Shown one piece after another: positions 1 through 64,000 of a DNA stretch of 64,000 bases. Position numbers and translations under genes: made by a program. The stretch covers positions 61,008,001-61,072,000 of the forward strand of contig CM060731.1 in assembly GCA_030704615.1 (NCBI GenBank). The letters are read 5' to 3'. The stretch's first letter is position 1, and each line of letters opens with the position of its first letter. Source of the stretch: Takakia lepidozioides (lineage: Eukaryota; Plantae; Bryophyta). The notes below the pieces were generated by a model. The model was not told the origin of the DNA, ran no database searches, and saw only the letters and a program-made list of their open reading frames with translations.

Positions 1-1687
1 GATGCAACCAACCTCTTATGAGGAAACCCTACGTCAACCACTATTCCTCAACACCAACAACCCCACCCCTGCTCAGAGAGGCCTGGCTAGAAAATGGTCT
101 TCCTGGGACTTCAAAGGAATTAGGAGGGTGGCTGATATATGGAAGGACAACACCTTTGTTTCCAAAGACCACATTTCTTCCATTCTAGGGAAAATCAAAG
201 CCAACAATTCCTACGATTGCTTGATTCAGGAGACTTCAAGCCAGTGGCTGTCCAATCTCCAAGCAGGGCCCAGTGTTCCTACCACCAATTTCTGGACTCT
301 AGGCATTATACAATCAAACATAACCATCCTCTTTGTCACCAAATCCAATCCTCTTCACTACAAGGGATTTCCCTTTTTGGTCAACACTGACACTTTGAGG
401 CTCAACCTTCAAAGCAGCTACCCCATCACATTTGCCCGATTCACACACACACCCATCAGGATTTGTTGGTGGTCTTTCCCTTTACGGGAAATGGACCCCC
501 TCCCACCCCTCAACATTCCCCTGACCTCCTGGCTTGCTTCCGAGACCTTCGTATGGATATTAGGCAGGCCACTGGCGGACCTGGAGTTCGATCCAAAAGA
601 GTGGGAATGGTCATTCGCCCGCTCCAAATCTCCATTCTTGGAATATACAACCAAAAAAGCCTACAGGCCGGCACTATCAAACCCACAGCCTCTGCAATCC
701 AAATGGAATGATCGGTGGAGCCACTTCAACTTTACAAACGAAAACTGGAATTCCATATGGGCCACTATCTGGAACAAAACGAGACCGGCGAAGATTGCTG
801 CCTTCCTGTGGCAGATAGCAAACAGGGTGTTGAAAGTCAGAGAGTGGCTGGGGTGCAATGAAGCCCTCTTGTGCAGATGTTGCTCATCGGCTGTTATGGA
901 AACCCTCGAGCATTGCCTGCTGCATTGCCAAGCACCTGCTATTCTCTGGCCCATAGTAAAGAGTTTCTACAGACCCTGGAATCAATGCTCTATATCCCAA
1001 ATTCACATTCTTCTAAACTATGACCAGAGCACTACCCTGCCCGGTATTTGACAATCTTCGGAGCTCAACACTCTGGCACATTTGGAAAGCAAGATGCAAT
1101 AGAACTTACTCTGCTAAAATATCTGCCCTGCTCACCAACGTTTACCAGGACCTTCAAATTGAGGCTAGAAGGGCTTGGAAAAAACTGTGTGCAGATGTTG
1201 AAAGAGCGCCACGATAGGCAGGTGCGCTCCACAGTACCTTTACCTCGACATGGGGGAGGGATGGCATCCTATGCTACAGCTCCAGCCCAGACAGCTGCCT
1301 ATGGAATGTCCTGCCCCCGACTGCCTGGAGGGACATCCGCGGCACCGTCCACAGCATCGCCGGAGTTCGATAAAGACATAAATTGGAAGCATATCAAGCA
1401 GTCATCAAAAGTCTCAAAGCTCAGCTTTCGCTGACCACTGGGCTACTTGGTAAGTCCGCAGAAAGCGACTCACAACTGCACCCCACGTTCTTAACGGATT
1501 TGGAGGATCTTCTCAATAAGTGTAACTGATCTTTTTGCATAAGTTTGGTTTTAAGGCCGTGGGCCTTGGTAGATCGTATCATACTCGGAATGAGTGTCAA
1601 GTTCCCCCCTTCACTGACGACGGTGTGTGTGCCTTATGGTGTAATCGAGGGTTTTAATTTTTTCCCCTCTAATAATTAAAAAATAAA
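1..1687 (+). mobile_element. L1-clade LINE, 3' part (ORF2 C-terminal region, zf-RVT, 3' UTR, A-rich tail); degenerate
   Basis: ORF 2-1051 ends in zf-RVT motifs (W..IW...RPAKIAAFLWQ...CRCC...ETLEHCLLHC). It frameshifts into 1020-1373 (LWHIWKARCNR..., one internal TAG), followed by TCCCCTCT and an A-rich tail at ~1672-1687. Confidence 0.88.
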
Positions 1688-1712
1688 GCTTCAGGTCTCT
1701 GTCCCTGTTCTT

Positions 1713-1738
1713 TATATATATATATATATATATATATA
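1713..1738. repeat. (TA)n microsatellite
   Basis: Uninterrupted TA run lying between two tail-to-tail LINEs. Confidence 0.95.
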
Positions 1739-1826
1739 TGACAGGATCCGGATGGTGTTGGACCGGTATCATAAACATTTCATACTATCATCGGTGAAGA
1801 GGTGGCTCCTTCATACCATATACTGG

Positions 1827-2617
1827 TTTTCTTTTTTCTTTTTTTAAGAGGGACATTGGCCTCAAAACTTTACAGTCTGAGAGCTACATAGGGGAAGTAA
1901 GGAAAAAATAACCTTACAGAAGGCCATGAAGGATGATAAACGAGGCACTGCTCATGTAACGGTTGCCAGAGAGATGAAGGAAGCAAGAAAGGTAGAAGGT
2001 GGTAAGCAAATCGAGCAGAGAGAGTATAGAGGTAGAACAAGGTATGAGGGGAGGCAATGAGGAACTACATGCAACAAGGTAGAGATGAGCTACATGTTTC
2101 CCCTTTTGCATTTAGGCTGATCGAACGTTAACTGGGCTTTGGATTACCCTCTCTTTAAGCTACGTCGGTGACGCAAATTGACTTCCGGCTCCTCACCATC
2201 GTCTCCTCACCATCCAGAGGAGATAGTCTGTTACTGATTGAACTTCCAACATGCAGGAATGGGGTCGTTCCATTCAATTCTCTTGTCTGAATGCCTCCTA
2301 CAGAGGATTCCCCCTTTCCCCCAAGTATTGTCAAAACAAGTGAGCAGTTGGGTGCCTCTCATGCCACCGCATCCGTGTAAAGCTGCAGAGAGTTAACGCC
2401 AAGCTTTCCTAGCCTCAGACATTAAGTCTGAATGAACCCTAAAAAGAACGTTCTTCAAGCAAGGCCTAAAATTATCAAAAAGAAAAGAGCATCTACTCTT
2501 CCAAATATGCCAAAGAATAAGTTCTCTAAGAGATTCCCACACCGAGCATGATTGCCATATGGCCCCATTATGAATATTAAGAATATGGGCCCACCCCCGA
2601 AATGGGGCATTAGCCAT
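1827..2617 (-). mobile_element. 5'-truncated L1-clade LINE 3' end
   Basis: Minus ORF 2393-2617 (VWESLRELILWHIWKSRC...EARKAW) is homologous to the C-terminus of the LINEs at 1 and 23176. T-tract at 1827-1845 is the poly(A) tail, preceded on the minus strand by TCCCCTCTT. Confidence 0.82.
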
Positions 2618-2655
2618 GAGGCGAAGTGGCTCTTAGTTACGTCGGCTTCGGCTGG

Positions 2656-2657
<2 letters not shown>

Positions 2658-2708
<51 letters not shown>
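2658..2708. repeat. (TC)n microsatellite
   Basis: About 25 uninterrupted TC units. Confidence 0.95.
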
Positions 2709-2709
<1 letters not shown>

Positions 2710-2710
2710 A

Positions 2711-2890
2711 AGACAACCATCATGTAGCCCAGTGGTAATGGGCACATACCACATTGGATGTGGTTGTGGGTTCAAACCACCGTTTGGTGTGTCATGAAAG
2801 TGTCCACCTTCCTGCTGGAAGGCAATAGCCCTTCGGGGTCAAGTGACACCATAAGTTACGCTCTCTTCGGGAGGCATCATACTTTCTTTC
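2711..2890 (+). mobile_element. tRNA-derived SINE or tRNA pseudogene head (3' boundary uncertain)
   Basis: Pol III A box TAGCCCAGTGG (2725-2735) with a D-stem GCCC/GGGC. B box GGTTCAAACC (2769-2778) in a GTGG/CCAC T-arm. No clean anticodon or acceptor stem. Confidence 0.6.
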
Positions 2891-4393
2891 TCTAAATATT
2901 GACAAGCAAAGTAGGGATGGAGATGTCATGGTTTTAGTCATGGTTATCTAGAATTACCTACTTCTAGTTAACTAGGATATTTTAGATATTTATATTTATA
3001 TTTTGTGTGTTGGGACTTCATCGGGTCTCACATGCCAAGTGAGGTGTCGAGCCTCACTTGGGACATGAGGATAGGTTTTCCCCCTGTGAGGATGGAGGAG
3101 GCTCATCTTCTTGTAGTTGAGCCTCCATGAGCCTCTCCCACCTCCATAGCTCTAGGTATTGAGAGAGAGTATGGTGAGGGCTTTATAGGGTAGCAAAGGT
3201 GCCCTTGGCTTGATTTAGTTTATGTGATTGAGTGGATTCATGAGTGGAGTGTTTCCATTGTGTGTTCTCTTCCATTATCACTACAAGAAGATCACTTTAT
3301 GCTTGTGAGTGCGGAGTGTAAGGATTAGTTTTGCACTTGTATGTTAAAGAGATTGAGAGCTAGGAGAATTTAGCTCTTGTATCACAAGGCTTGCAAGGGG
3401 ATGCAAGGAAAGGTGCTCGAGTGTTGCATGCACCAAGGAGTTGGAGAGCTTCAGAAGAAAGCTCTTGAGTCACAAGATTTTGCAAGGATTGCAAAGAGGA
3501 AGTCTTGTGTGTGTGGAAGCATGGATTCTAGGGTTTGAGAATCATTTGTATGCATTATGGAGTCAATGGTGTGCGCCATGGCTTGTGGAGAGTGACTAAA
3601 GGCTTGTTAGTGCTCATTTCACTATCAAGCTAGGGTTAAGCAAGTTCAAAGTGTGGATGTTGTGGAGAAGAAGCCAAGGAGCTACATAGGCTTAGGCTTG
3701 AAGACAACATTGAAAGTAACCAGTTGGAGAGCATCAAGAAGCTCAAGATGACTCCAAAGGGAAGCATGTGGGTGAGAATTTTATCTATGATGATGTGAAA
3801 CCAAGCCTAGAGTATTACAGAGCTTGGAGCACATGTGGGAGATCGTTGGAGGTGGTCTTCATGAAGAAATGAGATTGTGGCTCACAGCGTGCATAACAAC
3901 TTCAACCATACATTAGCATGTGACAAGACAAGGAAGGGGAAGGTGAAGCTCATGTATTTATTCCCTTTTTGCTTAAGTTTTGTGGTGGATGGTTGATCAA
4001 GCAAGTGATGCTTATGTAGAGCATGCTCTTTAGGGCTTCTGACTTCAAGTTTGAGAAGATGAGCTCTTGAATAGAGGTGTGGATACACATTATGATGAAT
4101 GAAAACAACACCTAGGTCAAGAGGTGGAAGTGTGTGTGACTAGCCCATGCAAAGGAAAGCACATGGAAGATGACATACAAAATTCAAATTCAAGCAAGGC
4201 TTGACGCTTGTCATTGGGCACATTAGCTTGCTATGAGTTCCAAGGAGATCAAGAGGAACTCGTCAATTTGGGATGAATGCATTGCAAAGTAAGATAATGC
4301 AATCTTGCATGCATATTAGGGGGGAAAATACCATGAAAAAGGTGTTTCTTACTATACTCTACAAACCCTAGTCTCCATACTCTTCAAGAAACT

Positions 4394-4612
4394 GTGTATG
4401 GGCTCCCTCTGCCCATCATACACTTTTGTGAACAAAGTAGGAACCCCTCTGCCCAACATACACTTTTGTGAACAGTGTATGGGTCCCCTCTGCCAAACAT
4501 ACGTTTTTATGAAAAGAGTATGGGCTCACTCTGCCCCACCATACACGTTTGTGAACAGTGTATGGATACACGTGGAGAGACTTTGCCTACCATACGTTTT
4601 CATTAAAAGTGT
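4394..4612. repeat. Degenerate ~40-bp minisatellite (TGTATGGG..CCCTCTGCC...CATACAC.TTTGTGAACA), ~5 units
   Basis: Units visible by eye in the leader upstream of the gag ORF. Confidence 0.75.
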
Positions 4613-4629
4613 ATACATCTAGGGTGTAT

Positions 4630-4955
4630 CTGGAGGAGTATTGTCTTTGGAGGATCTTTGGGGGGTCCTTTGAGGAGCTTTTGTAAGACACTTGAAGAGC
4701 TCTTGAAGGGGTGTTTGGAGGACTATTGGGGGTCCTTGAAGACCAATATTTGGCAAATATTTGGAGCCTTAGGAAGGCTGTTTGGAGGACTATTTTGGGG
4801 TCCTTGGAGGCTAATATTTGGCGAGCTTAAGGAGTCTTTGGTGACTTGTCTGAAGGATTTTTTGGGGTCCTTGAGGGCCAAGATTTGGCAGGCTTTGGGG
4901 GCCTTAGTGAGATTGTTTGAGAGACATCTTGAGGGCTCTTGGAGAGTTATTTGAG
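4630..4955. repeat. Degenerate G/T-rich tandem repeat (GGAGGA.TATTTTGGGGTCCTTG...)
   Basis: Recurrent GGGGTCCTTG and TTGGAGG motifs. Explains the low-complexity ORF 4658-4954. Confidence 0.65.
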
Positions 4956-5576
4956 AGACCCTGAAAGGTAGTTCTGTCTGTTGGTCATGAGCAAGAGCGT
5001 TTAGAGATAGGGGAGACTAGTGGGATGAGAGCATTATGGGATTATGAATTGCTTTGGTTTCTCTTCTCCATAGTCTTCCACCCTCTATGTAGGCCAAAAC
5101 CTTTCCGTAGGTGGAGACAAAAGTCGGGTTTGGGCTGGGGTGTCCTTGCAGGAGCGACATTGTGGAGTGTTTTTTTTTGTGTGGGGGAGTTACTGTCTTG
5201 ATTTTCTTGTGTTTGGATCCCCCCCCACATCTGCATGCTTGACTGTGCGCCATGTTAGTTTTGTGTGGGCGCTTGTTTTCATAGGAGGTTGGTTCGGATT
5301 TGATCACCAACCAATCCTAGAGCGTGCTGTCGATGGTGAGGCTGGGGTGATGACCAGTCAGACCATCATTGTTTCTCTTATGGTGAGGCTAGGTTGATGA
5401 CCAGCAGACCATATGAGTGCTTGCGGTGGATGCAGGTGCAGGTGTAGGTTTATGTTACGAACGTAGTACTAGTCTAAGCCATAGGCCGCAACAAGTTCTC
5501 TACCCAGTTACCTTATAGAAAGTGGGGATTAAAGACAAGTTGACAACCGGTTGGGTTGTGAGTTTTCATCACGGAG

Positions 5577-8019
5577 GTGCCACCAATTGCTGAGGAGAAT
5601 GCCGGTACGAGCACCAGTGATACTAGTGGGTACACAAGAGGAGGTGTGTGGTTTATGCCACCTTCACCTTCAGTGTCTTCTAAGGAAGGTTCAGACTTGG
5701 AATCAGCAGGATTCTCGCTGAGAGTGCAAGTCATTTCCGTGCCATTGTTGTGGGACACGATGGAGGAGATGTATGGAGCTACCAAGGGGCCACGTAGGTT
5801 CTCTGGAGCTGTGGGCATCATCGAGCTTGATGACTTAATACAAGAGTTTGACAGTTGGTGTGATTTGCAGCAAATGCGCAATCCACAACTGTTTACGCCC
5901 TTTATGGCGTGGAAGGGGCTATTCCAGCACATTGAAGGGCCGCCCATAGATGATTACCATGAATTTAGGCGGGGACATGCGGTGAAGCTTGAGGAGTGGC
6001 GAGAGTATTGGTCACCTAATTATGTCTCCATCACTAGAGGCACAAGGGCAGCGGCGACACCAACAGCTACACAAACATCTCCAACTACAAGCACTAGTAG
6101 TGGGACTAGTGGTACAGGAGCTGGGAAATCCACTCAAGCTCCTGTTGCAGCACCAGCACCCGTGCCTGCCTTTAACCCAGTTGTGGAATTCTTCGAGGAA
6201 TTGAGGAGAAATTACCAAGAGATAAGGACAGAGAAGTTGCGGAGCTTGCAAAAGTTCCAACGAAGATCTACTGAGAGTTTGAGGGAGGCTTACACTCGCA
6301 TGAGATGCTTGATAAACGTAACCCAAGGGATTACAGAAGCTCAGGCCGTCCAGTTCTGGTATGGGATCCTGGACAAGGAGCTGAGGAGAAGGGTGCGGGA
6401 TGCAACTCTCCTACAAGTAGCCCAACCCACCTTAACAAATGTGTTTTTGCTGGCATAGTGGATAGAACTCAATATGGTGGAAGAGCGGGTGGTTATGGTG
6501 GGATTTGGCAAGGAGACATAACGAAGTAGAGTTCCTAGCCAACAACAACCAACTCCCCAACGTGCTCAAGGCAACAATGGGGCTCAGATGAAGCCTAGGG
6601 AAGGCCGTAGAGGATCTCAGATTCAAATATCTCTCCTTTCATTCTCAGGCCAACAACAGATGAGTGTGTCATGTTGGGATTGTGAAGGACCCCATGTCAA
6701 GAAGGATTGCCCGGAGAGAGGCAAAGGGCTGGCACAGGCACAGACACAGACACAGCCTACACAACTACAGTGTGGGCATTGTGGAAAGTGTGGGCATGAG
6801 GAGGCCCATTGTTATGGCTTGCATCTTGAGCTACGGCCAGGCCAGTTCCAAGGGAACAATGGTGGCCGAGGACAAGACAATGTAGTCCAGAGAGGTAGAT
6901 GAGGCAGAGGTCGGCGTGGAGGACGTAACCAAAACCAAGGAGCACAGGGTCAGGGTCAAGGTCATGACCAAGGCATGTTGGATAGACTTGCCCAGCTAGA
7001 GCAATGTCTTCCTGCCAGGGCCACTACTCATGTTGCGCCAGCTCCAAGGCTTGACGTTCAAGCCCCACCTACACAACCTCTTATGCCTAGGGAAGACCAG
7101 ATTGGTATGGGTTTCATGTGTAGAGCCGCACTTGTAGGACCATTGCATGTGGACTCTGCAGCTGCTGTCACTCGAGCAACAACGCGTGCTCTTGAGCCAA
7201 GAGGAGCGGATGTGGATTTTGATCCACAAAGAGGGAAGCAAGTCAGCAGACAAGGCTTCCACAGTCTTTCACATTGGCTGAGACAATGCCAACTATGCCA
7301 TCTATGGTACCCGCTCGCCCAAGTGTGTCAGAGGTAGAGCCACGAGTGCCATTGGGGAGAGTTGGTATGGCTCGGGAAATGCCAGTGGGTGGTGCTGCAA
7401 AGCAAGGTGCAACCAGTACATTGTTGGGGGCGGCTACGGCGGTTTCCCAAGCTCCATTGTTTTCTACCACGACAATTGCAATGTCGGGGATGCGGCCAGC
7501 TGCAGTGTTTAGACTAGCAGCTGCACTCTGTGAGAGTGGTGATGCATCAGCACTATCTGCGGGGATAGCGGATCAGGTGCAATGCATGGATGCCTTGGAT
7601 TCAAGGGTGAAGACAGCCACAGCTGCGCCATGGCAAACGGTAGCTGCAAGGTTGCAGGAGTTGCCAGCTAGACCAGCCATTGAGCGTAGTATGATGACTC
7701 CTGGAGTAGTCCTGGTGGACAATCAGGATGGTGTGTTTCAGTTGGGTGGCCCAGCCGGGAGGAGGTATAGGCCACTGTGGGTCTTGTTGGACTCGGGAAC
7801 ACAACCATTGATGTTGGGGAGAGCAGCAATTGCAGGATTGGGCCTTACAGAGGCGGATTTGGAGCCTTGTCCTTTCCAAATTCAAACATCTTTGGGCGGT
7901 TCAGAGAAGACACGAGGGATTACACGCCATGAGCTCTTCATTCGATTGCAGCCACATCATCCTACAGATGGCTCTATCATGAGAGCTGAAGCCATTGTTA
8001 CGGACGCGATGTCTCATGA
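5577..8019 (+). pseudogene. LTR-retrotransposon gag-protease remnant (probably Ty3/gypsy), cut off by the CACTA left end
   Basis: Capsid-like ORF (FQRRSTESLREAYTRMRCL...FWYGILDKELRRRV). Two CX2CX4HX4C knuckles (CWDCEGPHVKKDC, CGHCGKCGHEEAHC). Aspartic protease motif VLLDSGTQP. Internal stops and frameshifts; no RT follows. Confidence 0.8.
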
Positions 8020-10173
8020 CACTAGAAGCATTCGTGTCATTTACCACTGGGTATTGACTCATTTTGAGTCGTAAAAGTCAAAAAATAGGGATCGACTGGA
8101 AGTTACAACAGACCAGTTACAACAGACGTGGTAGTTGGGTTGGACATCCAATGATTGGAGTGGTAAAGGACGTAGATGCGCGAACAACTGCTCAGCGATT
8201 AATGCGATTAATGCTGAAGAACCACGTGGCGTAACCAGGCGGGCCGCCCGTGTGTCTGATGTTTTGAGCTGACTTTGACTTTTCCCTCCGGATGAGTGGA
8301 CTGACTCACCCGGGGCGCGGTGACACATGGACGCGGATGTGGATGCGGACGTGGATGCCGATGTGGCGGCGCCGCGACGAGCGGTAATGCCGCCGCGTGG
8401 CCACGGGCTCAAGACGCCACATCGCAGTCGGCCACATAACTTGGAGTGCTGCATGTCACGTGGCAACAGCCACTGGCGAAGTCGACTGCACAACTGCCGG
8501 CAGACGAATCCACGGGGACCACGTGGAGAGTGTGTGGGTCGACGCGTGGCGTCGTCCCCACGCAATGGCAGTGAGGGGTACGACTGCTAGTAGAAAGACG
8601 CAGAGTGCTTGTGCCATCTCGGGACTGCTTTGGCCAACTCCGCTGCCACTATGCTAGTTGGTTGCACTACAGTAGGAAAGCACTGCAAATGAGCACTTGT
8701 AGTGGTTTGTGTGAGTTGTCCAACTGACTTGCATTCTAAGCTGAAAATATGGTTCTGATGCATTCTACTGGTTTTAGTGGTTCACCCATATGCAGGGGGA
8801 ATTGAGAAGCAATGATACTGGGCGACACTCAGAACACAGACCACGATGCATGCACAACATCACGCTAATGAACCAAATAGACGAGGCAACAGGGAGACCA
8901 AAGACCATCACACATACACATAGAAGGTGGACGGACACGACGACAAGTCAGGAAATGGAATATTGCATTCAAATTGGAGACCGTCACGGCACACCTGCAT
9001 ATGAGCAAGACTAAATGCCAAATACATGGTTGCCGGACATCACTTAAACTGTCATGGCCCAAATGTACAAAACTGGTAACGTGAGTATCATACACACTTC
9101 TATGAGTATCATTACACACCCAACAGGGACTACAAACATGAAATGTCACTTGATACCTTCACCCCTCCTCATACTCTTCTCTGGCCACAGAGTCACCGTG
9201 CCTTTCACGTGCGCTAGTGTGGTCTGGGGGGGGCATCGTCCACATTTGGGCAAGGCAGTGTAACACTTGGAAGCATGATCTCGTGGACTTTCACCTTGTA
9301 CCACCCGGATGGAATGTCCTTGCAGTGGAACTTGTCAACCCCGGCTATTCCCACCACTTCCGCCTTGGCGGCGGCTGTCTTTGACCGCTTGTCATGGGGG
9401 TTCAGGAGAAACACAGGATCTGATATCTGCAGACACCAACATCAGGGTCCACTCAGCAACAAACATAGCAATGACAGGGTGAAAGTCAAGCGCAGCTGGG
9501 CATGGAAACGATCTTGGTTGCCACAATACTGAATCAGCAGCAAATTCATGGTGTACCAACCTACCTTGAAGCGAAGCTCGTCGCTGAGGGTGGCAACTGA
9601 GGAAAGCTGCCCACGTGTCTTCAACTGCAGCAGCAAAAAGAGGTTTAGTCAGACGGATAAGAATAACATGAACTCTGGTGGTTGCAATGGTATAAACACA
9701 CCTCCACGGAGCAAGCTAACTTACACCCTGCTCAGACCGTGCACACTACAACCTCCTGGCAAAAATAACCCTACTAAAAACCAGCCAGGCAAAGCAAGGA
9801 GCCATGAATGCATGCCTGGGGAACCACGTCCTGCTGCGATGATGGTGCCGGGGACAGCCCACTCCTCTTGCTCACCTGCAATGAATACACATTGCAACGC
9901 TTCAGGAAGTGTATCCATAAAGGAAACCAACCAAGTAAGTTTGCGGAGAGGGGCTGGGAACAACCATACCTTGGAGCCTGCCTCCTCATGCCGGGGGGGG
10001 AATCCGGAATGCTGCCGCCGTAGCACTATGGTCCTTGGCGCAGGACCCACCTTCTTCACATACGACCCCACTGCCACTCCCTGTACATGTGGTCCCTGCA
10101 AAACATATAGTGCCAGCCTTGCGTGAGAGGGCATCCGGGGGGAACAAAACAAACATATCTTTTGGGTTCGATG

Positions 10174-11331
10174 TCATGTTGCAAACAGTAAGGTTAGTTT
10201 CACCTGCATGGGCGCAGAAGTACTTCCCCCAACGACCCCATCCTCTCCCACATTCAAGCTGCCAGTCGGGGTCAGCTTCCGCGTGCTTGTGAAGACACGC
10301 ACATCCTTGGAGCAAAACAAATCTTGGCAGTAGGGCCAGACTGTTTCTAAAAGGTACTCTGAATCGGGCCCCTCACTGACATTGCTAGTGACATCAAACG
10401 ACAATGGATGGACCATGTTCAAAGGGGAGTTCCCCCTCCCCTTGTGTGGTGAATCATCCACTAGGAGGGTGTTGGATTCGTTAAATCCAGAAAATTCCGA
10501 CCACACCCTCGACAGTCTCTTCTGTAAGTTCTGTACGGCAGGCCCTTTTGTGGGGTGTGGCTCTGTCAAGGGGTCACACTCCTCTTGTGACCACACAAAG
10601 AGGGGAGAACCCTTGACCCCCTGCATCACCACTTTGAAGATGTCTGCAACATTCCCCTTGGAAGCACAGGACCATATCCCAACGTAGAAATGCCGGAAGA
10701 GAAGGTTTAAAAACTCGCAGACCTGGGGCCTTGGGAAAACATACTTGTTGGTGGTCAACACCCATGGCCAATGACGCCTCGGGTTGGGCTGAAAGTTAGG
10801 AATAGAGTGGCACAGGATCCCGTTCAGGTCTAGAACAATTAGTTTCGACTTTTCTATGAAAGGAGCTTTTGAAGGGGTGTCACGGGGTCTCACCTCAGTG
10901 GGTTGGGAGACAACAGTCACCCCGGAGGGCAAAGTTTCGGTCCCCCTGCAGCCTGGACCAGGCAAACTACCACCCTCTCCCCCTACAGCTTCCCCTTTTC
11001 CCTTGATAGAATGAGCAATGACCCCCCCATCGTCCATGTCATCCCCACCAACTCGCTGGACCTCTCCCTCTTCAACGAGTGGACCCTGCCCCCCACTGTG
11101 AATATCATCAACAACAGGCTGGACCTCTGTCACATCCCTACCCACTACAATTACTTCCTCCTTCTCAGGTACAATGGTCGCAGCAGGGGGGTCTTCCATA
11201 ATGCCACCCGTCACACCCCCTTTTTGCCTCATCATGAGTTCCACTATCTTCTTCAGTTGTGCTTCCATTCCCCTCTCCCGCTCCGCAGAGAGAGCCGCAA
11301 GCCTCTCCAGGGCCCCGATGCGGGCTGCCAT
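10174..11331 (-). CDS. FCP1-homology / NIF-family HAD phosphatase-like exon inside the CACTA
   Basis: Uninterrupted 385-codon frame with KLIVLDLNGILCH, RPQVCEFL...FYVGIWSCA, KRLSRVW and NTLLVDDSPHKGRGN, matching HAD motifs I-IV of NIF proteins (DLNG variant). Confidence 0.8.
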   Translation of the reverse strand: MAARIGALERLAALSAERERGMEAQLKKIVELMMRQKGGVTGGIMEDPPAATIVPEKEEVIVVGRDVTEVQPVVDDIHSGGQGPLVEEGEVQRVGGDDMDDGGVIAHSIKGKGEAVGGEGGSLPGPGCRGTETLPSGVTVVSQPTEVRPRDTPSKAPFIEKSKLIVLDLNGILCHSIPNFQPNPRRHWPWVLTTNKYVFPRPQVCEFLNLLFRHFYVGIWSCASKGNVADIFKVVMQGVKGSPLFVWSQEECDPLTEPHPTKGPAVQNLQKRLSRVWSEFSGFNESNTLLVDDSPHKGRGNSPLNMVHPLSFDVTSNVSEGPDSEYLLETVWPYCQDLFCSKDVRVFTSTRKLTPTGSLNVGEDGVVGGSTSAPMQVKLTLLFAT

Positions 11332-13088
11332 TGAGTTCCCCGCTCCCTACGCATACAAACACCCACCCGTACTGTTAAAAACCAGAAGAAGAGGCCGAAT
11401 GTGCAGGATTTCAGGCATTCGGAGATGGCTGGGTTTGGCATAACACCCCTCGTGTACCATGCGTGGGGGCCCCACATACCCACCAAATCTTAGTACAACA
11501 ACAGATTCATGAATGGAAACCGGACTTCAAAACATACCTGGCTCAAAACAGACTCTGATGGGGTGCCAGTCGCATAGTTCTTTTGCTCCGCCCCGAGCTC
11601 GGACAGTGACGGGCTCCGCGCTTTGCGTCTTTTCTGTATTTGCCCATCCACACACTGTCAGTACAAAATGCCAGGAGCATATGGACAAAGCACTGCCCTG
11701 CATATCACATAACAACTAATTCTGCACAAGCAATAAAACCCACTCGTGGGTGTCTCTTCCATCAGAACATGCCACAACGTAGGAGCAATGAGAAGGGGGT
11801 GAGGAGATTACCAAACGGGCTGCTTGGCCTGCAACTCCTGCCCGGCCCCAACGCGAGGGGTTCGTGACACAAGCACGCGCTTGCTTCATCCCTTCAGCCT
11901 TTGCAAGTCCACGAGGGGACTCCCAGTAGGCAACAAGCTTATCCCAATAGGCGGGTTCAGTGTTCATTGGCCTCACACCAGTCTTTGCCCATTTATCTTT
12001 CAGTTTTGCTCTTTCTCCTTTCATTATCTTCCCACATTGCTTCACTATAAAATCACGATTGGCAGGGATAGGTCTGTACTCGTACATTCCATTTATGCCC
12101 TCTATTACTGTTGACATGGCACTCTGGGACTGCTGGTCAATGTCTTGTACGCTTGAGTCAAGGTAACGCAATGCCAGGCCACGCAAATCACGCTGCCAGT
12201 GTTCCTTACCTTCGCAGCCAACATTGATGACTCCATTTCCATGCACCTCCACCTTGTGGCGCTTTAGCCCTGCAGCCACCCTTCCCTCTCCATCTCCTTC
12301 CCATTGTTTCATGGCATGGCGTCGTTCCTTCCTCAGCTCTGATGTCCGTTTCCTGCCCCCATGCTCTGGAGCAGCGCCGTCATACGTTGTGGGGGGTGAC
12401 TGATGTGTGCCGGAGGGGGAGGGCCGTATGGAGATGTGGGAGGCCCCCATTGTGACGTGCCAGCATCAGGAAGCCAGCGCCACGACCCCGAAGCAGGGGG
12501 GGCTCCCCATGGTGCACTCTGTTGTGGAGACCATGCGGCAGGGGGTGGGTGCCAAGGTTGGTGTTGGTTGGCATTGTGTGGTGGCTGTGAGTGCTTTGCT
12601 GCAGCTTCACTCCCCTTCCGCTGCCAAAAACATCCCACACACAAGGTGCATCAGCTGTAGTCCTACTGAACACAACGTCACCAGAGCACAAACGATCCCA
12701 CAACCACAACTATGGATTGGCTGACCTCAAACCCACTCCCCTGCAGCGCAAGTGCCAAAAACTGAAAAGGAGAGGGACAGAATGTCCTCATAACATGTAA
12801 GGCCATTCATTGGTGAAGAAACATAATGTGGGCGGGTTCACATCAGTACCATCATACACACTTACCAGGAAACAGAACATCCATCTGGGTTTTGCACATA
12901 GGGAGTGGACATCTATTCACACAATCAGCAAATGGCTGTATGGCGGAGCCCAGCATCGGAGCCCCAAAAGGCCTAAAGACTCTCAATGTTTGTAAACACA
13001 GGTGCAGACACAATTCAATTGATAGCTTGGATATCCGGTGGTCTGTATGGTGATAGCACCCCGGGCAGTGAGTCAGACAATGACCCTA

Positions 13089-14232
13089 TGACGTTGGTAG
13101 TAAGACTTACCTTCGTATAAAGCATTGATCCGGGTTTTCCAGATATCCTCTAGAAATCCCTTCACACAAGCATCAATCTGCTGTGTGTGATTTGCCCAAA
13201 AAAATAGGCCTCAGGAGGGCCTGGGCTTTTGGCTCAGCCTCGAGTCTTTCAAAGTTGGTAAACAGGGGTACAGGCACAATTCCCTTGATAGAATTGAAGA
13301 GAGCGTCTCTTTGGTAGAGAGAACCCCGGACAGCGTATCAGAAAATGAATACTGTCTTCAGATTGCCCACACAACGGACAATTGCACTCTCCCTTTCCGA
13401 TCTGCTTCTGTTTGCTGTTCAAAGGTAGGCTTCCTGCCCTGAGTTTAAATTTCAGTCTAGTGCCGAGAGTGGGTGGACCCTTCAGGTCATCCAAGATGTC
13501 CACCCCCATGTCACTGACTGGAAACAAGTTCAGGGAAGTTCTCTGCCTAACTTCATTTTCATCAGACAATCTCATGGCAACAGACATGGCTTCAGACACT
13601 ACAGCCTCTAAGGCAGATTTATCCAGCAGGGTCAAGACTTGCGGATCCAGGTCCAGGTCCTTGAGAATCTTTTCTACTCTCTTCTGCCAGGACTTAGTCT
13701 GTTTGACAGGGCGGTCCTGTTTCCAAGATTTAGAGTCGATCAACTTAGGATATCTGGTGTTGGGCATATGTTGCAGCTGACCCCACCATCTGACCTTGAA
13801 TTCATCTCGTCGGGAGCTTAAGGATGGGATGCCAAACTCACCCCCCGAACAGCCACATTGGCTGTTTTCTCCATGCTGACATACACTCCTTAAGCACCCC
13901 CACTTGAATGGATTCTAGAGACTTAGCCTGGTTGGAGTTATCAACCCATATAGCAGATCCGTACTCCAAGGCAGGTCTAATAACGCGACAAAGCATGGTT
14001 TTCTTAACCTCAGAGATGACCCCTCTGCAGTGGAAAAATTTAGTGAGCCCCAGAGCTTTGCCCTTGCCAGTTTGAACAACTTTCCGTATATGTGCATCCC
14101 AATTACAATTGGAGGAAAACTCAACGCCTAGGTAAGTGTAGGAAGGGAGGACCGGGATCTCTTGGCTACCCCACTGCCACTTAAGATCACTTCCTCCCTC
14201 TCCTCTGTCGTTGATTGCTACCACTGCACATT
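13089..14232 (-). mobile_element. RTEX/RTE-like non-LTR retroposon fragment, family A
   Basis: RT thumb (YTYLGVEFSSNCNWDAHI...IRPALEYGSAIW) and C-terminal CCHC (KLRAGSLPL...CPLCGQSEDSIHFLIRCP). Homologous to 16389, 16901 and 39156. Lacks the extreme 3' end. Confidence 0.8.
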
Positions 14233-14254
14233 TCTGCCTAACTTCATTTTCTGC

Positions 14255-15367
14255 CCAATCACATCTCCTCTACGCTGATGATGTTGCCCTTTTGGCACAA
14301 TCCCCGGTCTTTCTGCAACGCCATCTCTAAATTTTGGAACAGTTCTGCAAAGACTATGGGATGCAAGTCAATCTTAGCAAGACCAAGATCATGGTCTTCA
14401 ATGGCCAGGCTGATCGTAGATTCATCTTCAACCAGCAGGAAATTGAGATTGTCAAATCATACCGGTACCTAGGTCTGGTTATCCACTCCCCCAAGTTTCA
14501 CTTTGCAGCCACTGCCTTGGACAGATTGACTAAAGGTAAGGCGGCCTCCGTCCGCCTTCACGCCAAATGCAAGCAAATACATGTGCGGCATCCCCCGACC
14601 AAAAAGTGTCTGTTTGACACCGTCGTCAGCCCTGCTACCATCTATGGTTGTGAGTTCTGGGCACCTGGTGTCCCTGTCTCCTGGTGGGAAAAGATTTTGG
14701 AACCATTACAGTCATCTTTTCTCCAAGCAATGCTTGGCGCCAGGAGCACAACTCCCTCTCAGATCCTAGGTGCAGAGTTCGCATGTGTACCATTGCAATC
14801 CGAGGCACAGTTCAGGCTTACAATCTGTGAGGAATAGATTGCAGGCCCTTCCACCCAAAGGGCTAGTGGCAAGGGCCCTCACAACATCTATGAGGCTCAA
14901 AGCTGCAGGTTTCGGGAACTCCTGGTATGCTCGAGTGGACAGTTTATTTCAACGTAACGGACTTTCTACTACTTTCCTATTACCAATGAACCCAGATGAG
15001 GTGGACATCACATCCACACATGACCGCAACAGACTCATTCGGAGAGAGCTTATGGAATTACATGTGAAGAGAACTTGGATGCTACCCAATCTCACAACAA
15101 AGCTCCACTTCTATCGAGAGACATTCTTGGTGCTCCGCGATGATAGAATCTTGAGACCAAATTACCTTTCAGCACCCTTAGCTCCTTCCCTCCTGAGGGC
15201 ATTGGGGCAGTTCAGGGTGGGTTCCCACAACCTACGGATAGAGACTGGCAGATGGAGAAAACCTGCAACGGGAGGACCGCCTATGTCCAGCTTGCATAGG
15301 GCGCAGCAAGGAAATTGAAACTGAAGAACACTTCTTCTTCTACTGCCCTCTATACTACGAGATCCGA
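14255..15367 (+). mobile_element. RTEX-like non-LTR retroposon fragment, family B
   Basis: LLYADD at ~14265, then KTKIMVF, YRYLGL, YGCEFW, FRVGSHNLRIETGRW and a frameshifted CPAC...ETEEHFFFYCPLYYEIR. Stops and frameshifts present. Confidence 0.8.
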
Positions 15368-16388
15368 TTGAACAACTTTATGGATATGTGCATCCCAGTT
15401 TCAGTTTCAGGAGAACTCAACGCCCATAGAACATGAACAGAAGTAGGGGTAGAACTCACCTCATGCGCAGCGGGTTTGTGCCGTTTGCGCACCTTTTGGA
15501 GAGACTCTGCAGATGGAGGTGCAATTTCCGCCGAACTGTCCTCCACCTCATCGTCGTCGCCCATGCTATAGTCGCTTGTGTCAAAATCCAAACTGGAAGA
15601 CCGCCCACTGCTCTGCCTTCCCTCTCGCACCGACGCCATCTGTACCAGATTCAGTCGAGCCAGGCGGGGGCTCCTTCGCACCGCGGGGCTGGAATGTGCA
15701 CAAGTGGGAGGAGGTGATGCTGCCTCGGCGGTCGACCGCTTCTTACTAGGCGTGGACATAGACCATGACAAAGATGAAGACGAGCGAGGACATAGACCAT
15801 GAGCAAGACAAAGACGAGCGAGGAAGACCAAGACATGCAAAGGAGGAAAGAAGGACAAGGAGGGGAGTGTGATCACACACCCCCCGAGCTCAAGGTGAAG
15901 ATCCGGCCGTTGTTGATTTCAAATATGAACACGTGTCGTGCATCCGACACTATGGCCTTTTCGACTTTGAGACGTTAAACCCTAAACCACTTACAGTCCT
16001 CCAGACAACTAGATGTAGTGATTCACACAACTGACATTTGGTTGGCCTGTTATGCAGGCTTGTTCTGTAATCTCCAGTGGACATCATACAGTTTCTTTGT
16101 TTCTTTCATTTTTTGTAATGCTTGAACAGTTCATATCCTCAATGTCTTATTGCGGTCCAGGCTTCAAGCAAATGAGAGGTAGTCCTGGTAGGATGGTCAA
16201 TGTCCTTAAAAGCGGCCTTGTCTATTATCCATCCAAAAACTAAAGGTCTCATCTATCATGGTTAATATATGCTTGGATAAGAAAATGACTCGGTATGTCT
16301 TCTTTTTCACAATCACGGGGAGGGTTACCTCGACTCACTAGCTGATCTCTTAGCACAATTGACACCAAGCCCTTGACACGGTTTTCAT

Positions 16389-16505
16389 GTGCATGTCAGC
16401 ATGCTCCAAAACAGCCAATGTGGCTGTTCGGGGCGAGTTTGGCATTCGTTCCTTAAGCTCCCGACGACATAAATTCAAGGTCAGATGGTGGGGCCAGTTG
16501 CAACA
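16389..16505 (+). mobile_element. Short internal fragment of RTEX-like family A
   Basis: Near reverse complement of 13770-13886 (AAAACAGCCAATGTGGCTGTTCGGGG...TTCAAGGTCAGATGGTGGGG). Confidence 0.8.
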
Positions 16506-16693
16506 ATGAACCGATATTAGCCTTGAGTAGTTCTCTGACTCTTTGTGGGCCCTTCTATGGTTATTTGTTTGTTGTTCTACTCCTTGTGGCCCTTTAGGAA
16601 TCCCACAGACGTGATACACATATCTCTTTCCTCACTTTCGGTCCTTCACTGACTACCAGAAATGTCACACCGTATGTCTGCATCTGAAACTTT

Positions 16694-17283
16694 TCACCTT
16701 TGAGACAACATTCTGCAGCACGCTCTGCTAGCTTCACATTGCCATGTATTCTGCAGGCACCAAGTAAAGCCCCACACTAAAGCATCTGGTTTAATTGGCA
16801 TTCTGTTGATGAAATTCTCCGCCTCATCCAAGCGCCCTGCACGGCCAAGAAGGTCAACCATGCAGCCAAAATGTTTTCCTGTTGGAATGATTCTATTATC
16901 ACACACAGCAGATTGATGCTTGTGTGAAGGGTTTTCTAGAGGATATCTGGAAAACCCGGATTAATTCCTTATATGATGGTAAGTCTTACTACCACCGTCA
17001 GCCCCTGACGGAGGTAGGTTCTGTTCCTTTTGTTCCTGCTCAAACTGGGCGCAGGGTCAATGGCCACAAGGCTACGGCATACAACGTCTTATGAGTACAA
17101 TCTATAATCTCTACTCATAGAATGGAAATAGTGTTGTCCTTCATCTACTAGGCCCATATGGCTGCATGCAGACAGAACTGCAATGAGTGTAACATCATTT
17201 GGCTTCACCCCTTGCTGTTTCAAAACTTGGTTGAAAAGTTGCAGAGCATCTTTGCCATGCCCTTGCTGAGAATATCCGAAGAC
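16694..17283 (-). pseudogene. PLS-class PPR gene fragment (last PPR repeats to E domain) inside the CACTA, split by a retroposon
   Basis: GYSQQGHGKDALQLF...KPNDVTLIAVLSACSHMGLVDEGQHYFHSM, then after the insertion [35 protein letters not shown], with a frameshift to [13 protein letters not shown]. Confidence 0.88.
16901..17100 (+). mobile_element. 5'-truncated RTEX-like family A copy (200 bp) with TSD
   Basis: Matches ~39595-39794. Flanked by TCTATTATC (16892-16900) and TCTATAATC (17101-17109). Removing it restores the PPR frame MSRDYRIIPTG. Confidence 0.85.
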
Positions 17284-17854
17284 CTGCTTGCCCTCTTCTA
17301 CAGCTGGGCACAGGGAGTGTCGTTGAGGCTGAAAAGGGGAAATTTGACCAGGTCATATCCGTTTGTGTTACTTCGAAGGTGTGGGCCAGCCTGCCAGAAG
17401 GTCAAAACAGGTGCATGCTGACATATGAAAGTCTGGCGTCGTGGAGATTGTTGGCTGTGAGGTGGGGATGGGGTTATCATCTTTCCTGGTAAATGAAGAT
17501 ATGATTGACATATCTCCTCTCCCATAAACTGTCACATTTCCTATAGGAAGTTCTTGTGACGCCCTTGACATGCTGTTGATGTGAATGAAAGCAGGCTGCA
17601 GTAGCAACAATGGAGAATTCAGGGTGTTTGGATTGGGGCAGAGCATACCATGGAAGAGAACAAGGGGCCCAATAGTTCGTGCAGTTGGGGGAGTTGATGT
17701 ATGTACTTCCCCACACGGCCTTTGCCTCTCTTCACCATCTGTACCGAAGGTGCATAGATGGAACAAATCTCCAGTCTTTTGGTGTGCTCTTGTAATTCTG
17801 ATATGCCCATAGACCCACTTCTCTCTCCTGTCTGTCTTGAGTTCCCCAACAAAA

Positions 17855-20800
17855 ATGAGTTCCCCTCGCCCATGCGGAGGACTTCCAATTAATCACCCCT
17901 GTAGACAGAACAACCGGGATGACAGGTTGTGGGAAAGAGAAGTGGCACGTGCCCGAGCCCTTGGGCTTTCAAGGATGCCATGCCCATGTGAACGTTGTTT
18001 GGGCACTACAAGTAGATCTGAGGACGGTGTGCGCACACATCTCCTTCACCACAAAAGACATGAAGCATTTCGGGTGTGGATTGGAGATGGACCTGCAGAC
18101 GAAGACGATGAGGAGTGGGCACAATTGGACAATGCACACCCCTGAGGGAGCCATACAGGAGGACTATGTCATGGGCGCAGGACAGGAACCAGGCATGGAC
18201 GGAGGGGTGGAGATTACTCGAATGTTGCAGGAAGCATTCCACATCATGGACGATGCTGAAGAGGGGGACGGCGCTGCGACAACTGGGGATGGTGATGACG
18301 CAGGAAATGAAGGCATTCACGTGGGGGAAGGCGTGGAAGGAGGTGGAGATGGAAATGAGAATTCTGCACACATGACACTAGAAGAAGCATGTGTGCCACT
18401 GTACGAGGGATGCAAATCCACAAAGCTTGCTGCCAGCATGCTGTTGATGAACCTGTGCACAACCCACGGTGTGTCAGACCATTTTGTGGACGAGTTGTTC
18501 TCTTTGCTTCGGCTGAACTTGCTTCCACAACCAAATGAAATGCCAAAAAGCTGTCACATGGCCAACAAAATGATTGGGAAGCTCGGCCTCAACTACGTGA
18601 AAATACATGCATGTCCAAAAGGACATGTACTTTTCAGAAGAGAGTACAAGGACGCTATGGAGTGCCCCAAATGCGGTGCAGCCCGATACCATGATGTGGG
18701 CAGGTTACAACAGCCAGCCAAGGTGTTGAGGCACTTTCCCTTATCCCCCGTCTATTACGAATGTACAAATGCAAGACCATTAGTGAGCTCATGACTTGGC
18801 ATTCCAGGAATGCCTCAAACGATGGTTTGGTAAGGCATGTCCCAGATTCCCTTGCATGGAAGCATATAGATGCAACTTGGCCCAATTTCGCCGAGGACCC
18901 ACGCAATGTGCAATTGGCTGTATCTACGGATGGAGTAAACCCATACGGATCAAAGAGTTGCACATGGTCCACATGGCCCGTGCAGTTGGTGGCATACAAC
19001 CTGCCACCATGGTTGACAACAAAGAAATTCTTTGTCATGTTGTCTCTCTGATTCCAGGCAAGGAGTCCGTGACAAATGCAAACATAGATGTGTATTTGCA
19101 ACCATTGATTGAAGAGCTACAAGAACTATGGATTGGAGTTGAAGCTTACGACATTTTGAAACCAGTAGGGCAACGGAGTTTCACCCTCCATGCCATCCAC
19201 GATTTCCCCGCATATGGCCTTGTTGCGGGTTGCAAGACGAAGGGCTACAAAGGGTGCCCCATTTGTGGGCCCTATGTGGATTCACGGCACTCAAAGCCAT
19301 TAGGGAAGACAATATACATGGGGCATCGACGTTACCTTGCAAGAAACCACCCCTACCGACGAGCAGGCCGACACTTCAATGGATGTGTTGAAAAGAGAAT
19401 GGCACCAAATGCTGTGACACCGGAGGAGACATTGCAATTTGCAAAGGAGAAAGAGGCGTTCATGGAGATTGGAGGGAGAGAAGGAAGTAGTGCGGATCCA
19501 GCCATGTCGCACGGGGTGAAGCGCCGGACAATCCTTTGGGATTTGCCATACTGGAAGGTGCATGAATCCCCCCCCCCCCATTCACTCACTTTCTTTCACA
19601 TTGTGCTTCCTGGAATTACCTTTACTGTCAGGAGTCCTTCCACCAACTCCTAAGTCAGTGTAACTACTATGCAGTAGATGTTGAAGTCGTACACCTCACT
19701 GTGTAGAGGATCGTGCAGTTGTTGAAAGCAGAATGTAGTAACATGGACAACTTCTGCCACATATTCTACTATTTTTGCCCATAGAACTTGGTCTCATGGG
19801 AGGACATTTGGCATTTCAGAACCTCTTGCAGCGGTACCTCCTGGACCCCATGCATTGTGAGAAGAACTTCTGCGAGAACATTCTGAAGACTATCTTTGGG
19901 GAGAAGGATACGATAAACGTACGAAAGGACATGGAGATTGAAGGGATACGGTCACATCTGTGGCTAAGGCCTGATCCAAATAGACCAGGCAAAGTGCTCA
20001 TGCCAGCAGCATCATACGTCCTGACCAAATCAGAGCAAGAGGAATTTTTGAAGACATTGGGAGCCATGAAAGTGCCAACTGGATTCTCGGGTGCTTTCCA
20101 AAAGCATGCCATAAACAAGAAATGGTCGGGGATGAAGTCACATGATCTACACGTGATGATGCAGCAGATTTTGCCAGTGTGCATTCGGGGTACGATGGCG
20201 TCGGGTCCTCGCACAGCCATAATGCGTGTAAGTCGAGTGTTTAGGAAGATTTGTGCGAAGGTGTGGGATCCGAGGGACATTACATCGCTGCATGAGGATG
20301 TGGCTGTGACCCTATGTTTGCTGGAGAAAGAATTCCCTCCATCATTCTTTGACGTCATGACGCACTTGCTAGTGCATCTTGTAGAGGAGCTGCATAGCCA
20401 GCCGTTGGATGTACCCCATGGAGAGGTACATGAAGGATCTGAAGGGGTATGTACGCAACATGGCACGGCCAGAGGGGAGTATGGCGGAGGGCTACATCCG
20501 CGACGAAGCCCTGGGCTTCATGACAGAGTATATGTCTTTATTTGATGCAATACAACGACGGGTGTGGGACGAGAACGAGGAAGAAGGAGTTGTAGGCGAG
20601 GTCCTAGAAGGTGGTGGAACAAAGCGTGCCATGAGCCCGCGCCTTCGGGATGTGGCACATGATTATGTGCTGAACAACACAACAACCATGACACCATGGA
20701 GACAGTGGGTGTAAACTTTACATCCCTCCTGTGCTATTCTTAATGGTCTTTGTATGCATGAATTACATATATATTGTCACAAGTCATTCCGGCCACTATG

Positions 20801-21636
20801 GGAGTGGGATCGTGTACTAACAGGGTGCTTCAGACGACAACAGAGGGTGTTTCGTAGTTGGTGTTGTTGCTTGCAAGTGATCATGAAGTAGGCTGCATCA
20901 CTACACTGTGCTTGAAAGGACACACTCTACATGTGGCATGCATGTACAGTACGGTGTTGGTCAGGGGGACTGAGTTGCAGCTTCTATTTGGTTTCTGCCA
21001 GAAAATACGCAGCGGAGAAGGAACGGAGAGCATTTGCAAAAGCCTCCTGGTGACTTATGACAGCGGAGTGGCATCATTTTTTGAACAAGAGAGTAAGAGC
21101 TGTGCACGAGATCGGAATCCAATTTCATGCCATGTGCAATATGTAGGAGTGATCAAAGAGATCCTTAAACTAGACTATGGTCTTGTGAAGCCAATTCTAT
21201 TCCGTTGTTCTTGGGTAAAAGCCAATATGGTAGGAGAGAATGCCACCATGAAACGGGATGAGTACGGGTTCCTCCTTGCTGATTTCAGAAAAATGCTACC
21301 ACAAGATGAAGAGCCATTCATCTTCCCATCGCAAGTTGAGCAAGTTTTCTTTTCAGATGACATCCATGCGCCGGGATGGAAGGTGGTTTTCACAAGGACC
21401 CCCGGGCCAAACGAGTCGTTGCCGACGTCCATGATCTGGACCTAGGGGAGAATGCCGACCACGAGGGTCTGAGGGAACCATGAAATCTACCAGATACGGC
21501 CGAACCAGTCTCTTTGGAAGGAGCAGTTACCTTTAATGAGGAAGACATTCCAGGGTTGGTAATTACCGCCAGGCAAATTGCAGATGTGGGTAGTGAAGGG
21601 GAAGATTATTTGGATACGGATAGTGAGCCCAGCTGA
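17855..21636 (+). pseudogene. CACTA TnpD-type transposase (Transpos_assoc, Transposase_21, DUF4218, DUF4216), frameshifted
   Basis: CPCERC...HLL; IHACPKGHVLF...CPKC; DGLVRH.PDSLAWKHID...RNVQLAVSTDGVNPY...WPV...YNLPPW; DVYLQPLIEEL...HDFPA...GYKGCPIC...HRRYL; DPMHCEKN...MKSHDLHV...FPPSFFDVMTHLLVHL...MYPMERYM; EPFIFPSQVEQVFF. Intron at ~19558-19820. Confidence 0.92.
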
Positions 21637-23175
21637 ATCTCAGTGTCCATTAAGCCAGCAGCTCATAGACGAGAGCTATGCTAAGGACTCTTACTGTCCT
21701 TAGAACCCATTTTGTTCAGTCCTGCTTATAAGCAAAGGCGAGACAGTTAATAGTATCGATAATGTATGGGTATGTGGTCACTGACTGTCTTGTGAACAAA
21801 CCTTTTTTTGTTCTGCCCATATTGTTTCTGACATGTGAGGAGAGGATCGTCTTCATGTACGGGAAGTAGACGTGAATGTGTGCATGCATTTTCTGGCCCA
21901 TCTGCATGCTTTCCAGGAATGGGGGGTGTCTCCAAAGGAGCAGGACCGAACGACACCTTTTTGTGCTTCCATTGCTTTCCTTCTCACCGTTGTTGCATTC
22001 TCCCACCTGCCCAACAACAGCACTCTCGAAGCAATAGCATGACATATATTCGCACATGGTCTTCTTCACTAGTGAATGAGCTTTTATGCTACATGTACTG
22101 CCCCGTCCACATTAACGTTGATCCCTGCAAGCACTTGGCAAGACACCCCAGAGCCGCAAATCCAGCAACCACCACAAACACATCTAACTGATTGTAGTGA
22201 CACGGGAATAGCTCTCTTGTAGAGGAATTGAACCTCTAGCCAAATGAATGGCTCTGCCCCTTGTAGCACAAGTGTGATGCAAAAACAAGGTGAGTACAAA
22301 ATGAAGAAGCGCTTATGAGGTCCCCATCCCTGGGATGGGCTCCCATTTCTGCTCTGGAACTGTGCAGGCCTGAGTAGCACCAAATTGCATGAATCCTAAG
22401 CCTGAATGTCAAATGCAGGTTTATGTCGCGATGTAGCACGCCATCATCTTACCTGTAGTTTCCAGTTTCGCTGGTGTCACATTTGCTTTCAAGTCAACAT
22501 CAAAATTAAGTCCACCTATGCGCAAATCGCAGAATCTCTCATGACACCATCTGCGTACCGAAAAACTGGTTTGGCATGATATAATTGTAGTTCACAACCT
22601 TAATGAACGCTTTCAGCCTTTACCTCTCCGTGCGCTCCATCGTGCCTCCATCCAGCACATTCTGTAAATGTTGAATGACCAAGAACCCGATGTCACACCG
22701 TTCTGAGAAGCCACTACGCGCGCTCACAGTATACGAAGGCCTTGCCGTGTCAGGATTTGCATTCCCACGTCCCGCCATGTCCGACGCAGCACTTGCATCC
22801 TTGCCAGACAGGCCAGGTGGAGGCAACATGTATTAAAATATCTATTCTCCCAAGGCCACATTTTGTTTACCTCTTTTTGTGAAAGCCACGTCAGCAAATG
22901 TGCTGCCGAGTCATGGGTGCAATGAATGCGCAGTGGTTCATGGAGTCGTTGAGTCAACTACATATTCACTTTAATGAATAAATATCTTTATTCCATTAAT
23001 CGAATTAGGAATGAAAATTTGTAGTCGCATGTGCAGTAATTACAACCACTTGCAATTTTGGCTTTTTCAAATTTTGTCTGTTTCGACTCTCCAGGAGTCC
23101 CGTTTACTACCAAGTGGTTCCCGGAGTGGTCGCGGACATGCAGTCGATTCGAAAAAGACACGAATGCTTCTAGTG

Positions 23176-26100
23176 TAATTATCGTCCAATCACCCTTTTG
23201 AATGTCTCCTATAAAATTATTGCGAAGACCCTTTCCCGGCGGCTTCAAATTCTTTTACCATGTCTCATTGGACCTGCTCAGTCTGGCTTCGTTAGGAAAA
23301 GAATGATTCTAGATAATATCATTCTTGCTAATGAAGCCTTGGCTTTTGTTGCGCATACTAATCAGCTGCTGGCTTTGCTTCTTCTCGATTTTGAGAAGGC
23401 TTTTGACAGAATAGATTGGAACTTTCTCCTTATGGCCATTCAGCGTTCTGGTATTCACTCTCAATTTCTGGCCTGGGTTAAAATCTTGCTGTTTTCAGCC
23501 TCTAGTCATGTCATGACCAATGGGTTGCTCTCTAAAGCCTTTCCTTTACAACGGTTGGTCCGTCAAGGTTGTCCTCTCTCACCCTTCTTATTTCTGATCG
23601 TTGCTTATTGCTTGGGACACCTTATGGACTCCCAGCAACATATCTGTGGTCTGCAGATACCCATCCCTAACTCCCCTTCTCCTTTCAATCTTACGCTCTC
23701 TATGTACGCAGATGACACCGTTTTCTATCTTCGAAATGACAACCTTCTCATGATTGAGGCTTTCTTTAACACCCTTGAGTGGTTTTGTTTAGCTGCAGGA
23801 TTCAAAATCAACTGGTCTAAATCAGTTGGCATTCTGTCTTTACTTACGGATCAATCTGCTGCTCACCTACCTTTGTGGGTGGAGGATAAGGGTCTCTGTT
23901 GGTTACCAGAAGGTGACTCCTGCAAACTTTTGGGCCATCTCATTGGGCATAATCTCTCTCAACAGACGCGTTTTGCCCCTATCCTTTGCTCCCTCAAGGC
24001 CAAGCTTTCTTATTGGTCTTCTGCCAGACTATCCATTGCAGGTAAGTGCATAATCAAATGAGACTCAAATCCATTAAAGCCTTGACCCGTAATTTTCTTT
24101 GGGGTGCTCTGGATACAACAACCTCCAAGCGGGCTCTGATTTCCTGGTCTCAACTATGTCTAAAGAAAAACGGAGGAGGGTTTGGTATTCTAGATCTGGG
24201 AAAAGAGATTGATGCGCTTCTTGTAAAATGGATCCCCCGTTTATTTATGTCTTCCGCTGGTCCCTGGAAATTTTTGCTTTGGAATAACATGCGTAGTTCA
24301 GTTCCTTCCTCCAACCCTGCTTGGAGGCCTAGTTTGCGATGGTTGTTCCAGGGAGGATCCAGGAATCGTAAACAAATGGGGGGCAGTGGGGCCTGGCATG
24401 CTATATGGCATGCTTGGATATGCCTGTGAGAATATCTGTACCAGAAACCTCCCAATTCCTGGGATGAAGCAGTCCGTCAACCCATCTTCGGGAATTTACA
24501 ACTAGACAACGAGGAGTTGGCCTCTTGTATTGCTAAATGGGCCATATGGGAGCGTGCCGGGATCTCCCTTGTAAGTGATGTGTGGACAGGTTAGGACTTG
24601 CTTCCTCGAGACAGTTGGGCAGGTAAATTACATCCATTAACTCTTAACCGGGGATGGCTGATAATTTCGGATGCAGTTAACTTGAGATGGTCCCCTCTTC
24701 TCTCCTCTAGTCGGGAACAATGGCTTCCCCCGGCTTGGCGGGGTTGTTTGGGGGGGCAACCCAACGAGCATTATTTATGTCACGGTAGTTCTTAACAGAG
24801 TTGCGGCCAGCGGTATTGGTTACACTGCCAACTCGGATGGTTCCCTTGTGTCTCTGGGTTTAATTTCATGTCTTGCTGGTTCCACCTTTGCTGTTAGGAT
24901 CATTGACTCTCAGGGTGTTTCCAACCCGAATTAGCTAGTACTCTGCTCCAATGGGGACAAGCGATTTCTGTGTTCTGGTTTCTTATGCTCCCAATATCTC
25001 AGCTCCAATGTGATCCCGGGGAGTGGGTTTGGTGTATTCAGGATACCACTAAACCATTTTTTGCTTACTCGGCAAAAATAGGTTACAAGATGCAATGCAA
25101 CGCCTTCTCCATCTCTGCTAGACTTTCAGCCAAATGGGAGCCAATGGTTGTCTCTGTAAGGGCTTGGAAATTTATTTGGAAGGATGTTTGGTTGAAGCAG
25201 AGGTCTGCTAAGACCTCGGCCTTCCTGTGGAAACTTTGCAACATGATTCTACCTCTTTCCTTCTCCCAACCTGCTCGGCCTAACGAAGTGTGCAGGTCAT
25301 GTTCTTTGGGGCAAAGTGAATCCTTTCTTCATTGCTTCTTGAACTGCCCCTTTGCGGCGACCATTTGGTCCAAGGTTCATAGCTTGTACAGGAACTGGCG
25401 AGATTTTGATTACAGGGATCCTCTTATTATGTTGCTCAATATCTCTGCTAATGTTCCCTGGCAATCTTGTCAGGTTTGGAATACTCTAAGAGGTCTGGGG
25501 CTCTAGCATATCTGGAAGGCACGTTGTGCTTTGACATTTGATAGCAAGCCTGTTAATGTTAAAACTACTATGGCCAATCTTTTCATTGACTTACTGGTAG
25601 AAGGTCACAAAATGTGGGGGGTCCTGTTGGGCACAATATGCAGATGCTCTAAGGAGCAGGAGGTTGTCCTTCTCTCCAAATTTGACGCCGAATGGGGGCT
25701 GTTTGGATTACTTTGCAAACAAGAAGGAGAGCGAGTGTGCTGGTCATCCCGACCTCCAGTCAACTGGTGACTCCCCCAATCACTGGGCCTCACCGGCGGA
25801 AGTTAAAGAACGGGACATCAATTGGCGTCATAGGAAGAATAGAGGCTCAAAGATCCGTGCTCATTTGAACTTTGAGCCCCTCAGAGTCGAACGTTGAGTA
25901 GGATTTGGTGCTTTGGCTTCTGGCTCGGCAGTAGGTTCCTGCAATTGTTTGGTGCTTTTCTACTTCCTTTTTCTGTTGCATGGTAGCCCTGCCAGTGTGA
26001 TAGATTTTTTGACAAATGCAATGCACCTCTTATTTTGGTTAAATCTTAGGCTCTTCTCTGTTCCTAGTGCTCAATCTAGCAGTGCTTGGGTTTTATCATT

Positions 26101-26337
26101 AGCTGCTCTTCCATAGTTTCGTGATCCCTCTAGAACATGGCTTCCTGATCTCTCAGGGTTCTAGCATGGCTATGAATTAAGCTTGGCCTGGTTGGCTGGT
26201 CTGGGTTGTACCTGATCTATCCATAGATGTAAGCCTTATGGCCTCCTGTCCTGGTTATGTTTTCCATGACATCTTTCTAATATGAATCACAGGGCTTCTT
26301 CCCCTTAAAAAAATAAAAAATAAAAAAATAAAAAATA
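23176..26337 (+). mobile_element. L1-clade LINE (RT to poly-A); 5' end abuts the CACTA right TIR
   Basis: NYRPITLLNVSYKIIAK...LDFEKAFD...RQGCPLSPFLF...YADD, then GGFGI, zf-RVT (CRSC...ESFLHCFLNC) and an A-rich tail at 26307-26337. Several stops. Confidence 0.92.
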
Positions 26338-26598
26338 CATTAGGATATAGTTTCATAATTTTTGTCGGATGAGCACATTCACATTCGTTCACATTTGTTT
26401 CGTTGTGGCATATTGTTTAGGTCTCCGGGAAATATGTATGAAATATGTCCTCGTGCTCGTGTGAGCTTGGTCACAGACTACCCATTGTTGGGCGGATTTC
26501 ATTCACATCTTTTCGTTCTGATTAAAAATACAATTCTGGATACTAACAAAAACCTCAAAGAACCTGTGGATCTCATCAACTCTTTGAGGGATCTTTAA

Positions 26599-27248
26599 CC
26601 CTTAAACGCCCAGTGCCATAGTTTGACTTTTTCAGAAAACATGACCCCTTAAGTGAAAAAAAGGTGTAACTTTCAGAAAATTAACTTTTTAAAGAACTTG
26701 ACCACACATTAGGTGCGTACCTTCCTCCTGCATCCACCTGCCGAATTTGAGGCCAATCAGCTCCAGATTCACAAAATGCCACCGTTGAATGTGGGCTCCA
26801 TTATTGGGGCCCTTTTGAGAAACATATCCATTTTTGGTAAATTTTTAAAGATTTGAGTGACGGGATCAAATGGGATTGAGGCGAAATTAGCATGGTTTCA
26901 TCCCCTTGAGATCCCTCATCCAACAAGCCAAAAAGTATCCAATTTGGCCAATGCATGTGATGTTGCCACTTGGTCAAACCTGGAAAAATCACATGTTTCT
27001 CTCCCTCTCACACAACACGTGTGAAGAATGAAACAACGAGAATTACCTTTATCAAATCGTGACCCCTGCTTGTGTGATGAGACCTCTTTGCAACTTGGCA
27101 GATCCCAGGCAATCGGGCAATGAATCTTGGTGTGCCAGGTGCCCAAGAACACTATATTTTTTTTCACACAATTCCATGGAGAATGCAAAAAGTTATTCAG
27201 ATTTTTCTAAACCCAAAAGCCCGAAACGGGCTACTTGGCATTTAAGGG
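26599..27248. mobile_element. piggyBac-like non-autonomous element (MITE), 650 bp
   Basis: TTAA at 26595-26598 and 27249-27252. Termini CCCTTAAACGCCCAGT versus reverse-complemented CCCTTAAATGCCAAGT (14/16 match). No transposase inside. Confidence 0.72.
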
Positions 27249-28754
27249 TTAAGACAGCTATTTGATCGATTATTTTTCAAATTAATTACATGTGGTTCCA
27301 TATTCCATACTCCCTGTTCTTCCAAATCTTGAGAAATGCCCGTTTAATACTAGGTATATGGTAACGGCTATAACCAATGCAACGTGGTTGTCCAACCTGA
27401 GAGCCCCAAGGACTGGAAAGTCCACCGTACCACACATTTAGCGTATATATATTGGGATCGGACGATATGAACCTATGAAGTCCCCGTATACTAACTTAAG
27501 TCCCAAAGCAAAGATCCTCCGAACATTGTTCTCAACCTCCCATTTGAGCATTTGCAACAACAACCCTGTGTTTCCGGGGGCTCCTCCACCAATGGCCCTT
27601 TTGATTGACTCACAACTTGGCCCCACGTGCCAGGCAAGGGCACCTGCCAACAAAGGCAAGCCGGGCAGAGGATCTAGATTTGGACTTTGAGGAGCCCAAC
27701 TTTCTACCGTTTTGGCCAACGAATCTCGGGCAGGTTGCGTTGAGAAATACAATCTCGCTTTGGCGACTTTCCAATCCAACGTAAAAAGCTGCTTTTTCCT
27801 TCGTATTTTTTAGTGCATTTTGAAGCAGAACTTGGTTCCTACTTGGTGGGACACACTCGATGATTCAGTTAGTGGTTTTAGCACACAACCAAACCACTAC
27901 ATCAATACTTCATAAGTTAGAACCGGGTGGTTCCATTGGGTGCCGGAGAATGGAGCATGGAACGACGTTGCCGGAGCGGATTCGGTTTCGTGGAACACAT
28001 TCTTGTCACTTGGATGACACACCATCCAAGGTTGAGGTGAAATGGACAACCTTCTGGGGGTCTATTGTGTTGTTTTCAAATGCAAATTGTGCTGTTCTAT
28101 GTTTCAAGCAGATTCTTACGCCGCAAAAAGTTCCTGCCCACCGACTTCCCACAAACTAATTTGCTGCGGTATGCCCCAGGGCCCTATTTTTGACAGCCGG
28201 TCGGAAAGGAAAAGAGTGCGACCATTTGGGTCCAGTAGGACATTGGGGTCAAAGCGACAAACTTTCCAAAAAGTCGAGATATAACCTTCCTGAAGGTACT
28301 CACACTCCGCATGAATACCAAAGCGTGGGCTCGTTGCGTCAGATCTGAGGCAATGTGACACGCATGGCCCTCTTATTAACTTAGAGCTTTGTAAGTTTGT
28401 ACGTTTGTACCCTCTTGTAGCCTGGGAGGCCACCAAAATTGGCAGCCTAACTCATCCAAAAATCTTAATGACACTGCAACTACTCCTAGTACCTACCAAC
28501 ATTCCTGTTATCGAAGAACTTGGTATCACACTTTCCAGTATACACAGTGCTTGACCATCCACCGCCTCACCGACTCACATTTACACGTTTACACAGCTGC
28601 TTCGACCGCTTTAGATTGCATACTTTCGATCTTTCTATGTATATGTTATATCCCTGTAACACCCCACACAATCGACTCTCATGTAGACGAGCTCATAGAT
28701 CGGGTCTCTCACATACAATGAGAGGAAAAACTAACCTCGGCAGTATTCTCGTCA

Positions 28755-29107
28755 AGAGACCATCGCCCAGCAGAAGACTCATGGCTGGGGAAGAGCCGCG
28801 AAGAGGGAGAAATTAAACATTGCTGACACCAAACAGAGCTAGCACGATTGCTTCACATTTAATTAAAAGAGAGACCATCGCCCACTAGAGGACTCATGGC
28901 GTGGGGAAGAGCTGACCGGGAAGAGGGAGAAATCAAACACTGCTGACACCAACAGAGCTAGCAGGATTCCTTTACATTTAACTAAAAGAGAGACCATCGC
29001 CCAGTACTTACAAGACTCATGGTTGGGGATTGGGGAAGAGGGAGAAATTAAACACTGCTGACACCAACACAGCTAAGCATGATTGCTAAGCATTTAATTA
29101 AAAGAGA
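28755..29107. repeat. Tandem repeat, 3 x ~115-120 bp
   Basis: AGAGACCATCGCCCA...GAAGAGGGAGAAAT.AAACA.TGCTGACACCAA...CATTTAA.TAAAAGAGA starting at ~28755, 28870 and 28988. Confidence 0.9.
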
Positions 29108-30108
29108 AAGACGGTACTTAGCTAACCCGATGCATGCTTGCTGCATGATGTTTTTCAGACAGAAAAGTTAGCATGATGCTTGTTGATTCATTACCTTATT
29201 CCACAAAGAGAGAGAGAGAAGCGATCTGATTACGACAAACATGTACGGCGGAGCGGCCCCGCAACCATTATGGTAGACGCAGGCCCATTGGATTCCAAGG
29301 TTGCTCTCTGGTTGCTGGCCCAACCTTTGTCACCAGTCAGCAACAGCAACAGACCACACATGGCATCTTAAGCAGACACCACTGCTTAATCAACCACCCC
29401 AATACTTACAGCGGGAAGCTGGGCGAAAGATCTGCTTCTCACCGGATCGACATACCTCTTCGTATGATTTGGATCAACATTAAGATTTAGAATGGCACTA
29501 CCCTCATCTGCTACCAGTGATACTTACCATTGCAAAGATCTGAAGTAGCACTAGAATCATGTGCAACCGATTTCAAGCATCACCCAATCAAGATTTTTAC
29601 CTGCGTATTGTATAATAAGTCCCAATTGTGTCTCATCGTCCCACCAAGGTTTTGCTGGAGTGTTGGTGCGGGTATTTGACCTCTTATCCAAGAAGAGGAA
29701 AGGGTAGTTGGGGGTATTTCATTTGGAGATAACAGCTCAAATCCCCTTTAAAAAACCTTTAAAATCCCGGCCATTATCCCCCCTCCCTCCCCTCCCCTCC
29801 CCATTCTTCATCCAAGATGATAAATTGTGCACAATCTACATGTTTCACTATACCCAAAAGCTCCTGCCCGTCGATTTTTTCACTATGTTAAGCCCTAAGC
29901 GTCAAAACAACCCAACTTGGGTCGTTTTGGTTTAAAAAACAGGCTGGTTATCCTTGAGGTTAAGCCTGATGTGGGCCCACATAGGAAATCAAGTCAAGTA
30001 TGACGTGGAATTTCCCAATTGGTCGTACGACCTGACAATTGCCACGTGGAGAGCGTAGAGTCTGCCACACTCTTGATTTTGTGGCCACTTTTCACCATCT
30101 AACCTGCC

Positions 30109-30330
30109 CTGAGGATGATGTGGCAACTAGGGTCAGGTTAGGGTGAAATTCCATGCACCCCAATGGCATGGTGGCGCGTCTCCCAACACCCTTTATTGCG
30201 CCACTTACCCCCTGAATGGCTGAGGATGATGTGGCAACTAGGGTCAGGTTAGGGTGAAATTCCATGCACCCCAATGGCATGGTGGCGCGTCTCCCAACAC
30301 CCTTTATTGCGCCACTTACCCCTTAAATGG
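30109..30330. repeat. Near-perfect tandem duplication, 2 x 111 bp
   Basis: CTGAGGATGATGTGGCAACTAGGG...CCACTTACCCC..AATGG at 30109 and 30220. Confidence 0.95.
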
Positions 30331-31495
30331 CACCCGCAGCCGACCTGCCTTGGAGATCTCCATGCCTAATCCCCAAGCTGGAATCAATGGCGATGGTAGC
30401 TCCGAGTGTGGTTTGGTGTTCAAACCTGTTGTTGTGGGGGGAGTAGAGGAGGAGACTCGATTGATGCGCAGCTCGAGAGCTGCCTGGAGATGCTTCCATC
30501 CACTTTGTGAAATCCGGCGAGTTTTGTTTTCCCGTTATGAAAACCGGGACACATTTCCGGCATGGGTGGCCCATGAACGCGTGGAGTGGGTGACCCCAAA
30601 ACCCAATAAACATAGGGGTGGCCTGGGTGGGGGCTGGACATGCCTTGGGAGGGGTGGAGGCCTAATCAATTTAGGGACGGGTAGGATGAAGCACCCCCCT
30701 AAAACCCTCCACAAGAGAGGGCTACTGCAGAAAAATTATAGGCCCACATAGGTGCAATTGCAAGTCTCATGGGCAGGGGGTAAAAAGACCTAGTAGGAGA
30801 CTCAGATTGGCCCGAAATGTTTTTGCGGAAAAGCCATACCCACCCACAACATTCCCACCGGAGCGATTGTCAAATGAACGGCTCAAAAATGTTTCCTCAA
30901 TTTTCTGAACAAACCTTTTTACCTGCCCGAAGGAAAACCCCAAATTTGACCCCCCATTTTTAGCATACAAAGCAGCCCAACCTGAGATTATGTCAGAAAA
31001 AGATGAAATTTGCAGGGAAGGTGGCTTATATGACAGGGCACCAGATTCTGGAGAGTGTCATGTCAGACCAGTTTGCAGATGGGAAATTCGATAGAAAAAG
31101 AACTTTTTTTTTTCCCTATTTACTTCATATTGTTTTTTTTTTGCACCACTTTAGACATCATATTCTTTGGATCTGCTGGTTGGATTTAGACAGGGATTTT
31201 TGTGGTCGTAGGTGGGGTAGTTGAGAGTATATTCCAACGGTTAATTTTACAGGGCCTTAGTAAATCTCAAGGGGTTAAGTGGGCCCCAAATGAAAGAAGT
31301 CCAAAGCAGGAGCTTTTTGGCTGCTTAAAATCCTCCTCATGCGGTTCCACCCTCTCACTAGCTGGCTCCATATCAACCCTAGATGGTGTCTCATCCAAGG
31401 GACAAGATTGTGTGTTCCATGAATCTCCCTATGGCACCGTGGTTCCACATTGGTTCCACATTGGTTCCGGTGCTGCTCTCTAAGTAACCGGAACC

Positions 31496-31712
31496 GAACC
31501 GGACGCTATATCTTGGCATAATTGATCATCATATCGGAAAATGGAGGTTGTTAGTTTTCCATAGCTTGAAGAAACGGAACCGGGCTATATCTTGGCATGA
31601 TTGATCTTAATATCCGAAAATGGAGGTTGTTAGTTTTTTTTCCGTAGCTTGAAGAAACCAGACCTGGTGGTTATATCTTGGCACAAATGAGTATAATATT
31701 CGGAACTTGAGG
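31496..31712. repeat. Degenerate tandem repeat, ~3 x 80 bp, upstream of CER3 copy 1
   Basis: TATATCTTGGCA..ATTGATC...ATATC.GAAAATGGAGGTTGTTAGTTTT..TAGCTTGAAGAAAC recurs. Confidence 0.85.
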
Positions 31713-32163
31713 TTAGTACGTTAGTCCACAACTCGAAGAAACCGGAACCGGAGGTTATGATAAAAATCTAACAACCGCCCACCACTGGTTTGCTCCCTTT
31801 CACAACCACGCCATTTACGCGTGGTCCTGCTCTTTGCTCTGCTATGACTACAACAGACCGGCTCTGAGAATGCGGACGCGTGCGGTTGGGACGGGGGAGT
31901 TGAAAAATGGAAAGTGATGGCGTCATTCTCTCGGATCCGGAATGTTGGTCCGGAGTAGTCAATAAGCAATCAAGATCCATTGCAAAAATATAAAGGAAGA
32001 GATTCAGTGTCTCCGCACACATTTTTCTACATAAAATAACAGTAAATAAACCCAAAAGCGAAAAAGGGTAGTAAACAACGACGAAATTGTTGGCAGTGTC
32101 GTTGACGTGTGACGAAAGCAGGTTGGGCGGGTGGGTGGACCGCGTGTAGCGAGTACAGAGGCG

Positions 32164-32275
32164 GTCAACGTGGTGGGTTGACGGACGTTGACAAGCAGAC
32201 GCCCCACCCACGTCACGATCATAATTGAGAGTCTGCACGCGTCTGTTTGCGTCCGGCAGCGCGCGCCAGTATATA
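32164..32275 (+). promoter_or_regulatory. Proximal promoter of CER3 copy 1: conserved GTCAACGTGGTGGGTTGAC element plus TATA-like box
   Basis: The 19-mer at 32164-32182 is identical to 59464-59482 upstream of copy 2. TATATA at 32270-32275 lies ~130 bp before the ATG. Confidence 0.55.
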
Positions 32276-32402
32276 CACTCGCCGTTCCAGAGAGCTCAAC
32301 AACTGGCGCTCTCTCTGTCTCTAACTCTCTTCCTCCTTCCACAATTGCAAGACAAGCAAGACAAGCGTGCAAAGCTCAGACTGCTAAGCTCGGACAAGGG
32401 CG

Positions 32403-35400
32403 ATGGTGACCAAGGCAGGGCCGCTCGCCTTCTGGCCGTTGCGAAGGGTGGGAAACTACAAGGCATGGATGCTTTACTGGACCCTTCATTCAGCTCGATG
32501 ACCGACTCGTGAAATCTTAAATACATGAACTGAGCAGTGACGAGTTGTAAAAATAATTGATTAGTCCATATTTCACAGCTAAAACCTCAACATGTATATA
32601 TATATGGAAACAGTCCTTGGAAGCAGCTGATACACGCCTTAAGGTTCATACGCAACCAGAAATTGAACTCTGGTGTACCAATGCTAGAATTCCGTTGAAC
32701 GTAGATAGCATGTTGAGGTGGAGTTACTCTGTCTCGTCAGTTGAGTAGGTTACATAAAGCTGTGGAGAGAGAGAAAGAGCTCTAGAGCTTACAGACTACA
32801 GAACATAATCTGCTATGGTTAGTTGAGAGAGAGAGAGCTCTCTAGAGAGCTTACAGAATACAGTTCTAATATAACCTACCATGGTTAGTGCCTTCAAGGA
32901 TTGTGTTAACAAACGTTTGGCGATTGTGGTGGGCTGGATGTGATGTGCAGTATGTGATTATATATCTCCCGTTCGTGATAAAGGTAGTTCAAGCTAGTCT
33001 GAAGGGTGGAAAGGAAATTCGAGAAAATCTGTGGTTCCATTTGTTGCTGGCATCAGCTCTCCGCTACGTTCTCGTCCAACTCTGGATGTCAGTGACTCGG
33101 TTCCATGCTTTAGTCAAGAAGTACAAGATTCAAACGGAAGGCGTCACTTTTGCACAAAAAGATCGTGAAAGCAACTGGTATGTTTTATAGAGTGCATGTC
33201 GGTTTCGAAGTTATGTGTATGTACAAGTGTTGGTTTTCAGCTAGAAGTTGGTTGCAATGTAGTGACTGATGTGAATGTTCATACGAGTTAAATCATAAAT
33301 TTAACTATTCACTCGTAAGCATAATAGTACCAGTCTGCGCTTTATCTATCTGATGGTCATCATTTTCGGCAGGGACAACTATATTCTTCTGCAGTTCCTG
33401 GTGGCTGCAGCAATGGTCACATTAGCTCCTGGTTTCAGGAATTTGCCCTTCTGGAATGCAAAAGGGTTTGTATGTCTTCTCCTGCTGCACGCGGGCCCTG
33501 TTGAGTTGCTGTACTACTGGGGGCACCGTTTCCTTCATCAGTCACCAACACTGTATAAGCGATATCACGCCTATCATCATGCCGCTTCCGTTACTGAGCC
33601 CACTTCAGGTAAATGGAGAACCTCAATTTCAATTATACTTTGTTGAAAAGACAAGCAAGCATGTACCTCATCGCGGGCTAGATGTGCTAGCGGTACATGC
33701 TTGCGGTAAATCCATTGCGGTACATACTTATTTTATTTCATTTTACTGACATCTGATCTTTTGGTCATCGCGGGCTCTAGCACATCTAGATCTGACGGTT
33801 TCTCTTCACCTGCCTTGCCTTTGGAAGTGGGCACTTTTTAACTGTACTCGACAATTTGGGCAAACCATCTGGATTGTCAATGTTGGCTTGGACGTTTGGA
33901 CAGCCAATTTTATGACACAAGCTGTTAGATTGGCTGTCCCATATTTGGGGTTGACCTGGTGACCCCTTTTATATAGTTGGCTGGTTGGTGATACACGAAA
34001 CCCAAGACCGCTTCTTGTGCCCAAACTAACTTTCAAGAGGCAACTGATTGCTGATGAGAGTGTGAAGTGTGAACTCTTGTGGCTACAATGTTGTGCAACG
34101 TCGGTGAATCTGATGGAGGGCACGGTTGGTGAACGTGCAGGGTTCATGCTCACATTTGCAGAGCATCTAGTCTTTGCAGCGCTTGTCTCCATTCCATTGC
34201 TCGGCACAGGTCTACTAGGTGTGGCGTCGTCCGCCACATTCTATTGTTACTGGCTCTTACTCGACTGTTTATCTGCTATCGGACATTGCAATTGGGAGTT
34301 TGTGCCAACTTGGGTTTTTACGGTCTTTCCACTCATGAAGTATCTGCTCTACACCCCAACGTAAGCTTGCTCTGGACACAGCTTCTGCTTTGAGTAGTTC
34401 TAACTGATCAGCCTCTAAGTAACTAGCTCATAACCTGTATGTAGTATGTAGTATGTACACCGAGCTCTAGATTGTAACTCACACACTTCACAATTGACTA
34501 TATAAACATGCCTGTACGTTTTATTACTTGAATCGAAAGTTGAAAAGATCAGATGTCAGTAAAATGACGGGTTTGAAACTTGACCTGGGGCACGCGCAGG
34601 TATCATTCATTACACCATTCGAACATCAACCACGATACCAATTTTGCACTGTCCATGCCTCTGTATGATCACCTTGGTGGCACTTTTGACAAGCACACCG
34701 ACACTCTACATGCCACAGTACGCAAAGGTATGTGTAACATTCCGAGCAGCTCTACATCATTTAAAGTGTCCAGACTCTCTCTCTCTCTTGAACAGTAGTT
34801 GCTTTTGGGCTGCTTTTGACTCTCTCTAGGTTGATTGGTTTTGTCTCATTGACGAGGTATTCATAAGCTGGTTTTAGGCGAGTGCAAGCTTGCAAATGTC
34901 CATCGTGTTCGTAACTGCACGATGCCAGCAGCTGCAAGGAGAATCATATGCGAAGTTACTTGCTCAAGGAGATGTGATCAATCAGTAGATGGATTTAGAC
35001 AAATTACTTGATCTTGTGTCTGCAGAACTGTGTACATTTCTAACTTCAGACTTTGACCTTATCCTCAATAATGTGACGATAATTTTTGGCAGGCCGGAGC
35101 GACAAGCCAGACTTCGTTTTCCTGGTCCATGAAATTGGTTTGGATTCAGTGCTACACCTGCAAATGAGCCTTATCTCATTTCATACAGTGCCTTTCACAT
35201 CGGACCGGTGGTTTGTTCGGCTTCTATGGCCCATTACCGTACCTATCATGATCTTGATGTGGATCTTTGGGACTGCATGCGTGGGATGCCAGTACCGACT
35301 AAACCAATTTCAAGGCCAAACCTGGGTTATGCCTCGATTCGGTTTTCAGGTCAGTATCAATTTATGCACATGTATGTGCTTGGAAATGTAGATCTATACT

Positions 35401-37998
35401 ATCTAGACTCATTGTACATGGATACACATGTGAACTCGTACCTCTGGTGATGTCGATTTAAGTTTAGTGCACATTAGCTGCTTCCTCTGTAGCTGATACA
35501 CCATGGTCCTTTGAATCTATTATGACATATAGCAACTATCGATTTGAGAAATTTGTCAATGTCCGGCTTGCCGAGATGATTTGTCATCTGCAAACAAGTC
35601 TTGAGGAAGTCTTGCAAGATTAGTACCTGCATTTGTTGCACTCATCGGAGCTCTATTGGCCTTCCTTGCCTTGAAATTGTGCAGTATTTTCTTCCCTCTG
35701 AGAAGCCACGCATCAACAAGATCATAGAACAAACAATGTTGGAAGCTGACGAAATGGGAGTTAAAGTTCTCACCCTTGGAGCACTCAATAAGGTTCGAAC
35801 AATTTCTCCATGCCCAAGGTGTCTAAATATGGAGCTTAAAGCTTCAAGTCGGCATAGTCTGTGATCTGTTGTCTTGTATTAGATCTCATATCACAGCATA
35901 TCATGTACAGCTACTTACACACCAGTTCTCTGCATGTACCCAGAATGAGGCGCTGAATGATGGAGGAACAATGTTTCTCAAGCGCCTTCCAAATCTAAGA
36001 GTTCGGATTTGCCATGGGAACACGCTGACAGCAGCCGTCATCCTCAATGGGCTACCCAAAGATGTGACCGAAATTTTTCTAACAGGAGCTACATCCAAGT
36101 TGGGCAGGGCCATTTCTCTCTATCTCTCCAGGCGCAACGTGCGTGTTCTGGTATGTTCTCCAGTCTGAGCTGCTCACAGAGTGTTAGACAACGTAGCGGA
36201 CATGGTTCCTCTTGTACATGAGAATAGAGATGGATTGTCACTCAAGCCCATAGATGACAACCAAGTCAGTAGCCCATCATTAAAGTACACTTGAGAGTTT
36301 GTTGGTCAACACCACTATGTACTACAAAGAACAGGCCTGCCGCTTGCACTGTTGTTACCAAGTTTGTGAATATGGTGTATGTTATTAGAGCCGCCAGAGA
36401 AGACTGAGAAAACATACTATCCCCTCCACTCTGCTGACCTGAGGTATAACTGTCATGCTAATTCACACTTATTTTTTTTTGTGCATTCGAAAAAGATTCA
36501 GGGGATCACAATCCCAGAATTGAATACATTCGTTGATTAAAACCACTGATCCACTGTGGCTCTGTATTCCCATTGATCAGATGTTGACAACATCACACGA
36601 ACGATTTAAGGCTGTTCTGGACGAATGTCCACAAGAGTACAAACACAATCTTGTCCAGGTTACCTCGTATAAAGATGCTCGCAACTGCAAGGTAAGCCAG
36701 TTTCACATTCTACTTATATAAACATTATCATGGCCATGTTGCATGGTTCCCATCATCTCGCCTTACCTGCCTCACTGTTCATGGCTGGCCAGGCATAGAC
36801 GTGGTGGAAGCAGCATTCCTTTGTTTGCTTGCTGTTCCAACTTTTCGAGCTGGCTGCTAAATTCACGGTAGAAGGATCAGATGTTTTCATGTAGATCTTG
36901 TGATGCATAACCTTTCCGGGCAGTGATTGAATTGTCGTGGTTCCCGTGCAGACATGGGTAGTTGGAAAGTGGGCATCACCTAAAGATCAAAGCTGGGCTC
37001 CAGCAGGGACGAGATTCAACCAGTTTGTGGTCCCCATCATACAGGAATCACGTCAGGATTGCACCTATGGAGCTCTGGCGGCCATGAATCTTCCAAAGCA
37101 TGTTAAGGAGCTTGACACCTGCGAGGTGAGTCTTGCATTTCTCTTTTAGTTTGCACTGTTCTGAAAACAAGAAACTCAGGGCTTCAGAGGTCCTGATAAA
37201 CCAGGTTTTCAACCAACAATTCTGATTTGGTGCAGAGTTTGGGACCCTAGTAGAGCCCCCAAAGTTTCCACTTCCCTTTGGCTTATCATGAATGGAGGAC
37301 TTTCCACAGGGAAGTGGAGTGAGAGGATGGGGCACTCCTCTCTTCGTGTTTGTCATCTAGGGATTGCTGAAACTAAGGATTGCACTACCTTTGGGAGTGT
37401 GAGTTTGCGAAACAGGCCCGGTTGGGTTCCCCTTCCTGTACTATCAATGGCAATCTGCCCTTCTTGGGGATATTGCTCCTCCTTCACTCTCATTTGGTGA
37501 GCCATGCTGCCAGCAGGAGTTTCGAGGCTCAAGCTACCTTGGAACAAGAGTTCATTGTCTGTTGGGCCTCCCACAATCTCTTTTGCAATTGGGATTTGGT
37601 GGGTTAAAGTGACATGTCATGCCTCCTACTTGTTTTCCTCCTGCTCAGAGGGTTCTTGGGCGTATTGAGTTTTTTCTTCCTTTCCCATGTAGGGCAAAAA
37701 ACAAGAAACTCACAAAACTATCCGAGTGCTCATACTGTTCTGGTGGTGAATGCAGATCAACCTGCCCAGAGGAGTAGTGCATGCATGCCATGCAGGAGGC
37801 CTGGTGCATCTTCTGGAAGGGTGGACACACCATGAACTGGGTCCCATTCCTATCGACCGCATCGACATCGTCTGGAAAGCCGCCATGAAACATGGGTTCT
37901 CTCCTCTGGAGAAAGTAGGTCTCCTTCAAGAATTCATCCAAGGCAATGTTCTGGAGAAAAGCGAACATCTATTTATATCACCTGCAGCACCACTTTAG
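32403..37998 (+). CDS. CER3: ECERIFERUM3 / WAX2 (VLC acyl-CoA reductase partner of the alkane-forming complex), copy 1, 656 aa
   Basis: Exons 32403-32462, 32951-33177, 33373-33608, 34141-34360, 34600-34727, 35093-35349, 35685-35792, 35944-36150, 36581-36691, 36952-37125, 37756-37998; 1971 nt with all phases consistent. CER3-type motifs: [78 protein letters not shown]. Confidence 0.95.
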
Positions 37999-39155
37999 TA
38001 AGTGCGTGGACAGCCAGGAATGCAACACCTTTTGGTCAATTTGATCAGAGTACAGTGACATTAAAGAACAGTCATTACAGTGACCCTAATTCTTTCATAC
38101 GCGAGCTCTCAGTTGTGGGGGCCCCATCGTCCAGACCTGCCATAACTGCACATAAGCTTGAGATGGGAGGAAACTGCATCGCAGGAAGCATTTGCAGCCT
38201 AGGGTATGATATTCGTGGTGATTTGACAGCTATTTGCAAGTCTTAAGGACCACGTGAATCACTACAAACTCTAGTTGTACCTTTGTTGGGACCGTGCAAG
38301 CATCCCAAAAGTAAAGCATTGTTCATCTCTACTTGCATTCAAACGTGTTATCCTCTTCTCTGTACAAGTGGTCTTGATGATGATGAATAGATCAACAGGG
38401 CATGAGCGAGGTTGGGTCTGTGGAACCACCAGCAGGAACTGTCTTACTGAAGGTTGGGCTAGATTGAGAAGCAAGAAGAAAGACCAGCACAAATATATCT
38501 CTTCATGGCCACACCCTGATAAGGAGATGGGAAATCTTAAGGGGAACCAGCAGTCAACCCAAGGTTTCTTGTGGTCACCAGCCATACATAGTAGCTCACA
38601 TGTGGGTTCTGCCAAATGCAACCAAGACCGTAGTATGGCCCTGTGGGAAGAAGCTGGTAAAGAAGCTACCTGCCTCATGTATGATCGCTGATAACTGAAG
38701 CTCCAACATCTAATTGTTTGCAGGTACCAATTTTATTTACCTCTGTTTGCATTCTATTTTCACCCCAATGCAGGAGATGGGTACCTTGAAGGCGGGAATC
38801 CCTTAGTTCTGAGTACGGCATCCTATGTGAAGTCAGTCGTTGTTGTGGCCTCGAGTAATGAAGAAGGTTTCAAAAGCAGATTGGGCACCAACTCCCGATT
38901 GAAGCATGTGTGGCAGGAAGCCTCCATATTTTTCGAAGAACAAATAAAGAATCTGGGCTCACAACGTTAGATGAAGGGAAATTACTAAGCATACATGCCA
39001 TGGACGCTCATCACCTTCAACACCCGAACCTCTACGCAACTTCTTCGTCTTTTGGAGAGGGTCCTACACCACAAACTGAAATCCAAATGAGTTGTGTAAA
39101 TACTAGAACATCTTTCTTGTCAGGACCAATCAAACTGCTCTCTCTCTCTCTCTCT

Positions 39156-39794
39156 CTGCTGGTTAAATCTGACTTAGAGGCTGTAGTGTCCTCAGCCATG
39201 TCTGTTGCCATGAGATTGTATGATGAAAATGAAGTTAGGCAGAAAACTTCCCTGAACTTGTTTCCAGTCTGTGACATGGGGGAGGACATCTTGGATGACC
39301 TCAAGGGTCTACCCACTCTCAGCACTAGACTGAAATTTAAACTCAGGGCAGGAAGCCTACCTTTGAACAGCAAACAGAAGCAGAGAGGAAAGGGAGAGTG
39401 CAATTGCCCGTTGTGTGGGCAATCTGAAGACAGTATTCATTTTCTGATACACTGTCCGGGGTTCTCTCACCAAAGAGACGCTCTCTTCAAATCTATTAAG
39501 GGAATTGTGCCTGTACCCCTGTTTACCAACTTTGAAAGTCTCGAGGCTGAGCCAAAAGCCCAGGCCCTCCTGAGGCCTAGTTTTTGGGCAAATCACACAC
39601 AGCAGATTGATGCTTGTGTGAAGGGATTTCTAGAGGATATCTGGAAAACCAGGATTAATTCTTTACATGGAGGTAAGTCTTACTACCAACGTCAGCCCCT
39701 GACAGAGGTAGGTTCTGTCCCTTTTGTTCCCGCTCAAACTGGGCGCGGCGTCAATGGCCACAAGGCTACGGCAAACAACGTCTTATGAGTACAA
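39156..39794 (+). mobile_element. 5'-truncated RTEX-like family A copy embedded in a (TC)n tract
   Basis: Homologous to 13089-13630 and 16901-17100. CCHC motif CPLCGQSEDSIHFLIHCP, stop at 39786-39788. (CT)n at 39138-39157 and 39795-39816 on either side. Confidence 0.88.
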
Positions 39795-39825
<31 letters not shown>

Positions 39826-40152
39826 TTTTTGAAAACAGCACATATCTTTTTCTTATCCTGTTGTCTCATAAGCTCTTTGAGACGTTACAGAGTACTACCA
39901 TTCCATTTCATTTCTTAGGCGAGAGAGGAATAAGGGCTTTGTTTTGGACAGAGGTCCTACAATCGCTTTATATGGGCTTTTAAAAAGCCTACAATAGTGA
40001 AAAATAACAATGAAAAAATAACCTTGTACAAGAGCGTCATAGAGTCGAACTTAGTAAGGTTACATGAACTTGTCCTTCAATTATTCTTTGAGTCCCCCCT
40101 CTCTGTTTTTTACATTTGTGTGCACGGTCCAAGATTGACAGAGGGTGCTATC

Positions 40153-40653
<501 letters not shown>

Positions 40654-42429
40654 AAAGGCGCGTCTCGCTATTTCGCTGAGGATACATATAGATATCTATG
40701 AGGAGGATCTTAGGTGAATATTAAATTCAAAACAAAAGGTGATCAATCGGCCTTTCAAGTTGAGATTGTCATGGAAAGAATGAATATTTGTGTACATGTA
40801 TACCGCCCTTAGTAATAATTGAGATTGGGTCCTACTTTCCAGCCATGCTGAAAAATAATGACGAGAATTAAGGTGTGCATATTTTTCTTGTTTGGAATGT
40901 ATGGCTTGTGTGGGATGATCGTGGCAATATGCAAATTCAACAAAATGGATGGTAAGTCTATGATCTGGGGCTGGATTGGGCTGATAGAGGACTAAAGAGT
41001 ATCATTCCGGACATGGCCACAATGATAGAACAATATGTTACAGTTACATGGAATAACTAATGACCATAATGGAGTAGTATGATCTGGGATTTACCTTGGT
41101 ATGTATTTGCATTGATAAGAGAGTACCATCAGGTTTTGGAGTGTTACATTAGGAGTTACAATGCGATGGTAGATTCCAATTTAGAAATTGCTTTTGCATT
41201 GGATGCCAAGGGCAGATGCTAGTTGGGCACCCAATCCTACGATGGGAAGACTAATTCGTCTTGCCATTGGAGCTGTGGTTCCTGCGAGGGGCTGTGTGAG
41301 GCCAATTTCCAGCCAACCCCATTGTCCTTTTAACCCCTAAGTGCTTGAGACGTTTTGGTGGGCCACCACCCAAGAGTAGTCTCTTGGATGAGGCTGTAAC
41401 TGCCATGAAACTTAATCCACAAAATCGAACCTTACGAACATTTAGCTACCTACTACATCTACCTATTCACAAAATTGTGGAAGAATGACCATCAGAATTG
41501 GCATATTACTTATAACATAAGTGTAGGGTGGATTTTTCAATTCCACACGAATATTACTCAAAAAAATACAGTACCGGCGATTTTCCATATTCATAATGAT
41601 TTTTCCTAAGGGAATGATCTCCACATTCAGAAACCATGGAGGGAGACAAGTGACAAGTGTCCTCCCCAAATTTGAGGACCAAATTTCCATGATTTCAAGT
41701 GGCTCTTTTGTATGTCCAATAAGGTGGGGTGGATTGGAAAGTCCCAACACTAACAGATAGCTCCATGGAAGCTGGAGTTTCGTAGGAAATGTAAATTTTC
41801 TGGTGCAATCCATTGCAAGAAGGTAGAGAGGAATGCCCAATTGTTTTTGGAAAATATGAAAACCACATGATGTGTAGATTGCAAATTTTCTTCTACTAAA
41901 GTTTTAAACTCATTTCCAAGTGAGGCTAATGTTGCCATCCGGGTAGACATTCCAGCAGCCTCTTTTGGAGGCCCATGTCACTAAAACTAAGGCTTACATC
42001 TAGAAGAACTCCCCAATTCGTGAAGGCACCCACCATGCCATGGGGGGTGGCTGCCGTTGTCTGCATGGGTGGGCATTCAACCCGGCGTCAGGCCCGTCGC
42101 TTCAATTGAACCCACTCACCTGCCATGTGGACTTGTTAACTCTTGATCTGGCGGCCCAACCTTTGATTTTTGGGTCCCCCTTAGGCTTTACCCTTCACTT
42201 CGACTCGATAAAAATTTGGTGCGGGTGCATATCGCATCCAACGGAAATGCAACAGACTTATATGCTAAGATTAAAGTATCAAAAAATAAGACTGACAAAT
42301 TAGATGCGTCGGGCTGCACAGGTCCATAGTGCAATATAATCATGTTTTTACGACAACATCTACATTAAGATCAAACAGGCCACTGCTCTCTGCTGGTGGA
42401 CTGAAATATCGATCAGTAGATGACGTTCA

Positions 42430-43226
42430 TCAATGAGAACCAGAATAAAAAAATATTTGCTTCACCTCTTCGATTTTTGTATCATTTGGAAATAGCATAG
42501 AGAACCAAAGCAATTTATATTTGCTAATGTCCATTCAATTACGCAAGAAGGCTCCAGATGCATAAATTTTGCCAGATTTTAACATCAACAGCAAACAACA
42601 GATAAATGAGCTTCTGAGGCACTTTCTAGGTCGTGTGTATATATGAGAAATGTACGTTTTTCCAAAAACCAATGTTGGTATAAGACAAACGCCGATTCTT
42701 CAGCTATGCACTATCATATAAAGCATACATATCTTTTCCCTCTTCCATTTCTTCCGTAGTCACATTTTCATAAAAGAACTGAAAATGGGGTTGACCAAAA
42801 TCTTGCAAACAGTAATCTAACATTCCTTTCCAAGTGTGTAGGCGATCTTGTCTGAGTTTTTTACACATAATTATTGTGTGGTCAGGTGGCATACATTTGT
42901 CCCAACCCAAATTTGATTTAATCAGTTTGTTTGTTTGTATAACACATGTTGTTAACAACTGGATGATCATTTGAAAACGCAAATGAGACTGGCTCCCACA
43001 GTTTCTTTCAATCGCATAATATCCTGCCATATTGCATTTGTCTTGAACGAACTTCTACAAATGTTCGAACAGACCAAGATCGATCACATCCTATCCACCA
43101 ACTCTAATCGTGCAAGATAGCTCAAATACAATTTGCCCTTTCTTGTTTGCTTCAGATTCATTCTTTGGACGACCTCTACGCTTCTATAACGTTGTACTGG
43201 CTATTGGTATACTTTCGAGTCTCCAT
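42430..43226 (-). pseudogene. Replitron-like HUH (Y1) endonuclease, degenerate
   Basis: FELSCTI...YAIER...SHLRFQ (decayed HxH)...LGWD...LHTWKGMLDYCLQDFGQPHF...NVT...LKNR...MLKSGK...LW...IFF. Motif order as I recall it for plant Replitron transposases; internal stops. Confidence 0.75.
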
Positions 43227-43268
43227 CTTGTATATTCACTCTTCTCAACTATCCACGTTCAGACTCTC

Positions 43269-43891
43269 TGTCAGGGACGAGAACATGACTGAACACAAAC
43301 AGAAGATCAGATTAGAGGTACAAGACTAGACAAGAAGTCAAGGTCGGCGTGGCCGAAATTCGAATGCACGATGAGTAAATAGGAATCAAGACGATTTTTA
43401 TAACAATGAACAAGAGTACAAAATATTGGAACACGACTTGAATACTGGAATGCTGGAAACTGGACTGGAGTACCAGATACTGGAAACTGGGCTAGAGTAC
43501 TGGGAACTGGTCTGGAGTACTGAAAACTAGAAACAAGAGTAGCTTGAACTGGTGTTGGCGAGACTGAAGAGTGTCCAGTTTCGCCTCTTATATATACTGG
43601 CTACTAAGAAACTTCCCTAAGAAGCTTCCCCTATGGAGGTTTCTTGATGGAGAAGCTTCCATAAACAAATGAGGTATCTTGATGAAGAATTTTCCTCTAA
43701 ATGAAGCTTCCTGAGCAGTTTCCCAAGTTGTTCTTAGTAATTTGATAAACTTCCGGTAACTTGATAAGTAATGGTAAATCATGGTAGATCATGGTAAATC
43801 ACGGTAAGTCATGATAACTTCTGGTAACATGGTAACTTGATAACTTCTGGTATTTATTCCTAGTAAGTTCTTCTGGGCCATGTCCGTGACA
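43269..43891 (-). repeat. 3' LTR of the chromovirus (623 bp)
   Basis: Homologous to 48989-49433 joined to 57409-57611. Contains ~21-bp TGGAAACTGG.CTGGAGTAC and 10-bp GGTAAATCAT internal repeats. Confidence 0.95.
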
Positions 43892-44490
43892 TCACCCTCT
43901 CCTCTAGCGCCGAGTTCCTCGAGGAGCGGTAAAATCTTGGACTTACTTAGAGTTGGAGAAAATCCAAAATCCGGCGAATGGTACTTGCCAAGTATTCGGC
44001 TCTTCGTTCTTGACTCAAATGATAGGTCCCTGCAACCATCGATAGTGTCCAATACCTTGAACTTGGGACCACGCAGTGATTTGAGCATTCTGATTTTCGA
44101 AGCTGCTTTTAAATATGATTTCGTTGCCCTCTGGGTCCGAAGCCTCAACCTCCAACAAAATTATCAGACTTCGAGTAGGCTCCACTTGCCGTCGTACGGG
44201 GTCCAGATGAGGAAGTACGCATCGCATTGGTGGCCCATCGTCTCGAGAGCGTCGGCGTGATGTTGAAGGTCGTGAGAGTCGGAACGGCTGATCTGATAGC
44301 TGGGTAAGCGACAACTTCAATATATCTGGTTCCTGTGACTCCATACTGCCAATACAAGATGCAAGAGTGCTGGAAGTGTAGCTATATATACTGATGTGTG
44401 GTGCTCCTCCCTCCTTAGCGTGTATTAGGTATATTGAATGTGGAGTCTTCACCTTGAAGCTAACATGGCTGACATCATCGTTGTGACGTT

Positions 44491-47400
44491 TTATTGACGT
44501 GTAGCTCGGGGCTTAGCTGGATATCGTTGATGAAACTCTTGGACTTTGTCAGATGCATTAGCGAGGTTGGATGAAGGTTCCCACATTCGTTCGCTGATGT
44601 CGTAGCCTTTCCAATGTACGAAATACTCGAGACGTTTATACTTGATACAAGAGTCTAGGACTTCGTCGACTTCATACTCAATTTTTTGATTGACTTCGAT
44701 TGGTGGAGGTGCTACGGAGACTGGATGAAAGCACATTCTTCGTGGGAGTTCAAGCTGCAAACTGACCGGATTTATTTGTCGAAGGTGTTTGAATGGTCCT
44801 AGACGTTGATAATCCAACTTCCTTGATGGTCGCAAGGTTTGTATGTCTCGTCAAAGAAGCCACACACGATCTCCGACCTTGAACTGGGATTGGAGTTGAC
44901 GATGTTAATCTGCATACTCTTCGTATTATTTTTGAGCTTCTGCGAGGTGGAATGTAAGCTCTTTGTGAATCGTAACGAGATGAGTAGCAAGGTTTTCTTC
45001 AGCAGGGCTTCCAACAGTCTTCATGTGGAAAGGGTTTGCTCGAGGATGATGACCATAATTGGAGAAAAATAGAGTTTGTTTGGTCGAAGAATGTATAGTA
45101 TTGTTATAGACAAACTCAGCCAATGATAGAAGGTCCGTCCAATTATCTTGGTGATAATTTATCATACAGCGAAGATACTGCTCCAAAATTTGGTTTATAC
45201 GTTCGGTTTGACCATCAGTCTGTGGATGATTAACTATAGAGAGGTTGATCTTAGTATCCAATATGTGAAATAATCCCCTCCAGAAATTTGATCTGAACTG
45301 TGGTCCTCGATCAGATACGATGTCCTTCGGGAGTCCATGAATGCGGTAGATATTATTGAGGAAGAGTCTTGCAGTTTCCTCGCCGGTAACCGTCTTATTA
45401 CATGGAATAAAATGTGTCATCTTTGTAAAACGATCTACAATAACAAGGATTGAATCGGTGGTCTTGGAAATTGGAAGGTCCGTAATAAAGTCCATAGACA
45501 CGGACGACCATGGACCATTGGGAATGGGTAATGGTTGAAGAAGGCCGTAAGGTCGATGTCATGGTCTCTTCGCTCTAGGACACGTGTCGCAAGATTTTAT
45601 AAATTCTTTCACGAGTTTCCACATCTGCGGCCACTAGTAATCCCTGGATATCAATTCCATTGTTTTGTTGAAGCCGAAATGTCCAGCAGCCGGAAGATCA
45701 TGACATGTTTGAAGAATTCGAAGTCGTGTAGGTCCTAGAGGTACATAGAGAAGTCATTTGAAATAAAGTAAGTCATCTTTGAATTCGAAGTCGTTTGTAA
45801 CATGTGGGTTGTCTCGAGGTCGATTTAGTTGACTCCGTAGTGTCGTAGCAAATTTGTCGCTCTTCAGTGCTTATTGAATCTCCTTTATGATCTCTACATT
45901 GTCATAGGTGGACATTGATAGCATATTCAATTAGAGATTTGTTGGTTTCAAGATGATGGATTTCTGTTGGTCAAAAGCTGCATCCCCTTCTTTTGGCGCA
46001 AGATACGATCGTCGAGGAAGAGCATCTGGTTTTCCTTGAAGATGTCCGGGACGGTAGGTAATAACAAAATCTAACCTTGCTAGTGACATACTCCATCTCA
46101 CTTGACGTCGATTCAAAACACGAGCACTCATAAAATACTTGAGGTTTTTGTGATCGGTATAGACTGTGACCTGATGTTTAGCTCCCTCCAATAGATAACG
46201 TCACTCCTCTCAAAAGCATCGATAATCGCTAAAAGTTCTTTATCATGGATTTCATAATTGATCTCTGCAGCGGAAAATTTGTGAGAACGAAAACCAACAA
46301 GGTGAAGTCGGCCATCTGTACCATATTGAGAGAGTACCGCGCCAAGTGCAAAGTCCGATGCATCTGCTTCTAAAAAGAATGGTTTAGATGGATCTGCATA
46401 TATCAGTATTGGAGCCGTTGTAAATGCCTCCTTCAGCCTTTCAAATGTTTGGTCAGCCTTCTCGTCTCATACAAATTTGTCATTTCATGTGAGTCGTGTC
46501 AATGGTGCAGCAATTTTGGAGTAGTCATCGATGAAGATTCTATAGAAATTTGCAAATCCTAGAAAACATTGTACATCTCGGATCGAAAGTTGGTTTAATC
46601 CACTCGATGATGGTTTGTATTTTCTTCTGATCCATAAAGACTCATTTGTCGGAAGTAATGTAGCCCAAAAATTCGACTTCAGATTGGTGGAAAAGACATT
46701 TTTCCAACTTGACATATAGTCATTTTTCCCTCAATTTTTCAAGGACAAGGCGACCATGGTCTTTTTCATTATGTGAAAATATCAAAATGTCATCCAAATA
46801 GATGACTACAAAGTCATCTAAAAATTCTCGAAATATGTCATTCATCATGTGTTGAAAAATTGCTGGAGCATTTGTAAGACCGAAAGACATAACATTGTAT
46901 TCGAAATGTCCGTACCTTGTGCGAAAAGTAGTCTTCCATTCGTCTCCTTCTTTCATTCGTACAAGGTTGTAAGCTCCTCTCAAGTCAATCTTTGTGAAAA
47001 AATTTGCTCGTCCAAGTTGTTCGAGGAGTCTGGAAATAAGCGGTAGTGGGTAACGATTTTTTATAGTGACTTTGTTGAGCCCACAATAGTCTACACACAT
47101 GCGTAACGATCCGTCTTTTTTCTTCACAAATAAGATAGGTGCTCCCGCGGGTGATTTCGAATGTCGAATGAAATTCTTTGACAAATTTTCATCAATGTAT
47201 TCGCGTAAAGCAGCCAGCTCCGTTTGAGATAAATTGTAGATCGGGCCGAATGGTGGTTGAGCTCCTTCTTGTAACTCAATTGCACAATCATAAGGTTGAT
47301 GTTCTGGCAACATGTCTGCATTTTTCTTCTCAAAGACATCTTTGAAATCTTGATATTGAGTGGGTAATGTCGAAGTACCTTGGTCTGTTGTGGTTTTGAT

Positions 47401-48950
47401 CGGAGTCGCATAAAGTGCAAATGTCGCGTCTTTCTTCGTAGCTATCATGAAGGCTATAGCTCCAAGAAAAAAAAAACATGGGTTAAATACCTTTGATACT
47501 TTTGCATTTTTGTCTTGCCGAAATTTTTCATGATCGCCAATCGATGTCACGATTATGAAGTACAAACCAGGGAAGTCCAAGGATCACAAGATTTGTTGGA
47601 GACTGGATGACATTGAAAACAATCTGTGATGCTTGATTTTTAAGCTTCACTTCAAGGGGTTGAGTTTCATGGTCAATATTTCATGATGCTAACGGTCGTC
47701 CATCGATGACCTCAACAGGGGCCGAGAATTTCTTTCTTACGAGCGTTAAATTGTGTTGTTTTGCAAAGCCTTTGTCAATAAAACACGCTGAAGCGTCCGA
47801 GTCCAAAAGTGCTTCTACGGAGATATCTCGATTTTGCACTCTGATTTTTACCGGAACTGTGAAGCAAGGTGCAGGGTCTGGAGGTAGAAAGAGACATTTT
47901 TTCGGTAAGAAATTTGTGGTGTCCAGCCGCATGGTCCCTACTGTGACTGGACATCTTCGTTTTCCGACCTCCTCGTATCGAACACTTGAGTTGTGCCCCG
48001 AGCTTTGAATCTTCTCTTGTTGGGGCAGTTTAATGCTATGTAATCATCTTCTCCGCAATAAAGGCATAATCCATTTGAGCGTCGTTTTTGTTTTTCTTGT
48101 GGCGTCAATGGCTTGAATCGGACAGCATCAATCTGCATATGATCATTACCGGATGTCTGATGGATCGTTGTGTTTGGTGCCATAGTAGCAGCGGCATGGT
48201 GCATCGTCGACCATCCAGATCGCTTCTCTTGACGTCTTTCGAACAAACGATTATCACATGCAATGACTTGGGTGATGAATTCGCTCACTGTACTCACGTT
48301 TGGCATTGTCAGCAACAAATCTTTTACATCATCTTTTAGCCCACATCGAAACTTATCATTCCAGTCGAGGTCGCACGCAAGTTGTCAAAATTCGGCAGCG
48401 TAAATGGAAGCAGAACGTGCTCCTTGTCGAAGATTTCGATCTTTGTCTTTGCAACTCTCTCTATATCATTCTTTCCAAACGTTGCAGTGAACTCGGACAT
48501 GAATATATAGTAAATGCGAATTTTTTCTAATATCGGTGCAAACCAAGATAGGGCAGTGCCTGATAAAAGGGTGCCCACGAATCCCACTTGAATACCTTAA
48601 TCGGGGTAGCGTTGTGGATGTAGTCGTAGGAACAGTCGTACTTGTTGAACAAAACCACAAAATCTTGATCTCGTCCCATCAAATTTCTCGGGCATGCTGA
48701 TCTCTTGTTTTCTCGTAATCTGTTGAAGAGGAACCGTTGCAGTGGGAGCTGTTGCAGTAGGGACTTGTATGGTCGAAGATCCATTGATTGACTCCTATAA
48801 CTCTGAAATTTGTTGTTGCAAATTGTGGAGAGCGTTGCCAAGATCTTGAGACTGATCAGCTTGTAATTGGGTAGTAGAGATACGAAATTTTCGCATCTGG
48901 AGCTGAAGACTCTGCAATGTGGCGACCATTTCCGCAAATGTGCCTTCCAT
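44491..48950 (-). pseudogene. Chromovirus gag-pol with chromodomain, multiple stops and frameshifts
   Basis: gag knuckle CLYCGEDDYIALNCP; protease ALLDSDASACFID; [14 protein letters not shown]...VVIYLDD; RNaseH FLEADASDFA...YTDHKNL; INT SMDFITDLP...SDRGPQF...HPQTDGQTER; chromodomain EYEVDEVLDS...YFVHWKGY...WEP. Confidence 0.93.
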
Positions 48951-48975
48951 CTTAACTAACTAAAGAACAAACTTT

Positions 48976-49316
48976 AGTCTCGCCAAACTGTCAGGGACGA
49001 GAACATGACTAAACACAAACAAAAGATCAGACTAGAGATACAAGACTAGACAAGAAGTCAAGGTCGGCGTGGCCGAACGCACGATGAGTAAATAGGAATC
49101 AAGACGATTTTTATAACAATGAACAAGAGTACAAGATATTGGAACACGACTTGAATACTGGAATGCTGGAAATTGGACTGGAGTTTCAGATATTGGAAAC
49201 TGGGCTAGAGTACTGGGAACTGGACTGGAGTACTGGAAACTGGAAACAAGAAACAAGAGTAGCTTGAACTGGTGTTGGCGAGACTGAAGAGTGTCCAGTC
49301 TCGCCTCTTATATATA
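48976..49316 (-). promoter_or_regulatory. Self-priming PBS, matching primer sequence and TATA box of the 5' LTR
   Basis: PBS TTGGCGAGACT (48986-48976) is complementary to AGTCTCGCCAA (49285-49275), which begins 31 nt after the start of TATATATAA (49316). Confidence 0.8.
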
Positions 49317-49939
49317 CTGGCTACTAAGAAGCTTCCTTAAGAAACTTCCCCTATGGAGGTTTCTTGCTGGAGAAGTTTCCAAGATTAAACAAAGGTTTAT
49401 TGATGGAGAAGCTTCCTTAAACAAAGGAGGTATAACCCTATTTTAAGTAATTCCGGACTTTTGGCTTAAATCTGGACCAAACTTAATATATAACATAATT
49501 AAAATTAATTCAGGTATTAATAATAATATCATGGAATATTGAGTCATTGAACTTGTGAAGTTGCACAATCCCATTCATGTAACATCGAATGGTAAGTCGA
49601 ATGACGTACTTTGCATCAGAAAATTATAAAGATAAGATCGATTGAATGAAGTTATTAATAAATTGATAGATGTATGACATAAACAGATGATTCGAGAAGA
49701 TAATATACAAATGAAAAGTAAACATGTATACCATGCTTACAGTATAGTAGTACCATAAACCAATGTATTGCAAGTTTTCAATTGATGGATTTAAACGTTG
49801 AATGGAATAAGGTTGGATTTCTATGAAACATGTGAATTATGTTTCAAAATATTTAGGGATCATTCCGATGTTCATATGACAACCAAATATTGTGGAAGAG
49901 TGTCATGTAGATTCAGCTATAAAGTCATTGAACCAAGCT

Positions 49940-50690
49940 GGAATTAGGGTTATAGAGTTTGCTAGGGTACATTGAAACATAGTACTTGGTATGAATGGAA
50001 AAGAAAATATGGGAAAGTGTACAGATGACTTGGCACCTATGAAAATTTGTTAATGAAATATGCCAACCACAGATTGTATCCAAATTTCCATGAGGAATGT
50101 GAATCAAACAGTGGAGTTTGGTTTAGGGTTTAGGGTTTTAGAAAACTGTAAATGGACAAACAATTATGGAGTTTGAGTCTTTATCCATACGTAGAACAAT
50201 TCATGAAATATTATCCCTACCACTTCGACCATACCCAAAATTGGAAGTAATAAATAAATAAGCATCAAACATTGAAATTAGGTTTTAGGGTATAGAGTTT
50301 GCAAGGGTACTAACCATAGTACTCGGTATGAATGGAAAAGAAAATATTGGGAAGGGTACAGATGACTTGTCATCTATGATTTAGGGTTTAGGGAATAAAA
50401 TTTCCCAACCACAGATTGTATCTAATATATGAAGAATGCGCATCAAACAATGGAGTTACGTTTAAGGGCTTAGGGTTTAGGGTTTAGAGAACTATAAATG
50501 GACAAACAATTATGGAATGTGAGTCAAAAAATGACAGAAATCTGGGAAAGTGTACAAGTGATTTGTCACCTAAGAAATTAGACTTGAATGAAATATCCCA
50601 AGGGCCATTCTATTATGCCCAACCTTGTAACCCTTGAAGAATGCACATCAAGCATTCGAATTGGGTTTAGGGTGTATGGTTTAAGGTGAG
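49940..50690. repeat. Degenerate ~340-bp tandem repeat with embedded TTTAGGG units
   Basis: TAGGGT.ATAGAGTTTGC...GGTATGAATGGAAAAGAAAATA...TACAGATGACTTG at ~49945 and ~50286, with a partial third copy. TTTAGGG at ~50122, 50129, 50387, 50476 and 50666. Confidence 0.75.
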
Positions 50691-51449
50691 GATAATGTAA
50701 GGACTGAAGGCCCCAGACATATTGTCTTTAGAAGGTCCTAATAAGATAAACAGACCCAAGATAAATTGACCTGAGATGACACGGAATAACGGGTGGCAAA
50801 GCGAGGTTCAGGACTGATTAGTGACGAAGAAAATTGAGAAGAATCTTAAGATAGTCCGAAAAGGCAATAAAGGAAATGTAACTCTGTACTTGAAGCCAGA
50901 CTTACAGAAAGCTACTGACGAGTAATGGGAGAAGATTCACAAGATTCAGAAGCAATAAACCGTGAGAAAGCTTGTCCATTGAAGCAACAACTTTCATAAA
51001 TTGTCACGCGGTTTATACTCAGGACATTTTTTAGACCAATCATATTAAGCCCAACAATACAACCATGTGGACCGAGAATGAAGGAGATGGGCGAATCTGT
51101 TGAGGAGAAGACACTTTGGTAAGAACCAGAGAAACAAAAGAAATGGGTGTAATGTGAGAGATGAACTGCAAAGAGAAGGAAGCAGTGACATCAGGAAAAC
51201 TAGGAACTCCGAATACTCACTCGAGGTTCCTGAAACGTTACAGAGATGAGGTCTGGAAAAAAGCTGGTGGCTGGCAAAGAAGGTAGATTAATATTTGAAG
51301 ACGTGAAGAGAAACAAATAGAAAGTGGAGGTAAAACATTAGTTTTATTCTTGAAAACATGCCAAGGAGTAAACCTCCAAAATATGTCCTTGTCAACCTTG
51401 TTCTCCGCCCGAGGTTGCATTGTCTTCATTGTCTGACTGTTGATTGGCC

Positions 51450-53810
51450 TCATCCAAATTTGTTCCTGCTTTCTCCGCCTCCACCGCGGTAATTTTCTTA
51501 GAGCTATTACGTGTTGTGTTTTTTCTAGCGGGCATTGTTTAAACGACAGAGTTAATGTGAATCCACTGAAGGGGATCATCTGGATTGAACTCCCAAACTT
51601 TGGACCAACAATCTCTGTACCTATCCAAATCAGAAGGGCTACCTCCTTTCTTGGGTCTCCACCATTCGACGTGAACCTTCTTAAAATTCCTGGATCCTCT
51701 GTCGCGGACCACATCCGATATTGCCATCCCCATCTAAACTGGAAACCTCACAGTATCTACTGGTCGAACCAAGACGAAGAATCCGTTCTCAACGTCCTTG
51801 AACGGATTTAGAGGCTGCTTCGGTCTATCACACCGGGGGCCACAATACGGCTCCATGACTTCATCTTCTTCCGACAGATCATCCTCTGCAGGTGTATGGA
51901 TTCCGGCTCTGTGGTGGTTGACAGCCCACTTGGTTGAGAGCCAAAAACCCTCTTTAAGCGCGATTGAATGTCGTGATTCTCCAGGAATGGGAAGATCAAG
52001 TTCTGCAAGGACTGCTTCCCAGTATTGATCATACTGTATCATGATGTCACGATAATGATCATCAATCAACATTCCCTTCTTAAAAAACTCCATGTATTTT
52101 TTAATTCCAGTTTTTGATAAAAGACTGTTTATCGGATGAGTTATCTCCCACACCCCAAATTGGTGTTTTTTTTACCGCCCTGGGTTGTATTGCTACAGAC
52201 AACTTTGGAGATCCATCGGGATTCGACCTTCACCGCACCTTTTTTGGGGAGCCACTGAGAATCAGTAGCAAACTTCTTAAACTTCATGACATGCCAACCA
52301 TCCTCATCTACATAAAATCGAAATACATGCATTTCTGTTTGCCCAACTAAAGCCTCTTTTCCATTGAGAATGCAACCGTCTACATACGCCTTTGGCACCT
52401 CTTGAATGATTTGAGGAACAAATTGCAGATCTTGAGAGATCATAAAAAACCTCATAAGATCGGAGAGAACGTAGGTGTTGTTTTGCTTCAGCTTCTTCGA
52501 TAAATAACTGAAGAATCCGTCGATGTCCTCATGGGTATGGCCAACCATGAGAAATCCCATTTGAATCTCCTCAAACACTCCTCTCGCAATTAGGAGCGAC
52601 AGAAAAGCCAGCATCCACCTATTTTTGTTTTCCTTCATGCAGTTGTCTATCTGCAGGTAGAGTCTTCGCGGAAGTGGAACTTTACCTTTTTTCTTCTCCT
52701 TATCGCCGAAAGGTTTCAGGACGTCGAGACACCTCGATTTACCCTTCATGAGATCTTCGAAAAAAGAATTATGAGGTGGGTGGTCAAAGATGTTACGGCT
52801 TTCGTGGCAAGAGGGCTTCTCTAGTTGGCGGAGGCATCTTGCTAGAGAGCCAATCGTGCAGTTCGGGTCTCCCGGCCAGAAGTCCAGAGAGCACTGTCCG
52901 TAGGCTCTGTCCCCGTGGCCGTGGGTGACCATGCCGGTTAGCGAGATTGGAAGCTGACCTAAGCCGGAGACTTGTTCGTCGTCTACAACTTTGGAATAGC
53001 TGTTTTCCGATGATCCATCTTGTCATGAATGATGCAGAGGAACTCGGACGGCATCATAGCTGACTCATTCCTCCAGCTGTGATAGAGTCTCCTGCAAGAC
53101 TCCTGAAGCTTGAGGTGCTTATCAAGTGCTTTCTTGTGCGAGGCCTACTCATCGCTACGTTTGACCGACTTCTTGATTAGGTCTTTGAGCATCTCACAGT
53201 CTGTGCATTTGGCAATTGTGCTACCACTTTTTTTAACCTCGACATTGGGAAAAATCCGTTGTCTGATTCTACTGACGGCTGCCTGGGAGATAGGCTTCAA
53301 CCCACATATTTTATTCGCCTCTAAGACAGACAGGGGGAAATGAACCTCGCGCGATCACCCGAGCTTTAATAGTGAGAGGTCTGATACATTGCGTGGAAGC
53401 AAAACAGGGAAAGTCCCCAAAAATATAGAATTCAGAAAGTGGTAAAAAGAAGAAGAACTGACTTCATTACACTCCTCACGAATTTTTTTCCAGTTCAGTT
53501 TAGGTGGCAGAACTCGAAGAGTATCTCTCCGTCCGTCTCCAATACAGTGGGTCTTATGAGGCATGAGATCGGAATTTCCGTTTATAATCGACATTAAGTT
53601 TTCTTCAGCTTGACGAGTTTGTGGGAGGATTTGGTTGACCTCACCAAAGCTTTGTGGCCTTTTCTCTCTGGCTTGATTGGAGCCCAGTCTGTTGTTGATT
53701 ACGTCGGTAAGAACTCCTGCAAATCTTCCGGCCCTCCGATAGGTCGAAATCACGTCTACTGGTCCTGGTTTGGAAGATTTATTGAAGCTTCTGTTTGGCA
53801 CCCCCCTCAA
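51450..53810 (-). pseudogene. DDD-type transposase (Sola1-like, GHTHEDID subfamily), frameshifted
   Basis: MPH...; KCTDC...H...Y zinc motif; IIHDKMD; LYLQIDNCMKENKNRWMLAFLSLL...FLMVGHTHEDIDGFFS. Likely intron at ~53356-53460. Boundaries approximate. Confidence 0.75.
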
Positions 53811-56800
53811 AAAGATCCCGATTATCTGGGTACGTAGTTTAACATTGCCCTATTTTGTGTGTAGTCCATCAGCTTTACTTTAACCTCCATTTGTACTTAT
53901 CCGTTTGTTGATTTCACATGACTTTTGTGAGATCAATGATATTTCAATGATCTTTGTATTTTCTTTAACAATTCCCTTCTGTGCTGCCTCCACACAGTTA
54001 TATTCCAGTGTCAAGTTCATAATCAAATTCGACAGGAGAAGAAAGAGGAACGGCAGCGTAAGGCTGAGCGGAGGGACCGCGAGGCTGTACGTTTGTCAAG
54101 GTCATCAAATACAACTACCAGTGAGGTGTCTGGTCATATCTTACATCAATCTCCCACTGTATCCATCTCCTCGGGTGCACAGAATTCCGCTATCAGTGGT
54201 AACCGACGGCGATCTCGAACATATGCGTTGAGTGTGAGCCGTTTGGGAAGCAACTCTGTGTTATTGATGAATTAAACTATGGCCGGCCTGTTCATTACAC
54301 ACATACGTTATTTAACTCTGTTAATGTTATGCCAGATCCTTTCGGCTATAATGTTAGTCATCGAAATTTGAGAGAAATCACGCGCGATCGCGTGGTTCTT
54401 TCATATGTCCTCTTGTGGAGCTAACATGGATCAGTAGTGCCATCAGATGTTATCAAAACAAGTTGACTTCATTGTCAGTTTAAGCAATAACAGATCAGGC
54501 TGGAGGCTGGATGAGGTTGGAGGAGAAGAAATTTTCCGATGTTTTCATATTACGATGGGGAACAAGTGACACGATCATCGTCTATGACTGAATTCGGGTT
54601 CCTATCTCGTAATTCAAGCTCCCACGATGGTCGTCTCATTTGTTCCTGAGCGGATTGTGAAGCTCTGTTAAAATTTCTCTTCAAATAGATTGAAGTAATT
54701 TTGGCAGCTTCGAAATTCCTTCCCTAATGAACCGATGACCACCTTGTGGTATATTGAAATCTGGATGCACTCGGCTCGTTGTGGTTCTCAATGGTGGTAG
54801 AGGCAGAGATCTGTCGTGTGATCACTCGTGGTTCAAAAAGCGGACTTCAGCATCGTCCTGGCTCTCCAGCCGACTGCCAAAGTGTTATATTACCTCAACA
54901 GTGCCACATGTGATTGGTTGGGGTGATGTTTTTTCTATGCTCACGCATTCAACAACGAAAATGTTGTCATTTGAAGATGTGATGATTCTGCAGGCATAGT
55001 GAGTTACTTCAGGTCAGTTACAGCGAGGGAACTCAAGGTATTCGGATAATCCGTCCCGGAATATTTCACACCATCATCCTGGATGATTCATTGATATGTT
55101 TTAGAACACGCACTCAAATCATCGAGGCTGACGGTGTCACTTGTTCCCTGACGGATTGTTCAAGTATCTTATAATCCTAGTCTTTAAGTTGTTTGAAGTC
55201 ATTCTCCCTGCTTGTATATTAATCCGATCTCCAACAATTGACAGCATCCTCGTGGTGTATTTTTTGGTTCCTATATCCTTCGTTTGGAGATCTATTATTC
55301 TTTTGAGGAACACCAACGATTAACATTGCGCGATTACGCGTGCTTTTCTAAGAGCTGACCTGTTCTGATGTCCATCATTGCACACCAAAATGGTGTTACG
55401 AGGAGGCAGAATGTCAGCAATTGAACGTCAATCTCCAGCGACATTCTCGTCGTTTTCATGTGGACTGGATGCCAAAGGAGGAACACCGTCGCTAACAATC
55501 TGTGCAAAGAATCTCAATAATCATATGTACTTCAAGGTGCTTGATACTGCGTATGTTCATGTAGCTGATTTCTATATGAGTCTTTTTGCTATTCCCATTC
55601 CAACAACATCAGGTCCACTGAGATTGCCATATTCCGAAATCGGAATCAAGCACCACCTACATGACACCATCAGCTAAGAATGAAATCTCCAGTTCATTCA
55701 ATCACAACCCAGAGAAATATCTCAAGCTGCTGGCCAACTACTTGTGGGCTAGGGTGTTTCTCTGGAGTTGCATACAATGAATCGAAGATCTAATTCTCAG
55801 CTGACATGCAGCTGATGGTTTTATATTGGTCAACGATGGTGGGCCGTGGCTGATACAGCAGTCTGAATATGACAGTTTCTGGGGACCTGATACTGCTCGC
55901 ATGGGAATAGCAAAACGACTACTATACAATTCAGGTACAGGATCAACAATAACATCAAACACCTAGCAGTAAAGAGGATTTTTGACATTGTTTGTGACAG
56001 CTAATCAGTTAGTTGGTGGTTAGTCAGTTGGAGATTATTTAGTTGGTGATCAGTTTACGAGTGCTTTACAGTAAATCGTGAAGTACCACAGCCAGTCATA
56101 GATGAACCTCGACTGGTCACCTGACACTATTTCCTTGAAGATTTCGCAGAAAACGTCACTCTCTCCATCAACGTACTCGCCACCGAGTCACTCTCCAGAA
56201 GCATACGAACAGCATATTTACTCCTCAATTGGATACTTTCAGCATCTTACTCCAGGGTCAGTTACTTGGACATTATGTTTTGAAGAGCATACGAGTAATT
56301 CATCATCTTTACGATTCACTAAAAATCTGCAAGACCACCAATTCTTCGAGAAGTACAGCTGAACTTCGGTCGCACAAGACATTGTTGGTTGACGTAATAT
56401 TGGAGGATATTTTTTGTAAGGTCATCACCATATCAACTATTCTCGAGACAACATTTCAGGGACTTCTTCCATCAACCTTCGGAACAACGGAAGAATACAG
56501 ATTTGAAAATGACCCTCCAACCTTGTCAAAATATCATGATTTTGGGAAATGACTTTTCTCAAATTATTCTCATCATAAGTACGTCGGCCGACATCGTCTT
56601 GTGCTAACGGAGTTCAGCCCTCCTTCTAGAAGTTCATACTCTCATCGACATGGTTTACGTTACTTGTATTGGTCCATGCCACATGGGGCGAGACTTACTC
56701 AAATTGACATGGTTCTGAAATAAAACCTGCTTGTTTATCATGTCTCCCCATTGTCTTTAATTTCATTTCATGGTATTGTGTCATTGTGTCATGTTTTGCT

Positions 56801-56935
56801 TACATATTTGATTGATTTGTCTTGTACATTACATAATAACGGCCTTCTTAAGCTCAGTCGCAGTTACGAATATGACTGGTGCTCCAATCATCCATCAGGC
56901 CGCGGATCATGAGACGAGTTATCACCCGACACCCG

Positions 56936-57133
56936 TTTTTTTAATTTATTTTTTAATGTAATGGAAACACCTGGGAGCGACAGCTCACAAATCAGGCCCC
57001 CTTAATAGTATAACCTCTTTCACAGTAACCCCGCCATGTGGCGTTGGAATGGGACACCACCCAGGAACATACCACACTCGTCAGTAGCAAGATTTGACTA
57101 CCAGTGCACTTCACCAACTGAGCTACTGACCGT
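56936..57133 (-). mobile_element. tRNA-derived SINE (~200 bp) inside the Sola-like element
   Basis: A box TAGCTCAGTTGG (57125-57114). 8-bp stem GTCAGTAG/CTACTGAC. Degenerate B box. A-rich tail at 56954-56936. Confidence 0.62.
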
Positions 57134-57619
57134 TGGTATCTCATTCCACTCTTACTAAACGTCGAATGAATAGTGGAACTTGCTTTATGAGCCAAATAGA
57201 AACTGTTTTTTCTCCTGAAGTTTATACATAATGTTTCTTTATTGTTCATATTATATATTAATAGACAAACAATTATTTATATATTTATATTTATATTTAA
57301 AATGATCCATTTACATTCATTTAAATGATTTAAAAAATACATATTCAGATATTTCTCCTTATTTCTGGATCAAACTTTAGTCCAGATTTACTTAAAATTG
57401 TGTTGTATCTTGATGAAGAAGTTTCTTCCAAATGAAGCTTCCCGAGCAGTTTCCAAGTTACTCTTGGTAATTTGGTAAACTTCCGATAACTTGGTAAGTA
57501 ATGGCAAATCATGGTAGATCATGGTAAATCACGGTAAGTCATGGTAAGATGATAACTTGGTAACTTCTGGTATTTACTCCTGGTAAGTTCCTCTGGGCTA
57601 TGTCCGTGACACTCTCTCG

Positions 57620-59150
57620 CCAAATTAACGTAGACCTTCTACCACTTGCCCACGAAGTCTTGCCAAACTAATGCTCACCTGAAGCAGCTCATCTGTTAAT
57701 GTCCATGTCTTTATCTGCCAGCGAGGACCATCACTTAGGATAAGCCTCAATAATATGGTGGTCGTTTATCCCAGAAGACTGAGTGATCAGAGGTGCGGGT
57801 GGAGACAATTCCTTCCCTAGCCCATGAGGCATCGAATTTTGCAAGATTGACGTGCCATTTTGTGCAAAGAGCATTTGCATACTGAATCCAAAATTAACCC
57901 CAGACCTTTCGGCCTTTTGTTAGAAACTCAATAAAGACCCTACACATTGTAGCAAGAAGATTTGGTTGTATGTTTCCATACAATTGAGAGCATCAATATT
58001 TTCAGATGTGTCAAAGTGCTGGGACTGAAGCTCCGGCCAAAGAGCGAGCCAAGCTCCCCAAATTGCCTTCTAGGACTTTGAGCCAACAATCACAAATCTA
58101 TTCCTAGATCCACTTCGTGTCGTGAGATGTTGGGTGAAGTCCCATAACGAGCGCAACCCTCGTTTTGTGTTGCTAAGATATGTGCCTTGGATCAAAGTGT
58201 TAATTATTGACCACTTGAGACTGATGAAGACTACGCCGCTAGAAAAAGGTACCACAACGCCTGTGGTTTCAATATCCTTAATCCTAGAAGACGCTTGGAG
58301 AAGGAGCAAGCTTGCCTTCGCTGCATTGTCCAGCACAGTGAAGCAAGAGAAAGATTTTGTATGATTAAGTATTTCCATTGTCCTACAAAAGGCTGAATTA
58401 AAGAATGGGGGATCCATACACCAATCAATGCTTTAACTTGAGTTTCAATATCTAAGATACCAAGTCCACCTTGCTTTTTGCTAAGGCAAAGTTGTGACAC
58501 AAGAAGCCAAAGTCCTTCGAGAAGAGTACGCAATATTTGGTGGTCCCCAAAATCAAGAAGTTGCAAACAATCGCCTTGACATACTTAAGAACCTAGAGTC
58601 CAGACAAAAGCAAAGAACCACAAAGATGAAGACAAGATCTGAATCTTAGTAATCAAGGCTCTACAATTGAGAGACATGTAGACCCCCAATATGACAACTT
58701 TGCTCTAGACAACACAGGGAAAACCTGGAGAGTTGAGAAAGATTAAGACCAATGTTGTGCCCCATCAAAGTGTACGACTTCCCATGGGCAAGCCACCGAA
58801 GTCCCCAGTGCAGGCCCCACAACGGCACGTGAGCCATTCTTAGGGGTGAGATCCGGAGAAAATACCAGATTGAACTCAGAGGCATAATATATATGATGTC
58901 TCTTGAAAGAAGCATAAATTATGGTGTCTCTTGACTCGAAGGGCTATTTCCTGCCTGGACAGTGACACCAATCAGTGGTTGATTGAACCCACAACCGGGC
59001 ACTTCCGAGGTGGTATGTGCCTATTACCACCGAGCTACAACTTGGTTGTCCAGAGGCAATACAAAAGGTGTCAAGAGTTGCAAAACACATGGCAATCTTA
59101 TCTGCACGTTGGTTATTAAGGTAAATGTTGGTGTCATCTGCATACATCTA
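57620..59150 (-). mobile_element. Highly degenerate L1-clade LINE with an internal deletion
   Basis: MYADDTNIYL at 59147; LMGHNIGLNLSQ; KKQGGLGILDI...WIP; C-terminal FDASW...WDKRPPYY. The zf-RVT region is missing. Confidence 0.78.
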
Positions 59151-59463
59151 GAATGTCATTTTAGAACAGGAGCCAACTTGGGACACCCTTACCTTACCGA
59201 CCGACGAAAAAAGAAAAGCAAGAGTCCAGAGATGACAATTGACTTGGGGAGAACAACAAGATTTTAATCCAATTAAGGAAGGAAGAAGAGATTCAATGTT
59301 TGGATTCAGTGAAAAGGAGATCTGCTGACTGCTGACCACAAATATGAAAATATGAAAATATGAAGGAAGATAGTCAACAACAGAGTGAGAAGTGTGCCCT
59401 CGAAAGTGAGTTGGGTGGGTGACAATCAAAGAAGGGGGGGTGCTGGCTGGAGAGACCACCCGC

Positions 59464-59560
59464 GTCAACGTGGTGGGTTGACGGATTGTGACTACGCCGA
59501 CGCGACTCCCACGTAGCGATGACGCCCGCGTCCGGTTGCGCCCTGCAGCGCGCATATATC
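59464..59560 (+). promoter_or_regulatory. Proximal promoter of CER3 copy 2
   Basis: GTCAACGTGGTGGGTTGAC identical to copy 1, followed by GCAGCGCGC and an ATATAT TATA-like element. Confidence 0.5.
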
Positions 59561-59662
59561 TACTCGCCTTTCAAGAGCCCAGACAACCGGCTCTCTCTCT
59601 CTCTCTCCCTTCCTCCTTCCTCAGTTGCAAGACTACTAGCGTGCAAAGCTCAGACAAGGGCG

Positions 59663-62600
59663 ATGGTGATGATCAAGGCAGGGCCGCTCGCCTTCTGGCC
59701 GTTGCGAATACTGGGAAACTACAAGGCATGGACTTTAATGGACCTTTCATTCCGCTCGAGGACCGACTCTTAAATTCATGAACATTTGTCATGAATTATA
59801 TATGATACTGAGCAGTGACGAATGAAGCCATCTTTCACAGCTAGAACCTGAAAATTTGGAAACAGTCCGAATTCACAAACAACCTGAATTGAGCTCTGCC
59901 GTACCAAACTAGAACTCCATTTAACGTAGATCTATAGCATGTTGAGGTGGACTTACTCGTCTCACTGAAGATACTTGTAGGTTACATAAAGTTATGCAGA
60001 GAGAGACCTAAGAAATACAGAACCTGAGATGTCATAGATCTATCATGGTTAGTGCCTTCAATTAGTTTGCTAACAAAATGAATGGCGATCGTGGTGGGTT
60101 GGATGTGATCTGTATGCAGTATGTGATCATATATCTCCCGTTTGTGATAAGGGTAATGCAAACTAGTCTGAAGGGTGAAAAGGAAATTCGAGAAAATCTA
60201 TGGTTCCATTTGTTGCTGGCATCAGCTCTCCGCTACGTTCTCGTCCAACTCTGGATGTCAGTGACGCGGTTCCATGGTTTAGTCAAGAAGTACAAGATTC
60301 AAACGGAAGGCGTCACTTTTGCACAAAAAGATCGTGAAAGCAACTGGTATGTTTTATAGAGTGCACTTGGCAGAAGTCATGTATAAATGTTGCAGGTAAT
60401 TTTCAGCTACAAGTTGGTTGCAATGTCGTGACTGAATGTGAATATATGAGTTAAATCATCTAAGTATTCACAAGCATGTAATAGTATGTATATATCACGA
60501 CTCACGCGATCATAAACATTAGGCATGCATGTATAATTTAAGGCCCGAACTTGGACCTGTACATAGAGAGAAATCAGATGAGTCCGGCCTGAGCCTGCGG
60601 AAAGCACCTGTACATACCAGTTTGTGCTGTGTCTATCTGATGGTCATCATTTTCGGGGCATTTTCGGCAGGGACAACTATATTCTTCTGCAGTTCCTGGT
60701 GGCTGCAGCAATGGTCACATTAGCTCCTGGTTTCAGGAATTTTCCCTTCTGGAATGCAAAAGGGTTTGTATGTCTTCTCCTGCTGCACGCGGGCCCTGTT
60801 GAGTTGCTGTACTACTGGGGGCACCGTTTCCTTCATCAGTCCCCAACACTGTATAAGCGATATCACGCCTATCACCACGCCTCTGTCATTACTGAGCCCA
60901 CTTCAGGTACCTAAATTAACACAACCTCAAGCAAATTTCGTTAAACATACATATATATCTGAATTGAAAACTAACTCAAACTTCAGGTTCATACTAAGAG
61001 AGTTCATAGAGTGCTCAATTTGAGCAATTTGAGGGGAGGATGTAGAAAAGAATGGAAGTGATTGTAAATAACTTCACAAACTATTGTGAAGTGGAACTCT
61101 TGTGGCTGCAACGACGATGAATCTGATGGAGGGCAAGGTTGGTGAACGTACAGGGTTCATGCTCACATTTGCGGAGCATCTAGTCTTTGCAGCGCTTGTC
61201 TCCATTCCATTGCTCGGCACAGGTCTACTAGGTGTGGCGTCGTCCGCCACATTCTATTGTTATTGGCTCTTACTCGACTGTTTATCTGCTGTCGGACATT
61301 GCAATTGGGAGTTTGTGCCAACTTGGGTTTTTAAGGTCTTTCCACTCATGAAGTATCTGCTCTACACCCCAACGTAAGCTTGCTCTGGACACAGCTTCTG
61401 CTTTGAGTAGTTCTAACTGATCAGTCTCTCTGTAACAAGCTAACAACCTGTATGTACACCGAGCTCTAGATTGTAACTCACACACTTCACAATTGAATAA
61501 ACATGCCTGTACGTTTTATTACTTGAATCGAAAGTTCAAAAGATCAGATGTCAGTAAAATGACTGACCGTGCGCAGGTATCATTCATTACACCATTCGAA
61601 TTTCAACCACGATACCAATTTTGCACTGTCCATGCCTCTGTATGATCATCTTGGTGGCACTTTTGACAAGCACACCGACACTCTACATGCCACAGTACGC
61701 AAAGGTATGTGTAACATTCCGAGCAGCTCTACATCATTTAAAGTGTCCAGACTCTCTCTCTCTCCCTCCTTCCCTCCCTATAGTCGCTCTCTCCAATAAA
61801 CTTTCTAATCTCAACAATCAATTTCTTGACCACCTTTCAAAATGAGCTTATGATACCTCGTCAATGATCCTTTTGGTTTTAGCGCGAATGTCCATCATGT
61901 GCGTAACTGCATGATGCCCGTAGAAGAGAATGTACGAAGTTACTTGCTCAAGGAGATGTGATCAATCAATGGATGGATTTGAACTCTTAAGCCAACTTGA
62001 TTGTGCAGACATATGTGCATTCTCATATATGCATTTTCAAACTTCAGACTCAAAGACCTTATGCTCAATAATGTGACGATAAATTCTGGCAGGCCGGAGC
62101 GAAAAGCCAGACTTCGTTTTCCTGGCCCATGAAATTGGTTTGGATTCTGTGCTACACCTGCAAATGAGTGTTATCTCATTTCATACAGTGCCTTTCACAT
62201 CGGACCGGTGGTTTGTTTGGCTTCTATGGCCCATCACCGTGCCTATCATGATCTTGATGTGGATCTTTGGGTCTGCATGCGTGGGATGCCAGTACCGACT
62301 AAACCAATTTCAAGGCCAAACCTGGGTTATGCCTCGATTCGGTTTTCAGGTCAGTAACAATTTAAATTATGCATATGTCAAGTGCTTGGAAATGTAGATA
62401 CTGTCTAGACATATGTTGTACATGGATACATGAACTCGTACCTCTGGTAATGTCGATTCAAGTTGAGTGCACATAAGCTGCTTCCTCTGTAGCAGATGAC
62501 ACCATGGTCCTTTGAATCGTCGTGAACTTATTATGACATATAGCAGCAATCAATTTGAGAAATTTGTCAAAAGTTGCCCGGCTTGCCAACATGCATGATT

Positions 62601-63974
62601 AGTCATCTGCAAACAAGTCTTGTGCAACAAGATCTGAATTTGTTGCCTCTCCTTGCCTTGAAAATGTGCAGTATTTTCTTCCCTCTGAGAAGCCACGCAT
62701 CAACAAGATCATAGAACAAACAATGTTGGAAGCTGACGAAATGGGAGTCAAAGTTCTCACCCTTGGAGCACTCAATAAGGTTCGAACAACTTCTCCATCT
62801 GCATGTCTTTCATGCCTCACACTAGGTCCCAAGGTGTCAAATGTAGAGCTTAAAGCGTAAACTCGGCATAGACTGTGATCCATTGTCTTGTATTATCTCA
62901 GATCATAGTACATCATGTACAGCTACTTACAAACCAGTTTCTCTGCATGTACCCAGAACGAGGCGCTGAATGATGGAGGAACAAGGTTCATCAAGCGCCT
63001 TCCAAATCTAAGAGTTCGGATTTGCCACGGGAACACGCTGACAGCAGCCGTCATCCTCAATGGGCTACCCAAAGATGTGACCGAAATTTTTCTAACAGGA
63101 GCCACATCCAAGTTGGGCAGGGCCATTTCCCTCTATCTCTCCAGACGCAACGTGCGAGTTCTGGTATGTTCTCCAGTCTGATCATGCAGCTCACAGAGTG
63201 TTAGACAACGTCGCGGACATGGCCGCAACTTGAGGGATAACATTCTAAATCGTGACTGATTGTTTTGTGCATTCGAAACAGATTCCGAGTCCTGACCACA
63301 ATCCTACAATTGAATACTAAAACCGCTGATCCACTGTGACTCTGTATTCCCATTGACCAGATGTTGACAACATCGCACGAACGATTTAAGGCTGTTCTGG
63401 ACGAATGTCCACAAGAGTACAAACACAATCTTGTCCAGGTTACCTCGTATAAAGATGCCTGCAACTGCAAGGTAAGCCAGTAGTATTATGCTCACCAAAG
63501 TCTACAAAATTATACAGTTGAAAACTGCGCATGCAGGAAACTTCCATAACTTTCAGTTTCACACTCTATTTTGGACATTATGTCCATGTTGCATGGTTCC
63601 CATCATCTTGCCCGGCCTGCCTCACTGTTCATGGCTGGCCAGGCATAGATGTCGTGGAAGCAGCATTCCTTTGTTTACTAGCTGTTTCAACTCTTCGAGC
63701 TGGCTGCTACAAATCTCGGTAGAAGGATCAGATGTTTTCATGTAGTTCTTGATGCATAACCTTTCCGGACACTGATGGAAGTGTCGTGGTTCCTGTGCAG
63801 ACATGGGTAGTTGGAAAGTGGGCATCACCTAAAGATCAAAGCTGGGCTCCAGCAGGGACGAGATTCAACCAGTTTGTGGTACCCATCATACAGGAATCCC
63901 GTCAGGATTGCACCTATGGAGCTCTGGCGGCCATGAATCTTCCAAAGCATGTTAAGGAGCTTGACACCTGCGAG
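59663..63974 (+). CDS. CER3: CER3/WAX2 copy 2 (exons 1-10; last exon beyond the window)
   Basis: Exons 59663-59725, 60120-60346, 60671-60906, 61154-61373, 61577-61704, 62093-62349, 62672-62779, 62957-63163, 63361-63471, 63801-63974. Same lengths as copy 1 except +3 nt in exon 1. About 20 amino-acid differences and no stops seen. Confidence 0.93.
60487..60614. mobile_element. 128-bp insertion in intron 2 of CER3 copy 2, TA-flanked
   Basis: Copy 1 reads ATAGTACCAG; copy 2 reads ATAGTA-[TGTA...TACA]-TACCAG. Confidence 0.45.
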
Positions 63975-64000
63975 GTGAGTCTTGGATTTATCTTTTAGTT

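What the first reader, a model, noticed from the sequence alone, without database searches (positions are those of the whole stretch)
1301..1434. Hidden +1-frame micro-ORF (D-I-N-W-[KR]-H) conserved just past ORF2 in all four divergent L1 elements
Seen: each LINE's ORF2 ends in a W-x-x-x-P-P-x-x-W-like motif and then loses similarity in frame 0, yet a motif reappears in the +1 frame. L1#1: GAC ATA AAT TGG AAG CAT (1375-1392; ASPEFDKDINWKHIK). L1#3: GAC ATC AAT TGG CGT CAT (25814-25831; WASPAEVKERDINWRHRK). L1#2, minus: GAA GTC AAT TTG CGT CAC (2185-2168; SPLDGEEPEVNLRHRR). L1#4, minus: GAC ATT AAC (57703-57695; WSSLADKDMDINR*). Distance from the last W codon to the D/E codon is 49, 49, 49 and 46 nt, always 3n+1. 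Two adjustments are needed: for L1#2 an obvious 14-bp tandem duplication at 2189-2214 is removed, and for L1#4 the terminal W is read from a TGA. Differences are mostly synonymous or conservative (ATA/ATC/ATT, AAT/AAC, CAT/CAC, K/R, D/E), and the matching antisense frame has a stop in L1#3. No ATG is shared. Inference: this L1 lineage encodes an unrecognised acidic-then-basic C-terminal extension reached by +1 recoding or non-AUG initiation. Alternatively it is a position-fixed 3' UTR RNA recognition element. I know of no description of this.
Basis: partly seen in the sequence, partly recalled or inferred. Interest (0 to 1): 0.82.

Follow-up and report, generated by a model that had tools for sequence, protein, structure and literature searches.

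The report
Out-of-frame coding tail after L1 ORF2
Four old, very different L1-type jumping genes in this plant window, plus relatives in public data, carry a short peptide-coding stretch just past the end of the reverse-transcriptase gene; it sits one base out of frame yet has evolved like real protein, so the ribosome probably shifts frame to make it, which I found described for no LINE.

Summary

Within the window alone the match is only modestly better than chance (p about 0.005-0.015). The decisive evidence comes from a public contig, L001, whose ORF2 is 46% identical to L1#1.
- It has the same +1 offset.
- After the last W, the +1 frame has pN/pS 0.32 (18 synonymous and 20 non-synonymous changes, p = 7e-6). 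The ORF2 frame (1.5) and all other frames look neutral.
- Before the W, the ORF2 frame carries the signal (0.55) and the +1 frame does not (1.16).

Near-identical paralogous contigs of the same organism show no indel between W and motif. They differ little up to the +1 stop and 3-5 times more after it. No RNA structure, splice joint, shared start codon or RNase H match was found.

Best reading: a 35-43-residue tail (Ser/Pro-rich, acidic, then D-[IV]-[NS]-[WFL]-[KR]-H-[IVR]-[KR]). It is most likely added to ORF2p by a +1 ribosomal frameshift at the W codon, which is followed by UGA, AGG or AAG. That the stretch is coding is well supported. The mechanism is inferred.

This scan already noted the same feature on other DNA of this genome.

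The parts
2..1328 (+). L1#1 ORF2 remnant running off the window start. The zf-RVT domain lies at about 716-949. There is a copy-specific frame break near 1030-1050 and a copy-specific TAG at 1215-1217. The remnant ends with ...WGRDGILC...WNVLPPTAW.
   Evidence: Pfam zf-RVT, E 1.2e-7. Translations. Paralogous contigs read C at 1215 and carry 14 extra bases at 1030/1031.
1326..1332 (+). Last conserved ORF2-frame codon (TGG) plus the next four bases, TGG AGG G. This is the candidate +1 shift site and is identical in L001.
   Evidence: The selected frame switches here. TGGAGGG is shared with L001 2541-2547 although synonymous sites are saturated.
1327..1434 (+). L1#1 +1-frame tail of 35 codons, GGTSAAPSTASPEFDKDINWKHIKQSSKVSKLSFR, with stop TGA at 1432-1434. 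The core motif is at 1375-1398.
   Evidence: pN/pS 0.32 in this frame only. Paralogous contigs show four substitutions here, two synonymous, K>R and K>Q, and none listed makes a stop.
1371..1373 (+). ORF2-frame stop (TAA) of L1#1. It lies inside the conserved +1 codons GAT AAA. The 15 ORF2-frame codons between the W and this stop are not conserved.
   Evidence: In this frame L001 reads RGKQALLFRFPRV** against L1#1 RDIRGTVHSIAGVR*.
1649..1676 (+). 3'-terminal 28-nt element of the L1#1 family, followed by an A-rich end and (TA)n. It is a separate conserved feature, not part of the tail.
   Evidence: About 25 of 28 bases (about 27 of 30 with two flanking bases) match L001 2941-2968 while the rest of the UTR is scrambled. 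Summed contig depth is about 40 times that of the neighbouring bins.
2144..2248 (-). L1#2: last W codon at 2248-2246 (TGG AAG T), ORF2-frame stop at 2233-2231, 14-bp tandem duplication at 2187-2214, and motif EVNLRHRRSLKRG* at 2185-2144.
2234..2632 (-). L1#2 ORF2 tail in the ORF2 frame, with one TAA at about 2395-2393.
   Evidence: tblastn against the L1#3 tail, E 1e-14. Codons shown.
23198..25767 (+). L1#3 ORF2 remnant: RVT_1 at 23198-24058, zf-RVT at 24970-25503, and a tail ending ...WSSRPPVNW.
   Evidence: Pfam RVT_1 E 1.3e-27; zf-RVT E 8e-6, scoring just under Pfam's curated cut-off (26.8 against 27.5 bits). Translations.
25765..25771 (+). L1#3 candidate shift site, TGG TGA C. The ORF2-frame stop directly follows the W.
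   Evidence: Any shift in this copy must happen at or before this stop.
25766..25897 (+). L1#3 +1-frame tail of 43 codons, GDSPNHWASPAEVKERDINWRHRKNRGSKIRAHLNFEPLRVER, with stop at 25895-25897. The core motif is at 25814-25837.
57689..57893 (-). L1#4, heavily decayed. ORF2 tail at 57893-57750, TGA at the W position (57749-57747), a +1-frame TGA at 57733-57731, then ...SSLADKDMDINR* with the motif at 57703-57695 and the stop at 57691-57689.

Best explanation
A clade of plant L1-type LINEs, probably from a non-seed plant, encodes a short protein segment of 35-43 residues in the +1 frame. It starts at or within a few codons of the last conserved tryptophan of ORF2 (W..PP..W). The segment runs Gly, a Ser/Pro-rich stretch, an acidic patch, D-[IV]-[NS]-[WFL]-[KR]-H-[IVR]-[KR], and then a basic end.

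Shown here: this segment is under purifying selection as protein, in that frame only, and the selected frame changes from the ORF2 frame to +1 at the W.

Inferred: a fraction of ribosomes translating ORF2 shift +1 at the W codon. There the next ORF2-frame codon is a stop in weak context (UGA C in L1#3, UGA G in L1#4) or AGG/AAG (L1#1, L001, L1#2). The result would be an ORF2 protein with a basic C-terminal tail. Ribosomes that do not shift would end 0-15 unconserved codons later.

Guessed from composition only: the tail serves nuclear import or nucleic-acid binding.
For: 1. L001, a public contig whose ORF2 is 46% identical to L1#1, has the same layout. In the +1 frame it reads NGGESKPSSSASPEFDKSDINWKHVRAPTKTKLSYFP*, against PGGTSAAPSTASPEFDKDINWKHIKQSSKVSKLSFR* in L1#1.
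2. Nei-Gojobori counts after the W: the +1 frame has 18 synonymous and 20 non-synonymous changes, pS 0.78, pN 0.25, ratio 0.32, Fisher p 6.7e-6. The ORF2 frame gives 1.51, the +2 frame 1.14 and the antisense frames 0.6-2.7. In ASPEFDK.DINWKH all six differences fall on +1 third positions. Further upstream a serine switches codon family (TCC/AGC).
3. In the 26 codons before the W the pattern is reversed: ORF2 frame 0.55, +1 frame 1.16. The ORF2 body gives 0.45 over 168 codons.
4. All three indels between L1#1 and L001 are 3 nt long, also in an alignment made from nucleotides alone.
5. Contigs of paralogous copies from the same organism, laid at 80% identity or more, show no indel between 1224 and 1451. 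Their changes in the tail are TTC>TTT, AAA>AGA, AAG>CAG and CGC>CGT, with no stop. Differences are about 1-2% up to the +1 stop and about 5-6% after it.
6. Across six copies the core keeps its residue classes. Minimum changes by codon position are 5, 5 and 13. Arg/Lys appear as CGT/AAG and CGC/AGG/AAG. L1#1 and L009 share only 8 of 24 bases.
7. The ORF2-frame stop wanders (0, 5, 14 and 15 codons after the W), and the ORF2-frame peptides there are unrelated.
Against: - No translation product or ribosome footprint has been seen.
- The candidate shift site is not one conserved heptamer: TGG AGG G, TGG AAG T, TGG TGA C, TAT TGA G. tRNA-Trp cannot re-pair in the +1 position.
- No stimulatory RNA structure was found downstream.
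- All copies examined are decayed.
- The codon statistics rest mainly on one pair (L1#1 and L001), plus short cores from the other copies.
- In L008 and L009 further indels blur the frame relation.
- The runs that look like RNA are only guessed to be RNA.
Confidence: 0.6

Rival explanations
1. The tail is a separate small ORF ('ORF3') translated on its own. Initiation would be at a non-AUG codon near the W, or by re-initiation after ORF2, so no frameshift fusion to ORF2p is made.
For: The coding signal in the +1 frame is real. A gene caller predicted a 67-residue ORF from an upstream ATG in L001. The +1 frame is open for 37-100 codons upstream of the W in all copies.
Against: - No ATG is shared. 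L1#3 has none in 98 codons.
- The +1 frame upstream of the W shows no constraint (pN/pS 1.16), so any start would have to lie within a few codons of the W, where no common near-cognate codon exists.
- In L1#1 and L001 the ORF2 stop lies about 45 nt downstream of the start of the conserved tail, which does not fit termination and re-initiation.
Confidence: 0.2
2. The frame is corrected in the RNA rather than on the ribosome. A base would be left out by transcriptional slippage, editing or a tiny intron near the W, so that the mRNA carries the tail in frame.
For: L1#1 and L001 have C-runs and G-runs next to the W: CCCCC / CCCCCCC and GGG / GGGG.
Against: - These runs are not shared by L1#2, L1#3 or L1#4.
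- Contigs of two runs guessed to be RNA cover 1118-1695 with no gap and no joint near 1326-1375.
- The tail's conservation begins within 3-4 codons of the W, which leaves no room for an intron.
Confidence: 0.05
3. The conserved stretch is a 3' UTR RNA element that the reverse transcriptase recognises (stringent-type LINE), not coding sequence.
For: Plant and green-algal L1s with conserved 3'-end elements are known (PMC3472496). In L009 the motif lies right before the A-rich tail.
Against: - There is no consensus structure (-0.32 kcal/mol).
- Single-sequence folds are no better than shuffles (z from -1.5 to +1.1).
- Conservation is at the residue level, not the base level: Ser TCC/AGC, Arg/Lys CGT/AAG, and 8 of 24 shared bases with the same residue classes.
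- In L1#1 the motif is about 300 nt from the 3' end, and a different, truly terminal element is conserved there.
Confidence: 0.07
4. The tail is a dead relic. It would once have been an in-frame ORF2 tail or the start of an RNase H domain, put out of frame by one ancient 1-nt change. The resemblance among copies would then be leftover similarity or chance.
For: W..PP..W resembles the start of the RNase H domain of other plant L1s, for example P0097 ...WEKPPPGSYKLSTDGA. Within the window alone the block is only modestly above shuffles.
Against: - Synonymous sites between L1#1 and L001 are saturated (pS 0.78-0.80) while the tail keeps pN 0.25, lower than the ORF2 body at 0.36. Neutral decay since a shared shift cannot give this.
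- Pfam finds no RVT_3 in any frame piece.
- The RNase-H-like reading of L1#1 in the ORF2 frame (LEA...ESDS) is absent from L001.
Confidence: 0.05

Closest known systems
+1 programmed ribosomal frameshifting in retroelements and cellular genes: Ty1 CUU-AGG-C, Ty3 GCG-AGU-U, antizyme UCC-UGA (my own knowledge; review PMC5009743, antizyme PMC1874602); UUU_CGN in plant amalgaviruses (abstract of PMC5052127)
   Same: Two overlapping frames that are each under selection, with a switch at a point where the next zero-frame codon is a stop (UGA) or AGG, as in antizyme and Ty1. The result is a C-terminally distinct product.
   Different: In those elements the shift joins gag to pol or makes the main product. 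Here it would add a short tail to the end of a LINE ORF2. There is no fixed heptamer and no downstream structure, and tRNA-Trp cannot slip. The review mentions frameshifting in non-LTR elements only for gag genes (HeT-A, TART), not for ORF2.
Stringent-type 3'-end recognition elements of LINEs, including a monocot L1 lineage and a green-algal L1 (Ohshima 2012, PMC3472496)
   Same: A conserved stretch downstream of ORF2 in otherwise divergent plant L1s.
   Different: Those elements lie in the last 45-50 nt, form a hairpin with compensatory changes, and are conserved as bases. This stretch starts at the ORF2 end, has no structure, and is conserved as codons. The L1#1 family does have a candidate of that kind, but elsewhere (1649-1676).
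In-frame C-terminal additions to L1 ORF2: the RNase H domain of many plant L1s (from my own knowledge; P0097 shows one), the 190-residue acidic tail in L002/P0056, and the Ulp1-type peptidase in L016/P0034
   Same: Extra sequence is attached at the same place, right after W..PP.
   Different: Those additions are in frame and unrelated in sequence (BLASTP E 0.03-0.06 to P0056). A sister lineage (P0008, P0014) simply stops at WDPD* and has about 70 nt of UTR.

Membership tests
Plant L1-clade LINE (ORF2 with RT and zf-RVT) | Reverse transcriptase domain (RVT_1) | tested here: met
   L1#3 23198-24058, E 1.3e-27. In L1#1 this region runs off the window.
Plant L1-clade LINE (ORF2 with RT and zf-RVT) | zf-RVT domain after the RT | tested here: met
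   L1#1 E 1.2e-7. L1#3 E 8e-6 but 26.8 bits, just under Pfam's curated cut-off of 27.5. Relatives P0006, P0007 and P0008 also carry it.
Plant L1-clade LINE (ORF2 with RT and zf-RVT) | APE endonuclease and ORF1 upstream | not tested
   All four copies are 5'-truncated or run off the window. The sequence upstream of L1#3 is a CACTA transposase.
Plant L1-clade LINE (ORF2 with RT and zf-RVT) | A-rich 3' end | tested here: met
   L1#1 ...AATAATTAAAAAATAAAG followed by (TA)n at about 1671-1740. L1#2 has an A-rich end near 1830-1850 on the minus strand. L009 has (AATAA)n.
+1 programmed ribosomal frameshift site | Purifying selection in the zero frame upstream and in the +1 frame downstream of one point | tested here: met
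   pN/pS of 0.55 (ORF2 frame) against 1.16 (+1) before the W, and 1.51 against 0.32 after it.
+1 programmed ribosomal frameshift site | A slow zero-frame A-site codon (stop or rare codon) at the shift point | tested here: inconclusive
   UGA follows the site in L1#3 and L1#4, AGG in L1#1 and L001, AAG in L1#2. Codon rarity in this organism was not measured.
+1 programmed ribosomal frameshift site | A conserved shift heptamer that allows P-site re-pairing, as in Ty1 or RF2 | tested here: not met
   The sites differ among lineages, and UGG to GGN gives no re-pairing. Only a Ty3- or antizyme-like shift without slippage would fit.
+1 programmed ribosomal frameshift site | A stimulatory downstream RNA structure | tested here: not met
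   RNAalifold gives -0.32 kcal/mol. z-scores run from -1.5 to +1.1. Such a structure is not obligatory for +1 sites.
+1 programmed ribosomal frameshift site | A trans-frame protein product is observed | not testable with these tools
   No proteome or ribosome-profiling data were available. The runs that look like RNA are only guessed to be RNA.
Stringent-type LINE 3'-end RNA element | Located in the terminal ~50 nt, forming a hairpin with compensatory changes | tested here: not met
   The motif is about 300 nt from the L1#1 3' end. No structure or covariation was found.
Plant L1 RNase H (RVT_3) domain | A Pfam RVT_3 match after W.PP.G | tested here: not met
   No RVT_3 hit at E up to 10 on any frame piece.

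The most novel reading that the evidence does not exclude
A whole clade of non-seed-plant L1 elements needs a +1 ribosomal frameshift at the last tryptophan codon of ORF2 to make a longer ORF2p isoform with a conserved basic tail. That tail would be required for retrotransposition, for example for nuclear entry or for holding the template's 3' end. This would be the first recoding event described inside a LINE ORF2, and a new type of +1 site (UGG followed by UGA, AGG or AAG, with no slippage and no structure).
Probability: 0.45. Interest if true: 0.85.

Novelty: new variant of a known kind. Interest (0 to 1): 0.72.

Why it matters
LINE ORF2 proteins are taken to end at the ORF2 stop. A conserved out-of-frame tail would mean that annotation of these elements misses part of the protein, and that LINEs, like LTR elements and viruses, use recoding to make two isoforms from one RNA.

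It would also add a natural plant +1 frameshift site of an unusual kind. Few are known outside viruses. The peptide motif is short and well defined, so its role can be tested directly.

In practice, the W..PP..W anchor plus the +1 motif is a ready search key for this L1 clade in bryophyte and other non-seed-plant genomes.

Tried and rejected
1. RNase H relic. W..PP..W looks like the start of the plant L1 RNase H domain, and L1#1 reads LEA...ESDS in the ORF2 frame downstream. But Pfam gives no RVT_3 match and L001 lacks that reading. Rejected.
2. Homology of the tail to the long in-frame tail of P0056/L002. BLASTP gives E 0.03-0.06 on short low-complexity matches. Not supported.
3. More copies by protein search. 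The word search gave nothing with the L1#1 ORF2 piece, only L001's own ORF with the L001 +1 ORF, and nothing with the L1#3 piece. The ESM Atlas gave no usable hit.
4. More copies in JGI metagenomes. The peptide pattern DINW[KR]H[IVR][KR] gave 80 pattern matches, none confirmed. The 3'-terminal DNA motif gave three chance hits.
5. Other L1 lineages. L003-L007 stop at WDPD* with no tail. In L010 and L012 the contig ends at the ORF2 stop. L011 has a different long +1 ORF without the motif. L016 continues in frame into a peptidase.
6. Antisense coding. The antisense frame whose wobble positions coincide is open in L1#1 but gives only pN/pS 0.6, p 0.07.
7. PAM2-, PIP-box- or APIM-like readings of the peptide, from memory only. 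The spacing does not fit and the residues are not conserved across lineages. Dropped.
8. A raw count of mismatch phase before and after the W is not significant on its own (chi-square p 0.18). The code-aware count is.
9. Literature. Four full-text searches and the large recoding review gave no LINE ORF2 3' frameshift or ORF3 of this kind.
Full report
WHAT IS THERE

The window is plant nuclear DNA, rich in transposons. It holds four decayed, 5'-truncated L1-type LINE 3' ends.
- L1#1: plus strand, ORF2 remnant 2-1328.
- L1#2: minus strand, ORF2 tail 2632-2234.
- L1#3: plus strand, RT at 23198-24058, zf-RVT at 24970-25503, tail ending at 25767.
- L1#4: minus strand, tail 57893-57750.

Pfam finds zf-RVT in L1#1. 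In L1#3 it finds RVT_1, and zf-RVT scoring just under Pfam's curated cut-off (26.8 against 27.5 bits). The four are very divergent. L1#1 and L1#3 are 24% identical over 325 residues, and the tails are 32-40% identical. In the ORF2 frame they still share zf-RVT, then ARKAW, then F..WG..GILC, then W..PP..W.

Distant relatives found by an exhaustive HMMER search show that ORF2 of this wider group normally ends a few residues after that point. Examples are ...LPWDAS*...SWDPD* and ...PPGGTFFD*. W..PP..W is therefore the ordinary end of ORF2.

THE OBSERVATION

- The motif GA[CA] [AG]T[ACT] AA[TC] starts 49, 63, 49 and 46 nt after the first base of the last W codon.
- The 63 in L1#2 becomes 49 without a 13-of-14 identical tandem duplication at 2187-2214.
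- In L1#4 the W position is a TGA.

A second block (CCG G.G ... GAT AAA GA) lies upstream of the motif. Its spacing differs among copies by 6, 6 and 3 nt, always a multiple of three.

As a four-way nucleotide block the match is only modestly above dinucleotide shuffles. None of 200 shuffles reached it with loose register and 3 of 200 with tight register. On the window alone this would be a suggestive coincidence.

THE DECISIVE EVIDENCE

The nearest relative of L1#1's ORF2 in 1.8 billion representative proteins is P0001 (46% identity). Its contig is L001, from Logan SRR327455, and it carries the same arrangement.
- ORF2 frame: ...WGRGGIICSCSGRDTCVWPRQTPPQW RGKQALLFRFPRV**
- +1 frame: GGESKPSSSASPEFDKSDINWKHVRAPTKTKLSYFP*
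- L1#1 +1 frame, for comparison: GGTSAAPSTASPEFDKDINWKHIKQSSKVSKLSFR*

Nei-Gojobori counts for L1#1 against L001:

| Region | ORF2 frame | +1 frame | +2 frame | Antisense frames |
|---|---|---|---|---|
| After the last W | pN/pS 1.51 | pN/pS 0.32 | 1.14 | 0.6-2.7 |
| 26 codons before the W | 0.55 | 1.16 | 0.98 | not computed |
| ORF2 body, 168 codons | 0.45 (pS 0.80) | not computed | not computed | not computed |

After the W, the +1 frame has 18 synonymous and 20 non-synonymous differences (pS 0.78, pN 0.25, Fisher p 6.7e-6). The selected frame therefore changes from the ORF2 frame to +1 at the W. The tail (pN 0.25) is at least as constrained as the zinc-finger region of ORF2 (pN 0.36).

Further points from the same pair:
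- In ASPEFDK.DINWKH all six differences fall on +1 third positions, and further upstream a serine has switched codon family (TCC/AGC).
- The three indels between the two copies are each 3 nt, also when the alignment is made from nucleotides alone.

SAME-GENOME PARALOGUES

Contigs of four public runs were laid on 1-3000 at 80% identity or more. One is DNA of the same organism (X1), two are of the same organism and are guessed to be RNA (X5, X6), and one is a plant metagenome (X7).
- They include close paralogues of L1#1 spanning 1118-1695.
- They show no indel between 1224 and 1451, so the +1 offset is not private to this decayed copy.
- They read C at 1215, where L1#1 has an in-frame TAG. They also carry 14 extra bases at 1030/1031, where L1#1 changes frame. 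Both defects of L1#1 are therefore copy-specific.
- Inside the tail the listed differences are TTC>TTT, AAA>AGA (K>R), AAG>CAG (K>Q) and CGC>CGT, and none makes a stop.
- Differences run at about 1-2% from 1218 to the +1 stop (1432-1434) and at about 5-6% in the next 120 nt.
- No joint (skipped segment) lies near 1326-1375.

OTHER LINEAGES

L009 and L008 (Logan SRR22405887) carry ...EFEKGDVSFRHVRY* and a frame-broken DVNF.RHVRF*, directly before an A-rich tail.

Across six copies the core reads D-[IV]-[NS]-[WFL]-[KR]-H-[IVR]-[KR].
- The minimum numbers of changes at codon positions 1, 2 and 3 are 5, 5 and 13.
- Arg/Lys are written CGT/AAG and CGC/AGG/AAG.
- L1#1 and L009 share only 8 of 24 bases yet keep the same residue classes.
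- The two other sense frames hold stops in several copies.

Bases are not conserved here while residues are, so an RNA motif cannot produce this pattern.

The feature is not universal. The P0008/P0014 lineage ends at WDPD*, followed by about 70 nt and an A-rich tail. L002 and L016 instead continue in frame into unrelated sequence.

RIVALS TESTED

- RNA element. RNAalifold gives -0.32 kcal/mol with no meaningful covariation, and single folds are no better than shuffles. Stringent-type L1 elements described in plants sit in the last 45-50 nt and form hairpins (PMC3472496). The L1#1 family has a candidate of that kind elsewhere: 1649-1676, nearly identical in L001 while the rest of the UTR is scrambled.
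- Antisense ORF. Weaker signal: pN/pS 0.6, p 0.07.
- RNase H relic. No Pfam support, and the ORF2-frame look-alike in L1#1 is not shared by L001.
- Splice or RNA-level repair. No joint was found, there is no room for an intron, and no homopolymer is shared.
- Separate small ORF. This cannot be excluded. But there is no shared start codon, and the +1 frame is unconstrained upstream of the W. In L1#1 and L001 the ORF2 stop lies about 45 nt inside the conserved tail, which argues against termination and re-initiation.

MECHANISM (INFERRED)

In L1#3 the ORF2 stop directly follows the W (TGG TGA C), so any shift must occur there or earlier. ORF2-frame conservation reaches the W, and +1 conservation starts within 3-4 codons of it.

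The sites are TGG AGG G (L1#1 and L001, identical despite saturated synonymous sites), TGG AAG T (L1#2), TGG TGA C (L1#3) and TAT TGA G (L1#4).

This resembles +1 sites that work by a slow or stop codon in the A site without P-site slippage (antizyme UCC-UGA, Ty3; my knowledge and PMC5009743, PMC1874602). It is not a member of any defined motif class. Efficiency is unknown. Ribosomes that do not shift would add 0-15 unconserved residues and stop.

The tails are basic overall (pI 9.3-10.8), with a Ser/Pro-rich start and an acidic patch. A role in nuclear import or nucleic-acid binding is a guess.

NOVELTY

Full-text searches and the main recoding review gave no case of frameshifting at the 3' end of a LINE ORF2, nor a LINE ORF3 of this kind. 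The review lists frameshifting in non-LTR elements only for gag genes.

This scan has noted the same phenomenon on other pieces of this genome: s1-493585, s1-473794, s1-479491 and s1-454665. I saw those notes only after reaching the same reading. They are AI notes, not independent evidence.

LIMITS

- All copies are decayed.
- The statistics rest mainly on one divergent pair plus short cores.
- The organisms behind the public contigs are not named by the tools.
- RNA status of two runs is a guess.

Noticed in passing
window 1649-1676 (and L001 2941-2968): A 28-nt 3'-terminal element, GGGTTTTAATTTTTTYCCCTYYAATAAT, is almost identical between L1#1 and the 46%-identical relative L001, while the rest of the 3' UTR cannot be aligned. 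Summed contig depth at 1601-1700 is about 40 times that of the neighbouring bins. This is a candidate stringent-type recognition end, or a tail shared with a SINE.
   Followed up: partly
window ~2395-2393 (L1#2) and ~57896-57894 (L1#4), minus strand: Both very divergent copies carry TAA at the same homologous ORF2 codon, two codons after the W of ARKAW. Yet the ORF2 frame stays conserved for about 45 more codons. L1#2 has no other stop in 132 codons. This is either chance (about 1%, judged after the fact) or a second recoding (readthrough) site.
   Followed up: no
window ~2587-3000: A very high-copy repeat with summed contig depth up to about 420,000, many loose ends at 2587 and 2862-2885, and a (GA)n run at 2650-2717. 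It is inserted into or abuts the L1#2 ORF2 remnant.
   Followed up: no
window 1690-1850: L1#1 and L1#2 lie tail to tail. Their A-rich ends are about 100-150 nt apart and are separated by a (TA)n run at about 1715-1740.
   Followed up: no
window 18796-21442: Pieces of a CACTA-type transposase (Transposase_21, DUF4218, DUF4216) lie directly upstream of the truncated L1#3.
   Followed up: partly
L016 2-2710 (JGI metagenome 3300064049): A single open frame joins an L1 ORF2 tail (zf-RVT, ...WLGDGIIGS...) through a Lys-rich linker to a Peptidase_C48 (Ulp1-like) domain.
   Followed up: no
L002 2501-4261 (NCBI GCA_014871385.1, CM026421.1): In this L1 the ORF2 continues in frame for about 190 acidic, Ser/Pro-rich residues after KWNSTPP. 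The added sequence is unrelated to the +1 tail.
   Followed up: partly
L011 1854-2063 (Logan SRR22405887): Another L1 lineage (P0007) has a +1-frame ORF of more than 70 codons that starts right after the ORF2 stop. It lacks the DINW motif, and the contig ends before the ORF does.
   Followed up: no
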